The notes under the pieces were generated by a model. That model worked only from the letters and a program-made list of their open reading frames with translations. It was not told the DNA's origin and made no database searches. Made by a program: the position numbers and the translations under genes. DNA of 64,000 nucleotides from Lingula anatina (lineage: Eukaryota; Animalia; Brachiopoda), in NCBI GenBank assembly GCA_051362555.1, contig CM120649.1, forward strand, positions 17,870,567 to 17,934,566. The letters run 5' to 3'. This document shows positions 1 through 64,000 of the stretch, in pieces. How positions within the stretch are numbered: the stretch's first letter is position 1; the number at the start of each line of letters is the position of its first letter.

Positions 1-870
1 CGGTTTATCAGACCACACTACCCGTTTTCAAGGTGTGTGTCAGATCGCATTACAGAGTATCAGCCACCCCACCGATTTTGCCTGGTACGCGATGTGATAG
101 CAATGATCCTAAGCGGGGTTGGAAAGTAGTGCATCTCATCTAGATTCATGCGCTGCTGCAATTTTCTCTGTTTATGCTAAAATCTGACAGTACCGCAATT
201 TTTAACATAAAATTTAGGTTCGGACATAGCCAATGATGTTTTGTAAATAAGAACTTGCAAACTTATATATTAATTTAGAAAAGTAGACCTAATTTTGATA
301 GCAGAAGCATATTCTGTCGGGGGTTAAATATTTTCGTGACTACCGGGATGGACGAGATTGAGGGCAGGGGTAATCCTAGAGAGGGGTGAGAAACGTCCAT
401 TGTTCTCGTCAGCGCGGCTGTCCTTTTTCAGGGTTTGTACGCACGGACAGAAAATTTAAGTATTGTGGGAACGTTACTAATGAAGCCACTGGTAGTACTA
501 GTAGATATCAGCCTGTAGTCTTGAACAAGCGCCTCGATGACGAGTGAACAGTTGTCAAAAACAAAAGACCCAGTAGTTCAACTACTGTTGATGCGTGCCG
601 CAACGACCAAACCTAATTGCTCCTCAAGGTCACAAAACAATAACCGGTACTGACGGCTAGGCTCGTCTTAATCATATAAGTAGCGCGTTTCCACCCCCTG
701 ATTGAGGGAGTCGTCTGTTGTATTCATGCGACTCCTACTTGACGAAAACGAGGCGCGATACCCAGATGACAGGTAGGCTTACAGAATTTGTGATAGGGTA
801 TGATACTCTTTTATGCGATCTGACACACACCTTGAAAACGGGTAGTGTCGTCAGATATACCGGTTTATTC
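1..870. mobile_element. Non-autonomous DNA transposon with long terminal inverted repeats (left end cut by window edge)
   Basis: 1-62 (CGGTTTATCAGACCACACTACCCGTTTTCAAGGTGTGTGTCAGATCGCATTACAGAGTATCA) is the near-perfect reverse complement of 801-862; no long ORF inside; superfamily and exact right end not determinable. Confidence 0.75.
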
Positions 871-2002
871 TAGACCCGTAGGTGCCGAGTCTGGTAGTTG
901 GGAAGGCCTGGGCTTGCATTCTCTTTCATCAACCTTGATTTCCATAGTTCACTGTTGGAAGCTGGTCTCTGTTATCAGCAGAACAAGGTTTAAGGAGAAT
1001 TTCTAGTGATCTCTGAAATTCAGGGCGCTTTTATTCCTCTCGGTGTTTGGCCCGGTTATGGTAGCTAGTACAGCCTTAGGGATCATTCCCAGTGACACTC
1101 CATGGGGACTCCCACTGAATCAGTTAAATCGGTTACTGGTAAGCAGATTTACACATGTCCTCTTGGTGTTGACTAGAATACGAGACAGCTGGTGATTGTA
1201 CGAGCACGTGGGGGGAAAAAAGAGGTGGCGTGTTAATCTGTTAATCTGATTGCATTTAGGGAGAGTGAACCCTTAGATGTCCTTGATGTACCCTCTTTTT
1301 ATAGAAAAAGGTACCAATATGGCCAACACCCCAATAAATTCTATACTCTTAATCTCTTTAAACACTTTACTTTTTCAGTACAAGTATGTGATATTTATTT
1401 TCACTAGTGGGCTTATTATTGTGTAATGTATTTAAAAAACTGTATTAGTATTAATGTGATATTTGACTAGATAACTATTTACCATAATGTTTTCCATTCA
1501 GTTTTGGTGGCTATTTTGTAGTTATTAATCTTTTCATTCCATGCCGAGCAATCCATCATTTCAACATTATACTCCAGCTGAAATTATTTCATTGAGAAAT
1601 AATAGATCACAGAATTGAAATAGCTGCATGTGCACTTAATATGTTATAGACCATATTTCTTTAAAATGACTTCTGTGTATGAAAGGCTTTTTAATTAAAA
1701 TTTGTCTTTGATAGCCTCAAATCTTATTTTAGTAGAACTATTTATCACTTTAATATCTCACTGAGGCTGAGTTCAGTGAAAGAGAGAGAGCTGTTCTCTT
1801 GCGGCAGATGGCAAGTCATGATTTTTTCTCAGTAATTGGCTCTCAGTATTTGTACATCATATTATACGGGGTACTGGCTATCACTTTGTAGAACAGTGGA
1901 TCTTTATGTGAAATACTTGTGAAAGGTTGGCACTGAGTAGCCATGGTGTGTTGTCGTGTACAGAACAATACGTAAAGGAGAGTTACAGTTTAGAGGTCGC
2001 TG

Positions 2003-2172
2003 CAGGCCCGTAGCCAGGGGGGTTCAAAAGGAAACCCCTTTTTTTGCCAGAAAAAGGTCCCCTTTGAATAAAATTTTGTTTAGGTACATACTAGTAAAGG
2101 TTTTGTGGTGAAAATGTCCACTTTTTTTTTAGAAAAAGAACCCCCCTTTTGAAATTTGCTGGCTACGGTCTG
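2003..2172. mobile_element. MITE family A, copy 1 (CAGGCCCGTAGCCAG TIR, hAT-like)
   Basis: Ends CAGGCCCGTAGCCAG ... CTGGCTACGGTCTG; internal sequence matches 11437-11595 in opposite orientation. Confidence 0.8.
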
Positions 2173-2181
2173 TCTCTGGAG

Positions 2182-2292
2182 ACTACCCTCTGGTTCATCT
2201 ATATTACCTCTGCTGTTTCTAATAACACCCTGAGTTTGGGAGGCCTCTACTGAAAACTACCCTCTCTTCTATCAGTTACCTCTGCTGTTTCT
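2182..2292. repeat. Local direct duplication of about 38 bp
   Basis: ACTACCCTCT...TTACCTCTGCTGTTTCT at 2182-2220 and about 2256-2292. Confidence 0.65.
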
Positions 2293-3472
2293 GTAATTGA
2301 ATTCTGCCATTAGTGTTCAGCACCATTGCAGATGGCTAATGTACATTGACAGCATTCATTAGATAAAAGTTGGAAGACAGGTTTGGGCAACTATATACTA
2401 AATATGTGATGAACTGCATTTTTCTTGAAAACTGACTCTTAAGAGCCCTTAATTGGAATAGAAGATATGGTGAAAACCCATTAGGTACTGCACATCCAAG
2501 GGCTTAGTAGTATATTTTCAAAGTATTGCAGGCCTACCCTCTACCAGGGCGAGTGATAGATTTTTTACAGATATTCACAGATATGTCTCTAGCTAGATAG
2601 ATGGTCATTTAGGGCTCAACTCACCCTGTTGAGAAATCTCAAGGCTGATTACATGGCTGATAATTGTTTGCATAACTGCTCAGGCACTGCCACTTAGCAG
2701 GTCCAGTCTAAGTCTGCGTGACAGCAATCAAGACAGTTAATTACTCTGACTTCAATCACTTGCTCTTCTGTGACAGATAAAAAAGCCTTAGACTGGTTGC
2801 GTAATGAGCAGTTATCACATCGTTGTGAAGCTCAGCTCATGCAGAGCAAGTACAAAGCCTTTGGCGCGCACGCAGAGATACGAGTAATAGTTTCCACATG
2901 GGATTTCTCAACAGTAGAGACTCCTCTTTTATCTGTTTGTAGTAATTTTTAGGGTTTTATTTACCGTCTTTTTTCCAACCCAGGCTCTTATATGATGATG
3001 ATAATAATATATATATATATATATATATATATTTGAACATACCCTAGAACTGCCTTTATACAGGGTGTTATATACCTGCATATTGCATGTGCACTCAACT
3101 GCTGTTCATGACTTGTTATATGCTCTAAGTGATATTGTGGTCATTAATACGATAACAAGCAATCCCTCTCCACCTATAGCAGCAGGAGCCAGCAGGAAGA
3201 TGTATGATAAAAACATGTTCTGTGTTATCCAGGGATTACTCTGGTCAGAGTTACAATGGAGATTGAAGAACCTGGTCTTGCTAATCAGGAATATCTGCTT
3301 CTTGTGGTTCTTCTTGATTAGGCTAATGGTGAAGGCCATTATGATCCACTGGTTCGTCTTTTTGCTGGAGAACTAATTGTCATGAGCTTTGTGAATTGTA
3401 ATTAGGCTATTATGATATAATAAAAGTAATACCAATAAGATAATGAGAATAATACCTTAAATAATTGATCTC

Positions 3473-3682
3473 TAAGGCTCTATTCACAACCAGTAGATCC
3501 TTGGACTAGCAGATCTGCGAATCAGATATGGCTGACCCACTTGAAAGCTTGCCACATAATCTCCTAATAGACACTTGATAGATTCCCTGTGGAGCTTTGC
3601 AGCAAGCTTTCAAGTGGGTCGGCCATATTTGATCCATGGATCTGTTAATCTGCGGATCAACTTTTGTTGTAAATGTGGCTTA
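3473..3682. mobile_element. Palindromic MITE family B (Tourist/PIF-Harbinger-like)
   Basis: Long inverted arms: ATATGGCTGACCCACTTGAAAGCTTGC (3526-3552) vs GCAAGCTTTCAAGTGGGTCGGCCATAT (3602-3628), 26/27 complementary; ends TAA|GGCTCTATTCACAAC ... GTTGTAAATGTGGC|TTA. Confidence 0.75.
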
Positions 3683-3966
3683 GATGGTACAGAATGATGT
3701 CATGTTTGTCAGCTTTCAAAACAACTTTATTTTTACATAAAATGCAAATTTTTTGATAAACTCCAGTTTTTAGTATTGTTAATTAAAAAAATAAAAATAA
3801 AAACAAATACTAATGCTAGTGTAGAGAAGAACCATGTTGGCAGTATAAATCAGCTGGGTCTTGGTGGGTTCAGATAATTGTTCATGAGCTGGAGCCTGTA
3901 TCATCTCTGTTGTCCTAATTAGTGGATTTTCTCTCTCTTGTGGCTTTTCACAGCCAGGCTACAAAT

Positions 3967-4160
3967 TATAGAGCGCATTTAGAACAACGGACTAACAGAT
4001 TCGGCTATCAAATGTGGCGACTCACTAAAAAATTTGCACTTAATTCCCAATTAAACACTGAAAATATATTTGTCGAGGGGATTGTGCAACATCCATTCAA
4101 GTGGATTGGCCATATTTGATCCACTGATCTGTTAGTCCATTGTTCTCAATGCGCTCTGTA
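3967..4160. mobile_element. Palindromic MITE related to family B, between about 70-bp direct repeats
   Basis: Ends TATAGAGCGCATTTAGAACAA ... TTGTTCTCAATGCGCTCTGTA; shares GGCCATATTTGATCCA..GATCTGTTA with 3473-3682; 3896-3970 is repeated at 4156-4230. Confidence 0.7.
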
Positions 4161-4749
4161 TCATCTCTGTTGCCTCAATTAGTGGATTTTCTGTCTCTTG
4201 TGGCTTTTCACAGCCAGATTGCAAATTATATCTGAGTGCCTGTTGAAAACCTATTAATCCGCTGTATTGGTGTGTTTTCTACTGGCAAGGGACTTGGTAT
4301 ATATTAGATTAATTATGGGAAAACAGAAGAAGTGAAAATGTCACGATTATCATCATCTATCATTGCATGGATTAATCTAGTATATATTATCAGAATCTTC
4401 TAGAGGTATGGTAATTATACAAGCCCACACAGATAATGGTGACCTGGTAACATATCAACAATTTCTGATACGGTTTCGACTGTTTTGCTCAAAATCTTGA
4501 CTGCCCTGAAGTTGGGGATGGTAAGATATTCTTTACCCATATATGTGTAGGTCATTTATCTTGCAAGTTTCATGATAAGAATAAAATGTGAAATTGTGTG
4601 GTTGCAAATTTTTATGGGTACACATCTGTTCAGCTGACAAAAATGGAAAATTATTTTTCAGTAGAAAATCTGTTCACTTGTTTGGTGTCAACAGCTAAAT
4701 AGGCAATGTAATTTGCTAGTCAACTTCAGTGGCATTTAAGAAGTTTGAA

Positions 4750-4957
4750 CACACGTGTACTGACATACACATACAAACATGTATGTGGACACACATGTAT
4801 GTGGACATATAAACACACCATACAAAATGCACATATGCACACATGAATATACACAAGCACACTTCCCCATTATCAACATGCACATGCAGGTACGCGTTCA
4901 TACAATATATGCACACGCCCATGCCTACTACAATACAAAAGCACACACAAACATGTA
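4750..4957. repeat. Degenerate CA/TG-rich low-complexity tract
   Basis: Repeated ACAC/ACAT/GCAC units; explains spurious ORFs 4716-4946 and 4779-4961. Confidence 0.7.
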
Positions 4958-5584
4958 CTAGTAGGCTATAGTTTTCTCACAGTGGATATTTCACTTACTA
5001 CTAATAGGTGCTTTACTAGATAACCCTCTGCAAATGAAGCTGCTTAGAGCTAGAAATGACTTACAGTGATACTGAATGTCATGACAGTGAGAGCAAAAGG
5101 TCCAGATAAGATAAGGCTCTCCCTCTGATATGGTTTTTAAATGCAAACTTACAGTAGATTGATTTAAAGAATACGGTAGTAAAGCGCGTTGGGGATGATT
5201 ATTTTCGTAAAAAATTGCAGTAAGATAGAAAAAAAATCTGTTGAACCCCAGGTGGTTTCTTGCATGTTACTGGAGAACAGAGGCATGCTAGTTTTGTCAT
5301 CCATTAGTACGTAATTGATACAAATAGAAGAATGTTGTAATCATCCTGAAAAAAAACCCTCATCCTACCTTTCTCCATTGTTGATATATAACTAATGCCG
5401 GAAAGCTATTAGATTGTTGTTGATTTGTATGTATAGAATTGAAAGCTATCTAAGACATAGTAGAGAAAGTGCGTGAGAAGGAAGAAAATGAGCTATTAGG
5501 ATAACGCAACTTCTGCATGTTAACTTTTAATGCAGGAGATAATAACTTCCTGGTAAACTGAGGTTTGTTTTTTGGAAGCGTCTC

Positions 5585-5708
5585 GATAGTCCGAAGGTTC
5601 ATTGGTCCGAAAAATGTTAACTTTTTCATCAGTTTTTTAAATCAAGGGTTCATTGTGTTCTGTAGTGAACATTCAGACTATTGAATCTTGGACTATTGCT
5701 ACGGCCCC
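5585..5708. mobile_element. Degenerate MITE-like remnant with inverted subterminal repeats
   Basis: ATAGTCCGAAGGTTCATTGGTCCGAA on the left, TTCAGACTATTGAATCTTGGACTAT on the right (reverse-complement-like). Confidence 0.4.
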
Positions 5709-7505
5709 AGTTTTTTTTTCAGTGTTTCAATGTGTCAATTTTATGGACAGGTTTTTATATAGTTAGGAGTTGTCATCGTCGTCCCTCCACTCCACATTTC
5801 AGGTGGAGATATTACAGCAGACCTTCAGTAGCCTCCATATATATCTTTACAACCAGAAATTTTGTTTGATATACTGTATTTGTAAAGATTGAAGTTGAGC
5901 AATTAGCCAAAACTTTCAGTTAAAGTCAAATAGTATAACCCTTGCCACAAAATTTGTTTAAGATATGTTAGTTATAGCATTCTTTTAAGTAAACATTAAC
6001 AAAAACAAAATATACATATTTAAAGAGTACATCAGTACCAGCTATAAGATTTAATCAAACTTTCTCTCCAGTTGAGTTTACAGCCAACCTAGAATCTTTA
6101 GCCTGCAGTGGGCCTCAACTTTTGTTTGCACATTGGTTTGAAAAAATCTACTAATGTGATTTCTGATAATCCTCCCGAGTCCTTCAAGTGTATTGATTGC
6201 CCATTTGGTCTGTGGAGAACCCTGCTCTTGGCGGACCTCTTGGCAGCCGTGAACCGCTCCACCTCAGTATTAAACCTCCCGTCACAGGAGAATATCTTTG
6301 GATGAGAAATGGACAACCCCACACCTCTGTAAATGGTTACCAGATCGATTATCTGTAAACAAATTTATCGAACAATTAAATTACTAGTACTGAGATAATT
6401 TGGTAAAGGGATGTTTATACAACAGCAGTGCCCAGGAGGCATTTTAGAATTTTCACCTGAACTGGGCAAGTGATAGGCCACTCAGTGATTTTAACTGGTG
6501 GCAGAGGTAGGGTCTTTTTCTGAAAAAATAAGGACAATTTTTACCTTCCCAGATGATCCTACCTAAGAAATGGCATAGAACATAGATCAAATTTTGATTC
6601 ATAGTGGACATACATCTTGCCAAAAGGACTTTCAACCAACTTTCACATGTCTGTAGATCTCAGTCAATGAATTCAACTGCTGAGATATTTTGCTTAAAAA
6701 AAAAAAAACTTAACACCCATACATACTAGCCACCTGGGAATTATCACCTGAACCGATCCAAGATTTAATCCTGTCTGAACGTGCCCATGATTGTTTGTAC
6801 CATTATCCAGTGCGACACTCAGGTGCAGCCTGCGGCGTAAGTACATCATAAGTGTGTTATCATGTCCTTGAGGTGCCTTCAAAAGATACTAAAAGGTTTC
6901 TCTGCAATTTTGTGCTCAGTTACTTACTCGGGGGGGAGGGGGTCTCCTTTGATGGTTTTGAATATAGATGATGTTTTAAAAAAGTCGACGATTTTGAAAT
7001 TTGAAAATCAGTGCAGATTTATATAACCAGCAAACTGTAATTTACTGTTACATGTATTTGTAGGGTAGTGTGTGACTATGTACATGAGGGTTTTTTTTCC
7101 AGGGGCTGATTTTTCTGTATCGAACCCTGGAGATTAGATTGTACTGAAATGGTCTGTTGTGAGAAAATGAACGGGGCTCGCTATTCTCCACTTCAGTGTG
7201 TGCTTGTCAGGTGAAATTGTCATTTGCAGTTGTTTCAAGTAGTCTACCTGTTGATGAGTGAGGAATAAGGTGCATTGTAGGATGTGGTGATTTCAGCTCA
7301 AACTTTCATTCCAGGTGCTATGAAAAATATTATTTTTTTCTTTGACAGACAATAAACATCTAGTTAAAATTTGATTTTTTCTACTTCATTTCAGCTGAGG
7401 AAAATGTGATCTCAACGCGGCCAGCAACACTTGAAACATTCCCATTAGCTGTCCATGTAGAGGGGCACCAGACGCAGCAAAGCGTAGCCAATCACAGCAG
7501 CCGCT

Positions 7506-7684
7506 ATGGCCTTAAAACCTGTGTTAAAGTTAAAAATTGATGAACTGTTTTTGCGGTGGCTGAGTGAGACAGACACGCAGCAGTTACTGAGGGAGAACCT
7601 GAGGCAGATTGTGAAAGGGGAACCAATCACGTCATGGCCGCCAGGAACAGGAAACATCAAAAGTTCACGACCTGCATCTCCAAG
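7506..7684 (+). CDS. PPP2R3B: PP2A regulatory subunit B'' (PR70/PR72 family), coding exon 1; exon starts at 7395 with 5'UTR
   Basis: MALKPVLKLKIDELFLRWLSE resembles the PR70 N-terminus (VLQPVLKMKVDELFLYWLSE); acceptor TTTCAG at 7394, donor AG|GTAACT. Full join: 7506-7684,7994-8132,32159-32449,33566-33669,33901-34003,35846-35920,36504-36590,37016-37172,37375-37510,37855-37999,38282-38431,38964-39070,39426-39588 = 1836 nt, 611 aa, all phases consistent. Probably a co-ortholog of vertebrate PPP2R3A/B. Confidence 0.9.
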
Positions 7685-7993
7685 GTAACTGAGGAAGGGG
7701 GAGGGGTCAAACTCTATGGATGGAATTAAAGACATTTCTATTGCTTTAATGATAATGTTTTACAGATATTTTTAAGTAAATGATTAAAGATCTTTTCTTA
7801 GTAAAAATTAACAAAGTCCATAGACAAATTTTTAAAAAGTTGTCAAGTTAATTGAAAGTTAATTTTTGAAGTTAGTGTTAAATTCCAACATTCATACCCT
7901 CAAATAAAGTATGCATAAAATGACAAAAAAAAAAAAATTAACATGTCTTTTGAAAAATGAAATTTTGTAATTCTAACATCCCTTTTCTTGCAG

Positions 7994-8132
7994 AATTCGT
8001 CCATCTTCTCCGTCCACCCCACCCTGTTCCCCGCCCCCAGGGAAATCATCCCCCAGTCCCAGGAGTCCCAGGAAAGCATACAACTTCAGCAGCAAGATCA
8101 ACGCCAGGACGGCACAACTGCAGAACTCCAAG
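7994..8132 (+). CDS. PPP2R3B: PP2A B'' coding exon 2 (Ser/Pro-rich linker)
   Basis: TTGCAG acceptor, phase 2 continues (R)IRPSSPSTPPCSPPPGKSSPSPRSPRKAY...QNSK, donor AAG|GTAACG. Confidence 0.85.
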
Positions 8133-11100
8133 GTAACGAGATGTGCTTGTATGGTGCTACTGGGCTCACTACAGGTTATTAGATTTTTATCGATTTTATG
8201 ATTGCTGGATTTTTTTTTTTTTTTTCATTTCTTGGGTTTGAAAAGTCAATAAAATGTGCAACAGGTGCAAAAAGTTGGAAGAAATTTAAGATATAAAGAG
8301 ATTATTTGGGCCTCAATGGTTGATGGAGGTAGTGCCTGTATATATATATATTGATGAAGTTACAGGACTTCATGGCTGCACGGTCTTCTCATCACAAACT
8401 TGATAACATTGATGGAAATCTAATAATCATAAAGTGAGCATAGTGTTTTGTTTGATGTTGTAGCAATAGTTGTTTGTGCTGTTTACATATCTGATAACAT
8501 GAAACAAATTTTTCTTACAGGTGTCAGTCATGAAAAAAAAAAACAGTTAAAAAAAAAGAAAACGAACAATACAAAATAAAATAAATTTATAACTGAAGAT
8601 AATTTGTCTCCATTACACATAGCAACTAGTCCTGAATAAAATAACCAAAAAATAACATCATATTCCATTTCTCACTGGAACATGACTGAAATGAATAACA
8701 GTTTAAAGTCATCTGCAGACTACAGCAATTATTTTCCAATTCTGTGGCTTTTACATCAAGACAGAATTAACTTTGTCTACCAAGAGAAATGATTTCAGAA
8801 TACAATAACCCCTTGCTAAACTATTTATAGAGAAATGAACTAAAGAACACAATTGCCTACATACAGTAGGAATATAATGGGCAAAACAACGTGAATACTA
8901 TTCATTGATTGTGAACGAGAAGAGCTCAACCGCAGCAGATCTAGACTAATGGATCCCTGATGACAACAGTCCTAAAAACCAGAACATTTTTCAGCACCTG
9001 AAAATAAAATCATCTTGGAATTGAAGCCAGAAATATTCTGCCAAGAAGTGGATTTTGACTTTCATTAGGTTCTACTGAAAATGAAAATGTGTGGAGTTGA
9101 AAAGAAATATGGTACATGTATTAAAAGATGTCTTTAAACTCTTTCTCCTCTTGCTTGGAACAGTCACTAATAAGAAACAACCCAATGCTTCAACTTCGGG
9201 ATGACTAAAGCAGATGCATTACACAAGGCAGCAGCAATTGCATACACTTTATCCACTGAAAAATGCATATTAAAAAAGTGTTATCCAAAACATGGATAAT
9301 GGAAGAATGCAAAATGTGAGATACATATGTTAGTGAAAAATAAACTTGGCCTTTTAATTTGTGAAAAAAAGGGGAATTTAAGATAAAGTGTCAGTTATAC
9401 TTACACATCACTCATTAAAAATGAGCATTTCCAGACTGAACATCTGCTTCATTTTTATCAAGAATAAGAATGATAAACATGTCAAGTTGTGTCCTTTGTC
9501 AACCCACAAAAAAGGCTCTCAAAAATGGACATCTGTAAGACAAAAGGGATCATTTCATAAAAATAATCATGGATCATCAATTATTATACTAATGGAAACA
9601 CAGTCAGTCTGATTTCTCTATAATATCCATGCTGCATAGCAACAGGGATTTCAAAGTGATTACAAAGATTCCTGATGACTTGCGCAGTTTTCATTCCAAC
9701 AGAAGAGGGCATACGTTATAACACTTGGCCACTGAATGTGTGTCTCACACATCCCATTCCTCCAAATGAGCAGGGATGAGATTTTTTCAACTATTGGTGG
9801 ATTTCTGACTTTTTGAGAGCCAAAAATATCATTGACCTTGGCTTTCCCCTCCACTCCATGCCATAATTTTGACTTTTTCACTAAAAGGCAGTCTGGTCAA
9901 TATACGAGCTTAGGATGACACAGTTTCTCACTTGCCAGAGAAACACACTGGAACTGTTTGTAAACATCTGGCCCATTGTATTGATGAAATATATACCAGC
10001 TGACTGCGAATTTAGCAAGAACATATATAGATTATAGGGAATTCTTTTAGTGAAATACCATAAAGCATTCACCGAGGAATCTAGAATATATAGAATTAAG
10101 GACAGCCATTGTGGAATAAATTGAATAAAGTTATAAAGCAGCCAGCAAGGAACCATGCAGGTTGTAGATTAGGAGCTAATGAAATAACACACAGGACATG
10201 AGTGGGCAGTGGTGGTCATTTGAGTGGTCAAGAGACTCACCAGTCACTTTTCTGTATTCACTACCAGAAATTGATGAAAGAGAAAATAAAAAATCACATA
10301 AAACATAGGTACATGTAAATACTTTTAAAACATTCACAAGAAGATATAGTACTTAAATTTTCTTGTGCCATTTTGATTATTGTTTTCCCTCTGAATAAGA
10401 TTATATTATCTCTACAACATCTTTGTTGGGCCAATTTGCATTGACTGATGGATAAAATAAAGTCTATATAAAATATTGGTAATATTTCGCCCTATTTTTT
10501 GGCAAACAGTTTCTCTTTTTGCCATCCTGTTTATCTTATATACTTTTCCATTAATTAATTTATTATTATGATTTTCAAATGGGGGGGGGGGGGGTATATG
10601 AGATTGTAGGCACATAGACTCACACACCAGCTCTACATGGACAGTGGAGTTAGATTTCCAGAGCATTCCTCTCCACATATTTCCACACATTAGCCTCTGA
10701 CTATTGATTCTCTGTGCTTCCAGATATTAGTCTCTTGTTACCAGTGTAATAAATAATGGGTTCATGTATATGGATATTATCATAGCCTGTGCCAAAAACT
10801 TCCTAGGTTATGAGCACTTTGGACAATCAAGGTTGTCAAGTAGAGTACTGTTACATGTAATTTAAACTTTTTTCTAGCCTGGGGCCTCTATATGTGGGCA
10901 ATTGCCTCTGGCTAGCATTTACTTTCACACACTGCTATTAGAACCCCCCCACCCCCTCAGTAGAAGTAATATAGAAATGAAGGGCTCATTCTCAATGAAA
11001 ATATTATTTTACGTAGATCGATCCCCTTGTTTTCAACATAATCATAAAATCACCAGTTTTTCTGTAGTCTACTCAAGGCCATGTATCACCAGATACTAAG

Positions 11101-11436
11101 TTAATATTTTTTATCTTCAAATGAGTACTGAAGATTTCTCAAGTTCCATATCAAAAATGGAGTATTTTTATTTATTCAGAGCAAGAAAAGGGGGTAAAAA
11201 CCCAGTTCATTTATTTCTTATTCTTTATTGACAGCACCAGGTATCATTGACAGAGATTGCATTGTCTGTTGGGTGACACGAACATCTATAGTGTGCTAGT
11301 TGAGATGAATGATCAGTTTTCTCAACTAACACAATGATTGTCTCAACCATCACAGTTGTTGTATTTACAATCTGCTGAAATGTAATTGATCACTAAAGAA
11401 GTTTTCAACTTACACTAGTTGATCCAGAATCCTCTG

Positions 11437-11595
11437 CAGGCCCGTAGCCAGCAATTTCAAATGGGGGGGTTCGTTTTCTGAAAAAGTGGACCTTTTACAA
11501 TAAAACCTGCATGTACCTAGATCAAATTTTATCCAAAGTGGACCTTTTCCCAGCAAAAAGGGCAGTTCTTTTGAACCCCCCTGGCTACTGGCCTG
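11437..11595. mobile_element. MITE family A, copy 2 (inverted relative to copy 1), 5-bp TSD CTCTG
   Basis: CTCTG|CAGGCCCGTAGCCAG ... CTGGCTACTGGCCTG|CTCTG. Confidence 0.85.
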
Positions 11596-14500
11596 CTCTG
11601 TCATCCTCCACCTTAGCAAAAAAAAAAAAAAAAAAAAGAAAAAAAATTTACATACAATCAGAAATCTGTATCACACCATCCTGAATCAAGATCATAACCA
11701 GAAATTTGAAGTTTCAGTTTTAAAGCTTTGTTTTGGCTGACCCTTGGATGAATTTGGTTTATATTTTGGCATGTCGATTTTATTTGAGTCAGTTGTATGA
11801 GAAACTTGTAGAAGTCAGTTATTGAATTCCATTGTAAACCTTAAAGTTCTATCAGTGATGCCCCCCCCCCTTTCAAAAAGAAAAATGGTGTGCCTTTACT
11901 TATTTTCATCGTTTTCCTGGGTGAACTGAATTTGATTTGTTGCTTTTAGACTTAAAACTGTGCAATATTAACAGCTTTGTAAATTGTTTTCATTTTTTCC
12001 ATGGTTAACTGCAGGTTTTACTGAACAAATGTCATTTATTCCAATTAAACGGGGAGGTGGTTGGAATGCTGGAGGCAAGGATCAGATTCCAGATGGGATT
12101 TTGTTTTTCTTTTTTTTTTATATAGCCTTTTAGGATACAGGATATAATGAGTAAGCTAGAAATCTGTTTGGCTCTTGATATTTGAAAAAAGAAAATTGAA
12201 AATAGCCATTTCATATTTGTTTTCCCAAAAATCTCTATTGTCGATATGGCTAAACTGTGCATCAGTCTCAAAAGCTTATATCCTTTAAATATGATTGAAT
12301 TAATGTAGGCTCAAAAATTATTTGAAGTCTAAGAGAAGAAAGTGATCTGCAAGAAATGCATGCAGTTATTTATGCTCATAAAGTCAAAAGAAGAAAAGTG
12401 AACTTCAAAATAAACATGTTTAGGATATTTTTGAATTCTGAGCTGGCTAGAGTGAAGGTCTGGGTCCAGTGGAAGGAGCAGTAGAAAAATTGTTGAAGCA
12501 TCACATATTTTCTCTATTTGTATTTTTTTCACCAGAACATCATACTGTTGGCTGCTCCTGATATGTTTGTTAGTTTTTACTTTTGCTTCATAGTTTGTCT
12601 AGGCCCAGTAGATTGTACTGAGAGTAGAATAAATTCATTTGCGTTCATTTTGTAATGTTAAATTTAATCATTGTATCATATTATGTAGAGAATGCAATTA
12701 TGTTCAAGTAATATGTTAGTAGATGAGACACCCTTCTACAACTTCATTATTGTAGGTGATAGAAAATTTAAAATTTAATTTTTTTGGAACCTTCCCTGAG
12801 TTTCCCTGGCTTGTCCTCATTGACCTATATCCCCAGGCTTTGTAAAGTAAGACAAACAGATTCTTGTCAACCAATGATAAATGGTTTCATAGTACAACTA
12901 GAAATTAAATAAAGTTTGTGGCAGCCATGGTTTGTTTCACACACATTTATTGAACAGTGAAGGGAAAAGTTTCTTTTTTCTTTTTTTTTTTTTGAAAGAT
13001 AACTAAGGGGTGAATATTACACATTAATATCAGTTTAAAGACAGATTCAAGAACAAAACAGATTTGGAGATAAGCTAAACAGCTGATTGATGAAGATAAT
13101 TTTTACAGGAGATCACATCCCCCACCCTTTTGGATATTTATGTTTTAATCTTGTTGTCATTTGTTTTGTTTAGTATTATCCCTCACCATGAATTATGACA
13201 TCTTGTCTCTGAGTGATGGGGTCAGGTGTGTCCTGTAATTTGCTGCCCCCTAGTGTTTAATTTATAACCTCTGCATGGGGTTTTCTAGTTTCAAGTAATA
13301 TTGTTTCTATGGGATATGATGTTTTTGTCTTCAACCTGGGTGGTAGTCGTTTATTTCAGAATAACAAGACGTATTTTGTCTTTGCTCAACCATGCTAATG
13401 TTCAATAATTGTTATGATGCAAGTTATGAAAATGCTTGACTTTTTATCCACAATATTTTCCCCTTTCAATTAAAAAATGCATTCTTCCATTGGCAGCAAT
13501 ACATATTGGATTGGCAGTCATAACTCTAAAGTAAAACATACCCTCTTCATCTTAATTTGCAACAATTTGATAAAAGGTAAATGAAATTATATGAATTTTC
13601 AGTTTTGAATAATTCTCTGATCCAAGCATTTACTTGTCATTAATCATTATGATAATTCTTTTAGTAAATGATCTTTTGGATAATGACTTAATATCTGAAT
13701 CAAAACATTAAGTACTATCACCTGTGCCAGGTGTTGTTTTTACCTTCTGTTACCTTATTTGGGTCTGGGCTAGCTCTCTGAAGTTCTGCTACCAGAGGTG
13801 ATGTGAGGTGGGAGGAGTTCAACGTGACATGTTTATGAGGCTTACCATAGACCAGATAGGATGAAAGACACAAACATCTTTCCAGGTGTCTTCAGCTGTG
13901 TTTACACTTGACTCAGTGAGTTTAAGGCTAAAACAGTCCAAATGGGATAATAATAATAATAATAATGATAATATTTCCGAATGTAAAACCCAGATATGTA
14001 TATTAGTATTAACAATGTAAAAAGAAAAAAGATGAAAGAAAAACACACACACAAAAAAAATGTGATGGCATGGATTATCAAATCTTTTAGAGAAGTGCTA
14101 TTTTTCTGCAGAACTAAAGAAAAAAATGCAGATGTTCTTATGAAAGTTTTCAGAAAATCCAGTGTGCCGTCACTCAAAGTTGTTCCTCTGCAGTCAATGG
14201 ATTATGTCAGTTCTTTCATAAGCAGGGGCTGTTTACCTGTGTACACAAAAATGTGCTCAGTCATTCATTTCAAAGACCTGGCCTCAAGACATACATGTTT
14301 CATCTCAGCAGTATGTGTAGTAGGGATAATGTTTGAATACGTAAGAGAAAGGTTATGATCATATTTTGAAAAAAAAAAAAATGTACATGCAAGTGAATGT
14401 TTTGATGTTGTTGCAATTGTTTATAGGTTCTCTTCTTATCTTGACAATGGTAATATTTAGGTATTGTATGCAGCAAAAACTCCTGGCATTTAAGAACGGG

Positions 14501-17500
14501 ATAATAAGCCATGTTTTTTATTCATATTGAGTTGGTTTAGTGCCATATACTCCTTGCCTTAAAAAATCCTGACACAGAACTGTGCTTGCTTTTATCAAAG
14601 GCCACACATGTACATTCTAATTACTGCAAATGATCTGTTACTGAAAATAATCAGCAGCATCAAAACATTTCCTTAGATAAATGCAAGTGCATTTAATGGA
14701 TACTCCTTACCCCTGTTTCCATTTGATATGGGTTGGTCCATCTTAGTACTAGTATGGACTGTCTGAGAGAACTCTTTCACAGGTAAGCTTATAGTAGGCC
14801 AAAAGTTGGTCTAAACTTTAAGACCAAAACTTGAGTCTACTTTGAAGCAAGATGAATCAGTAGTAGTCCGTACTTAGTTAAATATTGCACCAGTTTGTAA
14901 CAGAAGAATACAGACTTATGTATCCGACCAAATTTAACTTGATTGGGCTTCTTTGCATTTAACTGTTACTGTAGCTTGAACAGAAACAGAAAAACGGCAT
15001 ACATGTTACCTAAATTACATACAGTACTAGGTAATGGTCTTGACCACAGAAAAATTGATTTTGTTTGAACCTGTTGTTAGTTAATCGTAACACAGATGAG
15101 ATCTGGTTAGATTTTTTTCTTAATTATGATCTAATCTTAAAGCAGACATAGGTCAGATCAGGTTAGGCCAGCCCATTTTCTCTGGAAACAAGTCCTATTA
15201 CCCTTAAAATTACCCAGAAATGCGCACTTCCTCCTTGTTTGGGTGTGATAACAGAAAGCTTTCTGCGAATTTCTGCCTAATGTTTGTGTACCTTGAAAAC
15301 ATTTCCGCTTGGTAAATTATACAGTTGTGTGCTCTTTTTGCACCAGTTGCTTTCCATTTTGCCAGAATTTCTCTTCAGAATTAACTTGCAGGAATTTACA
15401 AGGAATTCGGTAAAGAGTGTGAAAATATCTGTAGTTTGCTCTGTTACTGGCAGAATTTGGGAGTGAACAGTCTGAGCTAGTATCTGTTAACATGATAAGA
15501 TGATTCCCTTGAAACCTTTCATCCACCAAAAGTACTAGTAAGTGACCCTCGGGTGTTGGTACAAAATTACCTGCTTAATATTATTTTACCTTTAAATTTT
15601 ACCGCTTTGAAAGCCTAACTTCTCTGTCCCATATTGCTATTATTTGACATGAATAATATTTAATATCTTTTAAATAACTTGTTCATTTTACAATATAAAT
15701 AATGTTAAAGGTTAGATTATTATAGTGCATCTGTATCTCTCTTTGAAAACTCCACAGCTGTTTTGATGTAAAGATATTAGAATATGTGCCTTTTTCGCTG
15801 GAGAAAATTACCTGGCAATGTTTGTGTATTTAAAAGGTCTTCCCTCATTGAAAACCTCACAGTTGTCTGAATGTTAGCATAACTTGGCAGCAGAACACAG
15901 CTGTTCCTAGAGACCATCTGGGCCAGCCAGTCTGAACCACCGTTGCCCTGACGACCTGCACCTGTGAGCACAACAAGGAGTGTTTACATGTGGCATCTGG
16001 TGCTGTGCTAACGCGATCCAGGCTTACACCAACGCTTGTAGAGCCAGGAAAGGAATTTGTTGACTGTGTTATAGTATATGTTGGAATTGAAAATAAATGA
16101 ATATGACATATAATTAAATTAAGAGAAAAATTGATTTGATAGTGGTGCAATCCAGGATTGCAGATGGAGTGAACCACATTTGGGATGTGTAAACTGGACA
16201 ACAGAGGTATGCCAAACAAGCCAGTCAAGGTAGTATAAACCTCAGCAACTTAGAGAACGAGGGCGAGGAGGCACGCTATACCTCTTCTGTGTTTTGGTGG
16301 TAGCTGTAGAGGTAGTATTTCTTCTCTGGATCTTTGTACGCTGTCAGGTACTGTGGGATGTTCTGAGGAATTTTACTACTGTAAGTAATAGCTCTTGGAG
16401 GAGGAAATTAATTGTTGTTGACTAGAATTATGTGCTTATTGCGTATCTGTTCCTATTTGGGTATTTAATGACAATATTGTGCATGTAGAAATAATAAAAA
16501 AAGGTATTTAGATATTTTTTTGGAATTTAATGGTTCGACAGATACTTGTTCATTACTCTGAGGAATTTTTATGTTGCTGAAGTCCATATTTTGAGGTACT
16601 TGATTAGATGTTAAGGTCTGCTTTGAGCACTGGTTTCAGTGATTGAGGTTTGTTTTCTGAGGTACTTGGTAGTTGCGTGCTTGAGGTTGTTATTGTAGAA
16701 GAACCAGTAAGCAAAAGAAGCTGATGTTCTAAGTAATCTTTTGCTTGGTGAGGTCCATGTAATGATGATTTTAGTTCTTATTCGATATAAAAATATCCAA
16801 CATTGTAAGAACTTCAGAGGCGCATGGTCAAGGAATTTATAGTCAAATTCATCAACTTTCTCCATAGCATATTTCTTATACAAATGGGCACAGGTAAGTA
16901 AGAATCACCTATGCAGACTAAATTCACCAAATATTGAAATTCTAAGGAATTATGCGAGTTGTTAACATGTAATGTTATTAGCCATTTTTAGAATGCCTTT
17001 TCTGACTGTGTTAGCAAGGAATGTTGTAGAACAGCTGGTCTTGTTTTATAGAGTACAGAGGTTTGGAGAGTTCACAGGAATGAATTAGGATTCTAGGTAA
17101 ATACCAGGTGGGTTATGGTTCTGTCCTGTCTTGCCGTGTTGGCATTTTTTGGGTTGAATGAGTTACGGAGGCCTTTGTAGCTCAGATATTATGAGAAAAA
17201 CTTGCAGGAATATATGTGATATTTATGTAATACGTATAATTATCCAGAAACTTTGTTTACTGTGAAAGGACCAGAGGCTGTTTTATTTTATCTGGAAAAT
17301 TACTTGGAAAAACATGCAGAGTTGAACACTGGGAATATTTTATGTAGACACATTCAGAATTAATAGTTGGTTGCACTACTTGGAAGATTTTTTATAGAAA
17401 TAAATACAATCTAAGCCAAAAGGATTATTTCAGACAGATAGATAAAATATATTTTTTTATATATTTAACTAAAAGAGAACATGCAAATATCGGGATTCCT

Positions 17501-17523
17501 TTACAGGATTGACATGACATATA

Positions 17524-17690
17524 CAGGGGCGGATCCAGAGATATATTCAGACAGTCTTCAAATTATCTTTGTTGATCCATCCTCCATTTTTGACCGTCTT
17601 CCCACAGAAAAAATTAGATACCCGTCAATGTAAACTTGAAAATCTGACCATCTTTTGGAAGACCCACAAGACGGCCTCAATCCGCTCCTG
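17524..17690. mobile_element. MITE with CAGGGGCGGAT TIR and 5-bp TSD ATATA (hAT-like)
   Basis: ATATA|CAGGGGCGGAT ... ATCCGCTCCTG|ATATA; internal CAAATTATCTTTGTTGATCCATCCTCCATT recurs at about 20472-20501. Confidence 0.75.
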
Positions 17691-20317
17691 ATATATTTTG
17701 CCATTACTTACAGTGCACATGAACTCAGAGATCTATGTTCTGCGAATATTCGTAGTACAAAAGTGAGATCAAGGCACCTGTAAGATTCCAGGAATAGTTC
17801 CAAGAACAATGAGAAATAGACATGTCCGAGTGCACATACACAGTTAGTGTATATGTTAAGATATCTGAACTGTATTTTAGATCACATTTCCATGGCAAAT
17901 GTTTTAGACTCACGCAACTGTTTTATTTTGCCGATTGCAATAGATTTATCCCTGATTGCAATGTTCAGGTGGTAAGTGATATCAACTAGGTGGTATAGGG
18001 GTGACCTCAGAGGTAGTAGAAGTGGGGTTCGTGTGGAAAAGCTGAGTCTATAGAGGAATAGAAACAACAAAAGTGGAAAGGGATGAATATAAGTTGGCAG
18101 ATTGAAAAAATGGGGAGATATACAAATCAATAAACAGACAAAGGGGGAGATTATATTTAAAAGGATAAGCAGTTGTTGCCCTGCGTTCACATTAGGTATT
18201 GAGAGAAAGCTATATATCTATATCTCTGCCTGAGGCAGTGTCTTCTGACCCAAGCAGTAAAAAAAAATATGATTACAAAAAATGACACAGTAATTTGGTT
18301 TACCTGGATCGAAAGTTGCTCATTATCGTCTTTTAATTACGTAGCTGGTACCTCTCCATCTTGACCCATACCTTGAGGAGAGGTGTATAAGTTATACAGG
18401 GCAAATTATATCACCATGTGCTGCTGTTAGTTGGAGCCAGTATGTCTACCACACTTTATATTGCTAAGGTGTAAGAAGACACACAGTTGCACAGAGGTGA
18501 TAACAGGCTACGTTCTTAGATGGAGGCTTGGGTTTACAAACATACACATGTGTATAGCATGCACCCTAGAAACCAAGAAACACACACAGAACTGTTAAAT
18601 ATCAAGATAATGTTCATTTATCTCTCTTTCCCCCCCCCCCCCCCCCCTCCTCGGTCTCCCTCCACCCTCCACCCTCTACCTCATTACCTGTTTTCCTTCC
18701 CTTATCAGAATAAGTCATTTTAAACTTCAGGATCTACCACACCCATTTAAACATCTGTTCAGACACAGGCCATTTTAGACTAGGATGACCAGATTACAGA
18801 AACTTACCATTGCATCCTCAATCATCCAAATCCCATTTAAATCAACCTAACAGACTAATGTCACAAGTTGGACCAATATTCGGTCCAAATCAGTCCTTGT
18901 CCTAACACACCTGTAGATGATCCATGGGTATTTAAGATTAAGACAATTGAGTTAATTATAACCTCTCCCCCTAGCTGTCAGTCAGATAAAGGGACATGCT
19001 CTATTTACCTATTTAAATAGTATGAGGGGGGAACTAGGCTAGAGTTCATACCGCGCACATACCTTCCCCCCAGCTACTTGTGGACAAGATTAAAGGGCAG
19101 GGGGAGAGACATTTAACACAAGGAAAGATATGTCTTAAGTTGACAAACGCTTGAATACGGAGTTCGGATATTTTGAGCAGGGTTTTAAGGAAGCTGGGTG
19201 GAGAGATTTTGAGAATTGGGATAAAATGAGGTGGGTGAGAGATTTGCTTGTCAGAAGTGTTAAATATCAAAAACTGAATATTTAGTTGGAAATGAATTAT
19301 ATGACAACTCATGCATTGCAAAGGAGTTAACTGTAAAGAAAACATGTTCTACATAGGATCCAAGATAATTTGCTACCTAGGTTCAAGGCACTGTTATAGG
19401 ATTAATATTATGAAGAACTTAGAAGATTTTGGAAGGTTTCAGAAGTCAGATATTATACCACCATGACACAGAATAAAAACATATAAGCAGTGGTCATATC
19501 TGTAATTAGATAGAAAGCAATGGGCTGGGCAGATCAATTCTGTGGGAAATAATTAGTATAAAGACGGTTCAAAGTTAAGATTAGAAGGTAAGCATTTGAC
19601 AATGAAAATTCCACAAGACTCAGTAGTATACATAGACAACCTATTTAGTAATAGAACTGTTTGCCAGGGGATGTACATTTGTGACATGTCATGTTTCCTG
19701 AAGGTAAATAGAGATGGTCTGAATCACAGGTAGGATGGTTGTGCTAGTTCTGTGTAGTATTGATGAAGGAGGCCTTGCCCTGGGTGGGGGGGTGGGGGGG
19801 TGGGGGTGGGGGGTTCAAGATGACAGAGAACAACAGGTTTAACAAAGATGACAAAGAATTTTATATTCCAACATAATTTTAGCATTGGTTTTGATCGTTT
19901 GCAAGGGTGTGTGAGAGCATTTGTGTGTGTGTTGAGATTTTTGCACAAAAAAGACTAGACAGTTAACAAATTCATGATGAATAAAGTCAGATATATCCAT
20001 AATTGTGTTTTCTGAAATGATGGATCATTTTATATGCCTGAGCCAGTTGATACCTCACCAAGATAATATTTTTTACATAAATTTATCCATTATCTTGCAA
20101 TTTCTCATGTTTTGACACTTTATCTTCTAATTTCAGTAAACCCTGTCAGACACATCTCAGAATCAGATTTAATGCTGAGTGGCAGGCATTAATCAGGTTG
20201 TTTATCTCGTGGAAAATCGCACTTTCACACATTCCAGTAACATTGCAACATGTATTAATAACAGAGCGTTTGCACTCAGTCAGCCTTCACAGCTAATTTA
20301 GTCAACCCAGGTCAAGC

Positions 20318-20501
20318 TTAGGGCCTGTTCAGAGGCAAGTTTACCCACAGACTAACTGATCTGTGGATCAAATATGGCTGACCCACATGAAAGATTTCTG
20401 CATAATCCCTAAGTGGATTCCTCACAGAGATTATGCAAGTGCGAATCCAGATATATTTACTGACGGTTTTCCAAATTATCTTTGTTGATCCATCCTCCAT
20501 T
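20318..20501. mobile_element. Composite MITE remnant (family B left arm joined to a fragment of the 17524 element)
   Basis: GATCAAATATGGCTGACCCACATGAAAG matches the family B arm; ATCCAGATATATT...CAAATTATCTTTGTTGATCCATCCTCCATT matches 17533-17588. Confidence 0.6.
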
Positions 20502-23500
20502 ATTTTATTGATAATAATAATATTAATTTTTATAGGCTTTAATGTCCTTGTTATGATTTGAAAAATGAGTGAATGGTGAATAAAAAATGTGAGAATGCAT
20601 AGATGTGTATTAATAAACAAAATAAACAGATTGTCCAGGATAGAAGCCAGTATTTGTCTAGGAACTGGGTTTATTAATGGAGGTTCATCACTTGTTTGTC
20701 ATAATGCGTGACTGCTGCTTCCAAGAAAATTGAACTTGTTTATGAGCGTATCAGTGCATAGTTACTGTCAGCTTAGGACAAAGCTTTGTCTTGGATAGAA
20801 ATTACTCAAATACAGAGTTATGAATCAGGCTTTATATAAATTACTAATTGTAACTTGGAGCCACAGATATGTAACTGCATTTGTCCGAAATAATGACGTA
20901 AACTCCAACTTTTTTGTTTTGATTGCTTGATGCAAGTAACAGGGAGGGTAAAGGAACAGCTTTTTCAGAAGCGTGAACTAAGATTACCTGTTGGGCGAAG
21001 CATGCTAGGTGTGTTTTTCAAGAGGTTGTTTGTTTGACACTTGATGTTTTCAGACTTTGCTGGCTAGAAACAAATTCATCTCTTGAAGCTTGAACTGGGA
21101 ACTCCTCTAGGTGTAATGATTTCTCACTAGTTTAAAACTGAGGCTCTTCTTTATTCCATTAATATTTATTTATTTTAAATTATTTATTTATTTATTTGTT
21201 GTTAATGTCATTATTATTATTACCCTCATCATTAAATATTACATTATTTAATTATTTATTAATTTTTGAAGATTTAAAATTTTGATGTTTTACAAACACA
21301 TACATTTTTGACGCACTCACATTTTTCAGTTATACTAATAGAGCATTATTCTGGGAGGTAATATACACCGAATCTGTGGAGATTAAGTGAGGATTTACCT
21401 GAAAAACTCTTGGATGTTCTCTATTTGTATACATGTACTTGAAATGTGTTCACTTGGCCTTGACTTTCCTGTAGTCTTGTTGATGTTGTTGTGAAGATTT
21501 GTTAAAAGGTTTTTCCTGTCTTAACTCTCTGACATGGATGTTCATTAGGCAGAAAATTCTTTTCACTTATTAGAAAAAAACAGTTAGTATGGCATCATAG
21601 GTAGCTGTAGAAACTTAAAAAGTGTTTCAGTTATGGGTTTCACCTCTTTCTCATTGGTGCAAGCTAACAGTGGGGATCAATCGAAAAAACATATTACAAG
21701 ACTGACGGCACTGCTTGACATTATACAACACTGAAAATCATTTAAGTTCCAAATTTAGGTGGGGTTAACTTTTTAGCGGAAAGGTAGAAGCTCAAAGCAC
21801 AAGGCATATAGCCTTAGATTAAGCAATACACATTGGCACTTAAGCTGTTAATTCACCAGGTTAAGCCAGTGTATCAATTAGACTTCTAAATCTGTAGTCA
21901 AGTTACATTGTAAATAAGTTACAGGTGATTTGATTAGGCTTTGGGTTTTCATAAGGAGCAAGGGCACTTACCATGAAAGGTCATAAATTAATGTGTAGTA
22001 AAGAGGGACGGGGGGGAGGGCTGGGGTGTCTCTGGTATGCTAGATTTTTGTGAGATATTTGAATATTTTATTTTAGTTAAAATAATAGGATATTAGAGTT
22101 TATCATTTATGAGAATTGAAATTCTTGCAACTGTTTGCAAGTTCAAACCTTTCCAAATTCTACATGATTAATTTCTGAGGATTCATTTCAAATAGGAACT
22201 ATGAGTATAGATATTCTGATAGTAGGGTTTACTAAAGGATGCATGTTTTCCTTTAAAGAAATATTCTCTCCTTCGTTTGAAAGGTGAAACATCTTGGTTT
22301 ACAGCAATGTTACAGATTTTCCAGGGGTCGAAGTGATCTGACATTTAAAATGAGAGAGGATGAGGGCACACAAGTTCTGTCAGTATAAGAGTACAACACA
22401 TGGTGACTTTCCCAAATGTTTCACTAAAGTCTCCTATCAGAAAACTTGTGGTGATTTTCTTGAAATCTTTGAACTTATGTGAGTTTTTCATCTCCTCAAG
22501 TAACAGAAAACTGCTCATGATTTTCCTGAAAATTTCAGCCAATGATTTTATCACCTCAGGTATCCAGAGCTGGTGATTTTTCTAAGAATTCACTCAGTGC
22601 CTTCCATTACCCCGAGAATCATAGAAATATTGGTGATTATTCCTTCCACTGACTCCCAAGCAGCATGTCAAAGATATAAAATATAGGGCTGGTGGCAGGA
22701 ATTTTCATCTGGAGAATTTCAGGCTCCGGTTGGGGAAGTTTTCTCCCATGTTTCAAAGTTCAGACTGCACTGTGGAATTAGGAAATCCCAACCTATGAGT
22801 ATCACCTTGACTGAACTCTTTTTGAAGCCGTGAACTTATTTTGTAAGAGTAAGGTTCTCAGTTTTCACTTGTTTTATGTCTGATTGATAGGCATTCAGTG
22901 GCTTTTATTGCAAATGGAACTGAGGAAGTTTGTGTAGAATTTTGAAGGATAATCCAGCAGTATGTTCATGAGTTTTTTTTGTCCACTTAATATGGCATCA
23001 GTGCCTGCTGTTTTTTTTTCTTTTTTTTTAAAGCATTTCCCAGATGCACTTCCTTATAAGTTAGGTTGAGGGATATTTTTAAGGAATACATACATGCTAT
23101 GAATTTCTTAATGACCAGGACAGAGATACTCATGTTTCTACCATTTTCACTTGAGTTTTTGAGAGATGGCTATAGCAGAAGAAGAATATTTTCCTTCTAC
23201 AAGTTTGTGAAGATCTCTAATAATATAATAGGGTTTTGAGTGAACAGATATTTGTTAGGAAAAAGAATGCTAAATCAAGAAAAATTTACAGAGCTGCTTT
23301 TTCCTTTTTTTTCATATCTTTGTTATATCTTTTATTTATTACTCTGCAGATAATCTGTGTATCACATGGTAAGAGAGAGAAAAATCACCAAGTTGCTGTT
23401 GATATAGCCTACTGACACAACGGAAACAAGGATGTAATGGCGAGTGATTTATTATTCTGACACTACAGAAGGAAAACATGTAACAGCGCTCTTTCTCTGA

Positions 23501-24966
23501 TGTTACAGCTGGTTCCCGAAATGATTTCTTAACCTCAGGAGAAAAAACAGTACAACTTTGTTGCTTCAGTACTTGGAAACCCTGGCAAGTAGGGAGGAAT
23601 ATGTGCTTGTTTTACTGAACATTGTTTTTGTTGTTGTTGGAATACTTAAGTGCTGTCATTTGAACTAAATTACTTCTCTTGCCTGGTCAAAATATGGTAC
23701 AAGTACCAGTGTATTCACTGTAAAACTTCTTCAGGAAGTAATCATATTTGAAGGACTTTGCTTCAGTCTGTGATCTTTTCAAGGAGAAATTCACTGGAAC
23801 TTGAGATGTTGGTATCTGTGATCTGCTGCCTTGCCCAGATGAAAGAATCAACCAGTCATTCTGTGATATAACAATTGCTCGAAAAACTATCCTTTTCTTC
23901 GTGGCAGGGTGAAACTCAAGTCGCCATTATCTTTTTAGATAGTGTCTGTTCACAGGAATCCTTTACATTACTGCCATTTAAAAGTAGAAAAAAAAACTGC
24001 CCATCTCTCCAAAGAAAACATACTTTACATCTCAGAAAAAAGTTGTCATTGGAAACGTACATATATGTATTTCTCATACATAAAGATCAACTAAAAAAGG
24101 CCCAACTGGACACCACTGGCATTCACTAACATACAAAGAGCAACATTGCTCCTGCAGAAAAGAAAATAATCCAAAGGCAATGATTAGTCTTATTATGGAC
24201 AACTCATAACCGCAGTGTGACGTATCGGCAGGGAGCCAAATCCTGGAACGCTTTCAGAAAGCGCTCTCAGCAATACCAGACAACAACGCCTGAGAGTGCA
24301 GTATAACATTTCATGTTATCATATCTGCAGAGAAGTAAAGAGAGAGATAAAAAACTTGACCTTTTAATATGAGAACTAAAAGTCACCAGTGCAGGAGTCC
24401 TATGTTCAGATATTTCATTTATTTATGTGTGTGGGGGTGATATGATAAAAGGGAGAGGAGGAAAAAGTGACTTTTACTGAAGCTAATAAGTCAGAATTCC
24501 TCAGGTTGAGACCTTTTGTTCTGATTCATAATTTAACTATAACCTTTCATAAAAAATATAAAAAAGAAAGCTGGCTACTGTTCACACTTTCCTCTATGAT
24601 ATTTTTATGAAGAGACTACATGCCTACTCTAATTTCAAAGAAAAACCGAGCGTAGCATTACACAGCATCGCTAAGGGCACTGACATCACAACATAGCATC
24701 CTGCAAATAAGGCAGCGTGGGTTCTACTGTACTGAGATCTCACTGCCATATGCAGACACGCACGCACACACAGACCCTCTAGCCTCTTGTGGAAGTCTTA
24801 CCAGTCACCTTGCAGGAGCTCTGTGGTAAAATCACCTGTAGAAGGTGCTCTAAGTTAGGAAAATACTTACTCTGGGCCCTGGAATATGAAAAGAAGGGCC
24901 AGGAGACTGGATTAATATTTTAAAGAAATAAAAACAGGCACTGATTATCTCCACAGTGGTGCCAGC

Positions 24967-25101
24967 AACCTGGATTTTTATTAAATAATCAAGAGCATCC
25001 AGAGTACGGGGCACCTGCTGTTGTCCTACAAGAAACTTCCAGAATCAAGAACCTGGATAACTGTTGACAGAAGAAAAGTATCCAGAGTACGGGGCACCTG
25101 C
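24967..25101. repeat. 83-bp-period direct duplication with an identical 22-bp core
   Basis: ATCCAGAGTACGGGGCACCTGC at 24997-25018 and 25080-25101; AACCTGGAT at 24967 and 25050. Confidence 0.8.
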
Positions 25102-25651
25102 ACAGCGTTACACACACATGGTGGTGTATACTGATAATGAAGATGAGCAGGAATGGTGATATTTAGACAGACATGTGAAGAGCAGGTTATTTCTATCTGG
25201 CCAGCTGACTAGGCCAACGCTGTTCTAGTAGAAGACTCACTGAGAGAGAATGAGAGAGAGATTAACCAGAGGGTATAAGACAAGTGTGCTTGGATTTCAT
25301 AAAGATTCTTCTACTTGCTTCGAGCTCTCAGAGTCCAGAGAAGTACATACAGAATAGCGGTTAACTGACAGACTCAAAGCCAGCAAGTTTGTGACAAGGC
25401 TTTCAAAGTTTTTATTCATTTTCTTGCCAGTTTAAATAGTATTTGGGTGGTGGACACTACTATTTCAACCAAGCATTGAACTTTGCAATGTTGTGAAAGA
25501 GAGAGATGGTGACATCTCATTCTGGAAATTCGTTAAATTTGTCAGTTCAGTGCAGGTTTTACGTGGGAGTATCTCAGGGATCGCCTCCGTTGAATATGAA
25601 AGTGAAAGTGCCTTGTCATATTAGTGAAGACACAAGGTTGTATTCAGTATT

Positions 25652-25957
25652 ATGCAGATTAGCTATGCACCGCTTCAGTACGTATGCACACGCATCACGA
25701 TCTATCGCAACTGTCGCATAGACCTCCGTCTGTGCAGGACGATACACTATGGCAGCCAGTGCGCAGCGGGGAGATACCTGCCGCCTGACACTGCCGAACC
25801 GTGTGGAGCGATTCATTACGGCTTTTGTAGTGCTGTGACGTCATTGCCGTTACATTACGTTAGCAGTAACAATGTCAGCAGTAACAATGCCAGGAATAAA
25901 GCACAAAGACGAGAGGCAGTTTTGGAGGCTGATGAGATTGATTACATTGTGTTCAAG
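25652..25957 (+). CDS. Candidate alternative first coding exon of PP2A B''
   Basis: ATG-initiated 102-codon frame ends at a perfect donor AAG|GTAAGT in phase 0, compatible with exon 32159; locally CpG-rich within a CpG-poor intron; no homology recognised. Confidence 0.4.
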
Positions 25958-27938
25958 GTAAGTGAAGGACGTGGGTTACAATATCATTACAATGACAGCA
26001 TCAGTAACGTAACAGTCATTAAACATGGTGGAACAGTTTCGTGTACAGTGTCAAAATAATGTTGTCCTTGCTGCATTGGTACAACATTGGCTTTTAAGCT
26101 GTTAAAAGCTGTTAAAATATTCATGGTTTGTACATGGTTTCGGGATTTATGAGTTGTTGGACTGGCTTCAGTATTGTGACAATAATGTAATAATGTTGCT
26201 GCTGTAAAGCACAAAATGTATTGTTACATTGTACTAGAGGAAAACATGCCTGAGACATATTGTTTGAACACATAATAGCTGCAGCATTAACACTAAAAAT
26301 TTTTTAATGTAAAATTATTAAGAACATTGATACATTATGAATTTAAACTTTGCAAACTGGTAAATATCTAAAAAAAAAAATGTGAATGAGCAAGAAAGAA
26401 AGATTGTTTCTTTTATTCTCTGGGATGAACTGAATAATATTGAAAGGGATAATTGTATGCTCACTTCAGTCATATTTTCTTGGATTGGCAAAATCAAACA
26501 TGATCTACATACGTAATAGCACATACATGCAAAAGATATGGTATCTCTTAAATAGAACCTCTCTCTCATGGACTGATATGTAATTGAAACAAAAAAGCTT
26601 AATATGTTTTCTACTTATAACACATCTAAGAGACAAAAAAAAAAAAAAAAAAATTGTGTCACATCATTCTTACAGCATCACTAATATAACAAATACACAA
26701 GACATATTATATACCCAATTTGATAGCCCCAAGCTAGCTTAACCTGACAAATTATAGAGTTATTATGCATAATATTACCTGAACTTTTGACACCTAATAG
26801 GTGCTTGTACAGACGAGTTGATTTTTACGGTAATGGTTCACTAAATTTGCTCTGAATTGGTTCGGATATTTTCTGAAACAATGTTTTGTTATTGGTTCCA
26901 CTTCTGTAGATGTATGATTAAAAAATCAAGAAATTTTCTTGGATTTGGAGGTTTTTTTCTTTCTATTTAAAATGCTGTTTAGAAGTGATTATATTTGAAG
27001 AAAAGAAATGAAATATTGGTATTGGTGAGAAGCAGAATCATTAAATAATTACTTGTCTGTACTTAATTTTTTTAAAAATTTGAAAATTATTCTGGGTATT
27101 TACGTAAAATTATTAACTTTTTTCTATAGAAACAAAAACAATTTTAATTAAAAAAATGAAATATTAAAGTTGGTAACCTATTAAAATTATTGAGTAATTA
27201 CCATACACGCCCTGGGCTGTACTTGATACACGCAGGTATGTGAGGCAGCAGATTCAGGTTTGCTAACTCGCACTGAATTCAACTCAAATCGGCTTAGTAC
27301 AAAGATCTGAGCTTCTTGTGTCATATAAGTAACACGTACTTGAAGATAGCCCCAGAAATAAAACCCTGAACTCTGAGGTCAACTGGAAGTTATTTGATAG
27401 CCAGAGTCTGCAGATCATATTTGAAATATATACCATTGAATTGATATCTTTGTGGAAAGGAACCACACATCAAAAAGGATTTTTTTATCAACTGAAAGAT
27501 AGTTTTGAAAATCATAAATTTGCAAGTCATACTTATTACACACACACACACAGAGGAATATTTAATTTTCATTATTTCTTTTCTTGTGGAACCAGACATG
27601 GAAGACTTTCCTTCCTCTTTTTATTTAATAGTTTGAGACATGGTCCTCTTACTTACCACATTGTCATATCATAAAGACAGTCTGGAACCTCACACCTACA
27701 TTGAAAGCTTTCTTAGCATCTGCATTGACTGTATTCCAGTTGTAATATCCCTTACGTGTCTGACATCAGAGCCATCACTTTCACAATCATTGACATTAAC
27801 AGCATTCCACATATCAGACAATAAACGTATAAATGCTCATGATGGTTTCCTTTGAATTTTGAATGCTGTTAATCTAAAAAAAAGCTATTAGGTGTTACAT
27901 TTCATAGCCAGAACTAAATGCCTAGATTATGTGATATG

Positions 27939-28002
27939 GAGAGAGAGAGAGAGAGAGAGAGAGGGAGGTGTGTGTGTGTGTGAAAGAGAGAGAGAGAGTG
28001 TA

Positions 28003-28090
<88 letters not shown>
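27939..28090. repeat. Compound (GA)n/(GT)n microsatellite
   Basis: Directly visible. Confidence 0.95.
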
Positions 28091-28096
<6 letters not shown>

Positions 28097-28311
28097 GGCA
28101 GCACAGGTAACCTAAAAAGACTGGAAGTATTTAATCATTTGCTGTACTGCTGAGGTAATATCAACAGAACTGTTTCTTAAATAGCTCCAAATATTAACCT
28201 CACTGGGTGCAGATTCCACTGGCATTAGTCGTGCTGTTATTACGAAAAATACCGGTTACCAATGGAACGAAAACATTAAACATGCTTTAGTCTGTCGACT
28301 TACACTACTGG

Positions 28312-28313
<2 letters not shown>

Positions 28314-28346
<33 letters not shown>

Positions 28347-28357
28347 TGTTGGATGAC

Positions 28358-28388
<31 letters not shown>

Positions 28389-28432
28389 TGTTAGATGACA
28401 GAGACGCTCGATGAGAGAGAGAGAGAGAGAGA
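28314..28432. repeat. Interrupted (GA)n microsatellite with repeated TGTTRGATGACAGAGA unit
   Basis: Directly visible. Confidence 0.9.
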
Positions 28433-28857
28433 GGTGGGAGGTTAAAAGCATACATTTCTCATATTATCAACATAAACCTTGTTTCAAATTTTATAAAAAT
28501 AAGTGAGGAAAAAATCAACTGTCTACAAGTTTTACTTAAGAAAATCCATCATGAGTCAGTGTGGTCCAGAAAAACATTGACATCATTACTTGTTTCCACA
28601 TCATATTGTTTTTTCAAGTGGCATCTTCTTCTTGTACAAGGAGAATCACTCATGTCACTTACATAAGCTACATCTAATGGCTAGGGTGTGTAAACTTATT
28701 TAGTAATCTGAATGATATCATTAAGTTCCCCTTTGGCTTTTTAGCCTGCGTATGGCTAAGTTTGACATTGATGTGATATAAAAAATATTTAAAAAATAGT
28801 CATGCCCCCTTCAATGAAAAAAAGTCAGAAAAACATACATGTTTTTGCTCTATTTAA

Positions 28858-29195
28858 AGGGATAATAACTCTTCGTATGAGATCTATATTTCACAATAAA
28901 AACATTGTGAATAACTCATAGAAATATAATATATTCTGTTTTAACACAAAAATGGCAGTTATAGCTATTTTTTCTGATATCTGAGCTTGTCTTTAGACCA
29001 CTTGACCTCCATTGATGGCTATACTCTGTTAAAATCTCTTAAGAGATTTTAACAAAAAACCAAACTTTTTAGAAAAAAACCAGGGACTAACTTTGAATGT
29101 AAAAATTGATTCATTTACCATTGGTAAGTATGGGAAAATTGTTGTTTACTCCAGGAAAATTCATTTTTTGGCCGAAACGAAGAGTTATTATCCCT
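28858..29195. mobile_element. Kolobok-like MITE family C, copy 1 (338 bp, TTAA TSD)
   Basis: TTAA|AGGGATAATAACTCTTCG ... CGAAGAGTTATTATCCCT|TTAA; second copy at 47381-47718; RR..YY termini with TTAA TSD are typical of Kolobok. Confidence 0.9.
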
Positions 29196-32158
29196 TTAAT
29201 AATAACACTACTTTTTGTGGTGAGAGGACAACCTGCAAACATACTGCCTATAGTGACTTATATTCACAGATGAACAAAATATATAAAGAAAGGGTGTAAT
29301 TATAAAAGGTGACTGGAATGTAGCTCCGAAATTAATAAGATAATTAAAATCACCACCAGACAGAAAATATGAGTTAAAAATAGTAACTATAATGCAAGGG
29401 AAACAAACTGAAAACATAACATATACCACATGGCTTCAGGTTTGGTCCAAAAGAGCAAAGTGTGGATTTACTGTTAAAATGTATTCTTACTGTGTATGGT
29501 AATTACTTGATTTTTTTTAAAGTCATAATTTCTTAAAATTAGAATGTTCTATTTTAGTGGTAGCAACCAAACTAAAAAGCAGGCTACCTTATAGTTATAT
29601 TCTATACAAAAAAAATACTACAAAAGCTGCACAGAAATATATAAACTGGCAATTTTTCCCCAGTCGAAAAGAAGGAGAAATTACCATCATTTTACCCTCA
29701 ATTTTCCAGTGAGTACTGCTGCTCCTCTTTCTTTTCACATTAATTCAAAGATGTGCAGTGCTGTAAGGGGTGTGTTCAGTAACACATGTTAACATTATCA
29801 CTGGTAGACATGAAATCGGAGGTGAAAGACATTGCTTGACGTGCCAACTTGGGGGAATTCTAATCAAAATTCCTGGGAGCCAGATATACGTACTGTTATT
29901 TTCACCAGATGATACTGAGTGAGTCTAAAATTAGACAAGACTTGCGTCATTTGTGGTAGATTTCTGACTTTTTAAGTATGTTTATCTTCATTCAAGTAAC
30001 TATCCACTCAGTAGAAAAGATTTTAAATGTTTCCCAACTACAATTTTTGTTTTCTTGAGCACAGTAATGACTGATAAAATTTTCAAGGTCTGGTTAAAAT
30101 GTGAGTCTAATCAGTCCAGGGAACTGGCAGCAATTTTAAAAGCCTGCATTTTGAATTAACAGTGTAGCAAGAAGTCCTCCAGTGCAACAATTTTTACAAC
30201 TACCTCTGGTTGGGTTGTCTGGCTGTTTTTAAGTGTTTACAGCATGTCAGTATTACCACCTAGATGTGGCCAGATACTTTGATGATAAAAGATTATTGAA
30301 GGCTGTCCAGTTTCTGCCCACCTATTATCATTACTAACTGACACTTAGTAAGATTATAAATTTGACATTTATTCTGTGAGAAGTGACTCTTTGAACTTCA
30401 CATACAGAGACTTGAACATTTACTGTGTTTTCTCAAACTTCAAAATAAATTCAAGTCAATTTATTTCTGTACTGGTACATAGATCTTGTACAATAAAATA
30501 AAATGAAATAATAATACAGTATGAGAATGAGCAAACATATCTTTTTATAATGGACAGATGTATTAATTAAAATACTAACAAAATTTTCTAACTAAATGGT
30601 GAGGTACAACTTCTTTGTGTGTTTACATATATATCATAAACACAAATCATGCCGCATACATTTACAATTATATCAACAATAATATGGAGTAATTAAAATT
30701 TATAAAGAATATGCTATGAGTTGCCAAGTAGATCAGTTTTTATCACTTCTTTTCTTATATGATTTCATTATAAAATTGGAAAGGGAGGCTAAATTTTCCT
30801 TGCTGGCATTGTTTAATTTTCTATATACTCATTAACCGTCTCTCTGAACATCTAGAACATCCACATCCACTGCTGAACAAATTAAATTTTCAAGTCAGTT
30901 TTGTTCACACAACAACACTAGCATAATGTGCACGGCAATGTAGAGTTACTGGTCAAACCCTTCTCTCATTCCACCAATTAGTTTAATTTGAATGATGAAG
31001 TCTTTTAGTTAAAGGTGTTTAATTAAAGGTTGCCATACAGGAAATATGTCACCAGGGCTGGGTGTATGTAACTATGGTATTTTGTCTCATTAAGGACAGG
31101 TAAATGGACTGATTATCTTATGACCAATATATCATCTTGACATCTACGTTGTAGTCCCTAACAGAACCTGTTAATTCCTGTGTATAGACACAATCCAAAT
31201 ATTGTTTTATCTAAAGTCTAACAAAGAGAGAAAAAATGGATAATCTTAATAAATTGATGGCATTGATACATAAGTGCATTGATAAATGAACAAAGAAAAG
31301 AAGTAACACACACACAAAAAAAAAATACCATAATTTTACTTCACACTGAAATGAAGTATATTCATGTCTCTACAATTGTAAATAAACGAGCACAATGACA
31401 GGAATGTAAACGGACTTGTCCAGTTTTCTACAGTAACCTTTAAACGAAATATGTTCTTGCATGTTGAAATGCATAACAACTACATGTTAGCATGAATACT
31501 ACACTGGAACTTTCCCTTCCTCACTTAGAAAAGCTCAAACATTTCACAGTTGCTGTTGGGGGAAAAATTCCAAGTATCATTACAAGGTATCATAAACCGA
31601 CACAACCATATTTGCAAAGGACAAGGCAAATCCTACTAAAATCAGTTATAAATTCCTTGCACAACCTCAAAGTAATTGGGTTTTAAATGACATTTGATTT
31701 AAGTGGTAAGTATTGCAACAAAATACTCCCATGTCATGTATTACGAGTGACTCAACAATATTGACCTTTTGACTTGTTTGTGTACCAAATTTAAGAGTAT
31801 AATAAAGAGAATTTGCTCAGTTTGTAAGTATGCATATGATTGTACTTTTAATTTTTTGATCTCATTTACAATGTTTCTTATCTGTCAAAGACATTTGAAC
31901 TTAAATTGTTAATTAATTTTGGAAATTCATTTGTTTTATTTGTTTTACTACTTGAATGAACATATTTTTGATGGGATATCATGTCACAAACCAAAAAAAG
32001 ATGTAATGTTTAAAATGCTCATTTGTTAGTCTTTATTTCTGATTTATGGTCATGATATGAATTGGATTAATCTTTACCTCTTAGTTTTTTCTTAGTTTTT
32101 TAATAACTTTTTTATTATACAGTTTTCATAAACTAAATACACTTCAATATATATCCAG

Positions 32159-32449
32159 GAACAAAAAGAAAAAGAAAGAGAAATCAAGGAACAGGAGAAA
32201 GACCAGAAGAAGACACAGCCCCATTCTCAACCAGCACAATCTCAATCTCACCAAACACAATCGCTGCAGCACTCGCAGCAGAGACATCCACGGTTACCTC
32301 AGTCCTCACGCGTACCTAAGTTTTACTTTCCCATGGGACCGCCTGTGGCGCGGGAAGAGAACGACGCCATGCTGCAGAGAGTGGCCGAAGTTTTTTCTGC
32401 AGCAGAAGGAGGGAAGATTTATAAACATCAGATGGAGATGGTGACTAAA
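32159..32449 (+). CDS. PPP2R3B: PP2A B'' coding exon 3 (charged and Q/S/H-rich segment, FYF motif)
   Basis: ATCCAG acceptor; EQKEKERE...SRVPKFYFPMG...MEMVTK; donor AAA|GTGAGT; PKFYFP is the conserved PR70 FYF motif. Confidence 0.9.
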
Positions 32450-33188
32450 GTGAGTAGGATGTTTTAAGAATTTAAGATTATAATTTTTTGATTTAATTAT
32501 TTATTTTGAAACCAGCTCTCTCAGAGTACTTTGATTATGCAAAATGAAAATAATGATTAAAGAAAATTTGAAATAATTGTTTTAAAAGACCTTAGGAGAC
32601 CCAGATTTAGTTGCTATTGTAATCATTTCTATATCCTATCAAAATGACAGTCTATTCTTAAAATTTTATCAACATTTCTGAAAAACTTTTAACAAGTGAA
32701 TAAACCAACACCAGTGAAAAAATGATTTCCTTTGGAAAGGAGGCACATTTACTAGGAGCAGATGGTTGTGTTCAAACAGATAACAGAAAAGGAAAAAAGC
32801 GCTTAACCTTTTGGTAGAAACACAAACAGATAAAATCAAAATGCCATCAAGCACCTCAAGAGACAGGTGGATAGCTAGATGTGATAGACTCAGTTTAAAA
32901 CCAGGACACAGATTTCCACCACACCTGCTTGGTATCAATACACTTTAGGTAGACTGGTAACTTTATAACTTCACTCTCCACCTGGTGCTGTCAGAGCCAA
33001 TAAACTGACCGATTTGAACTGGTTTCCCCCCATGCCCTTATTTGAGAGAGTTTCAGTTTTCAAGCACCTGGTGTAATTGCTTAAATAAGCGTGGTTTTGA
33101 TTAAAAGGGAAGTAGAACTTTGCTGATATTTTTTCCAAATGTTGGAAAGCATTTAAGTGCTTTTTTGTGGATTTTTCAAGTCTGGTTT

Positions 33189-33292
<104 letters not shown>

Positions 33293-33565
33293 TTACAATC
33301 CATTTTGTTATGTATTTTTCTAAAAGAATCAGCCAGGCAGCTAAGCAGTGTCTGATGCAGATAGGTTGTTTACTGACTAGGAAATATGACAGTTTAGTCA
33401 GATGTGACAGTTGAGATAGGGCATTGTGTTAAGATGTGACACTTGGAGAAAATATTATAAAATTGTAACACAAGATTATATATGTGGAAATTAAATTGCT
33501 CAAGCAGACTTGTTAAATGGTAATTACGTATATTTTATTTTTTTATTTTTACTTTTTCCTCTTAG

Positions 33566-33669
33566 GCCTGTGATGTACCATTCTATTGGAAAAGTCTCAT
33601 ATTCAACTCAGCTGGAGGAGACAAATATGGGTTTATTACACTACAGTCTTTCACTGTTTTATGGAAAAA
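33566..33669 (+). CDS. PPP2R3B: PP2A B'' coding exon 4
   Basis: CTTAG acceptor; ACDVPFYWKSLIFNSAGGDKYGFITLQSFTVLWK; donor AA|GTAAGT. Confidence 0.92.
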
Positions 33670-33900
33670 GTAAGTTAAACCCAAACTGCAGATTAACATA
33701 ACAGTAGATAAAATGCCAAATGTTTCATAAAGATATTTAGTCGCAGCTTTTTAATGCAAGTTTCTGAAACACTCCCTTCCACAGATACCATTTATGCGAG
33801 GGGTTATCCCCTTGAGAATACTTTTTTCAATGATGAATTTACTATGCCATTATATTTTGATGACTAATGACTAAAAGATGTTAATGAATTCTTGTTTCAG

Positions 33901-34003
33901 ACTTACTGCCAATTGCCATGACGATGCAGCAAGATTTGTCAGTCTTTTAGCAAAACCAGGGTGCTTTTATCTGACTACAGAGGAGTTTGTGCCATTAATA
34001 CAG
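33901..34003 (+). CDS. PPP2R3B: PP2A B'' coding exon 5
   Basis: TTTCAG acceptor; LTANCHDDAARFVSLLAKPG...FVPLIQ; donor CAG|GTAAAA. Confidence 0.93.
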
Positions 34004-34015
34004 GTAAAATCACCC

Positions 34016-34018
<3 letters not shown>

Positions 34019-34079
<61 letters not shown>
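34019..34079. repeat. (CT)n microsatellite
   Basis: Directly visible. Confidence 0.95.
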
Positions 34080-34081
<2 letters not shown>

Positions 34082-34777
34082 ATATTTAAAATAAAATGTT
34101 TAACTTTATCCACGATTAAGTTTTTCCAGTGGGTGTCAGTATTCTTTGAATTAAGACTTTAAGTATGGTGGTTATATGACGCAAACTGTTACTTAACCAG
34201 GTGAGAGAGGAAGTTGACTGCAATCAGCAGAGAGATCTGCAGGTGTGAAAACAGTTCTGTTGATCTTACCTGTCAGTTAGTGTCAACTTGTTCTAGGGTC
34301 ACTATTAAGTTCTGCTGTGGAGATAAGAATCTTGAGAAGACCAGATCAAGATGGTGGTTCTTTTCAAAACAGTACAACCAGTTAGTGTCACACTGTCTTG
34401 TAGTCTGGCTTAATCTCTTGTCACTTTACTTGAATATTTACAGATACAGTGATATTGGCTCTGAGATTTTATTGCCTCGGGTGGCTTTATTGTGGGACAG
34501 TAAGTGTCATGTATGGTGTCACCAGGTGCCAAATAGAGGTCCCAGCTTCTTTGTCAGATAAGATCCATTGTGCCTAAATATTTGTTGTTTGTGAAGTTCC
34601 CTGTGTATTTATAGCCTTTAATTAGTCAGGGTGTGAACAACATTGCTTCTTTTTGTCCTCCATTGCTCATCCTGGCAAGTCACCTGCAGGGTCCTGACAC
34701 ATTATTATCAACCAATTAAATTTAGGTATTAGGGTCACATGATATGTTAGCAGGTGACATAGTTTTTCACTTTTTCT

Positions 34778-34937
34778 CCAATGTGTTGTTGATTGAAAGC
34801 ATTTCCAGCCAATCAGGGAGTGAAGTAGGTCACCTTAGCCAATCAAATAAGAGAGGAGGAACTTGTTGACACATGTCAACAGTGTTTTATTGTTTGGCTG
34901 GTTTAAAAAGGAGGGGAAGACATTTGTGGCATCACTT
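34778..34937 (+). promoter_or_regulatory. Promoter of the nested intronless gene: three CCAAT boxes, palindrome, TATA-like box, Inr-like site
   Basis: CCAAT at 34778, 34809 (AGCCAATCAG) and 34839 (AGCCAATCAA), 31 and 30 bp apart; TGTTGACA-CA-TGTCAACA at 34864-34881; TTTAAAAAG at 34902-34910; TCACTT at 34932-34937, about 30 bp after the TATA-like box. Confidence 0.7.
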
Positions 34938-35063
34938 CAGTGGCAGACACTGACACCTCTACATTGGTTAACTGACAGAATTTAGGTCTTCCTCCATTTG
35001 TCTCTCAGTTCAAGATCAAGGCGTGCGTTGCTAAACGTACACTGTGTAATCTTATAATTCATC

Positions 35064-35462
35064 ATGTCTCTGCATAATATGTATGAAGAATCTGAAGGAG
35101 CAGGGGCCAACATCCATGATAGTATAGAGAACGACTATCTGACTGAGAGTGATGGAGACCAGCTGAGTGAAAAGATAGATATGGCCAGTGACACAGTCGC
35201 TCTGCTCAGTGCCCTTGCGAGGGACCTTCGCGTCAGGTACGAGAGGGCTCAGAGAACCAAGCGGAACAGCTACCTGTGCAAACTACGTATCTTGTTGATA
35301 GCCATTCAGGGCCTGAGGGACACCTTCTACGAGTACACTGTGAGGAAGTGTGACGAGCTGGAGAGAATAGAAAGGAGAGTTGAAATTGAGCAGGGGCTGC
35401 AGTCACTGGAATATGATGATGATGACACTGACTCAGACTTAGATGATTACAATGAATACTAG
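35064..35462 (+). CDS. Nested intronless gene, uncharacterised 132-aa protein (acidic termini, predicted two-helix core); not a histone
   Basis: ATCATG start context; GC-richer and protein-like compared with the surrounding intron; lies in PP2A intron 34004-35845 between a promoter-like block and a histone-type 3' processing signal. Confidence 0.8.
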   Translation: MSLHNMYEESEGAGANIHDSIENDYLTESDGDQLSEKIDMASDTVALLSALARDLRVRYERAQRTKRNSYLCKLRILLIAIQGLRDTFYEYTVRKCDELERIERRVEIEQGLQSLEYDDDDTDSDLDDYNEY

Positions 35463-35592
35463 TTGGTCACTCCATCTTGGCTTCTCAACATGGTGTTTAT
35501 GATCACTAGATACTGGATGGCTGTTAGGAAAGAGAGAGAGAGAGAGAGCAAGATAGTTTATCTAGCACAGATATTGACCTGTTCATTGCAGT

Positions 35593-35636
35593 AACAAAGG
35601 CCCTTTTCAGGGCCACTATCACTTCCCAGAAAAGCT
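35593..35636 (+). terminator. Histone mRNA 3' stem-loop plus purine-rich downstream element (SLBP/U7-type 3' end signal)
   Basis: AACAAA-GGCCCT-TTTC-AGGGCC-ACTA (stem-loop 35599-35614, 6-bp stem, 4-nt loop) fits the metazoan histone stem-loop consensus including both flanks; CAGAAAAGCT at 35627-35636 is at HDE distance. Confidence 0.85.
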
Positions 35637-35845
35637 AAAGCCAATTAATTTGCCCAATTTAAAAAGAAAGATTTTTTTCTGATTTTTTTTATTCATTTTT
35701 AAAAATATTTATTTCAGATTTAACAGATACCTGCCTTGCATCAGAGCTCACATATTAAAATATTTTAGAATTATTATCTTTATAACCACTGTTTCCTTTG
35801 TTTTCATCATACCAGTAGGTAAAATTCTTGAATTTATTGTTCCAG

Positions 35846-35920
35846 GATGTTGTGGACACACATCCAGGGCTCACTTTTTTACAAGATGCACCTGAATTCC
35901 ACTCTAGATATGTACACACA
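35846..35920 (+). CDS. PPP2R3B: PP2A B'' coding exon 6
   Basis: DVVDTHPGLTFLQDAPEFHSRYVHT (conserved HPGL.FL...PEF.SRY); TCCAG acceptor, GTGAGT donor. Confidence 0.95.
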
Positions 35921-36503
35921 GTGAGTAACATGAGATTTTACGCTGAAATAATAAAGATAATAATTATTGATCTATAGAATAACCTTACAAATTTCAGAAG
36001 TGTTGAGGAGGGGGGGGAGCTGAAGAACCTCCCTTTTAATCAGGGAGGCCCATATTGAATGGAAATTTGATCTACATTTTATGTGGTTTAGCACTTTGCA
36101 TCCACAAAGGGGGATAAAAAAGTTTGCACAAAAAGTTCACAAAAAAAGTTCTTTTCATACAAAGAAGACCCCACCCCCCCTCAATTTGCTGGCTTGGTTG
36201 TAAGGATAAGGGGACAGAAGGAGAGATGTGTCTTAGTTTATGTTGATGTTGGATACTGAACATATATTACTAGTTATAACTTTCTTTGCATATTTTTATT
36301 GCTCAGGTTAACATAAACATATTGATTGTTTTCAAAATTAATTGTTTTAGAGCTTCAACTTTCTGTCAGTCTTCTCCTTAGATATACCTGAGAATACTTC
36401 TAACATTGTTTCAGTATTCATATTTTATTTTGAAGCATTTGTTCCCACAGTTGTTGTACAGTGCTTTACAGCCTCACATGTATCTTAATTGAAATGATTT
36501 CAG

Positions 36504-36590
36504 GTAATAGCTAGGATATTCTACTGTGTAAATAGATCCTGGTCAGGTAGAATAACAGTACATGAACTGAGGAGAAGTAGCTTTCTGCAG
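36504..36590 (+). CDS. PPP2R3B: PP2A B'' coding exon 7
   Basis: VIARIFYCVNRSWSGRITVHELRRSSFLQ; TTTCAG acceptor, GTGAGG donor. Confidence 0.95.
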
Positions 36591-37015
36591 GTGAGGAAGT
36601 GAAATCACATTATTACCTCTGCAAAGAAAGTCACGTTTTTGGTTCCTTTACTTTGTTTGTTAGCAGTGTTATGCAGAAACTTATGGGCATATAACAGTAA
36701 AAATTTTAAGGTAGTTCTGAAATGGTCCATGGAACAAATGATGAGGTCTTGGTCATAGTCTATTTATTAAATAATGGCTGATCAATATTTCTTTTTTTTT
36801 TTGTCTTGGTGGAGGTTTGCGCTCTGTGAGTGCTTTTCATAGCATAGAAATAGTTTTCTGGTAGGGAAAAACTTAATAATTCGTCTGCTGAACTTGTGTG
36901 GAAGATGTAAAAAGCTGTAACAAAATAACTTTTTGGGGGTATGGACATTTTTATGCAGTACCAACGGTTACAGTAGGAAATATTCAAAATTTATCAACTT
37001 CATTGCTCCTTACAG

Positions 37016-37172
37016 GTTTTATCAATATTAGAAGATGAAGAAGACATCAACCAAGTCACAGAATATTTCTCCTATGAACATTTTTATGTAATCTATTGTA
37101 AGTTCTGGGAGTTAGACAAGGACCACGATCTCTTCATCAACAAGGAGGATCTGGCCAGACACAATGACCATG
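37016..37172 (+). CDS. PPP2R3B: PP2A B'' coding exon 8 (EF-hand 1)
   Basis: [45 protein letters not shown]; TACAG acceptor, GTGAGT donor. Confidence 0.96.
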
Positions 37173-37374
37173 GTGAGTAGTGTCCAAAATGGACTATAGG
37201 TGACACTGTTGTGAATGTGAAACTAAAATAACTTGTCTCTTGACTTTGTAGCCAAATTTTTAATTTTGACTTGCTATTGCTTATAGTAATTATTGAAAGT
37301 CTTATTATTAAAAATTCTTTGTTTATTGTGATTTTTATTTGAAAAGTTTTAATTTGGTTTTTGTTCTGTTCCAG

Positions 37375-37510
37375 CAATCTCTACACGGATGATAGACAGG
37401 ATTTTCTCTGGTGCTGTGACGAGAGGCAAGAACATTATGGAAGGCAAGATGAACTATACAGACTTTGTCTGGTTCCTGCTGGCAGAGGAAGACAAAAGAC
37501 AGCCCACCAG
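37375..37510 (+). CDS. PPP2R3B: PP2A B'' coding exon 9
   Basis: ISTRMIDRIFSGAVTRG...KMNYTDFVWFLLAEEDKRQPT; TCCAG acceptor, GTCAGC donor. Confidence 0.95.
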
Positions 37511-37854
37511 GTCAGCCATCTTGTTATTTTCATCACTAGGGATTTGATTTATCAGTTGTTGGTTGTGTTATTTATGTTTCCTTACTTAAATTCAGTCACA
37601 ATGCTATTGGTCATAAACAAAATACTGGCCAAACTTTTCTTGTTTCTTTCCTTTTGGATTTAATCTTTTTTTTTCATTTTTATTTTCATAAGCTTCTTAC
37701 AGATTATTTGGCAGTATATTTTTATTTCATTAACTTCACAGATTGCTGTAATTTTCATGATTAAATTGTTAAAACTCATTAACTGTATTACACGTAGAAT
37801 ATCAGTTTGGTGTTCCTCAAACATATTCCAAAATTCAAATAATTCAATCTGCAG

Positions 37855-37999
37855 CATCGAATACTGGTTCCGCTGCATGGACCTGGATGGGGATGGCGTC
37901 CTCTCCATGTATGAGCTGGAGTATTTCTATGAGGAACAGGTTCAGAAGATGGAAGCAATAGGAATAGAGCCACTGCCATTTGAGGATTGTCTATGTCAG
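37855..37999 (+). CDS. PPP2R3B: PP2A B'' coding exon 10 (EF-hand 2)
   Basis: IEYWFRCMDLDGDGVLSMYELEYFYEEQ...PFEDCLCQ; TGCAG acceptor, GTGAAA donor. Confidence 0.96.
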
Positions 38000-38281
38000 G
38001 TGAAATACAGTGTATATACTGCAATGTAACCATGTCAAATGAGTATACACTTCTTAGTGTTTTTTTTTGTGATATGTTTGTTAAGGTATTATATGAAAAA
38101 AAAAGTAAAATGGTGTTTTCAAGACAACATGCCTATAAACAATTGTTTCCATTACTTGAAACATTTTCTTGCGAACATTTAGAGTATGTAAGTATGTTTT
38201 ACAGCTGCTTTAAACTAGATGTTAGTTTCAATCTAAGACCATTTGTCAATGACAAAAAATAAAATGTCATCTTGATTACAG

Positions 38282-38431
38282 ATGCTGGATTTAGTAAAAC
38301 CAAGGGACACCACAAAGATCACATTGGGAGATTTGAAGGCATGCAAGCTGACACATATATTCTTTGACACCTTCTTCAACCTTGAGAAATACTTGGACCA
38401 TGAGCAGAGAGATCCATTTGCCAATGCTAGG
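38282..38431 (+). CDS. PPP2R3B: PP2A B'' coding exon 11
   Basis: MLDLVKP...ITLGDLKACKLTHIFFDTFFNLEKYLDHEQRDPFANAR; TACAG acceptor, GTGAGT donor. Confidence 0.96.
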
Positions 38432-38963
38432 GTGAGTGTGGTAGTTGAGATTGGGTTAAGAGGTGGGCGAGGGTGGCTGAATTGTGTTAGGTGTGACAGT
38501 GGAATTCTGAGAGTTTTTCTGTTGCTAACTGAATTAGTTGGAATAAAATGAAATGTGGCAGATTATGATGAAGGGTTGTAAAACAGGTACAATGAGTTGA
38601 TGTCATGTGAAGAGGTCTGTTTAAATGTATAAGGGAAATGTATTAGTTATGTCGTTTTTAAGCATACTTAAAATACAACCATCATGTCATGAAATTGGAT
38701 TTATTGTATTTAAAATATCTCAAACACAGTTAAAGGATTTTTTTAAATATTGTTTTTGCTTATATTTGAAGCACAAGTAGCACCTGATTATTTTAGTAGT
38801 CGGTTTAGATTCAGTTTGATTTTTCGTTATTTTTTCATTTTCATTTACACTGTCTCCATTTGTTGCTGACTTGTAATTTTCTGACCCTTATCAGACCTAG
38901 CTACCTGTTGTCCATACATTCACAATTGATATGTTATCACATAACCCCCTCTGTCTCCCCCAG

Positions 38964-39070
38964 GACCTGGACAGTGAAGGCCCAGAGGTGTCTGACTGGG
39001 ACCGCTACGCCGCTGAGGAGTACGAGATCTTGGTGGCTGAAGAGGGAGGTGTAGAGAACCCTGATGATAT
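38964..39070 (+). CDS. PPP2R3B: PP2A B'' coding exon 12
   Basis: DLDSEGPEVSDWDRYAAEEYEILVAEE; CCCAG acceptor, GTGAGT donor. Confidence 0.95.
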
Positions 39071-39425
39071 GTGAGTTGACTCTGAGGCTTGCTTATTTAC
39101 TTTATCCTGATGTATGGGAGACATTTGACAGAGCACCTTGTGGACAGTTTTACTGAAATTTTTCTGTGAAAAAGATACATTGTATCAAGATTAGTTAAGA
39201 ATAATTTACCATGAAATTGGGTACACTGTATTAATTTTTCTTTAGGTTACCTTTGAGTAAATTTTGCAAATGGGGTATAATCTTTAGTAAGCTTTCACTT
39301 CAAACTGATTATTGTGCATGTGCAACTGTTTATATGATAAAGAAAAGTAGACTTGAAAATATTGTTTTAAAAACTTTTATCTAAAGTAAATAGTTTAATC
39401 GGAGCATTTTGTTGTATTTTCCCAG

Positions 39426-39588
39426 TCAATATGAAGATGACTTTGAACCAGATGAGGATGAACTTGTAGCACTGGAAGCAGAAAAACTCCAACTTTTGGA
39501 CCCACCCATTAAAAAGGGTAAGCCAGCGGGTGTCTCGGACATAGAAGATGACCTATATGACTTCACTAATGAAGATCTGGGCTATTGA
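39426..39588 (+). CDS. PPP2R3B: PP2A B'' terminal coding exon 13 (acidic tail)
   Basis: TTTTCCCAG acceptor, phase 2 continues QYEDDFEPDEDE...DLYDFTNEDLGY then TGA at 39586-39588. Confidence 0.85.
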
Positions 39589-41976
39589 CAATGACACAGT
39601 TAATTCAAGGTGAAGCTCTAGTAAGATAGACCTGTATGTCACAGTACTGGATGGCACTGTGATTAAAGATCCTGCTATGAAAAAGTTCACAGTTGCAAAA
39701 CTGTCTGACTATGGGGATCGCCTTTATGGAAGGGTGGAGCAATTGCTGGTCAAATAAGATCTCATAAATAAACAGTAAAATTGATACCTGTGAAGAAGAT
39801 GTCTGTCCGTTGTTACTTACACTTCATAAACCTGTGAAGTTCTACAGATGTTAACAAGGTATGGAATAGTATAGAATTTGTCCCACTTTACTATGTAGAC
39901 GTGTAGGAATGAGCCTATAATTCTACAAATCACTGTTGTTAACATGACACAGAATAGAGATCTTTCCACTTTTCCACCTAAGACATGAAATGGTGGACTT
40001 ACAAACGCTAAAAGAAAAAAATCACTCATGATGGAGGATTATCATACTGCAAAATTGCAATCCTCTTGGACAAGAGCCTTGTATGCACTCTGTACTCATG
40101 GATAAGTATCAAGCAATGAGTAAAAAGTACTCTGTTGACATCAAGCATAATGGGGTGTGCCCTGGATCTTTGTGACCTCAGTCATTTATTTTATGTAACA
40201 ACAGGAAGGTAAATAGCAGTGAAAAACTGATTTAGTCAAAGATGAAGATGGCTATCAACATGTCAAGCTGCAGTGATGGCTTCAAGGTGTTAGACAGTCT
40301 AAAAACCAGAGCCACCATTACCAACATTTGACTGGTTTAAGTGATATAATGTGGCTGAGGGTGCAGCTACAGTGGTGCCATCTATGATTGTGTTCAGGCC
40401 TGTATGCCAAAGATGAAAATGGCTGTCAAGAAAGTGCATGGCAAAGATTTTTTTAATGCGCGTGTCAAAAATCTAGCTAATTTAACCAATGGTTACTTGA
40501 GTGGAAAGTAATAATAAAAAAAAAACAACGGGCAATATTGTATATCTCATTATTAGATAAATTATAAAAATCATCGGCCCATTTCTATAGAATTGTCAGC
40601 TTTGGATAAGATGGAAAGAACTGATATTAAGTTGAAATTAATTGTTTGAATCTAAGAGATAAATGAAAAAAGGTTAGTATTAATTAGATGGTGTTATAAC
40701 AGCAAACATCTTAGAACTTAATTATTCTGAATAACATAAAACTAGACAGAACTCTGTCACCTGAAAGGTGAAAGTATAAAATGAAAGTGATAAAAACATG
40801 AAGTGGCCTTAATCCCCATATCAGGTACCTTTTATGCTGCTTATTTCTTAAAAATGCATTAAGCAGATATAGGAAAAACACCCTGTAGAGAGTTGAGAGT
40901 GGTTTGTATACAGTATACCATCTTAAGTGCTGAAATGTTCATGGTCATAGATGAGATAGTAACTTTAGGTGTCCATGCTGTTTTTTTTTTCCTTTTTTCA
41001 TAGCCAATACGTTTTTTTTTTTCTTTTTATTTGTTGATATTTACTAAAATGGTGACAGTTTGATGAAAATCATTGCATTTGTTATTATCATATTATTATA
41101 ATGATAATGATTAGTAAAATATTTGAGCCATAATACATTATCCTTAATTGAGGGAACCTACACATGCTACCTTAAGCCTTAAAGAGGAAATTCAATTCTC
41201 AACATAGAATCCCTCTTTTTACCATCCACTATAGTTTTCAAAGTTTGATAAGGTTAAAATGATAATCAGGCTCATTTTTTACTGCCTTTCATGTGGCGTT
41301 CAATTTTGTAAAATATTGTTATGTATTACTTACCTTTAAACTTCTTACTTGGTTATGTTGTTGCATTTGAATATTGAATTGTTTTGTAATGCAGCTAATA
41401 TTTTTTACTGCAAGTTAGTGCATAACTTGCAAGTAATTTTTATTTATTTGTACTTGTCATCAGTCAAACTAAGACATCTTCAAGGTAGTAAGTTATAGAA
41501 GATGGTGCCAGTATATATAGACAATATTGTGCAAAAGATTGTTTTAAAGGATAATGTGTAACAAAAGGCATTATGTATTTATTCAGGGAGGACATGAAAG
41601 AAAACGAGAAGTTTTATGAGTAATTGCATATAATATCTTTTAATATTGAATTGAAATTATGACAAAGATTGTAAGATGTAAACTTTTGAATTGAAGATCT
41701 GTAGAAGTGCTGTAATAAAGGTATTCTGAAGGTTTTGAACACTATTAATAACTTGACCGAAAGCAAAATGCTTGCTGTAATATTTATGAGGACTTTTGTT
41801 TTTGAATAACTAATGAGTTTGAAGTAATCGTGTAATATTAATAATTTATTGATGACATCATAATTTATTTGTGATGTCATACTGTATATGTGACATCACA
41901 AATTTTTGTATGTATTTTCAGTTGAGGTTGCTTGTGCAGCCAATGTAAGTGACAGTTTTTCCAATTAAGCAAACAT

Positions 41977-41982
41977 AATAAA
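41977..41982 (+). terminator. Candidate poly(A) signal of the PP2A B'' gene
   Basis: AATAAA followed by T/GT-rich sequence at the end of the CpG-poor domain; earlier AATAAA copies exist (e.g. about 39767, 41714), so the choice is uncertain. Confidence 0.4.
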
Positions 41983-42169
41983 CTTGTTTGTTATGAAAGA
42001 GGATGTTTTAGTATTATTTATTATTATTTTGTTTGTTCAATCACATGTTGTCGTTATAACTGATACAATTATCCGATATCTTGCAAAACGAAGCCAATCC
42101 ACTCTGCACAAATTCAGTAGGTATAATTTCTTTAGAAATGAAAGCAAAACACATAGGCACTATACCATC

Positions 42170-42175
42170 TTTATT
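42170..42175 (-). terminator. Candidate poly(A) signal of the mGluR-like gene
   Basis: TTTATT (AATAAA on - strand) with TGTGTTTTGCTTT about 20 nt downstream on -; other candidates lie closer to the stop codon. Confidence 0.35.
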
Positions 42176-43714
42176 TGCAACAAAACATTTAACTTTTAAA
42201 TCACTATTTTATATATTACTGACTGTATGTTTTCGAATGAATTCCCCCGTCTCACATTACCAATTATTCATAACTACATAAACTATTGCCTGAAATTTGC
42301 AAGCAAAATAAGATTTCAACTTCATGAATATATAATAAATGAATAATATAATAAGTTGGCCCGGGGTTACCACATTAGCGAGTCTTGCCCTCTACCTTGG
42401 CCGCACATTATTAGGTGCACTTTTTGCCAACACGACAGTGAAGATATGTGCCATGAATTACCCAGAAACACATTTGTGAACATTAGTGAAATATCAATTT
42501 GTTGGCCTGGTGGAGGGTAACCGTGTCTGGCCTGGTTGCTCGTCTTTGGATACATGTAGTCATAGATTGCTTTTTACTCGTACAAAACAATCTAAAAATA
42601 TATCTTCAAAATTTATAATGGAGATTGCTCTAGACGAAATAATGACTTCCAGTTCGGCTTGTTATAGGTGCAGTAAATATTTAAATACCCATATAAATAA
42701 TAATCAAACTCCATATCATCATTGTCTTTTTTATATACGCATTCAATGTTTGATGAAGATATTGCAAAGAACGTGTAATATTGCATGCCATATTATAAAC
42801 TACAAATGCACCTTCCAAAATAAGACACCAAACCGGAGAAAAGCACATGTTCATTATGTCAAAAATATAGAATATTCCTTGATCATAAAATAGAAGATTT
42901 AACATATAAAATAGAAGTATTTATCATATATAATTCCAAAGGTATAGACAACACAGGTGATCGTTTTAACCACAATAAAAAATCAGTGTTACATATCTAG
43001 ATATTACATAACGGGAATATTAAAGTAATGTTATCCAGTGCAAACAACAAAGATTTCAAAAACAAAATATCGCCGAAGGTTCTATAAGGTCCACTCTGAT
43101 CTCCTCTGGGAGATATATTTTCTGATTACATTTTCATTTTCTCATGCAAGTAAAGAAAAAAAAAAACACAGGAGATCAGTTTGATGTCGCCAACATAGGT
43201 CAAACAGAAGTGTTATGCAGCTTTAGCATATTATTAGTGTTGTTAAACACAGGAACCGTTCACTTGCGCTAGGCCTTAACCCGTGGGTATTTTCGTTACC
43301 CGTGAAAGCTACTTTTTATTTCCAGACATGCGTGAGACGTTTGTTAAGATACTTCATTTCATGTAGCGTGATTTGTGAAGCACATCATTCACGCAACTCG
43401 TAAATGAGACTTCTTATTCTCTGCCCCTCGTGAAATGAAGTCATTATACACGGCGATTTGTGATTTTCAGGATTTCTGATTGGCATTATCAGTGAGATAT
43501 TAATAAAGTTTTATTTACTGAAATTTGTGAATTGATCATTTTGTTTCCCTAGAAATTGTGATCACTCCCCAATCCCAATGGGAACTTCTGTTAAGGGCCA
43601 ACTCAAGAGTTCGTTTGCAAAGGCTCTGGATAAATTCATTTGTACTTTTGTATACTGTTCATCACCACCACTTCTATTTATTCGCGATTTAACTGTCAAA
43701 CCGTGCTGCCAATT

Positions 43715-43930
43715 TCAACTTATCGTTGCTACTGCCAGATCATGATGGTGCTCATACGTGGCCTCACGTGCAGTGAAGGGGCGGGGCTCCACGGTGATGG
43801 ACGCGGCGACTCGACCTTGACCTTGAAGTGACGTCATGTTGCTGCTGCCAGCAAGAGGCGAGACTGAGGTAGTCGGGTTGAGTTGATTGATCTGTATGGT
43901 GTCTGCATCCACATAGGCGATGGCGTACAC
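43715..43930 (-). CDS. mGluR-like class C GPCR, coding exon 4 (C-terminal tail)
   Basis: AATAG acceptor; VYAIAYVDADTIQ...AVATIS then stop; continues (YAPK)VYAI, typical of the end of class C TM7. Confidence 0.85.
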   Translation of the reverse strand: MYAIAYVDADTIQINQLNPTTSVSPLAGSSNMTSLQGQGRVAASITVEPRPFTAREATYEHHHDLAVATIS

Positions 43931-44215
43931 CTATTGTAATATGGTCAGTATGTTCAAACAAACTTTGTTATATCAGTTTCAATACTGGTATAATTATAAT
44001 AATTATGATTTTAGCTGTTATTTGTATTCTTGTTATTGTAGTTTAATCACACAAGTAATATGTTTTCCATAAATGTTAAATTTACTAAAATAATGAAATA
44101 AATAAATAAATAAAAAACTGAAAATTGAAAAGCATTTTTGTGACAAAATTCAAACTTAGTTTTAATTAATAAATAAGTAAGTAGATAAATAATAATAATA
44201 CGTTTAAATACTAAC

Positions 44216-44581
44216 CTTAGGCGCATACAGAAAAGCCAGCACAACTGTCGCATTCAGAATCAGTGCCACTGAGAGCAGCACCACCCTGAAGTAGGCCGCA
44301 GACGTGGTGAAGTAGGTCGGGATGAAGGCTAGCCAGATCACCAGGGTCGTGTACACACACATCGAGATAAACTTGGACTCGTTGAAGTTGTCTGGCAGTT
44401 TTCGCGTTTTGAAGGCGTAGAAGCTGCACATGGCGACAAGGAGGATGTTATAGGCAAGGGATGCGACGATGCCTTGTATGGGGAGCTTGCAGAGGAGTTC
44501 GACGAATTTTTCCGTCTTGACTGGCATGCGTTGTTCTATACCAGGAGGGTTGACCGCTGCTGTGATGATGCTTATGATAAC
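44216..44581 (-). CDS. mGluR-like class C GPCR, coding exon 3 (TM4-TM7)
   Basis: YAFKTRKLPDNFNESKFISMCVYTTLVIWLAFIPTYF, the class C signature; CTCAG acceptor, GTTAGT donor, phase 0. Confidence 0.95.
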
Positions 44582-44882
44582 CTGAGCGAAACCAATGGTG
44601 AAATCGAAAGTGAAAGTGCAAGTAACTTGATTAAAGGCACATTCAGTTTTTAAAAGTCCACTGAACCACTTTGTTTAATATTGAATTCGACTAAAATTAT
44701 TGAGAAAATTATAAAAAAAATAGCAATGAGTAAAAGCGTTCTGTACCTAGCTCCTATGTGGTTTATAGAAGACGGATAACTTTAAATATTTATCAATTTA
44801 TGTAATTATATAACAAATTAGTAAATAATCAAATATTAATTAATTTGTAGGAATAATTTAAATATGATAATGTATTACCTAC

Positions 44883-46394
44883 CTCTATCGTGATCAGCAA
44901 AGACGCTATAATCACTTGGGATCGGGGACTAACCAGTGGCGGCCTCTTTTTGGTCTTTTTGCCCGATGCAAAAATGCGGTAGATGCGATTCGTGCGCGTG
45001 AAGAGTGGCGCGTAAATCCAAGCGAAACTGAGGCTGAACCCGAAGTGCTCGACGTAACAGAAATGGTCCTCTGGCTTCGCAAGGAAGAAAATGGCGGTCA
45101 AGTAGCTGACGAACACCCCAGTGAGGATGAGGTAGGCTAGCTCTCTGCTGCAGGCTTTTATCAGTTTAGCGTTATTATGTCGAATGAAGAAGGCTAGAAT
45201 GAACGCTGCCAGGATGATGCCGATGATGCTGAAGGTGAGTATCGTGATAGCTAAACTGTCCCCCCATCTCATGTGTTCTGGTTGGACGCTCTCGCATGAC
45301 GTCAGACTTTCGACCGGCCACATCAGTTCTGGACACTCTTTGCAAGATGTTTGGTTGGATACGAGGTATTCGTTGTTGCGACATTTACGGCATTCCCAGC
45401 AACAAGAAAGCTCCTTCTGCAAGTAAAATTCACCTTTTCCACAGGGTTTGCTACATACTGACTCCGGGGTCTCAAGACTCACCGATTCTGAGGTCACCCA
45501 AATGATAGGGTTCTGATCGACTAACTGCACGTGACCGACGTCAGCGTCCCACGAGGCCACAGCGACCTGTTTGTAGTCGGACGATTTATTCTGCAACTGC
45601 TCTATGTCATACTGGGCCAAGATGTCTCCCTGTTTGTCAAACTTAACTCGCCCAATATGCCCCTGGAATTCCACTTCCAACAAGTACTTTAAAAGCAAGG
45701 ATCCGTTGATACATTTGCTGACATTTTGACCCACAACTCCTGGGCACCTTTCTTCGATGAGGCTGTGCAGCGCATGCGCAAAAACCAAGGTGGTGTCAAT
45801 TACCAAAGTGGCAAAACTCATCGGAGCGAACCCGTTCGCTTCGGTCATTCGGTTATCTTCGTCACAGGTCGGCTTCCCGGTGCCGTTTGTCCAGGAGCAG
45901 TCGAAGTACAGTTCCCAGTGCTCCATGAAGTATGGGTTGTCGCTGCGGATGGCGGGGTGTAGCCCTTTGAACCACGTGTTAAACTCGCGCGCATAATCAA
46001 ACCCTGGCCTAATGGTCAATATCCCCTCCGCGGCGTCCGCGCTGTCCCCCAAGTCGGCGATTCCCACCGACACCCCGTCGCTGCCGATCCACTGGAACAC
46101 CCCCATGGCGTCTGCCCGCTTCACCGCTTTAAACAACTCAATGGCCGGCGATATATGCATTATCAACAGCACTGCTCGGGCGTTGCGGGCATTGAGAAGC
46201 ATGCTGACGGTGAGGTCCCAGTCCGACTGCTGGAAGCTGTCGCTGACCACCCGGTCCACGGCGATGCAGATGCCGAAGTCTTTGGTCAGTTTGCGCACGG
46301 TCTTGGCGGCGGTCTCGCCGTAGTCGCTGTCCACGTAAAGAACGGAGACGTACGTCCATCCAAACTTGTTCAAGATGTCTACCATGGCTTGGAC
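44883..46394 (-). CDS. mGluR-like class C GPCR, coding exon 2 (rest of Venus flytrap, cysteine-rich domain, TM1-TM4)
   Basis: AMVDILNKFGWTYVS, DYGE, WIGSDG, PESVCSKPC..CCWECRKC, IKACSRELAY, RTNRIYRIF; CCCCAG acceptor, GTAGGT donor; 504 codons. Confidence 0.96.
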
Positions 46395-47380
46395 CTGGGG
46401 GAAGTAAAGAAATACTGGTGCATTATTTACTGCTTGAGTTGTATGAATATTATCAGGCAATCAGATAATTTAGTACATAAATGAAAGGGTTTTATTTTTC
46501 AGTTTATTCTAGCACCCATGAAATAGAGAAGGTGACCCATGACTGGTCTATAGAATGCTTAGTGATGAACATGCAGCCTCTCTAATGTAACACTTATAAG
46601 GGTTTAAAACTTTCATGAAATTTTCGATGAACTTCGAAACTGCTCAGTTTGCTCTGCAAGCTGACCCATAATTTGTATTTAAAAAAAATCTTTAAAAATG
46701 TCTACCTAAGCATTGTATTTTGACCCACGGAACCTCTGCTTTCACATAAGAGCAATCACACACGTAGAGCTTCCTTTTAAAAAAAGATGTCTTAGTGATC
46801 GGCCAGTAGAAACCTTTATAATTCACTATAGCAGACCTTGGAACACACAGAACCACTTTAAGTGTCTCGACTTTCTTGGAAAAAAACCTGGCTGTAATCA
46901 GCTAAATGGCACTTGTTGGTCAGGTGAAGTGACCGTGGGCACCTGTCCTACTTGTTGACATTTCTGTATACGACACCCGGGCATCTAGGGACAGACGTCC
47001 AATCTTCAATTTCCAATCTTCAATTTCCTTAATGTTTAGTGAAGAACACTTTGCACGGATTCTTTCACGGCATAACAATATTTGGTTCTTCACAAAGATT
47101 GCTCTGGCGAACTGATTTTAACGACACCAAGACAAAGACGACGGAATCTACAGTTGATGATTCCTTTTTACAAATTATTTGTAGTTTTGAAAAATAAAGA
47201 GCATATTCATTATTGTGTCTCAATATGCGCACAAATTTCACTAACGTTATATTTACTAAAAATATTTAAGATTTTCACAAGATGTGGTTATATTTGGCAA
47301 TTTATAAAATCCCACGAGTACGTCTTATGTTTTAAGCATCCTCAATGTTGCTACTTTTTCAAAACGGTCACTTCCTTTAA

Positions 47381-47718
47381 AGGGATAATAACTCTTCATA
47401 TGAGATCTATATTTCACAATGAAAACATTGTGAACAACTCGTAGAAATACAATATATTCTGTTTTACCACAAAAACGGCAGTTATAGCTATTATTCTGAT
47501 ATCTGAGCTTGTCTTCAGACCACGTGACCTCCATTGATGGCTATACTCTGTTATAATCTCTTAAGAGATTTTAACAGAAAACCAAACTTTTTAGAAAAAA
47601 AAACAGGGACTAACTTTGAAAGTAAATATGGATTCATGAACCATTGGTAAGCACGGAAAAGTTGTTGTTTACTCCAGGAAAATTCATTTTTTGGCCAAAA
47701 CGAAGAGTTATTATCCCT
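47381..47718. mobile_element. Kolobok-like MITE family C, copy 2
   Basis: TTAA|AGGGATAATAACTCTTC ... GAAGAGTTATTATCCCT|TTAA; colinear with 28858-29195. Confidence 0.9.
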
Positions 47719-49209
47719 TTAAAATGGAAGTTTAACGTGCAGAACGATTATTTATCGCGTTCTGTAATCAAATGTGTTCTGTCACTAAGGCAAAGGTATA
47801 ATAAAAAAACACTGCCGTTACAACCCCTATGATTGCATCCATCTCACTGCTAAATCACCAGTCGCTAGTGTCTTCGCCCGTCAATCAAATTTTGTCATTA
47901 ACTGACTACCAGCGAGCCCTGTGATCAGAAAGTACTAGTACTTCTTCTGTACTCTCTACCTGGGCGACAGATTGATTTCCCACTAGGTATTTACAGAAAT
48001 GTCACTGGTTAATTCTTGGCACTTTTCAGCACTGTGGAAAGTGCACGTAATTAATCTGTGTCCCAGGTAGAGGGTACCTTTTGTGCAACATCGGTTGAAA
48101 GTACATCGCGTTCTTGACACCTTAACGTGACCTCAAACGTCGACGCCTTGAGTTGTTTATCAGCCTCATCGGATCGCCGGCCTGCTTCTGGTCACTTTCA
48201 TTACATCTATCTTTCGTGAAAAGAGATATCAGTGAGTTGAAAGGGTGGCCACGTGCCAAGAAGGACGCTGAGATTTCTCTTTACTTTAGAAATGAAGGAT
48301 GAAACGCGCCTTAAATGAGCGAGAAGGAACAAAAAAATGGCGCCATTCTTTACGATAATGGATAGAGAAAGCCTGTCATTTTAAAATGAACTATTTGTAA
48401 TTATTTTAATTCAGCTGTATTTGTTCAAAATCTTATGGCGCAGAAAAGGCACGAAAAAAGGCATACGAAGTAAATAAAATTAATTGTCTTACTTGTCTTC
48501 AATCACGTGTAACTGCCCATGGTTGACATGGTTAATTTCTTTTAAGTAATCCACACCATTGTCAAAACTATGATAAAACCATTCTTTCGTTAAGATTCAT
48601 AGCGATGCAGTTCAATCCTGCAGATACTCAAATCAATTCTATAAATGGTCTGTGAATCCGAAGCAATTCTCGCTAAATAAATGAGTATTTTGTTTTTGAG
48701 TTTTTCTACGCCATTACCCCATGCTTCAGTAACGCAAGAATCCTACAAAATATCCGAAGTTTGTCGACAACCGATCTAAGAGTTAAAGAAACCGTGTAAG
48801 TCCTACAGTATTGAGCTATCCATCTGATTTACTTCTTGGCCATGCCACTTGATGACGAATTACTCTTACTTGTGCACTTACGACAGTATTTGCGGTGTTT
48901 ATTCTCCGTTTGATAGTTTTCTTTTTTTGTTACATAGTCAAAGGTATATAGCTGTTAAGATATTTTATAGCTTTGGAGCTTAGATACTGTGTCCAGACAT
49001 TTCTGTGCGTTCAAAGTAGGAAGGATTCTTTGACAGTTAAATAATAAGCTTACAAATACATCTTTTTTATCGTTTATGTTATTTCATTGGTTCTTATGGT
49101 ACCTGCTTCCTTAACTGGTGAACGTGGTTCAAGTATTCTATTCAAAGATTCTCTGAAAAGGTGCGAGTTGAATAAATGAGTAATTGAATCGCTTTTTGAT
49201 GCTTTCTTT

Positions 49210-49424
49210 GACCCCATTTCCAGAGATTAGATCGATCTACTTTAGATCGACCTAACTCCCTGGGGGTTCACGCTAAATAGCTGTCAGCCGAGCGGACACG
49301 AAAGTTAATTACCCCCGTACAGCTTGTAGTAGGCGGGACGGACATTTAAGCCGGATTATTTGACAGTAATCTAGTGAGACTCCCCGCGGGGATAGATCTA
49401 TCTAAAAGCTCTGGGAATACAGCC
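49210..49424. mobile_element. MITE family D, copy 1
   Basis: About 210 bp near-identical to 62987-63201; imperfect TIRs ATTTCCAGAGATTAGATCGATCTA ... TAGATCTATCTAAAAGCTCTGGGAAT. Confidence 0.85.
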
Positions 49425-52407
49425 TATAATTCTCAGATTCAACATAATCTTTCTCACTTACTCAAAACATTTTCTGGGCACATTTTGAATAACATCTTGA
49501 CACTATACCATCTGTATACATACTTCTTCAACATTTGAAGACCCGTATATTGGAGTTGCCATTTTAAACTAATTTCGTTAAATTTCATTTTAGATGTAAG
49601 TACCTATTTCATTTTTATGAAAAAAACTCAAATGACTCAAGATTATCTAAACAATTGAGCTTTTAAGGATTCTAGTCAACGCCAAGTTAACAACTTTTCT
49701 TTATAATTAAGTCCAATAAAACATCATTTTGGTTTCAGGAAAAACCTATGAATTAACACTTGTAGAGATTTGCTGATTTTCTTGATTTTGGATAATTCTA
49801 ACGATTGGCAAAAACAACGTGAGTGATTGGATTCTGACGTTCTTTGTTACGGTAATGGGAAGTGTGCAGGCGTGGTTCAATCTACTAAATTGTTATGTTG
49901 TTTTTATTTCCATGCACACAAAGCCAATGGAATTTATACAAAAGCTATCCGCACGCAGCGTAAACAATAACGGTAAGACCTGAAGAAAACTGGAGACACC
50001 GAACAATGTAAAGAAAGACGTTTATTGACGTTTATGTCGTATGAAGTTATCTATTAACACCGATTATCTTCCTCTTTATTTTCAATTTCCGAAAGATGAT
50101 ACGATAATTTCTGTCGAAGAAGTTAGTAGCCATCCGTGGCAACATAAGATGCTAAATGCATATTTCCTTAAAACCCTATCTTGTGGCTGTAAAATGATCG
50201 AATCGATTTAAAGTGCAGAGAATTAACGAGAAAGCGAATACGCCTGACATTCAGCAAGAACATGCACGGCTTCTTTGCAATTCACTAAGTGTCTGTTCTA
50301 GATACTTATACGAGATGAGAAGAGTTTGTCACTGTTACACATCTCAAGGAATCACCATTTTCTGCTGATCCTTCTGTTACGGAAAATGATTTTATGTGTT
50401 TATGGTGAGGGTAAGAACCAGGGTTATTTGAAGGGGGAACGTCCGAAGATGCTCGCTGAAGGACCCCGAAAATTTTTGGTATTTTAGAGGGCGAACGGTG
50501 CCATTTGGAACGGTTTAGAACAATGACTCGGCTAGTCAAAATTCTAATTAGAGGAGACCAGAAATCGAAGGGGGTGGGGGTGAGTCAGGACCCCCTGGTA
50601 AGAACGTCCTTTCTGCTCTTGTCTTCAAGAAGACACCTTTGAAATCACGCCAGGAATAAAGAGTGGGTGGTGAAGTGAGAAAAACTTTTCTGTAAGGCAA
50701 AGACTACAATTTCTTAGACACTAGATATACTGTTGTCAAACCACACAGTATTAAGAGAAACGCGTACGTGGCAATATTGAAATGGACTGCAGAGATTACG
50801 GCCATTAGGTTGCATAAATGACAAATTAGTCGGTGATTTCCTGCCCAAACACACCTAAACCAACAAGGACGTAAAGATTGAATATGAAGATATTATGTCA
50901 GTTAATCTACCTCTGGCTATGTCGTGATGCTGATCCTAATCGACCGGCTTAATGGCGTTTTTGCCGGAGATTTGCTGACCAAACGCACCATCCCCTAAGT
51001 CACAAGATAAATACTGATCTACGTCATTCTCAATCTTAAGTGTCACCTTCAAATCGTTTTTTAAACAGATATCGTTTAAGGTGTCCTTTGATCAGGAAAC
51101 ATAAACCTGATCTTCCTCCTATTCTGTCAACTTTCCTTTTTTTCATTTTCATCTTAATAAAGGGCGGGGTAGGATGATAATAATGACGCAAAAGTGGAAC
51201 CGTTCGGTTTCGTGTTTCTCGTGTCGGAACGTGCGCGCGTGTGTGCGTGTGAACATCATTAACTGAAATACTCCCACGTGTTTCATGGGAGTAGATTATG
51301 TCATATATGTACGAGGAGGGCGAGAACGGTAGATTTAGACAAGCCTTTCTTCTGCTTGTTCAAGGTTTCTTTTTTACCAAATAAACTTACACTAATGTTA
51401 AACAGGCTTCTGAATGAATACGACTTCTAAGGCTTACAGTTTCATAATAGGCTATTTATGACCACTCTGTCTGTGTAGGGATTCTGTAGAAGGTCTTAAA
51501 GTACATTTATTTGATATGGGCAGAGACAGAAGTTCAGATCCGTAAATTGCAGTGTGGTAAAGTGTCATCTGGTGTTTCTGTCCACAAGTAATCTCGGGTC
51601 CATTTCAGGTTTTGGACTAATTAGTCGAGAACGCTGACTTCGTAAAGTTTTTTTTTTTTTTTTTTTTTTTTTGTGAAATTGCTCTAAGAGTGTTTTCCAA
51701 GAGAGTGGCCCGTAATACGCATACAAAAATGCACCATTCTTGCCACTGTCTGAGCACATGCAGATAAATACTTAAAAAATCACAAGATAGGTGGCCGTTC
51801 AGATTGTTTGCGAAACGCATCATAGTCTGCTAACCTTCTATGCTGTCTTTACTACGGCAGATTTCGGACTGTGGCCGTTTTGTTCTTGACGCAGCCAAGT
51901 ATGATTAATGTCCAATAAACTGCTCTCTGCTAAAAGTTATTGTCACATTGTTATCTGTGTAATGAATCCCGCATCCCGACGGATTCTTCCAAGTATATAT
52001 CATGTAGGACAAAGGAAAAGACCGTGGTTCTAACACTTTGCATTCGAAGAAAATTTGAGAATTAAGAATTAACATCCTTAGTATACTCGCAGATGAGACG
52101 CACCTAAGGGGTGCAAGATATGGATCGGTGTTATCAGATTTCATAAACCTTCGGAAATATGTCTTGTTTTCGAGTGACCCATTCCAGCAATAAGAGACTT
52201 CATTTCGACAAAAAAAATTATGGATATGCATCGTTACTTTTATGCAGCTTCCAATGGCATTTGGACCTTTATATAAAATATATATATAACGATTCATTGT
52301 TTCTTATGATATAAAGCAGTACATATAAATAATACACATGTATTTCATAACGTTAATTGATATAATACATAATATATTCTATACTGGGGCACCAAGGTAT
52401 GACTCAC

Positions 52408-53028
52408 CTGTAGTTTGTCCGGTGGTACAACCCTCAGAAAGTACGGATACTTCACTTTATCACTGAGGGTGTCACTGGTGGACGCATAGCTGACCTGAGG
52501 GATGTGAAACAGCGTCAGGAACCCTGCGGAACCGATGCTAGCCACGCTAAACCCTGCGCCCACAACTCCCGCCACGTGGAAGTAATCTCCACTTAGAAGA
52601 GAGCTCTCATTCCCGCCACCGACACCGGAAGTGTGACAGCCGGTCTCGTTGTAAGGCGCGAACTTCATCGACTGCGCCAAAGCGGTGCTTTCTTTCATGC
52701 ACGTGTCCAGCATGGCAAAGCCGAGGGTTACATTCGGAAGGAGCTCGGTACTGTTATTGATGAGCTCGATGGCAAAGCGCATGGCCTCCGGTAGCTGCAG
52801 CGCCGCCTTGATCCACAGGGAGTCCCCGCAAGGCTTCGTGGCACTGTATTTGGTGATTGGGAACAGCCCGCCAAGTATGACGTCACCATTCCTGACGTAA
52901 GGCCTGTCGGGAAGGTCCGGAACTGAAATGCGCCCCTCTGCCACGTGTAGTATTATTATTATGCCGAAAAGTAAAACCGGCATGACACCGGTGTTTGCTC
53001 TTGTCATTGTGTGCTGTGATAGAACCAT
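52408..53028 (-). CDS. mGluR-like class C GPCR, coding exon 1 (signal peptide and N-terminal Venus flytrap)
   Basis: AAAATGG start at 53028 (the ORF-track start at 53061 is TTG; alternative ATGs at 53007 and 52983); hydrophobic leader, GDVILGGLFP, LLPNVTLG, LDTC, IPQVSYASTS, YPYFLRVVPPD; donor CAG|GTGAGT. Join 53028-52408,46394-44883,44581-44216,43930-43715 = 904 aa. Confidence 0.93.
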
Positions 53029-55415
53029 TTTTGTGACTTTTTTAAACGCTAGCTCATTCAATGTAAGCTTCCCTCTGTGACTCTCTGATAATGAAGGTTT
53101 GTCTCAAAAAAAGCGTCCATAGGTCTTCCTCAATGTTTCACATACTGTGATGTGTCCGTGATCTTTTCTACCTCAGACCTGGAACTGAGGTGCGCGTTAG
53201 TTAAATTTTGAATTTTTGAATTTTAGGAAAAATCCTCCTGTACGATGGTCATAGTGTCTTTTCTTCAGCTTTGTGTAAGTCACCAACATGTGACTAATAT
53301 GTATGTTGTATAACAGCCTTTCCTGCTCCGCCTTCCTTAATGTCTGAATACTCTCTATAAGTCCTTTTATTTTCAATGCAGGAGCGGACTATTAATCAAT
53401 AATATCCTGACAATGTATTGAAATACTGTAGCTGAAGTTTGGACCTTAATATATCTCCATCTGTAGTGTATGGAACACTCTATGTTATTCAAACGGTAAG
53501 CCTTGTTTATAATCCCTTCTGCTAAATGCCAACCGTCTTTTTACTCTGTATATTGTCCAAAACACATCAATGCTGTCATTTTGCTCAACTGGCACAAAGA
53601 GCAAAGAAGGACACTCAACCAAAGTCCGCTGAAAGCTGTAAAGTCACCTGTTAATTTCCCACGTGCATCACGTCTAAAATGTTCCGATCATAAAACATAT
53701 TTAATCGTCTTCGTTACCTAGCGCACTGTACATGTGCCGGTCAGCTTTTGTATCTGAAATGACAAAGATGACATCCATTTAAGCACCAGAGCCGGATATT
53801 AATATCAAGACCTCTACAATACAGATACTAAACAAATTTCATAACCCAGAGGTAAACAAAAAAAACGACGGCAGCGGAAGTCTTCAGTTTGCTTGATATG
53901 TCGTCCACGAACCTTTGGATCTTAGGTCACGACGAATATTGTAACATGTAAGTCTTATTGTATTACATTGTGTTTTACAACAAAGATAAATGAGACGAAT
54001 AGAACTGCAGTGTAAATTGGGTATGTTGCTGAGTTAAGCTTCAGTTTAGCATATTGTTAAACATGTACATGAACATCTTTAATTAGAGTATTGTAAAAAT
54101 CAATGACAAGTTGTTGTTTTATTGTAAGGGCCGTTTGACCCAAAGCTAAAGAATACAGGTTCGTGACAAATCGAAATCTTTTCCGTAGTGAACACTGAAA
54201 GTTGTCAGCACGATGAAAGTATACAAAAAAGGTTAATACAAAAGGTAGGCCTACGCATGTTTCATAAATGCGAAAAATGTCTAAAGCCATCAGTTCGTTT
54301 GCTGTGCACACGTACTTTTCTCTCTCTCTCTCAGCGTTCACCAGCCTGCCATTTCAACCAAAGAGTAGACTAATAGGTGTTTTGTTGTATTTTCAAAAGA
54401 ATAATTGCCAATTACTGGGCCCCCAACACGAAATGTAATCACTGCTTAATAAACCACCCTTTCCCTGCGGAAATCACCGATGCTGTTAATGTGGCATTAT
54501 AGAGTTCTGAAAACATTGCAGAACCCTGTGCCCATCTTTAGGAACAGTCGATAATTGGACAACGATAATTCGAGAGTTGAGAAATATGATAATTACGTAA
54601 CTTCCTAAATTCCACATAGACCGTAAAAAATACACAGAGGAAGAAGATGAGGAAACATAAACCATAAATATAGAACTTGCAATTTTCCGTTTTTTTAGGT
54701 TATGAACTACCTGTATGTGAGTAGTTTTAACGAAACAATATAGAAGTGTTGGTAGATATAAGAGAAAGCGTTTTTAATTTTGTTTGTTTGTTTGTTTGTT
54801 TTTCCTGTGTTATATACGCAAAAAAGATAAAGAATAAAAAAGAAATAGAATAAATAAATATTCAGCCATCTGAATGCTGTGAGCTTGTTTTAGTGACAAA
54901 AAATAGTAGGTAAATGTTTTGTTGTACAATATAAACGCATAATTAAGTGTACTTAAAACACAGAAAACGATCATACATGTTGTAACTATAGTATTAAAAT
55001 GACCTTGTCTTGAATGGAGTCTTGTCATGATTTAAATAACCAGTTGTACCAGTGGTGATCATGAGTAGCTGTCTTAGTGCACATAAAATTAAATCTTTAC
55101 ACATACATGTAGTAAGTTATGCTCTGTATATACTCTGTATATAAATTCAACACAGAACCAAACACATTGTTAGCAGTGTCCGCATGAAAGAACGAATGAC
55201 GCAAAGCATCTTAAAGGACACACGAAACATAACAAATTCTGGCATTTTATATTGCTCTCAGAAATGTTTTGTTTTTTTAATTTAGAAATGGATTAAAACC
55301 ATTAAATACGTTTCAGGTTCTTAAAGATCTTTGAACAAGGTGTTGTTTTTCTGTTTTGTTTCTTTATCACGTTATGAACGGATACAGGAGTATCTTTGCC
55401 AGAGTCACGCGGTAA

Positions 55416-55676
55416 CCCAGCAAACACAGAATGTTTTATAACGTTAAAATCCTGTTATCATATAAGTATTATTATTGATGCATCTCTGAAGATCTACTTT
55501 ATAGTTGTCAAATATAATCCAAGCTTTCGACCCCTAGGCCTTATTCGGGGATTATGAAAAAAAAAGATCTATACGGTGAATTGACATGAATCCTGTTATC
55601 AGAACGTTTTTTTTTTTTTTTTTTTTGTTACATATACTTTATGGTAACGTTATAATAACGTTCTTTGTTTGGTGGG
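55416..55676. mobile_element. MITE with CCCAGCAAACAC-type TIR and 2-bp TSD AA (CMC/EnSpm-like), interrupted by a nested insert
   Basis: AA|CCCAGCAAACACAGAATGTTTTATAACGTT ... AACGTTATAATAACGTTCTTTGTTTGGTGGG|AA. Confidence 0.75.
55461..55588 (-). mobile_element. 128-bp insertion with 13-bp target duplication carrying a decayed minimal hammerhead motif (Penelope-like)
   Basis: AATCCTGTTATCA at 55448-55460 and 55589-55601; - strand ATAATCC-CCGAATAA-GGCC-TAGG-GGTC-GAAA-GCTT-GGATTAT at 55555-55514. Confidence 0.55.
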
Positions 55677-57196
55677 AAGAACTGGGACCAATTTTACAGG
55701 GTGACAGCGAAGACTTAAACCAATCAGAGTCTCAGTATGATAAAATCATTATTATTAAATCGCCCCACCTTCTTATACTTCTCTCTCTCCCTGGCTATGG
55801 GTTCTAAGCTGCTTGCGATGCTGCTTTGTCAGTTATTGCTGTCTAAAACTCCTCTAACGACCAAGTGGTCTCTATATCAGTGACGTAGTGGTTAAGACTC
55901 CGGAAGGCTTTCCAACGGTGCACTGTCCACAGATGGCTCGTGCGTATATTGTTTTTGTTATGGCCGTGAACTGTGTAATGAAGCAAGAATCCGCAATATT
56001 AATCTGGTGCTCAGTGAGTTGCAATCCATTCTGATAACTCAATTATCTCGAATTCCGGAATCTGAAAAGGATTATCCGAGTGAACGAAACTTCTACGCAG
56101 TTCAAAGATACAATTATGTTACGTACAATTACTGATTACCGAGAAGAAACGGTTCAGTTGCCTAAGTTCTGTGTCCTGTTCAGGTGTAGGTTATAGAATA
56201 TGCAAGTGTTCATTCTGCAAAGTTTAGTTTTACAGACTATACAATTTTACTTCACAAAAGAAAGACACTGGGATTTTCGTCAATAGTACTGATAATGTAT
56301 GTTTTTTTGTCTTTCTTCTCGTATTGGAAATTGGGGTTATTGTGTCTAGTTGTGTGTGTGTCTCATTTTAATTTAAACAGGCCATTCGAACACTCAAAGG
56401 CTACGAAGTGACGGATAATTTCTGCCACACTGTGGCAAGGAAAATCCCATGGGTTCATATTTTCACACCGAAACACTATATGCATGAGAGCCTGTCATTC
56501 ATGTCATTCACAAATTATTTTATAAAATGTTTTTTTTCTCATTAACCGGCATTATTTCGCCCCTATTATTGAATGTGAAAGCAAAAATGTAACCAGCCCA
56601 CCACTTTGTTAATCATATTATCTATTATTTATATCTCCAAGATAGAACAGCCTTGTGATTTCATTGTTTAAAGTGGATATAACTATTTACTCATTCTCTC
56701 TCTCTCTCATCACGCCCATTATATATACGCCGTTATTTCATTGTTAAACATGTTACGGAGGCTAAACATGTTACGGATTCATCAGTTAATGACATCGTGA
56801 CGTCAGACTACAATGTTCACATCAATCAGAGAAGAAGAAAAAAAATGGAAAACGCAATTAGACACGTTGTTTTGAGAGAAAGAGAGAGAGAGAGAGAGAG
56901 AGTACCAGGCAATCCAAGCACAGTAGAAATTTGTTTCAGAATATTTGATTTAAAAATATAGCTTACTTACAATTTTTTCAATAATTCAACCCCAAACATT
57001 ATTCAGTCATTTTTTATAGTAAATGCACAGGTAAAGCGAGGGAAATTGATCAACATCCAGGTTCATATATAGGACGAGAGAACTGCTAGGGCCAGCTATA
57101 AAAGGCCTACAATACCGGGCACATGCAAGCAGCTTATCAATAATTTGTGCCCTCTGCTGTGCTCGATGAGATGCTGACTGAAAAAAATATAAGGGG

Positions 57197-57629
57197 CTTG
57201 CAGAGTGTTTAGTCTTCGTGTTTTACCAGGCAATGAGAGGGAGAAAGGCCAACACTTAATAAAGAGACTCCCAATTAAAAAGATTATTTTTCGAAAAAAT
57301 TTTACCACACTGCCCCGTCATTACTTTAGCCTCTGAAGCCTTTGGCCCTGACATTACTTTGTTTGTTTTTTTTTTCTTTGAGAAAAATGACAACATTTAT
57401 CACAATGGTCCATTGTACTTGAATTCAATGAACTAGAGTGGAATACCCTGGGTTAGTGTGTAACCAAACCGCCATTGCCTTGGTAGGATTTATTTTGAGC
57501 TCACTTCCAAGTTGCAATACAACGGAACGTCACAACATTTTGTTTAACGCGCGAACCGCAGTGCTCATCACACATATCCTGCGTGTATCCATCTTGCAGA
57601 ATGTTAAGTCTGCGTGTTTTACCAGGCAA
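57197..57629. repeat. Dispersed direct repeat pair of about 37 bp
   Basis: CTTGCAGAGTGTTTAGTCTTCGTGTTTTACCAGGCAA (57197-57233) and CTTGCAGAATGTTAAGTCTGCGTGTTTTACCAGGCAA (57593-57629). Confidence 0.75.
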
Positions 57630-58485
57630 ATGAACATTAGACGTTGTAGTTGAAAAACCATTATGTCTGATAGAAAGAACACCTGCTGAGGTAAAGAAAT
57701 TTTTCAAGAATCGTGTCTGAAATAAAATGTCGCGGTCACACTACGCTTCTGAAGACCGAAACCAGATCGCTATTGTTGACGTGATCAGTTTGACTTGAGG
57801 TCGAGCCGATGTCCTTCAAGCTTTATATTCAACCAAAACCTCTTAGTGTAATATGATTAGAAGGACCTAAAAACTCTCCTCTAGTATTTTAACAATTAGG
57901 TCGTCTTTACTATACCCAGATCGAAGCGTATAAGATCTCCGTAAGCACAATGTGAACACAGCCCATTTCGTGTTGAATGTGGAAGTTTTATCAAAATGTC
58001 AGTGAAAAGGACCCTTATTCCCTGAAAGCATACAACTTCCGAAATGTTCCAACGTAAAAAATGCCTATTAGCCAATACACGTGACTAAATGCAAACAGCA
58101 TAATTTGAGCTTGTGAGTAAGAGTTCTGTGGTAAGATTTCGGCATAGCTTGCAGCCTTCCGTGCCCAGATTGTATTTATGATAAAAATGAAAGTTGTGAT
58201 TCATTGGTTTGTTTTTTTTGTAACGTTAAGATCTGGGCGAGGTGAAGGTCTTTTATGAGATTCAATTATAATTCCATTCTTATTTAATTTATTAATTGTA
58301 TTACTACTCCTGCTATTTATCATATATAGGAAATCCTGTTTGAAGAAACTTCTTCACACATGATGTTGTGGTATCTTTTACATCTTTAAAATGATTTTCA
58401 TGAAATCATGTCTTGACAATGATACCTAGTTGCTTTAAGATAAGTTTGTTATAAGACAAGTTTAGCTTGTACAGCAAGCCACACA

Positions 58486-58570
58486 TCTTAACCTATCAGG
58501 AACAGTGTTACAGCACTCTCATGGACACATGCATACGTCTTACCCTATCAGGAACAGTGTTACAACACTC
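58486..58570. repeat. Tandem duplication, 52-bp period
   Basis: TCTTAMCCTATCAGGAACAGTGTTACARCACTC at 58486-58518 and 58538-58570. Confidence 0.8.
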
Positions 58571-60461
58571 ATCTTTACTTAGCCGGGGAATTGACCTAAG
58601 TTTTTTTTTTAACCGGGGTCTAAACTCACTATTGTTTCTATAGGTTTAGACTGGGTTTCGCCAGGTCACACGTTCAGTGCAGTATTTCATTTTGTAGGTT
58701 ACACATGAAAATAATTGCACGTAAATTACTTTTAATTCATAACGACCACCTTGAAACGGATTCTAATTTATATCAGCCAAGGCTCCATTTTATTCTTATT
58801 AACATGTAGTACAGTTGTATCCACAAAATTCTACTGAGGTGCCATGGACGTATATGTATACAGTCATAAAATGTATCCAAAGTGACTCTAATGAGTTTCT
58901 GTAGAACAGGCACTTTGGGTAATCCATTAGAGGGAACGCAATGCTTTTAAGAGTTGTAGTTCAACAAAAATTCGCTCTCCAAGAAAATATTTCATCATCA
59001 GTCTACAATATGTTTCCTTAGACTATTATTGTGACTACAAAATAACAGCACTTTTCTGTAGGAATACTTCTCGTAGTCGTTCTGTTAGGAATACTTCTCG
59101 CACAATAAGAAACTACTTTACACGCAATTTTCTGACAATATTTATGCTGGATGAAGTAAGGCGATCGTAAATGTCCTGGTAACGAGCGTTCTCTACGGAA
59201 ATATGTTTTTACCTGTCGGGTTAAGTATCTCCTGAAGTAACTACGTGTCCTTTATTACAGGATTTTTGTATTAATGTACACATTTTATTCACCTAAAGAG
59301 AGAATACGGGATGTTAAAAATCATATTCTAAATTATTTAAACTAAGCACTCAATCTACAAATAATTCATAGGCTGTTATGTTGCTTTATTCTCTTCGTCT
59401 CGAACTGAAAATTTGACGAATTTTCGGCCATCCGTTCAGATTGGCATTTTCTTCCGTACGTGCTACGTGCTATTTGCTTTGACTCACTGTTGGAACACAT
59501 TTACATCTTACTTCAGCATAACTGCCCGACTGTTAATCGTTTGAATGGCGAATAACGAGCTGTACGGATGTCCGCCAGGTGTCACTGGAGGTGAGATAAA
59601 CACGTTAAGTTGCAAATCTCCCGCAAAGTCCTTAATTTGGTTCGAAGATTTTATTGAATAACTTCAAGAAAAGCCTTTATAACAAGTGTGTTTGTACCAA
59701 AGAACATTATTATTATTACTCCGTAAAGCTGTTTCAAGTCTAGAAACAAGATAAATCATCTTTATTATGCAAAAATTTTGAAGAACATAGGCAGACAAAA
59801 CAAAATTAAAGAAATAAAAAACCTTGAACATTTTCTTCAAAGGCATACTATGCGAATAATCACTACACATGAAAACTCGAATCCAAGCGTAACAAAAGCC
59901 TAAATTATCGAGAACTTGTTACTGGACTGACGATGTTAATTTATATGCTGTGTTTTGGTCAGGGATACCACTTTATGCTACGTGTACGTGTTAACAAGAT
60001 GTCAAATGAGATAATTTCTGTACATGAAATTACATAGTGGCAGGATGTTTAACATTAAATTAATATGCTACTGTGTTCAAGGGGGTATTCTATCACACGC
60101 AATTTTAGAATACGAGAAAATGTGTAGTGACTGGGTTAGCTACGAGTATGTACAATGATTTTTCAAATAAAAATGTATCTATGGCGTAGCATGTGCTGGA
60201 CTCTTCAGTGCGATATGCTATGCATAATTATCATAGCTTCTGTTTTTATAGTAAAACTGAATTGTTAAGAATAAATGATTGAAAAGATAAGAAAATAATG
60301 AATTAATAAATAAAACTGAACGATAATAAATCAATAAAACAACATACAAGTATACATATTGCAAGAATATGATGTGCCAAAATTAAAAAGATGAAGCCAC
60401 TTCTTAATAACCCCCTACCTTTCGTTTAGTTTTCTCTTTTTATTAAACCATGCAGGCCCCG

Positions 60462-60465
<4 letters not shown>

Positions 60466-60499
<34 letters not shown>
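60466..60499. repeat. (CA)n microsatellite
   Basis: Directly visible. Confidence 0.95.
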
Positions 60500-60501
<2 letters not shown>

Positions 60502-62986
60502 TCAGTTACCTGGCTTAGTTGACTAGGATTTTCATGCGAGTGCTGTGATTCCACTGAAGCCGACTTTAGTTTTTGTGTATTTGAAACTGGGGCCACTTGC
60601 CGTAATTGACTGTCCGCCTATCTGCTCGTCCTTTCTATCCATCCATCCTTCTATCCATCCATCCCATTCGCTCACATTTATTCATTTTGATTTACAGAAC
60701 CAAATTTCTTATCTCTACATATTTACCTGTATTCCAAAGAACAATAATTGTAAATTCATTTTGAAGCTTCAAACACCGACTTAAAAAAAAAAAAAATTGG
60801 CCTGACTAACCTCAGTTTCCTTGTTATGTGCTCATTGTTGTCCGAATGCTGGAACAAACAGCAGAAGAGGCTGCACTCGCTGGCTCTTCATGTAGAATAA
60901 AAGCGAGGTCGAGGCGGTTGCTTTCAGGGTGGAAGTATTTAAAGAGCTTCTGGTTCGCGTGCAAGAGTTGGTGACGTTAACAAGCGAGCACTCTGTGATA
61001 GGCATAAATAGGAAGCCTAAGTAAGACTGTTACCACTTCAACCTGCTCAACGTTATACGAAAATTTGCCGTGCAGGTTTTCTTGCGTCTTTTCTTCTTTG
61101 TTTCTTCTCATTGCCTTTTGTTCCTAATTGTTTTCTAAATGCAGACTGAGACAGTTGGGGTTCTACAATTTTGTACTCTGCTTCGAAAGCCACAAGTAAA
61201 TGAGTTTTCTATAATATATCATGTTTTCTAAAACGTTGATTGACAATTACCAAACACGTTTTCATTGGCTAAAATCTGCCTAAGCTAAGCCGTTATGACA
61301 TTTTGATGACTTCAACAGCCAGTTTTACCGGTAGCTAATTAAGCTTGGGCGTGTATGTTTCCAATGCTTGTTTTCTAGATACTGGGCATTTGATTATCTT
61401 ATATGATTAGCAATCACAGTCAATTGTATACTCTGGCATTTCATACAATTAACCCATTTCAATTTTTAAATACGGCACAAACGGTATCTTAAAAAATAAA
61501 CAAATACTTTTAAAAATAATCATTCAAAAACAACTAGATAAGAAAGTAAATGAGTGCGTTTCTGGCAGATAGTAACCAAAAATTTTAATTAATAAGAACC
61601 CTGATAAGATTGATTTATTGGGGGTATTTATCGGTGTTTTTATCGTTTTCTGTCTCCTCTTTAGCCTGCGTGTCTGTTCGATTTTCTAGCCCACGCCTCT
61701 GTTTACGAATCTTTGTCCGTCATCTCTGCTGGCTTGTTCATCTGATTAATTCTAAAATCTCTTGCGTGTCGCCATGGTTACGTTGTTGTTGTTGTTGTTT
61801 TGGTGAGCTCTGGAACACTCCACAGGATATCAGGAAAGTCAAGCCCAGAGACCTGTTTAAGACTGAGTTTTTTGGCTATTTATTATTATTATTATTATTG
61901 TTGTTGTTGTTGTTTTTGTTCTAGTTGTTGTTGTTGTTAAAGTTTAAGGTGGCTTACAATAGAACATACGTCCATAGCATTGGTTATTTGAATAGTTTTA
62001 AAATGTCAGCCACAGCCTATTGTGAGTTTATATATCTTCAAGTTCGACAATGTTTCTGACGTTGATTCATTGCACCTCCCGTCAATATTAATAACCTTAT
62101 CTAACTCACTATGCGCCCCAGATTTACGACATACATACAGCAATATTAACCATTTTTATTCCACACTGTTACTGTCTGCGTTGCCATACAACACCACAAG
62201 TCTTCATGTATGTATAACACAAGTATTTGATATTTGACAGGACTCGGCAGAAACCAGTCACGAGTCAATTAGCAGGCGCCTTCATTGTTTTTTAAAACAA
62301 CTCAACGAGGCAACTTTATTCCATCCAAATGACAACTGCATATTTGCGATTAACGCGACACGTGTCTGGCAGAGTGTGGCTTGATAACGAACGAAGACCA
62401 CAAAACTCACTATTTTTACTCTTACGAAACACCGCTGTTAACCACACTTAAGACAGAAACAAGCTATTTACAACATTCGAAAGCACGAATATATGATTCA
62501 CATTTATTCACCACACTTACTTACGTCTTTATTGCTATTTGTATCAAATACAGTGCACAATTCTCAGCGCTTTGAGGCAAAACGGACTTGTGAATCACAG
62601 TTAGAAATCATAAAATTTTCATGCACATATATGAATGAATCATTGTTACATGTCTGAGTTATCCACGAAATATATATTATTATGTACCGTTATCCTGCAG
62701 CGAATCGTGATTCACTTACTAAGAGGACACTACAGTGGGGCTTTGAAAAACAATATACCAATGACCAATGTCGCTTATTTCATGTCAAAGTTTCAAAATA
62801 TCAGAGAATAGGAACAGCTGTATTTTCAAAAAACTACAGAATTTGCATGGAAGCTGACATACATCATGTATAATAGCTGTCACTCGGTTATTTTTCTCGA
62901 CAAAGTGAGACTTTTTTCATCAAGACAGCAGCTGAAAAAAAAAAAACCTAGAACTTACCTTCGCACTCCTACTCGTTCGGATTTGA

Positions 62987-63201
62987 GACCCCATTCCCAG
63001 AGATTAGTTCGATCCAATCTAGATCGACCTAACTCCCTGGGGGTTCACGCTAAATAGCTGTCAGCCGAGCGGGCACGAAAGTTAATTACCCCTTTACAGC
63101 TTGTAGTTGGCGGGACGGGCATTTAAGCCGGATTATCTGACAGTAATCTAGTGAGACTCCCCACGGGGATAGATCGATCTATAATCTATGGGAATACGCC
63201 C
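62987..63201. mobile_element. MITE family D, copy 2
   Basis: Same orientation as, and near-identical to, 49210-49424. Confidence 0.85.
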
Positions 63202-63790
63202 TTAAAGTCAATATTTGTCATTATGTATCGTTGAAGATATTGTGCAGAGTATAAAGTGGTTTTGGTGAATGACTGGTGTAGCATAGTACCCTCTAGACTG
63301 ATATTAGGTTCTAGGTTTATTCTAGGACATAATATATATCGTGTCCCAGGTTTATTGAGCAATTTGCCTCTATAAGAATACCAAGAACATTGTTGATGTC
63401 AAAGAAATGAGATCTTGATTGTGACAGCGTGATTCTGCCCGGGCGGTAATTACATAAACAAGTGACAGGAACGAGTTAAGTACATAATAATGAGAAGAGC
63501 GACATATTGTTAATAATGTTTCATTTGCTGCATCTTTAAGCAGTCGGATTGCACAATAAAAATAACACTATGCAATATCCTCTCTTCCTGCAATCAACTT
63601 GCTATCAATTTGTTTCATACTTGTGATAAATTTCCAAGTGTGAATGAAAATGTGTTGGTTCGAAATAGCTTCGATTTCTGAAAAAAAATCACACTAGTCC
63701 CCTATTAAAATTAGAAATTTGACTAGCTGAATCATAATTCTTAACCGTACCCCAGGCTGAAAGGCTTTCCACGGCAATCACTTATCACAA

Positions 63791-63823
<33 letters not shown>

Positions 63824-63829
63824 GGGGGG
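63791..63829. repeat. Poly-G homopolymer
   Basis: 32 consecutive G followed by AGGGGGG. Confidence 0.9.
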
Positions 63830-64000
63830 ATTGGGGGGAGGAGTGAAACGTAAGCTAGAATATGAGGTCATGATAAGCTTACAATCACTGCAGGTCAACA
63901 TAATTGACACATGCGCATTGCTCACATAAAAAATAAATGAAATAAAAATAAAAAATGTGATCTCCCTCGTTGTCGTTCCATATTGCTACAGCCTCTCAAG

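Follow-up and report, generated by a model that had tools for sequence, protein, structure and literature searches.

We identified an intronless gene for a non-histone protein within an intron of a PP2A B'' gene of Lingula anatina. The stem-loop and box at its 3' end probably direct SLBP/U7 snRNP cleavage, which would yield a short poly(A)-minus mRNA. A stem-loop followed by an HDE is the SLBP/U7 snRNP signal for the non-polyadenylated ends of histone mRNAs. The gene belongs to a family in which the 3' signal is conserved with compensatory changes, and in other paralogues AATAAA takes its place. On the sequence features described below, from which we infer both transcription and the 3' end, the family is most likely a second client of SLBP/U7 processing. 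Table 1 gives the features of the locus.

Table 1. Features of the nested gene and its host intron in the analysed Lingula anatina sequence.
Feature	Position	Strand	Basis or detail
PP2A B'' host exon, upstream side of intron	33901..34003	+	Translation, AG/GT ends, host family
TGACA/TGTCA-rich upstream region, likely promoter-proximal sites	34264..34900	+	Three 12-mer copies (34274, 34379, 34498); inverted TGACA pair 34867-34878
Three CCAAT boxes, about 30 nt apart	34778..34843	+	34778, 34809, 34839
TATA-like element TTTAAAAA	34902..34909	+	Sequence; predicted transcription start near 34930-34938 (inferred)
Intronless ORF, 132 aa, member of unnamed helical-hairpin family	35064..35462	+	ATG start
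3' UTR, 136 nt	35463..35598	+	Sequence; (GA)n tract at about 35528-35548
Histone-type 16-nt stem-loop, 6 bp, 4-nt loop	35599..35614	+	Rfam RF00032, folding, covariation in relatives; predicted cleavage near 35618-35621
Purine-rich HDE-like box	35626..35636	+	Aligns with conserved AAAAG box of 32/34 relatives and two true H3 genes
ATTAAA, possible fallback poly(A) signal	35754..35759	+	Sequence
PP2A B'' host exon, downstream side of intron	35846..35920	+	Translation, AG/GT ends

A nested intronless gene and its family

The window, by which we mean the whole analysed stretch of 64,000 nt, is Lingula anatina sequence, with a receptor frame 100% identical to a Lingula anatina protein. A preliminary description had placed an uninterrupted ORF of 132 codons in an intron of a PP2A gene. 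The ORF coordinates hold, and so does PP2A as the host, now specified as the regulatory subunit B'' and not the catalytic subunit by the match of host exon 37847-37999 to PDB 4i5j (E 4e-25). The host intron spans 34004-35845, and the nested gene lies in sense orientation relative to the PP2A B'' gene. An in-frame stop occurs three codons upstream of the ORF's ATG, and GC3 of the ORF is 0.56 vs a GC of 0.33-0.39 in the flanks. The coding region was free of introns here and in 56/56 complete homologous loci, all of them uninterrupted ORFs. A profile search found no second family copy within the window. The window protein was absent from a collection of 15 billion proteins, with two alternative starts tried; the neighboring receptor was present there as a Lingula record. 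That metabotropic glutamate receptor-like gene (53028-44204, minus strand) has few, long exons and is 100% identical to the record. A pyrimidine tract with a terminal CAG occupies 34993-35008 in the predicted 5' UTR and could be a cryptic acceptor for host transcripts.

A HMMER search of 1.84 billion representatives recovered 126 relatives of the window protein at E<=0.001, with identities of 24-43%. Named members were hypothetical proteins of the bivalves and tube worms Mya arenaria, Lamellibrachia satsuma, Ridgeia piscesae, and Pinctada imbricata. We aligned the query with 109 of the 126 relatives (alignment A1), omitting 17 long or partial ones. The window protein retained all six near-invariant residues (R58, Y59, A62, R75, G83, and Y91). 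Of the 25 positions whose residue is conserved across 70% or more of the rows, it kept 15; the ten at which it differed included the F-x-x-A-C-x-Q motif. A family profile built without the window protein scored it at 90 bits and a profile from metagenome loci alone at 60 bits, while 500 shuffles reached at most 5.4 bits. Of 7,993 candidates scored with a profile built from 15 relatives, 554 proteins matched, and none of the 120 matches listed had a Pfam domain. Judged by these scores, the window protein is a diverged member of a large unnamed spiralian family, neither an orphan nor a one-off. Two annotated Mya arenaria proteins repeat the family domain in tandem, three times in P0130 and twice in P0131, and may be gene models that join neighboring copies. 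Pairwise dN/dS was below 1 in the pairs listed (median 0.44, 33 pairs), with medians of 0.37 (range 0.06-0.72) in 16 pairs of hairpin genes and a lower 0.125 in ten pairs without the hairpin.

PDB sequence and Atlas searches returned no family for the window protein, and a word-index search yielded 0 among 23 candidates. The family profile matched only generic coiled coils (BAP31, E 0.005), and an Atlas search with a relative gave a lead, scored 0.84, to a 51-member, mollusc-rich hypothetical cluster. Twelve pattern matches for relatives in viral contigs included none that was confirmed, leaving a viral origin of the family without support.

The preliminary description could recognize no histone in the protein, and profile searches concur that it is not a divergent one. 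The window protein matched no Pfam family at E<=1, and the 18 Pfam families matched by 15 relatives included none of histone type. The hhalign comparison of the family profile with H3, the only histone compared this way, returned 0.11%. AlphaFold2 modeled the window protein as two long antiparallel helices (19-65 and 68-119; mean pLDDT 82.8) with low-confidence acidic ends. The predicted hairpin tip is basic and aromatic and is conserved; net charge of the turn region is +8 in the window protein (family median +6), and tail charge is -5 or lower in 70% of alignment rows. The antiparallel two-helix hairpin is shared with the ESCRT-III/Snf7 core, the ING3 N-terminal domain, and prefoldin. Foldseek found no match at E<=0.001 among PDB and viral structures (E>0.1). 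The best 50 VIA rows formed a flat list of unrelated hairpins with 4-16% identity and no histone-fold chain. Their Z scores fell from 11.7 to 10.0 at rank 50, with ESCRT-III and ING N-terminal hairpins on top, as in 9ftl (Z 11.7, rmsd 3.7, 109 aligned), 8cok (Z 11.7, rmsd 8.8, 100 aligned), and 5fd9 (Z 11.3, rmsd 1.6, 93 aligned). The likeness to ESCRT-III, ING3, and prefoldin hairpins is one of shape only, with no sign of descent. Complex prediction of the window protein with H3/H4 from other loci scored 0.27 (mark 0.34), which is no answer and weighs neither way. From charge pattern, 3' end, and promoter we propose, with low confidence, that the protein associates with chromatin or nucleic acid in embryonic cells that divide rapidly; it may instead be stress- or immune-induced, or have a membrane role as in other hairpins.

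Histone-type 3' ends in the window and in relatives

The stem-loop lies at 35599-35614, 136 nt past the stop, between AACAAA and ACTA flanks and followed by CAGAAAAGCT at 35627-35636, all as previously described. It was also correct that no AATAAA precedes the next host exon: the first is at 35950, beyond exon 35846-35920, and ATTAAA occurs at 35754. The Rfam Histone3 model (RF00032) matched 35594-35638 with 35.5 bits (gathering score 34, E 1.3e-6), and this was the only Rfam match on either strand of the 64 kb. On our own 24-point hairpin scale, which rewards pairing, the site scored 24/24 and was the sole one above 21 in the window. It is the dominant hairpin in local folding; the 101-nt region as a whole has an ordinary folding z-score (-0.59), which is no surprise for a 6-bp stem. 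The purine box ends at +20 after the stem, which is 1-4 nt beyond its place in 32/34 relatives and 2 nt past the mode, and the 136-nt 3' UTR is long. The earlier claim that no histone gene is nearby stands for H3, with none found in the window by tblastn; for other histones it was judged from the list of open frames of at least 90 aa. A weak histone-like hairpin upstream in the same intron (34356-34371; 21/24, two broken pairs, no Rfam match) is probably a chance occurrence.

A metagenome scan for the family gave 72 pattern matches, of which 68 were confirmed, in 67 loci; 63 of these include the stop codon. That homologues share the stem-loop and box was borne out in 34 of the 63, where the signal lies 13-169 nt past the stop (median 33). 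Best hairpin scores within 200 nt of the stop were bimodal, at 21-24 in 34 loci and 19 or lower in the other 29, two of which have <200 nt of sequence past the stop. Shuffles reached 21 in 1/1,220 cases; the reverse-complement control was discarded for this score, since the hairpin is near self-complementary. Among 35 aligned hairpins (34 loci and the window), 98.6% of cells were paired, and G2-C15 and loop U3 were invariant. Both sides had changed at 4/6 stem pairs (31 cells), values that shuffles equaled in 0/500 cases for cells and 63/500 for pairs; these pairing statistics are partly circular, given loci chosen by a pairing-rewarding score and related loci that are not independent, and are more a guide to how the stem varies than to how significant that variation is. 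An AAAG box ends at +16 to +19 after the stem in 32/34 hairpin loci; of the three true H3 genes, two have it at +16 and +17. The HDE-like box is the telling part of the signal because it lies outside the mature mRNA and has no known use except U7 recruitment. An Rfam scan of the window and the 67 loci found no U7 snRNA match.

Six of the 67 loci reached the Rfam gathering score, and at E<=0.1 the model found 14 of a further 17 hairpin loci (17 given of the remaining 28) with 24-31.5 bits. Family ends overall scored 24-40 bits, and three true H3 ends in the same data scored 21.7-27.7 bits. We ran a covariance model of the family 3' ends against the window plus 35 loci, of which 33 lack a scored hairpin and two have one. 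Beyond its training sequences, its only matches were the ends of the three true H3 genes and of one tandem paralogue; it had no match after stem-loop-less genes. As the family-end model also finds true H3 ends, and Rfam scores of the family are not lower than those of H3, family and histone ends form one class of signal. The stem-loop pattern had three matches in viral contigs (L068:3001-3028, L069, and L070); the one inspected lies just behind a prophage integrase and was taken as chance.

Family members can do without the histone-type end: 29/63 loci have no hairpin and mostly carry AATAAA. Among loci with enough sequence, AATAAA occurred within 300 nt of the stop in 6/28 hairpin loci vs 23/26 others (Fisher p 6e-7, treating loci as unrelated). 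We built a tree from 56 of the 63 loci (seven partial ones omitted), the window, and nine proteins. Hairpin state changes nine times on this tree, with at least four changes forced by supported branches, and a clade of 14 hairpin-less genes (98/89) is nested in a clade (100/98) whose other eight rows all have the hairpin. The simplest reading is an old hairpin lost several times, on a tree of 114 columns that is unrooted and in which the place of the window row is unsure. The window copy has the longest branch (5.3).

Promoters and genomic neighbors

In the window, the 800 nt preceding the ATG hold 13 TGACA/TGTCA sites vs at most 11 in any of 79 tiled 800-nt bins. Its 350 nt upstream contain four CCAAT/ATTGG vs 0.59 expected from window means, five TGACA vs 1.29, and no AATTG. 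The TTTAAAA at 34902, imperfect vs TATAAA, lies 162 nt before the ATG; TATAAA in homologues is mostly 65-186 nt before it. We compared the upstream regions of 45 loci (48 with 350 nt upstream minus three near-duplicates) with expected counts from shuffles. TATAAA occurred 29 times vs 5.7 in shuffles, TGACA 150 vs 72, TGACAG 44 vs 14, AATTG 158 vs 66, and CCAAT 59 vs 36. This motif set is not identical to that of replication-dependent histone genes. As a passage in 10.1101/720102 has it, TGACAG is a Prep/TALE half-site, and TALE and NF-Y mark elements active at zebrafish genome activation. By analogy, our guess is that family genes may be expressed in the early embryo.

In three loci (L025:1-2119, L031:1-1569, and L042:566-2609), a copy without the hairpin follows a canonical H3 gene of the same orientation at a distance of 1.1-1.4 kb; H3 is thus upstream in 3/67 short loci, and the 64-kb window has none. 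Two loci contain 5S rRNA genes, and histone-5S linkage is known from mussels according to a passage in PMC13525598. 5S rRNA or tRNA genes adjoin family members at L007:1434-1886, L030:364-482, and L059:1780-3420. Tandem paralogues occur in three loci. Tandem or inverted second family copies were seen at L008:2393-2701, L028:1-193, and L055:961-611, and the one in L028 comes with a hairpin and box of its own. On the minus strand of L004 and L014, exon-like frames flank the family gene on both sides or one; by eye these resemble glycogen debranching enzyme (L004) and C1-tetrahydrofolate synthase (L014). Nesting in introns of housekeeping genes may be common in the family. At L038:302-444, ahead of the family gene, a long inverted repeat matches several microRNA models far below threshold and is perhaps a small transposon.

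Processing model, rival readings, and comparison with histone genes

Under SLBP/U7 processing, the gene's own promoter, with its CCAAT, TGACA, and TATA-like motifs, would fire near 34934. SLBP would bind the hairpin at 35599-35614 and the U7 snRNP would pair with the purine-rich box, with cleavage near 35618-35621, 4-7 nt after the stem, leaving an mRNA some 685 nt long with no poly(A) tail. SLBP would then promote both translation and rapid decay of the message, so that the protein, like histones, would be coupled to DNA replication or to oocyte/cleavage-stage control. The copy appears to have arrived as DNA because its promoter and HDE are intact; we rejected a processed retrocopy, as promoter motifs and an HDE-like box beyond the predicted cut are both present. 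Against SLBP/U7 processing as the family's mode, 29/63 loci do without the hairpin, including the three next to H3 genes.

The family may use the histone pathway while the Lingula copy is a silent or decaying paralogue with an inherited signal. We consider this rather unlikely. The long branch, the ten altered conserved positions with the F-x-x-A-C-x-Q motif among them, TTTAAAA in place of TATAAA, the microsatellite in the UTR, and the absence from protein sets all point that way. Yet the frame is open over 132 codons with a GC3 well apart from flank GC, the six most invariant residues are retained, the hairpin is at full score and above the Rfam threshold, and promoter motifs are dense; such deep protein divergence with an intact frame would also be unlike neutral decay. 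The hairpin could alternatively bind SLBP on an mRNA that is wholly or partly polyadenylated at ATTAAA 35754, giving the kind of dual end that some histone genes have. The ATTAAA stands 140 nt after the hairpin, AATAAA is present in six hairpin loci as well, and in Drosophila maternal histone mRNA is reported to be polyadenylated in an SLBP-dependent manner (PMC11997800). Hairpin and AATAAA are largely mutually exclusive in the family, however, and the purine box keeps a fixed spacing in 32/34 loci. Such a box is needed for U7 cleavage only, and we regard a dual end as improbable.

The ORF is very unlikely to serve the PP2A B'' host as an alternative last exon, and the signal is very unlikely to be there for cutting the host pre-mRNA. 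Although the ORF shares the strand of the host and follows an acceptor-like tract ending at 35008, a splice from the upstream host exon to 35009 would be out of frame with the ORF and meet a stop after 22 codons, an in-frame stop precedes the ATG, and homologues sit in unrelated contexts with their own TATA. We rejected a fusion exon for this one acceptor-like site on the frame mismatch and stop; the intronic signal may conceivably also cut host pre-mRNA. Equally slight is the chance that the hairpin arose by accident, is the remnant of a lost histone gene, or belongs to a highly divergent histone. The Rfam score is just 1.5 bits above threshold and three relatives lie behind H3 genes, but the same signal follows 34/63 homologues, the Pfam and H3 profile comparisons found no histone, the model has two long helices, and the window holds no H3 remnant. 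Homologue hairpins, covariation, and the H3 profile test refute it in the main.

According to passages of PMC4604434, replication-dependent histone mRNAs are the sole non-polyadenylated cellular mRNAs known, and no non-histone SLBP target was found in HeLa cells. A eukaryote-wide stem-loop survey (10.64898/2026.10.14.759114) gives a median stop-to-stem-loop distance of 30 in histone genes of 2,281 animal species; as described there, it searched downstream of histone coding sequences only and so could not see non-histone genes. Bivalve histone ends are treated in PMC6210712, and the passages covered of PMC12153100, on annelid histones, did not mention the stem-loop. The literature covered held no description of non-histone genes with a histone-type end; supplements, which could list such genes, and most subscription papers lay outside this scope.

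If SLBP/U7 processing is confirmed, a conserved non-histone client in three spiralian phyla would overturn the histone-only rule and point to a gene class missed by poly(A) RNA-seq and annotation. Paralogue pairs with stem-loop and AATAAA would be natural tests of what the histone end buys a message, and the Lingula locus is directly testable through its predicted start, end, and size. More tentatively, the histone mRNA pathway of brachiopods, molluscs, and annelids could possibly also handle an old non-histone family of many copies. Driven by TALE/NF-Y/TATA promoters, and with repeated stem-loop/poly(A) switching as in histone variants, this family would supply early embryos with a chromatin-associated hairpin protein in bursts coupled to replication, and would be largely invisible to poly(A)-based annotation.

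The family shares much with metazoan replication-dependent histone genes: no intron, a short transcript (here predicted), a CCAAT/TATA-type promoter, the 16-nt stem-loop with invariant G2-C15 and loop U3 and an A-rich 5' flank, a purine box 13-20 nt downstream, and multiple copies, some of them beside H3 or 5S rRNA. Unlike these genes, it encodes a fast-evolving protein (24-43% identity) without histone fold and acidic at both ends, its promoters are TGACA-enriched, and the Lingula copy is alone in a host intron. H3.3, H2A.Z, and H2A.X are replacement variants or dual-ended histone genes. Like them, the family has some members with a stem-loop and others with AATAAA; unlike replacement variants, its poly(A)-type paralogues stay intronless and its protein is not a histone.

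Follow-up and report, generated by a model that had tools for sequence, protein, structure and literature searches.

According to PMC4604434, no known cellular mRNA lacks a poly(A) tail except those of replication-dependent histones, and SLBP CLIP in human cells yielded no real non-histone target. In the available text of a 2026 survey of the loops that follow histone genes, a G-C pair in the second position of the stem, together with a U at loop position 3, are the two diagnostic features of the stem-loop, and the median distance from stop codon to loop is 30 nt; non-histone genes, molluscs and annelids are unmentioned in that text (10.64898/2026.10.14.759114). The available portion of a 2026 review of histone gene organisation contains no passage on non-histone loops (PMC13525598). 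According to excerpts of two further papers, bivalve histone genes bear the loop and a purine tract (PMC6210712), and a Hydractinia histone cluster contains 5S, U1 and U2 (PMC5011920).

In this study, a 64,000-nucleotide stretch of DNA from Lingula anatina (the window) was analysed, and a small gene nested in an intron was compared with these systems. Like replication-dependent histone genes, it has a short intronless ORF, a putative TATA-type promoter, no AATAAA, and a stem-loop of 16 nt that shows both G-C pair 2 and loop U3, followed about 11 nt behind by a purine tract; some of its relatives are arranged in tandem or neighbour H3, 5S and U1. Some relatives resemble histone replacement variants, being loop-less, AATAAA-bearing and sometimes intron-containing. 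Unlike histone genes, the gene encodes a product without a histone fold or Pfam match, modelled as two long helices, and the family has TGACA-marked promoters and many fast-diverging paralogs. The Lingula copy also differs from histone genes in standing alone in an intron with its loop 136 nt from the stop codon. It is intact but divergent and belongs to an unnamed family of lophotrochozoan proteins that are small and predicted to form a two-helix hairpin; it is probably a real gene and a non-histone client of the SLBP/U7 pathway. No description of the hairpin family was found in the literature covered, which is thin for subscription journals.

The nested gene and its host

The ORF ran from ATG to TAG as a single open frame encoding 132 aa (Table 1). 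Every protein segment quoted in the preliminary description was present in its translation. The ORF lies on the same strand as its host, which encodes a PP2A B'' subunit. One exon of this host matched human PP2A B'' chains with an E value of 1.7e-23, and the exons on either side of the intron were covered by RNA reads; loose read ends at 35843 bore the last letters of the upstream exon. An exon nearby was 100% identical to a protein of Lingula anatina, which assigns the window to this brachiopod.

ORFs of such length occurred 0.25 times per shuffled window, so that length alone is compatible with chance. The codon-usage test was weak: the score was reached by 0 of 5000 non-coding stretches but by 55 of 2000 shuffles of the ORF, and a true host exon scored lower than the ORF. 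The ORF was regarded as a gene because of homology and cis-signals. Position -3 relative to the ATG is an A, a feature shared by 79 of 91 family genes, and no upstream ATG was present in 34900–35063. Within the intron, no terminal repeats or target duplication were found around the nested gene, and the host intron showed no DNA similarity to the family loci collected. The protein was absent from the protein collection in an exact look-up with three alternative starts.

Other features of the window were also recorded. A GC-richer stretch of a long host intron (24700–26100) held a 135-aa ORF (25652–26059, forward strand) and a 52-nt direct repeat. On the reverse strand, 43700–53030 held a gene like those of metabotropic glutamate receptors, which has an open stretch of 518 codons and is annotated in public records; it and the PP2A B'' gene stand tail to tail. 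Positions 1–62 and 801–862 formed a 62-nt inverted repeat, 92% complementary and 738 nt apart, which is perhaps a small non-autonomous transposon.

Table 1. Features of the nested gene and its surroundings (positions in the window).
Feature	Position	Strand	Basis or remark
Host intron, PP2A B'' (PPP2R3-type) gene	34004..35843	+	GT..AG, 1840 nt; contains the nested gene
TGACA/TGTCA sites (14), TALE-homeodomain-type, including three CAGT(T/A)AGTGTCA copies	34134..34977	.	count
Two CCAATCA boxes, 30 nt apart	34809..34845	+	sequence
TATA-like TTTAAAAAGG, non-consensus	34902..34911	+	162 nt before ATG; putative role
Initiator-like TCACTTCAGT	34932..34941	+	about 30 nt past the TATA-like box; putative start site
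Intronless ORF, divergent member of the unnamed lophotrochozoan helical-hairpin family	35064..35462	+	homology, profile score
Conserved core, residues 28–115	35145..35408	+	predicted helix 28–65, short turn, helix 68–115
Acidic C-terminal tail, 10 D/E per 17 residues	35409..35459	+	low-confidence in model
Histone-type 16-nt stem-loop GGCCCTTTTCAGGGCC, GGCCCT-TTTC-AGGGCC	35599..35614	+	RF00032
HDE-like purine tract CCAGAAAAG	35626..35634	+	11 nt past the stem, in register with family CCA(A/G)AAAGA

Identification of the protein family

A full HMMER scan found 126 relatives of the Lingula protein at E ≤ 0.001, the best of them 37–40% identical across residues 32–128. It was the sole search to reveal the family: single-sequence word search, Pfam, ESM Atlas (whole protein and core), peptide scans of metagenome and viral contigs, and a search of PDB sequences gave no match to the Lingula protein. 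A family profile was built from 74 rows, namely the query and 73 of the 126 relatives selected for a length under about 145 aa. The profile matched 158 proteins; family members were mostly 95–145 aa long. The matches with species names were hypothetical proteins of gastropods, bivalves, octopus and a nemertean. From gastropods to bivalves, the genera were Elysia, Batillaria, Nucella, Biomphalaria, Lymnaea, Arion, Mactra, Mytilus, Mizuhopecten, Dreissena, Pinctada and Sinanodonta; the other named matches were Octopus and Lineus, and a second nemertean, Tubulanus, was found additionally. One family entry from a parasite transcriptome was read as host contamination.

Against a profile built without the query, the Lingula ORF scored 85.8 bits, and the next-best stretch of the window scored 5.4 bits. 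The copy aligned gapless and stop-free over the core, with the lowest score among the full-length members scored. The profile consensus was RY.RA...R.SFRY.LRL.L...EG.RNM.Y.YA. Six nearly invariant residues (R58, Y59, A62, R75, G83, and Y91) were all retained in the Lingula copy, and the family residues F38, C42, Q44, R71, Y72 and A92 were missing. The number of conserved columns retained was 10 of 23, compared with 16–23 in other members; those members had been selected with a pattern in which some of the columns are fixed. The Lingula copy formed the longest end branch (2.52) of a 112-row family tree, in which no other row bears a brachiopod label.

When Pfam models were run over 127 members at E ≤ 0.01, no single model matched more than 3 members, and Snf7/ING profiles matched none of the 127. 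One of the 127 members matched a PHROG (E 8e-4). No fitting Pfam, NCBIfam or PHROG family was found, which bears out the earlier statement that the protein cannot be placed in a named family. The earlier label "uncharacterised" holds in that the protein is unnamed, but it has to be corrected in that the protein belongs to a large lophotrochozoan family. The preliminary description had also considered, as results that would speak against it, a protein without homologs, or a viral or transposon fragment; the 126 relatives exclude the former, viral and phage searches gave no match, and none of the viral contigs scanned carried the family motif.

A mollusc subfamily with the motif TGVKMMYHHY (P0210, P0147, P0185, P0188, and P0164) was 92–98% identical over 62 residues and spanned octopus/cephalopods, gastropods and bivalves. 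A loop was present in neither of the two loci of this clade (L040 and L087). The subfamily may be a slow-evolving, polyadenylated form.

Histone-type 3' end

The Rfam Histone3 model matched the window at 35594–35638 with 35.5 bits (gathering 34), the sole gathering-level Rfam match of the window, and the stem-loop pattern gave 0 matches in 100 shuffles. The folding energy of the stem-loop was no better than that of shuffles (z -0.86). The stem-loop GGCCCTTTTCAGGGCC starts 136 nt past the stop codon, and the stretch between them contains an AG microsatellite; the family median is 35 nt (range 13–173), with 6 of 65 genes at 102 nt or more. The Lingula spacer and HDE scored 7.4 bits (family median 11.4, 10th percentile 2.4), and 144 of the window's 127,908 positions scored at least as high. 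No AATAAA was found at 34600–35850, and one ATTAAA at 35754 lies beyond the loop. The 3' signal of the histone-type mRNA control claimed earlier was present in the Lingula copy, as in 65 of 92 relatives. The stem-loop and the HDE-like tract make cleavage by SLBP and U7 snRNP, in place of polyadenylation, the likely way in which the end of the Lingula mRNA is formed.

Metagenome contigs were scanned with the family motif. The scan gave 98 stretches, and 96 loci were retrieved, each encoding a member. Patterns like the one used for selection match about 40% of the representatives (48 of 126 for a closely similar regex), and this choice of loci biases the subfamily make-up and lowers dN. Eight of 100 family genes were excluded (no stop codon, or less than 150 nt behind it), and 92 were scored. 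A stem-loop lay within 200 nt past the stop codon in 65 of the 92 genes (32 by the strict pattern), against 0.51 in shuffles; at 400–600 nt, it was found in none of 47 genes. Loop-bearing clusters numbered 48 of 72 at 90% identity, 17 of 29 at 70%, and 9 of 10 at 50%. The hairpin is close to being its own reverse complement, and the antisense control of the loose pattern (57 of 92) is for that reason invalid; the strict pattern gave zero antisense matches.

Four of the six stem pairs changed on both sides, with 38 such cells versus 15 in shuffles, counts that are inflated by kinship among the sequences. The G-C pair at stem position 2 was invariant in 62 of 62, and loop U3 was present in 61 of 61. 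An AAAG(A/T) tract was located 12–17 nt downstream in 50 of 61 distinct flanks. With the Rfam model, 5 of 20 loci (18 of them chosen for a strict loop) reached gathering and most others scored 23–34 bits; among 20 strict-loop-negative loci, 10 matched below threshold, behind the family gene.

AATAAA within 200 nt was found in 15 of 27 loop-less genes versus 6 of 65 loop-bearing genes, which are not independent of each other. The loop-less genes L073, L078 and L094 seem to contain introns, so that their stop codons were miscalled; in L073, a GT-AG intron was shown, and the true stop is without a following loop. The loop label required 13 changes on the family tree, which indicates that the loop is spread across the family and was repeatedly lost or gained. 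Paired consecutive stem-loops after one family gene were observed in L030, L081, L089, L092 and L047; their spacing was 22–29 nt in four loci and 255 nt in L047.

Promoter signals

The number of TGACA sites in the kilobase before the Lingula ORF was the maximum over all 1-kb stretches of the window. Across 64 distinct family promoters, TGACA/TGTCA was the top 5-mer, with 170 occurrences versus 83 in shuffles (maximum 102 in 30 shuffles), and its density was 8.9 per kb versus 3.2 downstream. Consensus TATA was also enriched in the family promoters (57 versus 13.6 in shuffles). CCAAT was rejected as a family-wide feature (55 versus 39 in shuffles, maximum 55).

TGACAG is given as the MEIS consensus in an excerpt of PMC11584712. 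The accessible parts of two other papers state that spiralian-specific TALE genes function in blastomere specification (PMC8524836) and that non-canonical TALE genes are present in Lingula (PMC6118893). The promoter TGACA sites may be bound by TALE factors, as their sequence suggests. A germ-line TALE factor is equally compatible with these sites.

Predicted fold and charge pattern

With the 74-row alignment, AlphaFold gave helices at residues 28–65 and 68–115 with a mean pLDDT of 83.9; without the alignment, pLDDT was 76.8. Blocks over residues 31–100 reached 96–98, and the tails 55–70. The modelled turn was formed by residues 66–67, within RTKRNS. The model of two long helices with low-confidence acidic tails agrees with the helical hairpin and acidic disordered tails proposed in the preliminary description.

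Residues 1–33 contain 9 D/E and residues 116–132 contain 10 D/E, both with zero K/R, and the whole protein has a pI of 4.36. C-terminal acidity, as charge only, is common to the family: 70 of 82 members were at -5 or lower, and the Lingula tail is at -11 against a median of -7. The long acidic N-terminus was not shared by the rows inspected. The earlier reading of acidic tails therefore stands for the C-terminus and not for the N-terminus. In the highly conserved mollusc subfamily, the tails were not strongly acidic. Conservation sits in the basic, aromatic helical core, and the earlier emphasis on the tails is corrected here. The family core has a median net charge of +8, and the basic tip of the Lingula protein (residues 57–78) has a net charge of +6, equal to the family median. 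The conserved Arg, Tyr and Phe residues are grouped at the tip and past it.

An acidic low-complexity tail on a small folded core is found in nucleoplasmin, NAP1, ANP32E and HMGB, and in HMGB the core is basic. The Lingula protein resembles HMGB in its basic core and acidic tail, but differs from all four in having no sequence or clear fold match to them. Two long helices are also found in the N-terminal part of ING3/4/5, in α1-α2 of ESCRT-III (Snf7/CHMP), and in SMC, Rad50 and prefoldin, at Z 10–11.7. The identity to these proteins was 5–16% without a profile match, and such Z values are typical of any long hairpin; unlike ING and ESCRT-III, the family has no PHD finger and no further ESCRT-III helices. 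ESCRT-III proteins also combine a basic hairpin with an acidic tail.

The best Z of the fold search was 11.7, for helical hairpins, and values from 11.7 to 9.9 were spread over 50 unrelated entries. Foldseek with the single-sequence model, a check proposed in the preliminary description along with AlphaFold, gave no match at E ≤ 0.001, and its weaker matches, like those of VIA, were generic. The fold matches were unrelated long hairpins at similar scores, and no function was assigned from the models. No solved histone chaperone was among 7 PDB sequence matches at E ≤ 10. Matches to BAP31, tropomyosin and keratin (E 0.008–4) covered helix 1 only and were rejected as coiled-coil noise. The EG.RNM motif resembles the HR1 motif EGAENL; this likeness was dropped, as no HR1 match was found in 127 members.

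Expression and selection

Four RNA runs (X1, X4, X5, and X7) had zero depth in the bins 35012–35767, with no reads on the ORF or loop; the host exons were covered and spliced in the same runs. The analysis covered about 6% of three of these runs and 25% of the fourth, all from unspecified tissues. Two of the libraries were labelled poly(A) or oligo-dT; the other two were nearly without intron reads and were probably likewise tail-selected. Zero depth on the ORF is what a silent gene would give, and equally what a message without a tail or one confined to certain stages would give. In a search of sequencing runs, no RNA run was listed as a holder. Run X1 gave a few reads at 34508–34885, from either strand, within the promoter of the nested gene; the other three runs gave none there.

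The dN/dS ratio was at least 1 in 0 of 267 family pairs. It was 0.015–0.28 in 16 close disjoint pairs, and 0.22–0.74 in 12 distant disjoint pairs, probably inflated by saturation. A ratio near 1 among homologs, considered in the preliminary description, was not observed; the family is far below 1. Purifying selection acts on the family, a result that concerns the family rather than the Lingula copy. In a neutral-decay simulation, 15% of the runs in which indels were left out kept a core with no stop; once indels were allowed, 0.4% kept a core with neither stops nor indels. The probability of an untouched loop was about 0.0004. The simulation presumes a consensus-like ancestor, and its results are compatible with recent pseudogene formation within a brachiopod subfamily that had diverged beforehand.

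Genomic neighbours of the relatives

Of the 96 loci, 3 had H3 directly upstream of the family gene, and 2 had 5S close by. In these mostly short loci (median 1575 nt), where adjacent long ORFs were judged by eye, no element ends and no neighbouring transposase or RT gene were found. In L005, L059 and L041, the family gene lay 1.1–1.4 kb behind H3 on the same strand. The three H3-adjacent genes had no loop of their own in the sequence covered, which is less than 150 nt past the stop in two of them. Four loci carried two family copies each.

In a scan of 185,579 prokaryote genomes, only two contigs matched, both in bacterial metagenome-assembled genomes. Judged by U1 snRNA or microsatellites, these contigs (L100-L107; L103) would be animal DNA. 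CBDHDT010000127.1 (L100-L107) consisted of seven tandem 2.14-kb units that are >99% alike, each with a U1 snRNA, a family gene with a histone loop, and a 5S rRNA on the opposite strand. Three contigs of the viral collection (L097, L098, and L099) contained a histone H4 motif, and two of them carried a full H4-like ORF. In one H4-bearing viral contig, the neighbouring ORF is presumably capsid-like.

Proposed mechanism and alternative explanations

The gene would be transcribed from its own intronic promoter, and its message would be cleaved a few bases past the stem, remain without poly(A), and depend on SLBP for translation and decay. For the family, this course is highly probable; for the Lingula copy, it is held with less confidence but still as the probable one. 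The mRNA would likely be made in short bursts in fast-dividing cells. The cis-signals would point to coupling of the gene to S-phase or the germline. TALE homeodomain factors might drive the gene in cleavage-stage embryos or germ cells, which is given a chance slightly short of even. More tentatively, the protein might be needed in bulk during chromatin assembly and might bind DNA or the acidic nucleosome surface through its basic, aromatic tip. By analogy with HMGB, the acidic tail could then mask the surface bound by the tip or shield histones, an equally tentative step that is taken together with tip binding. No fold match stood out, and the role proposed for tip and tail draws on charge and gene design. 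DNA or nucleosome binding by the family protein is a guess.

The lack of reads in 4 of 4 runs and the absence from the protein collection could also be explained if the Lingula copy were a duplicate inserted into the intron that is now silent and in decay, the family itself being real with histone-type ends. Such a duplicate would suit the most divergent member, with 13 of 23 conserved columns altered and a long, microsatellite-containing distance from stop to loop. The gapless, stop-free core, the perfect loop and the HDE-like tract make it unlikely; the TGACA signature of the family is retained at its strongest, and neutral decay of a typical member would seldom spare all these features. That the loops merely hitchhiked by duplication beside histone genes, unused behind polyadenylated messages, has the lowest probability of the explanations considered. 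Compensatory changes, invariant diagnostic positions, and fixed HDE spacing with a narrow stop distance across divergent subfamilies argue against it, as do the 13 label changes on the tree and the H3-adjacent genes, which themselves show no loop; 27 of 92 members are without a loop, many of those with AATAAA, as unused loops would lead one to expect. The family could instead be cargo of a mobile element or virus that borrowed a histone 3' end, its dispersed and nested copies being selfish. Numerous paralogs, tandem pairs and the intronic site are consistent with such cargo, which is nevertheless improbable given an intron without terminal repeats, target duplication or DNA similarity to the collected loci, the lack of the motif in viral contigs, the single PHROG match in 127, the 92–98% identity of the mollusc subfamily, and strong purifying selection.

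The chaperone-like role suggested in the preliminary description concerns the protein. A histone chaperone that is co-regulated with histones and binds H2A-H2B or H3-H4 through its acidic tails would be compatible with the RNA and promoter steps above and would differ solely in the protein's job. The histone-type 3' end, the H3 linkage in 3 of 96 loci and the acidic C-terminal part of 70 of 82 members would agree with this role. It is considered unlikely, since sequence conservation lies in the basic core, the tails of the conserved mollusc subfamily are not strongly acidic, and the 7 PDB hits include no solved chaperone. A non-histone client of the SLBP/U7 pathway, with its conserved part in the helical core, is the reading preferred here for the Lingula gene.

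Conclusions

In the full reading, an ancient multi-copy lophotrochozoan non-histone family would be a second client of SLBP/U7. It would range over molluscs, nemerteans, brachiopods and probably annelids. Its messages would be untailed, its genes amplified in H3/5S/U1 arrays and activated by TALE factors in early cleavage. It would include a slow-evolving, loop-less "replacement" form, and its product would be a bulk chromatin protein missed by poly(A)-based transcriptomics. Taken jointly, these points are possible but doubtful. The TGACA-rich promoters are candidate direct targets of spiralian TALE factors. If the reading is true, a conserved, covarying non-histone family would break the histone-only rule for untailed mRNAs, and poly(A)-based annotation would have concealed a multi-copy gene family across a large part of the animal kingdom.
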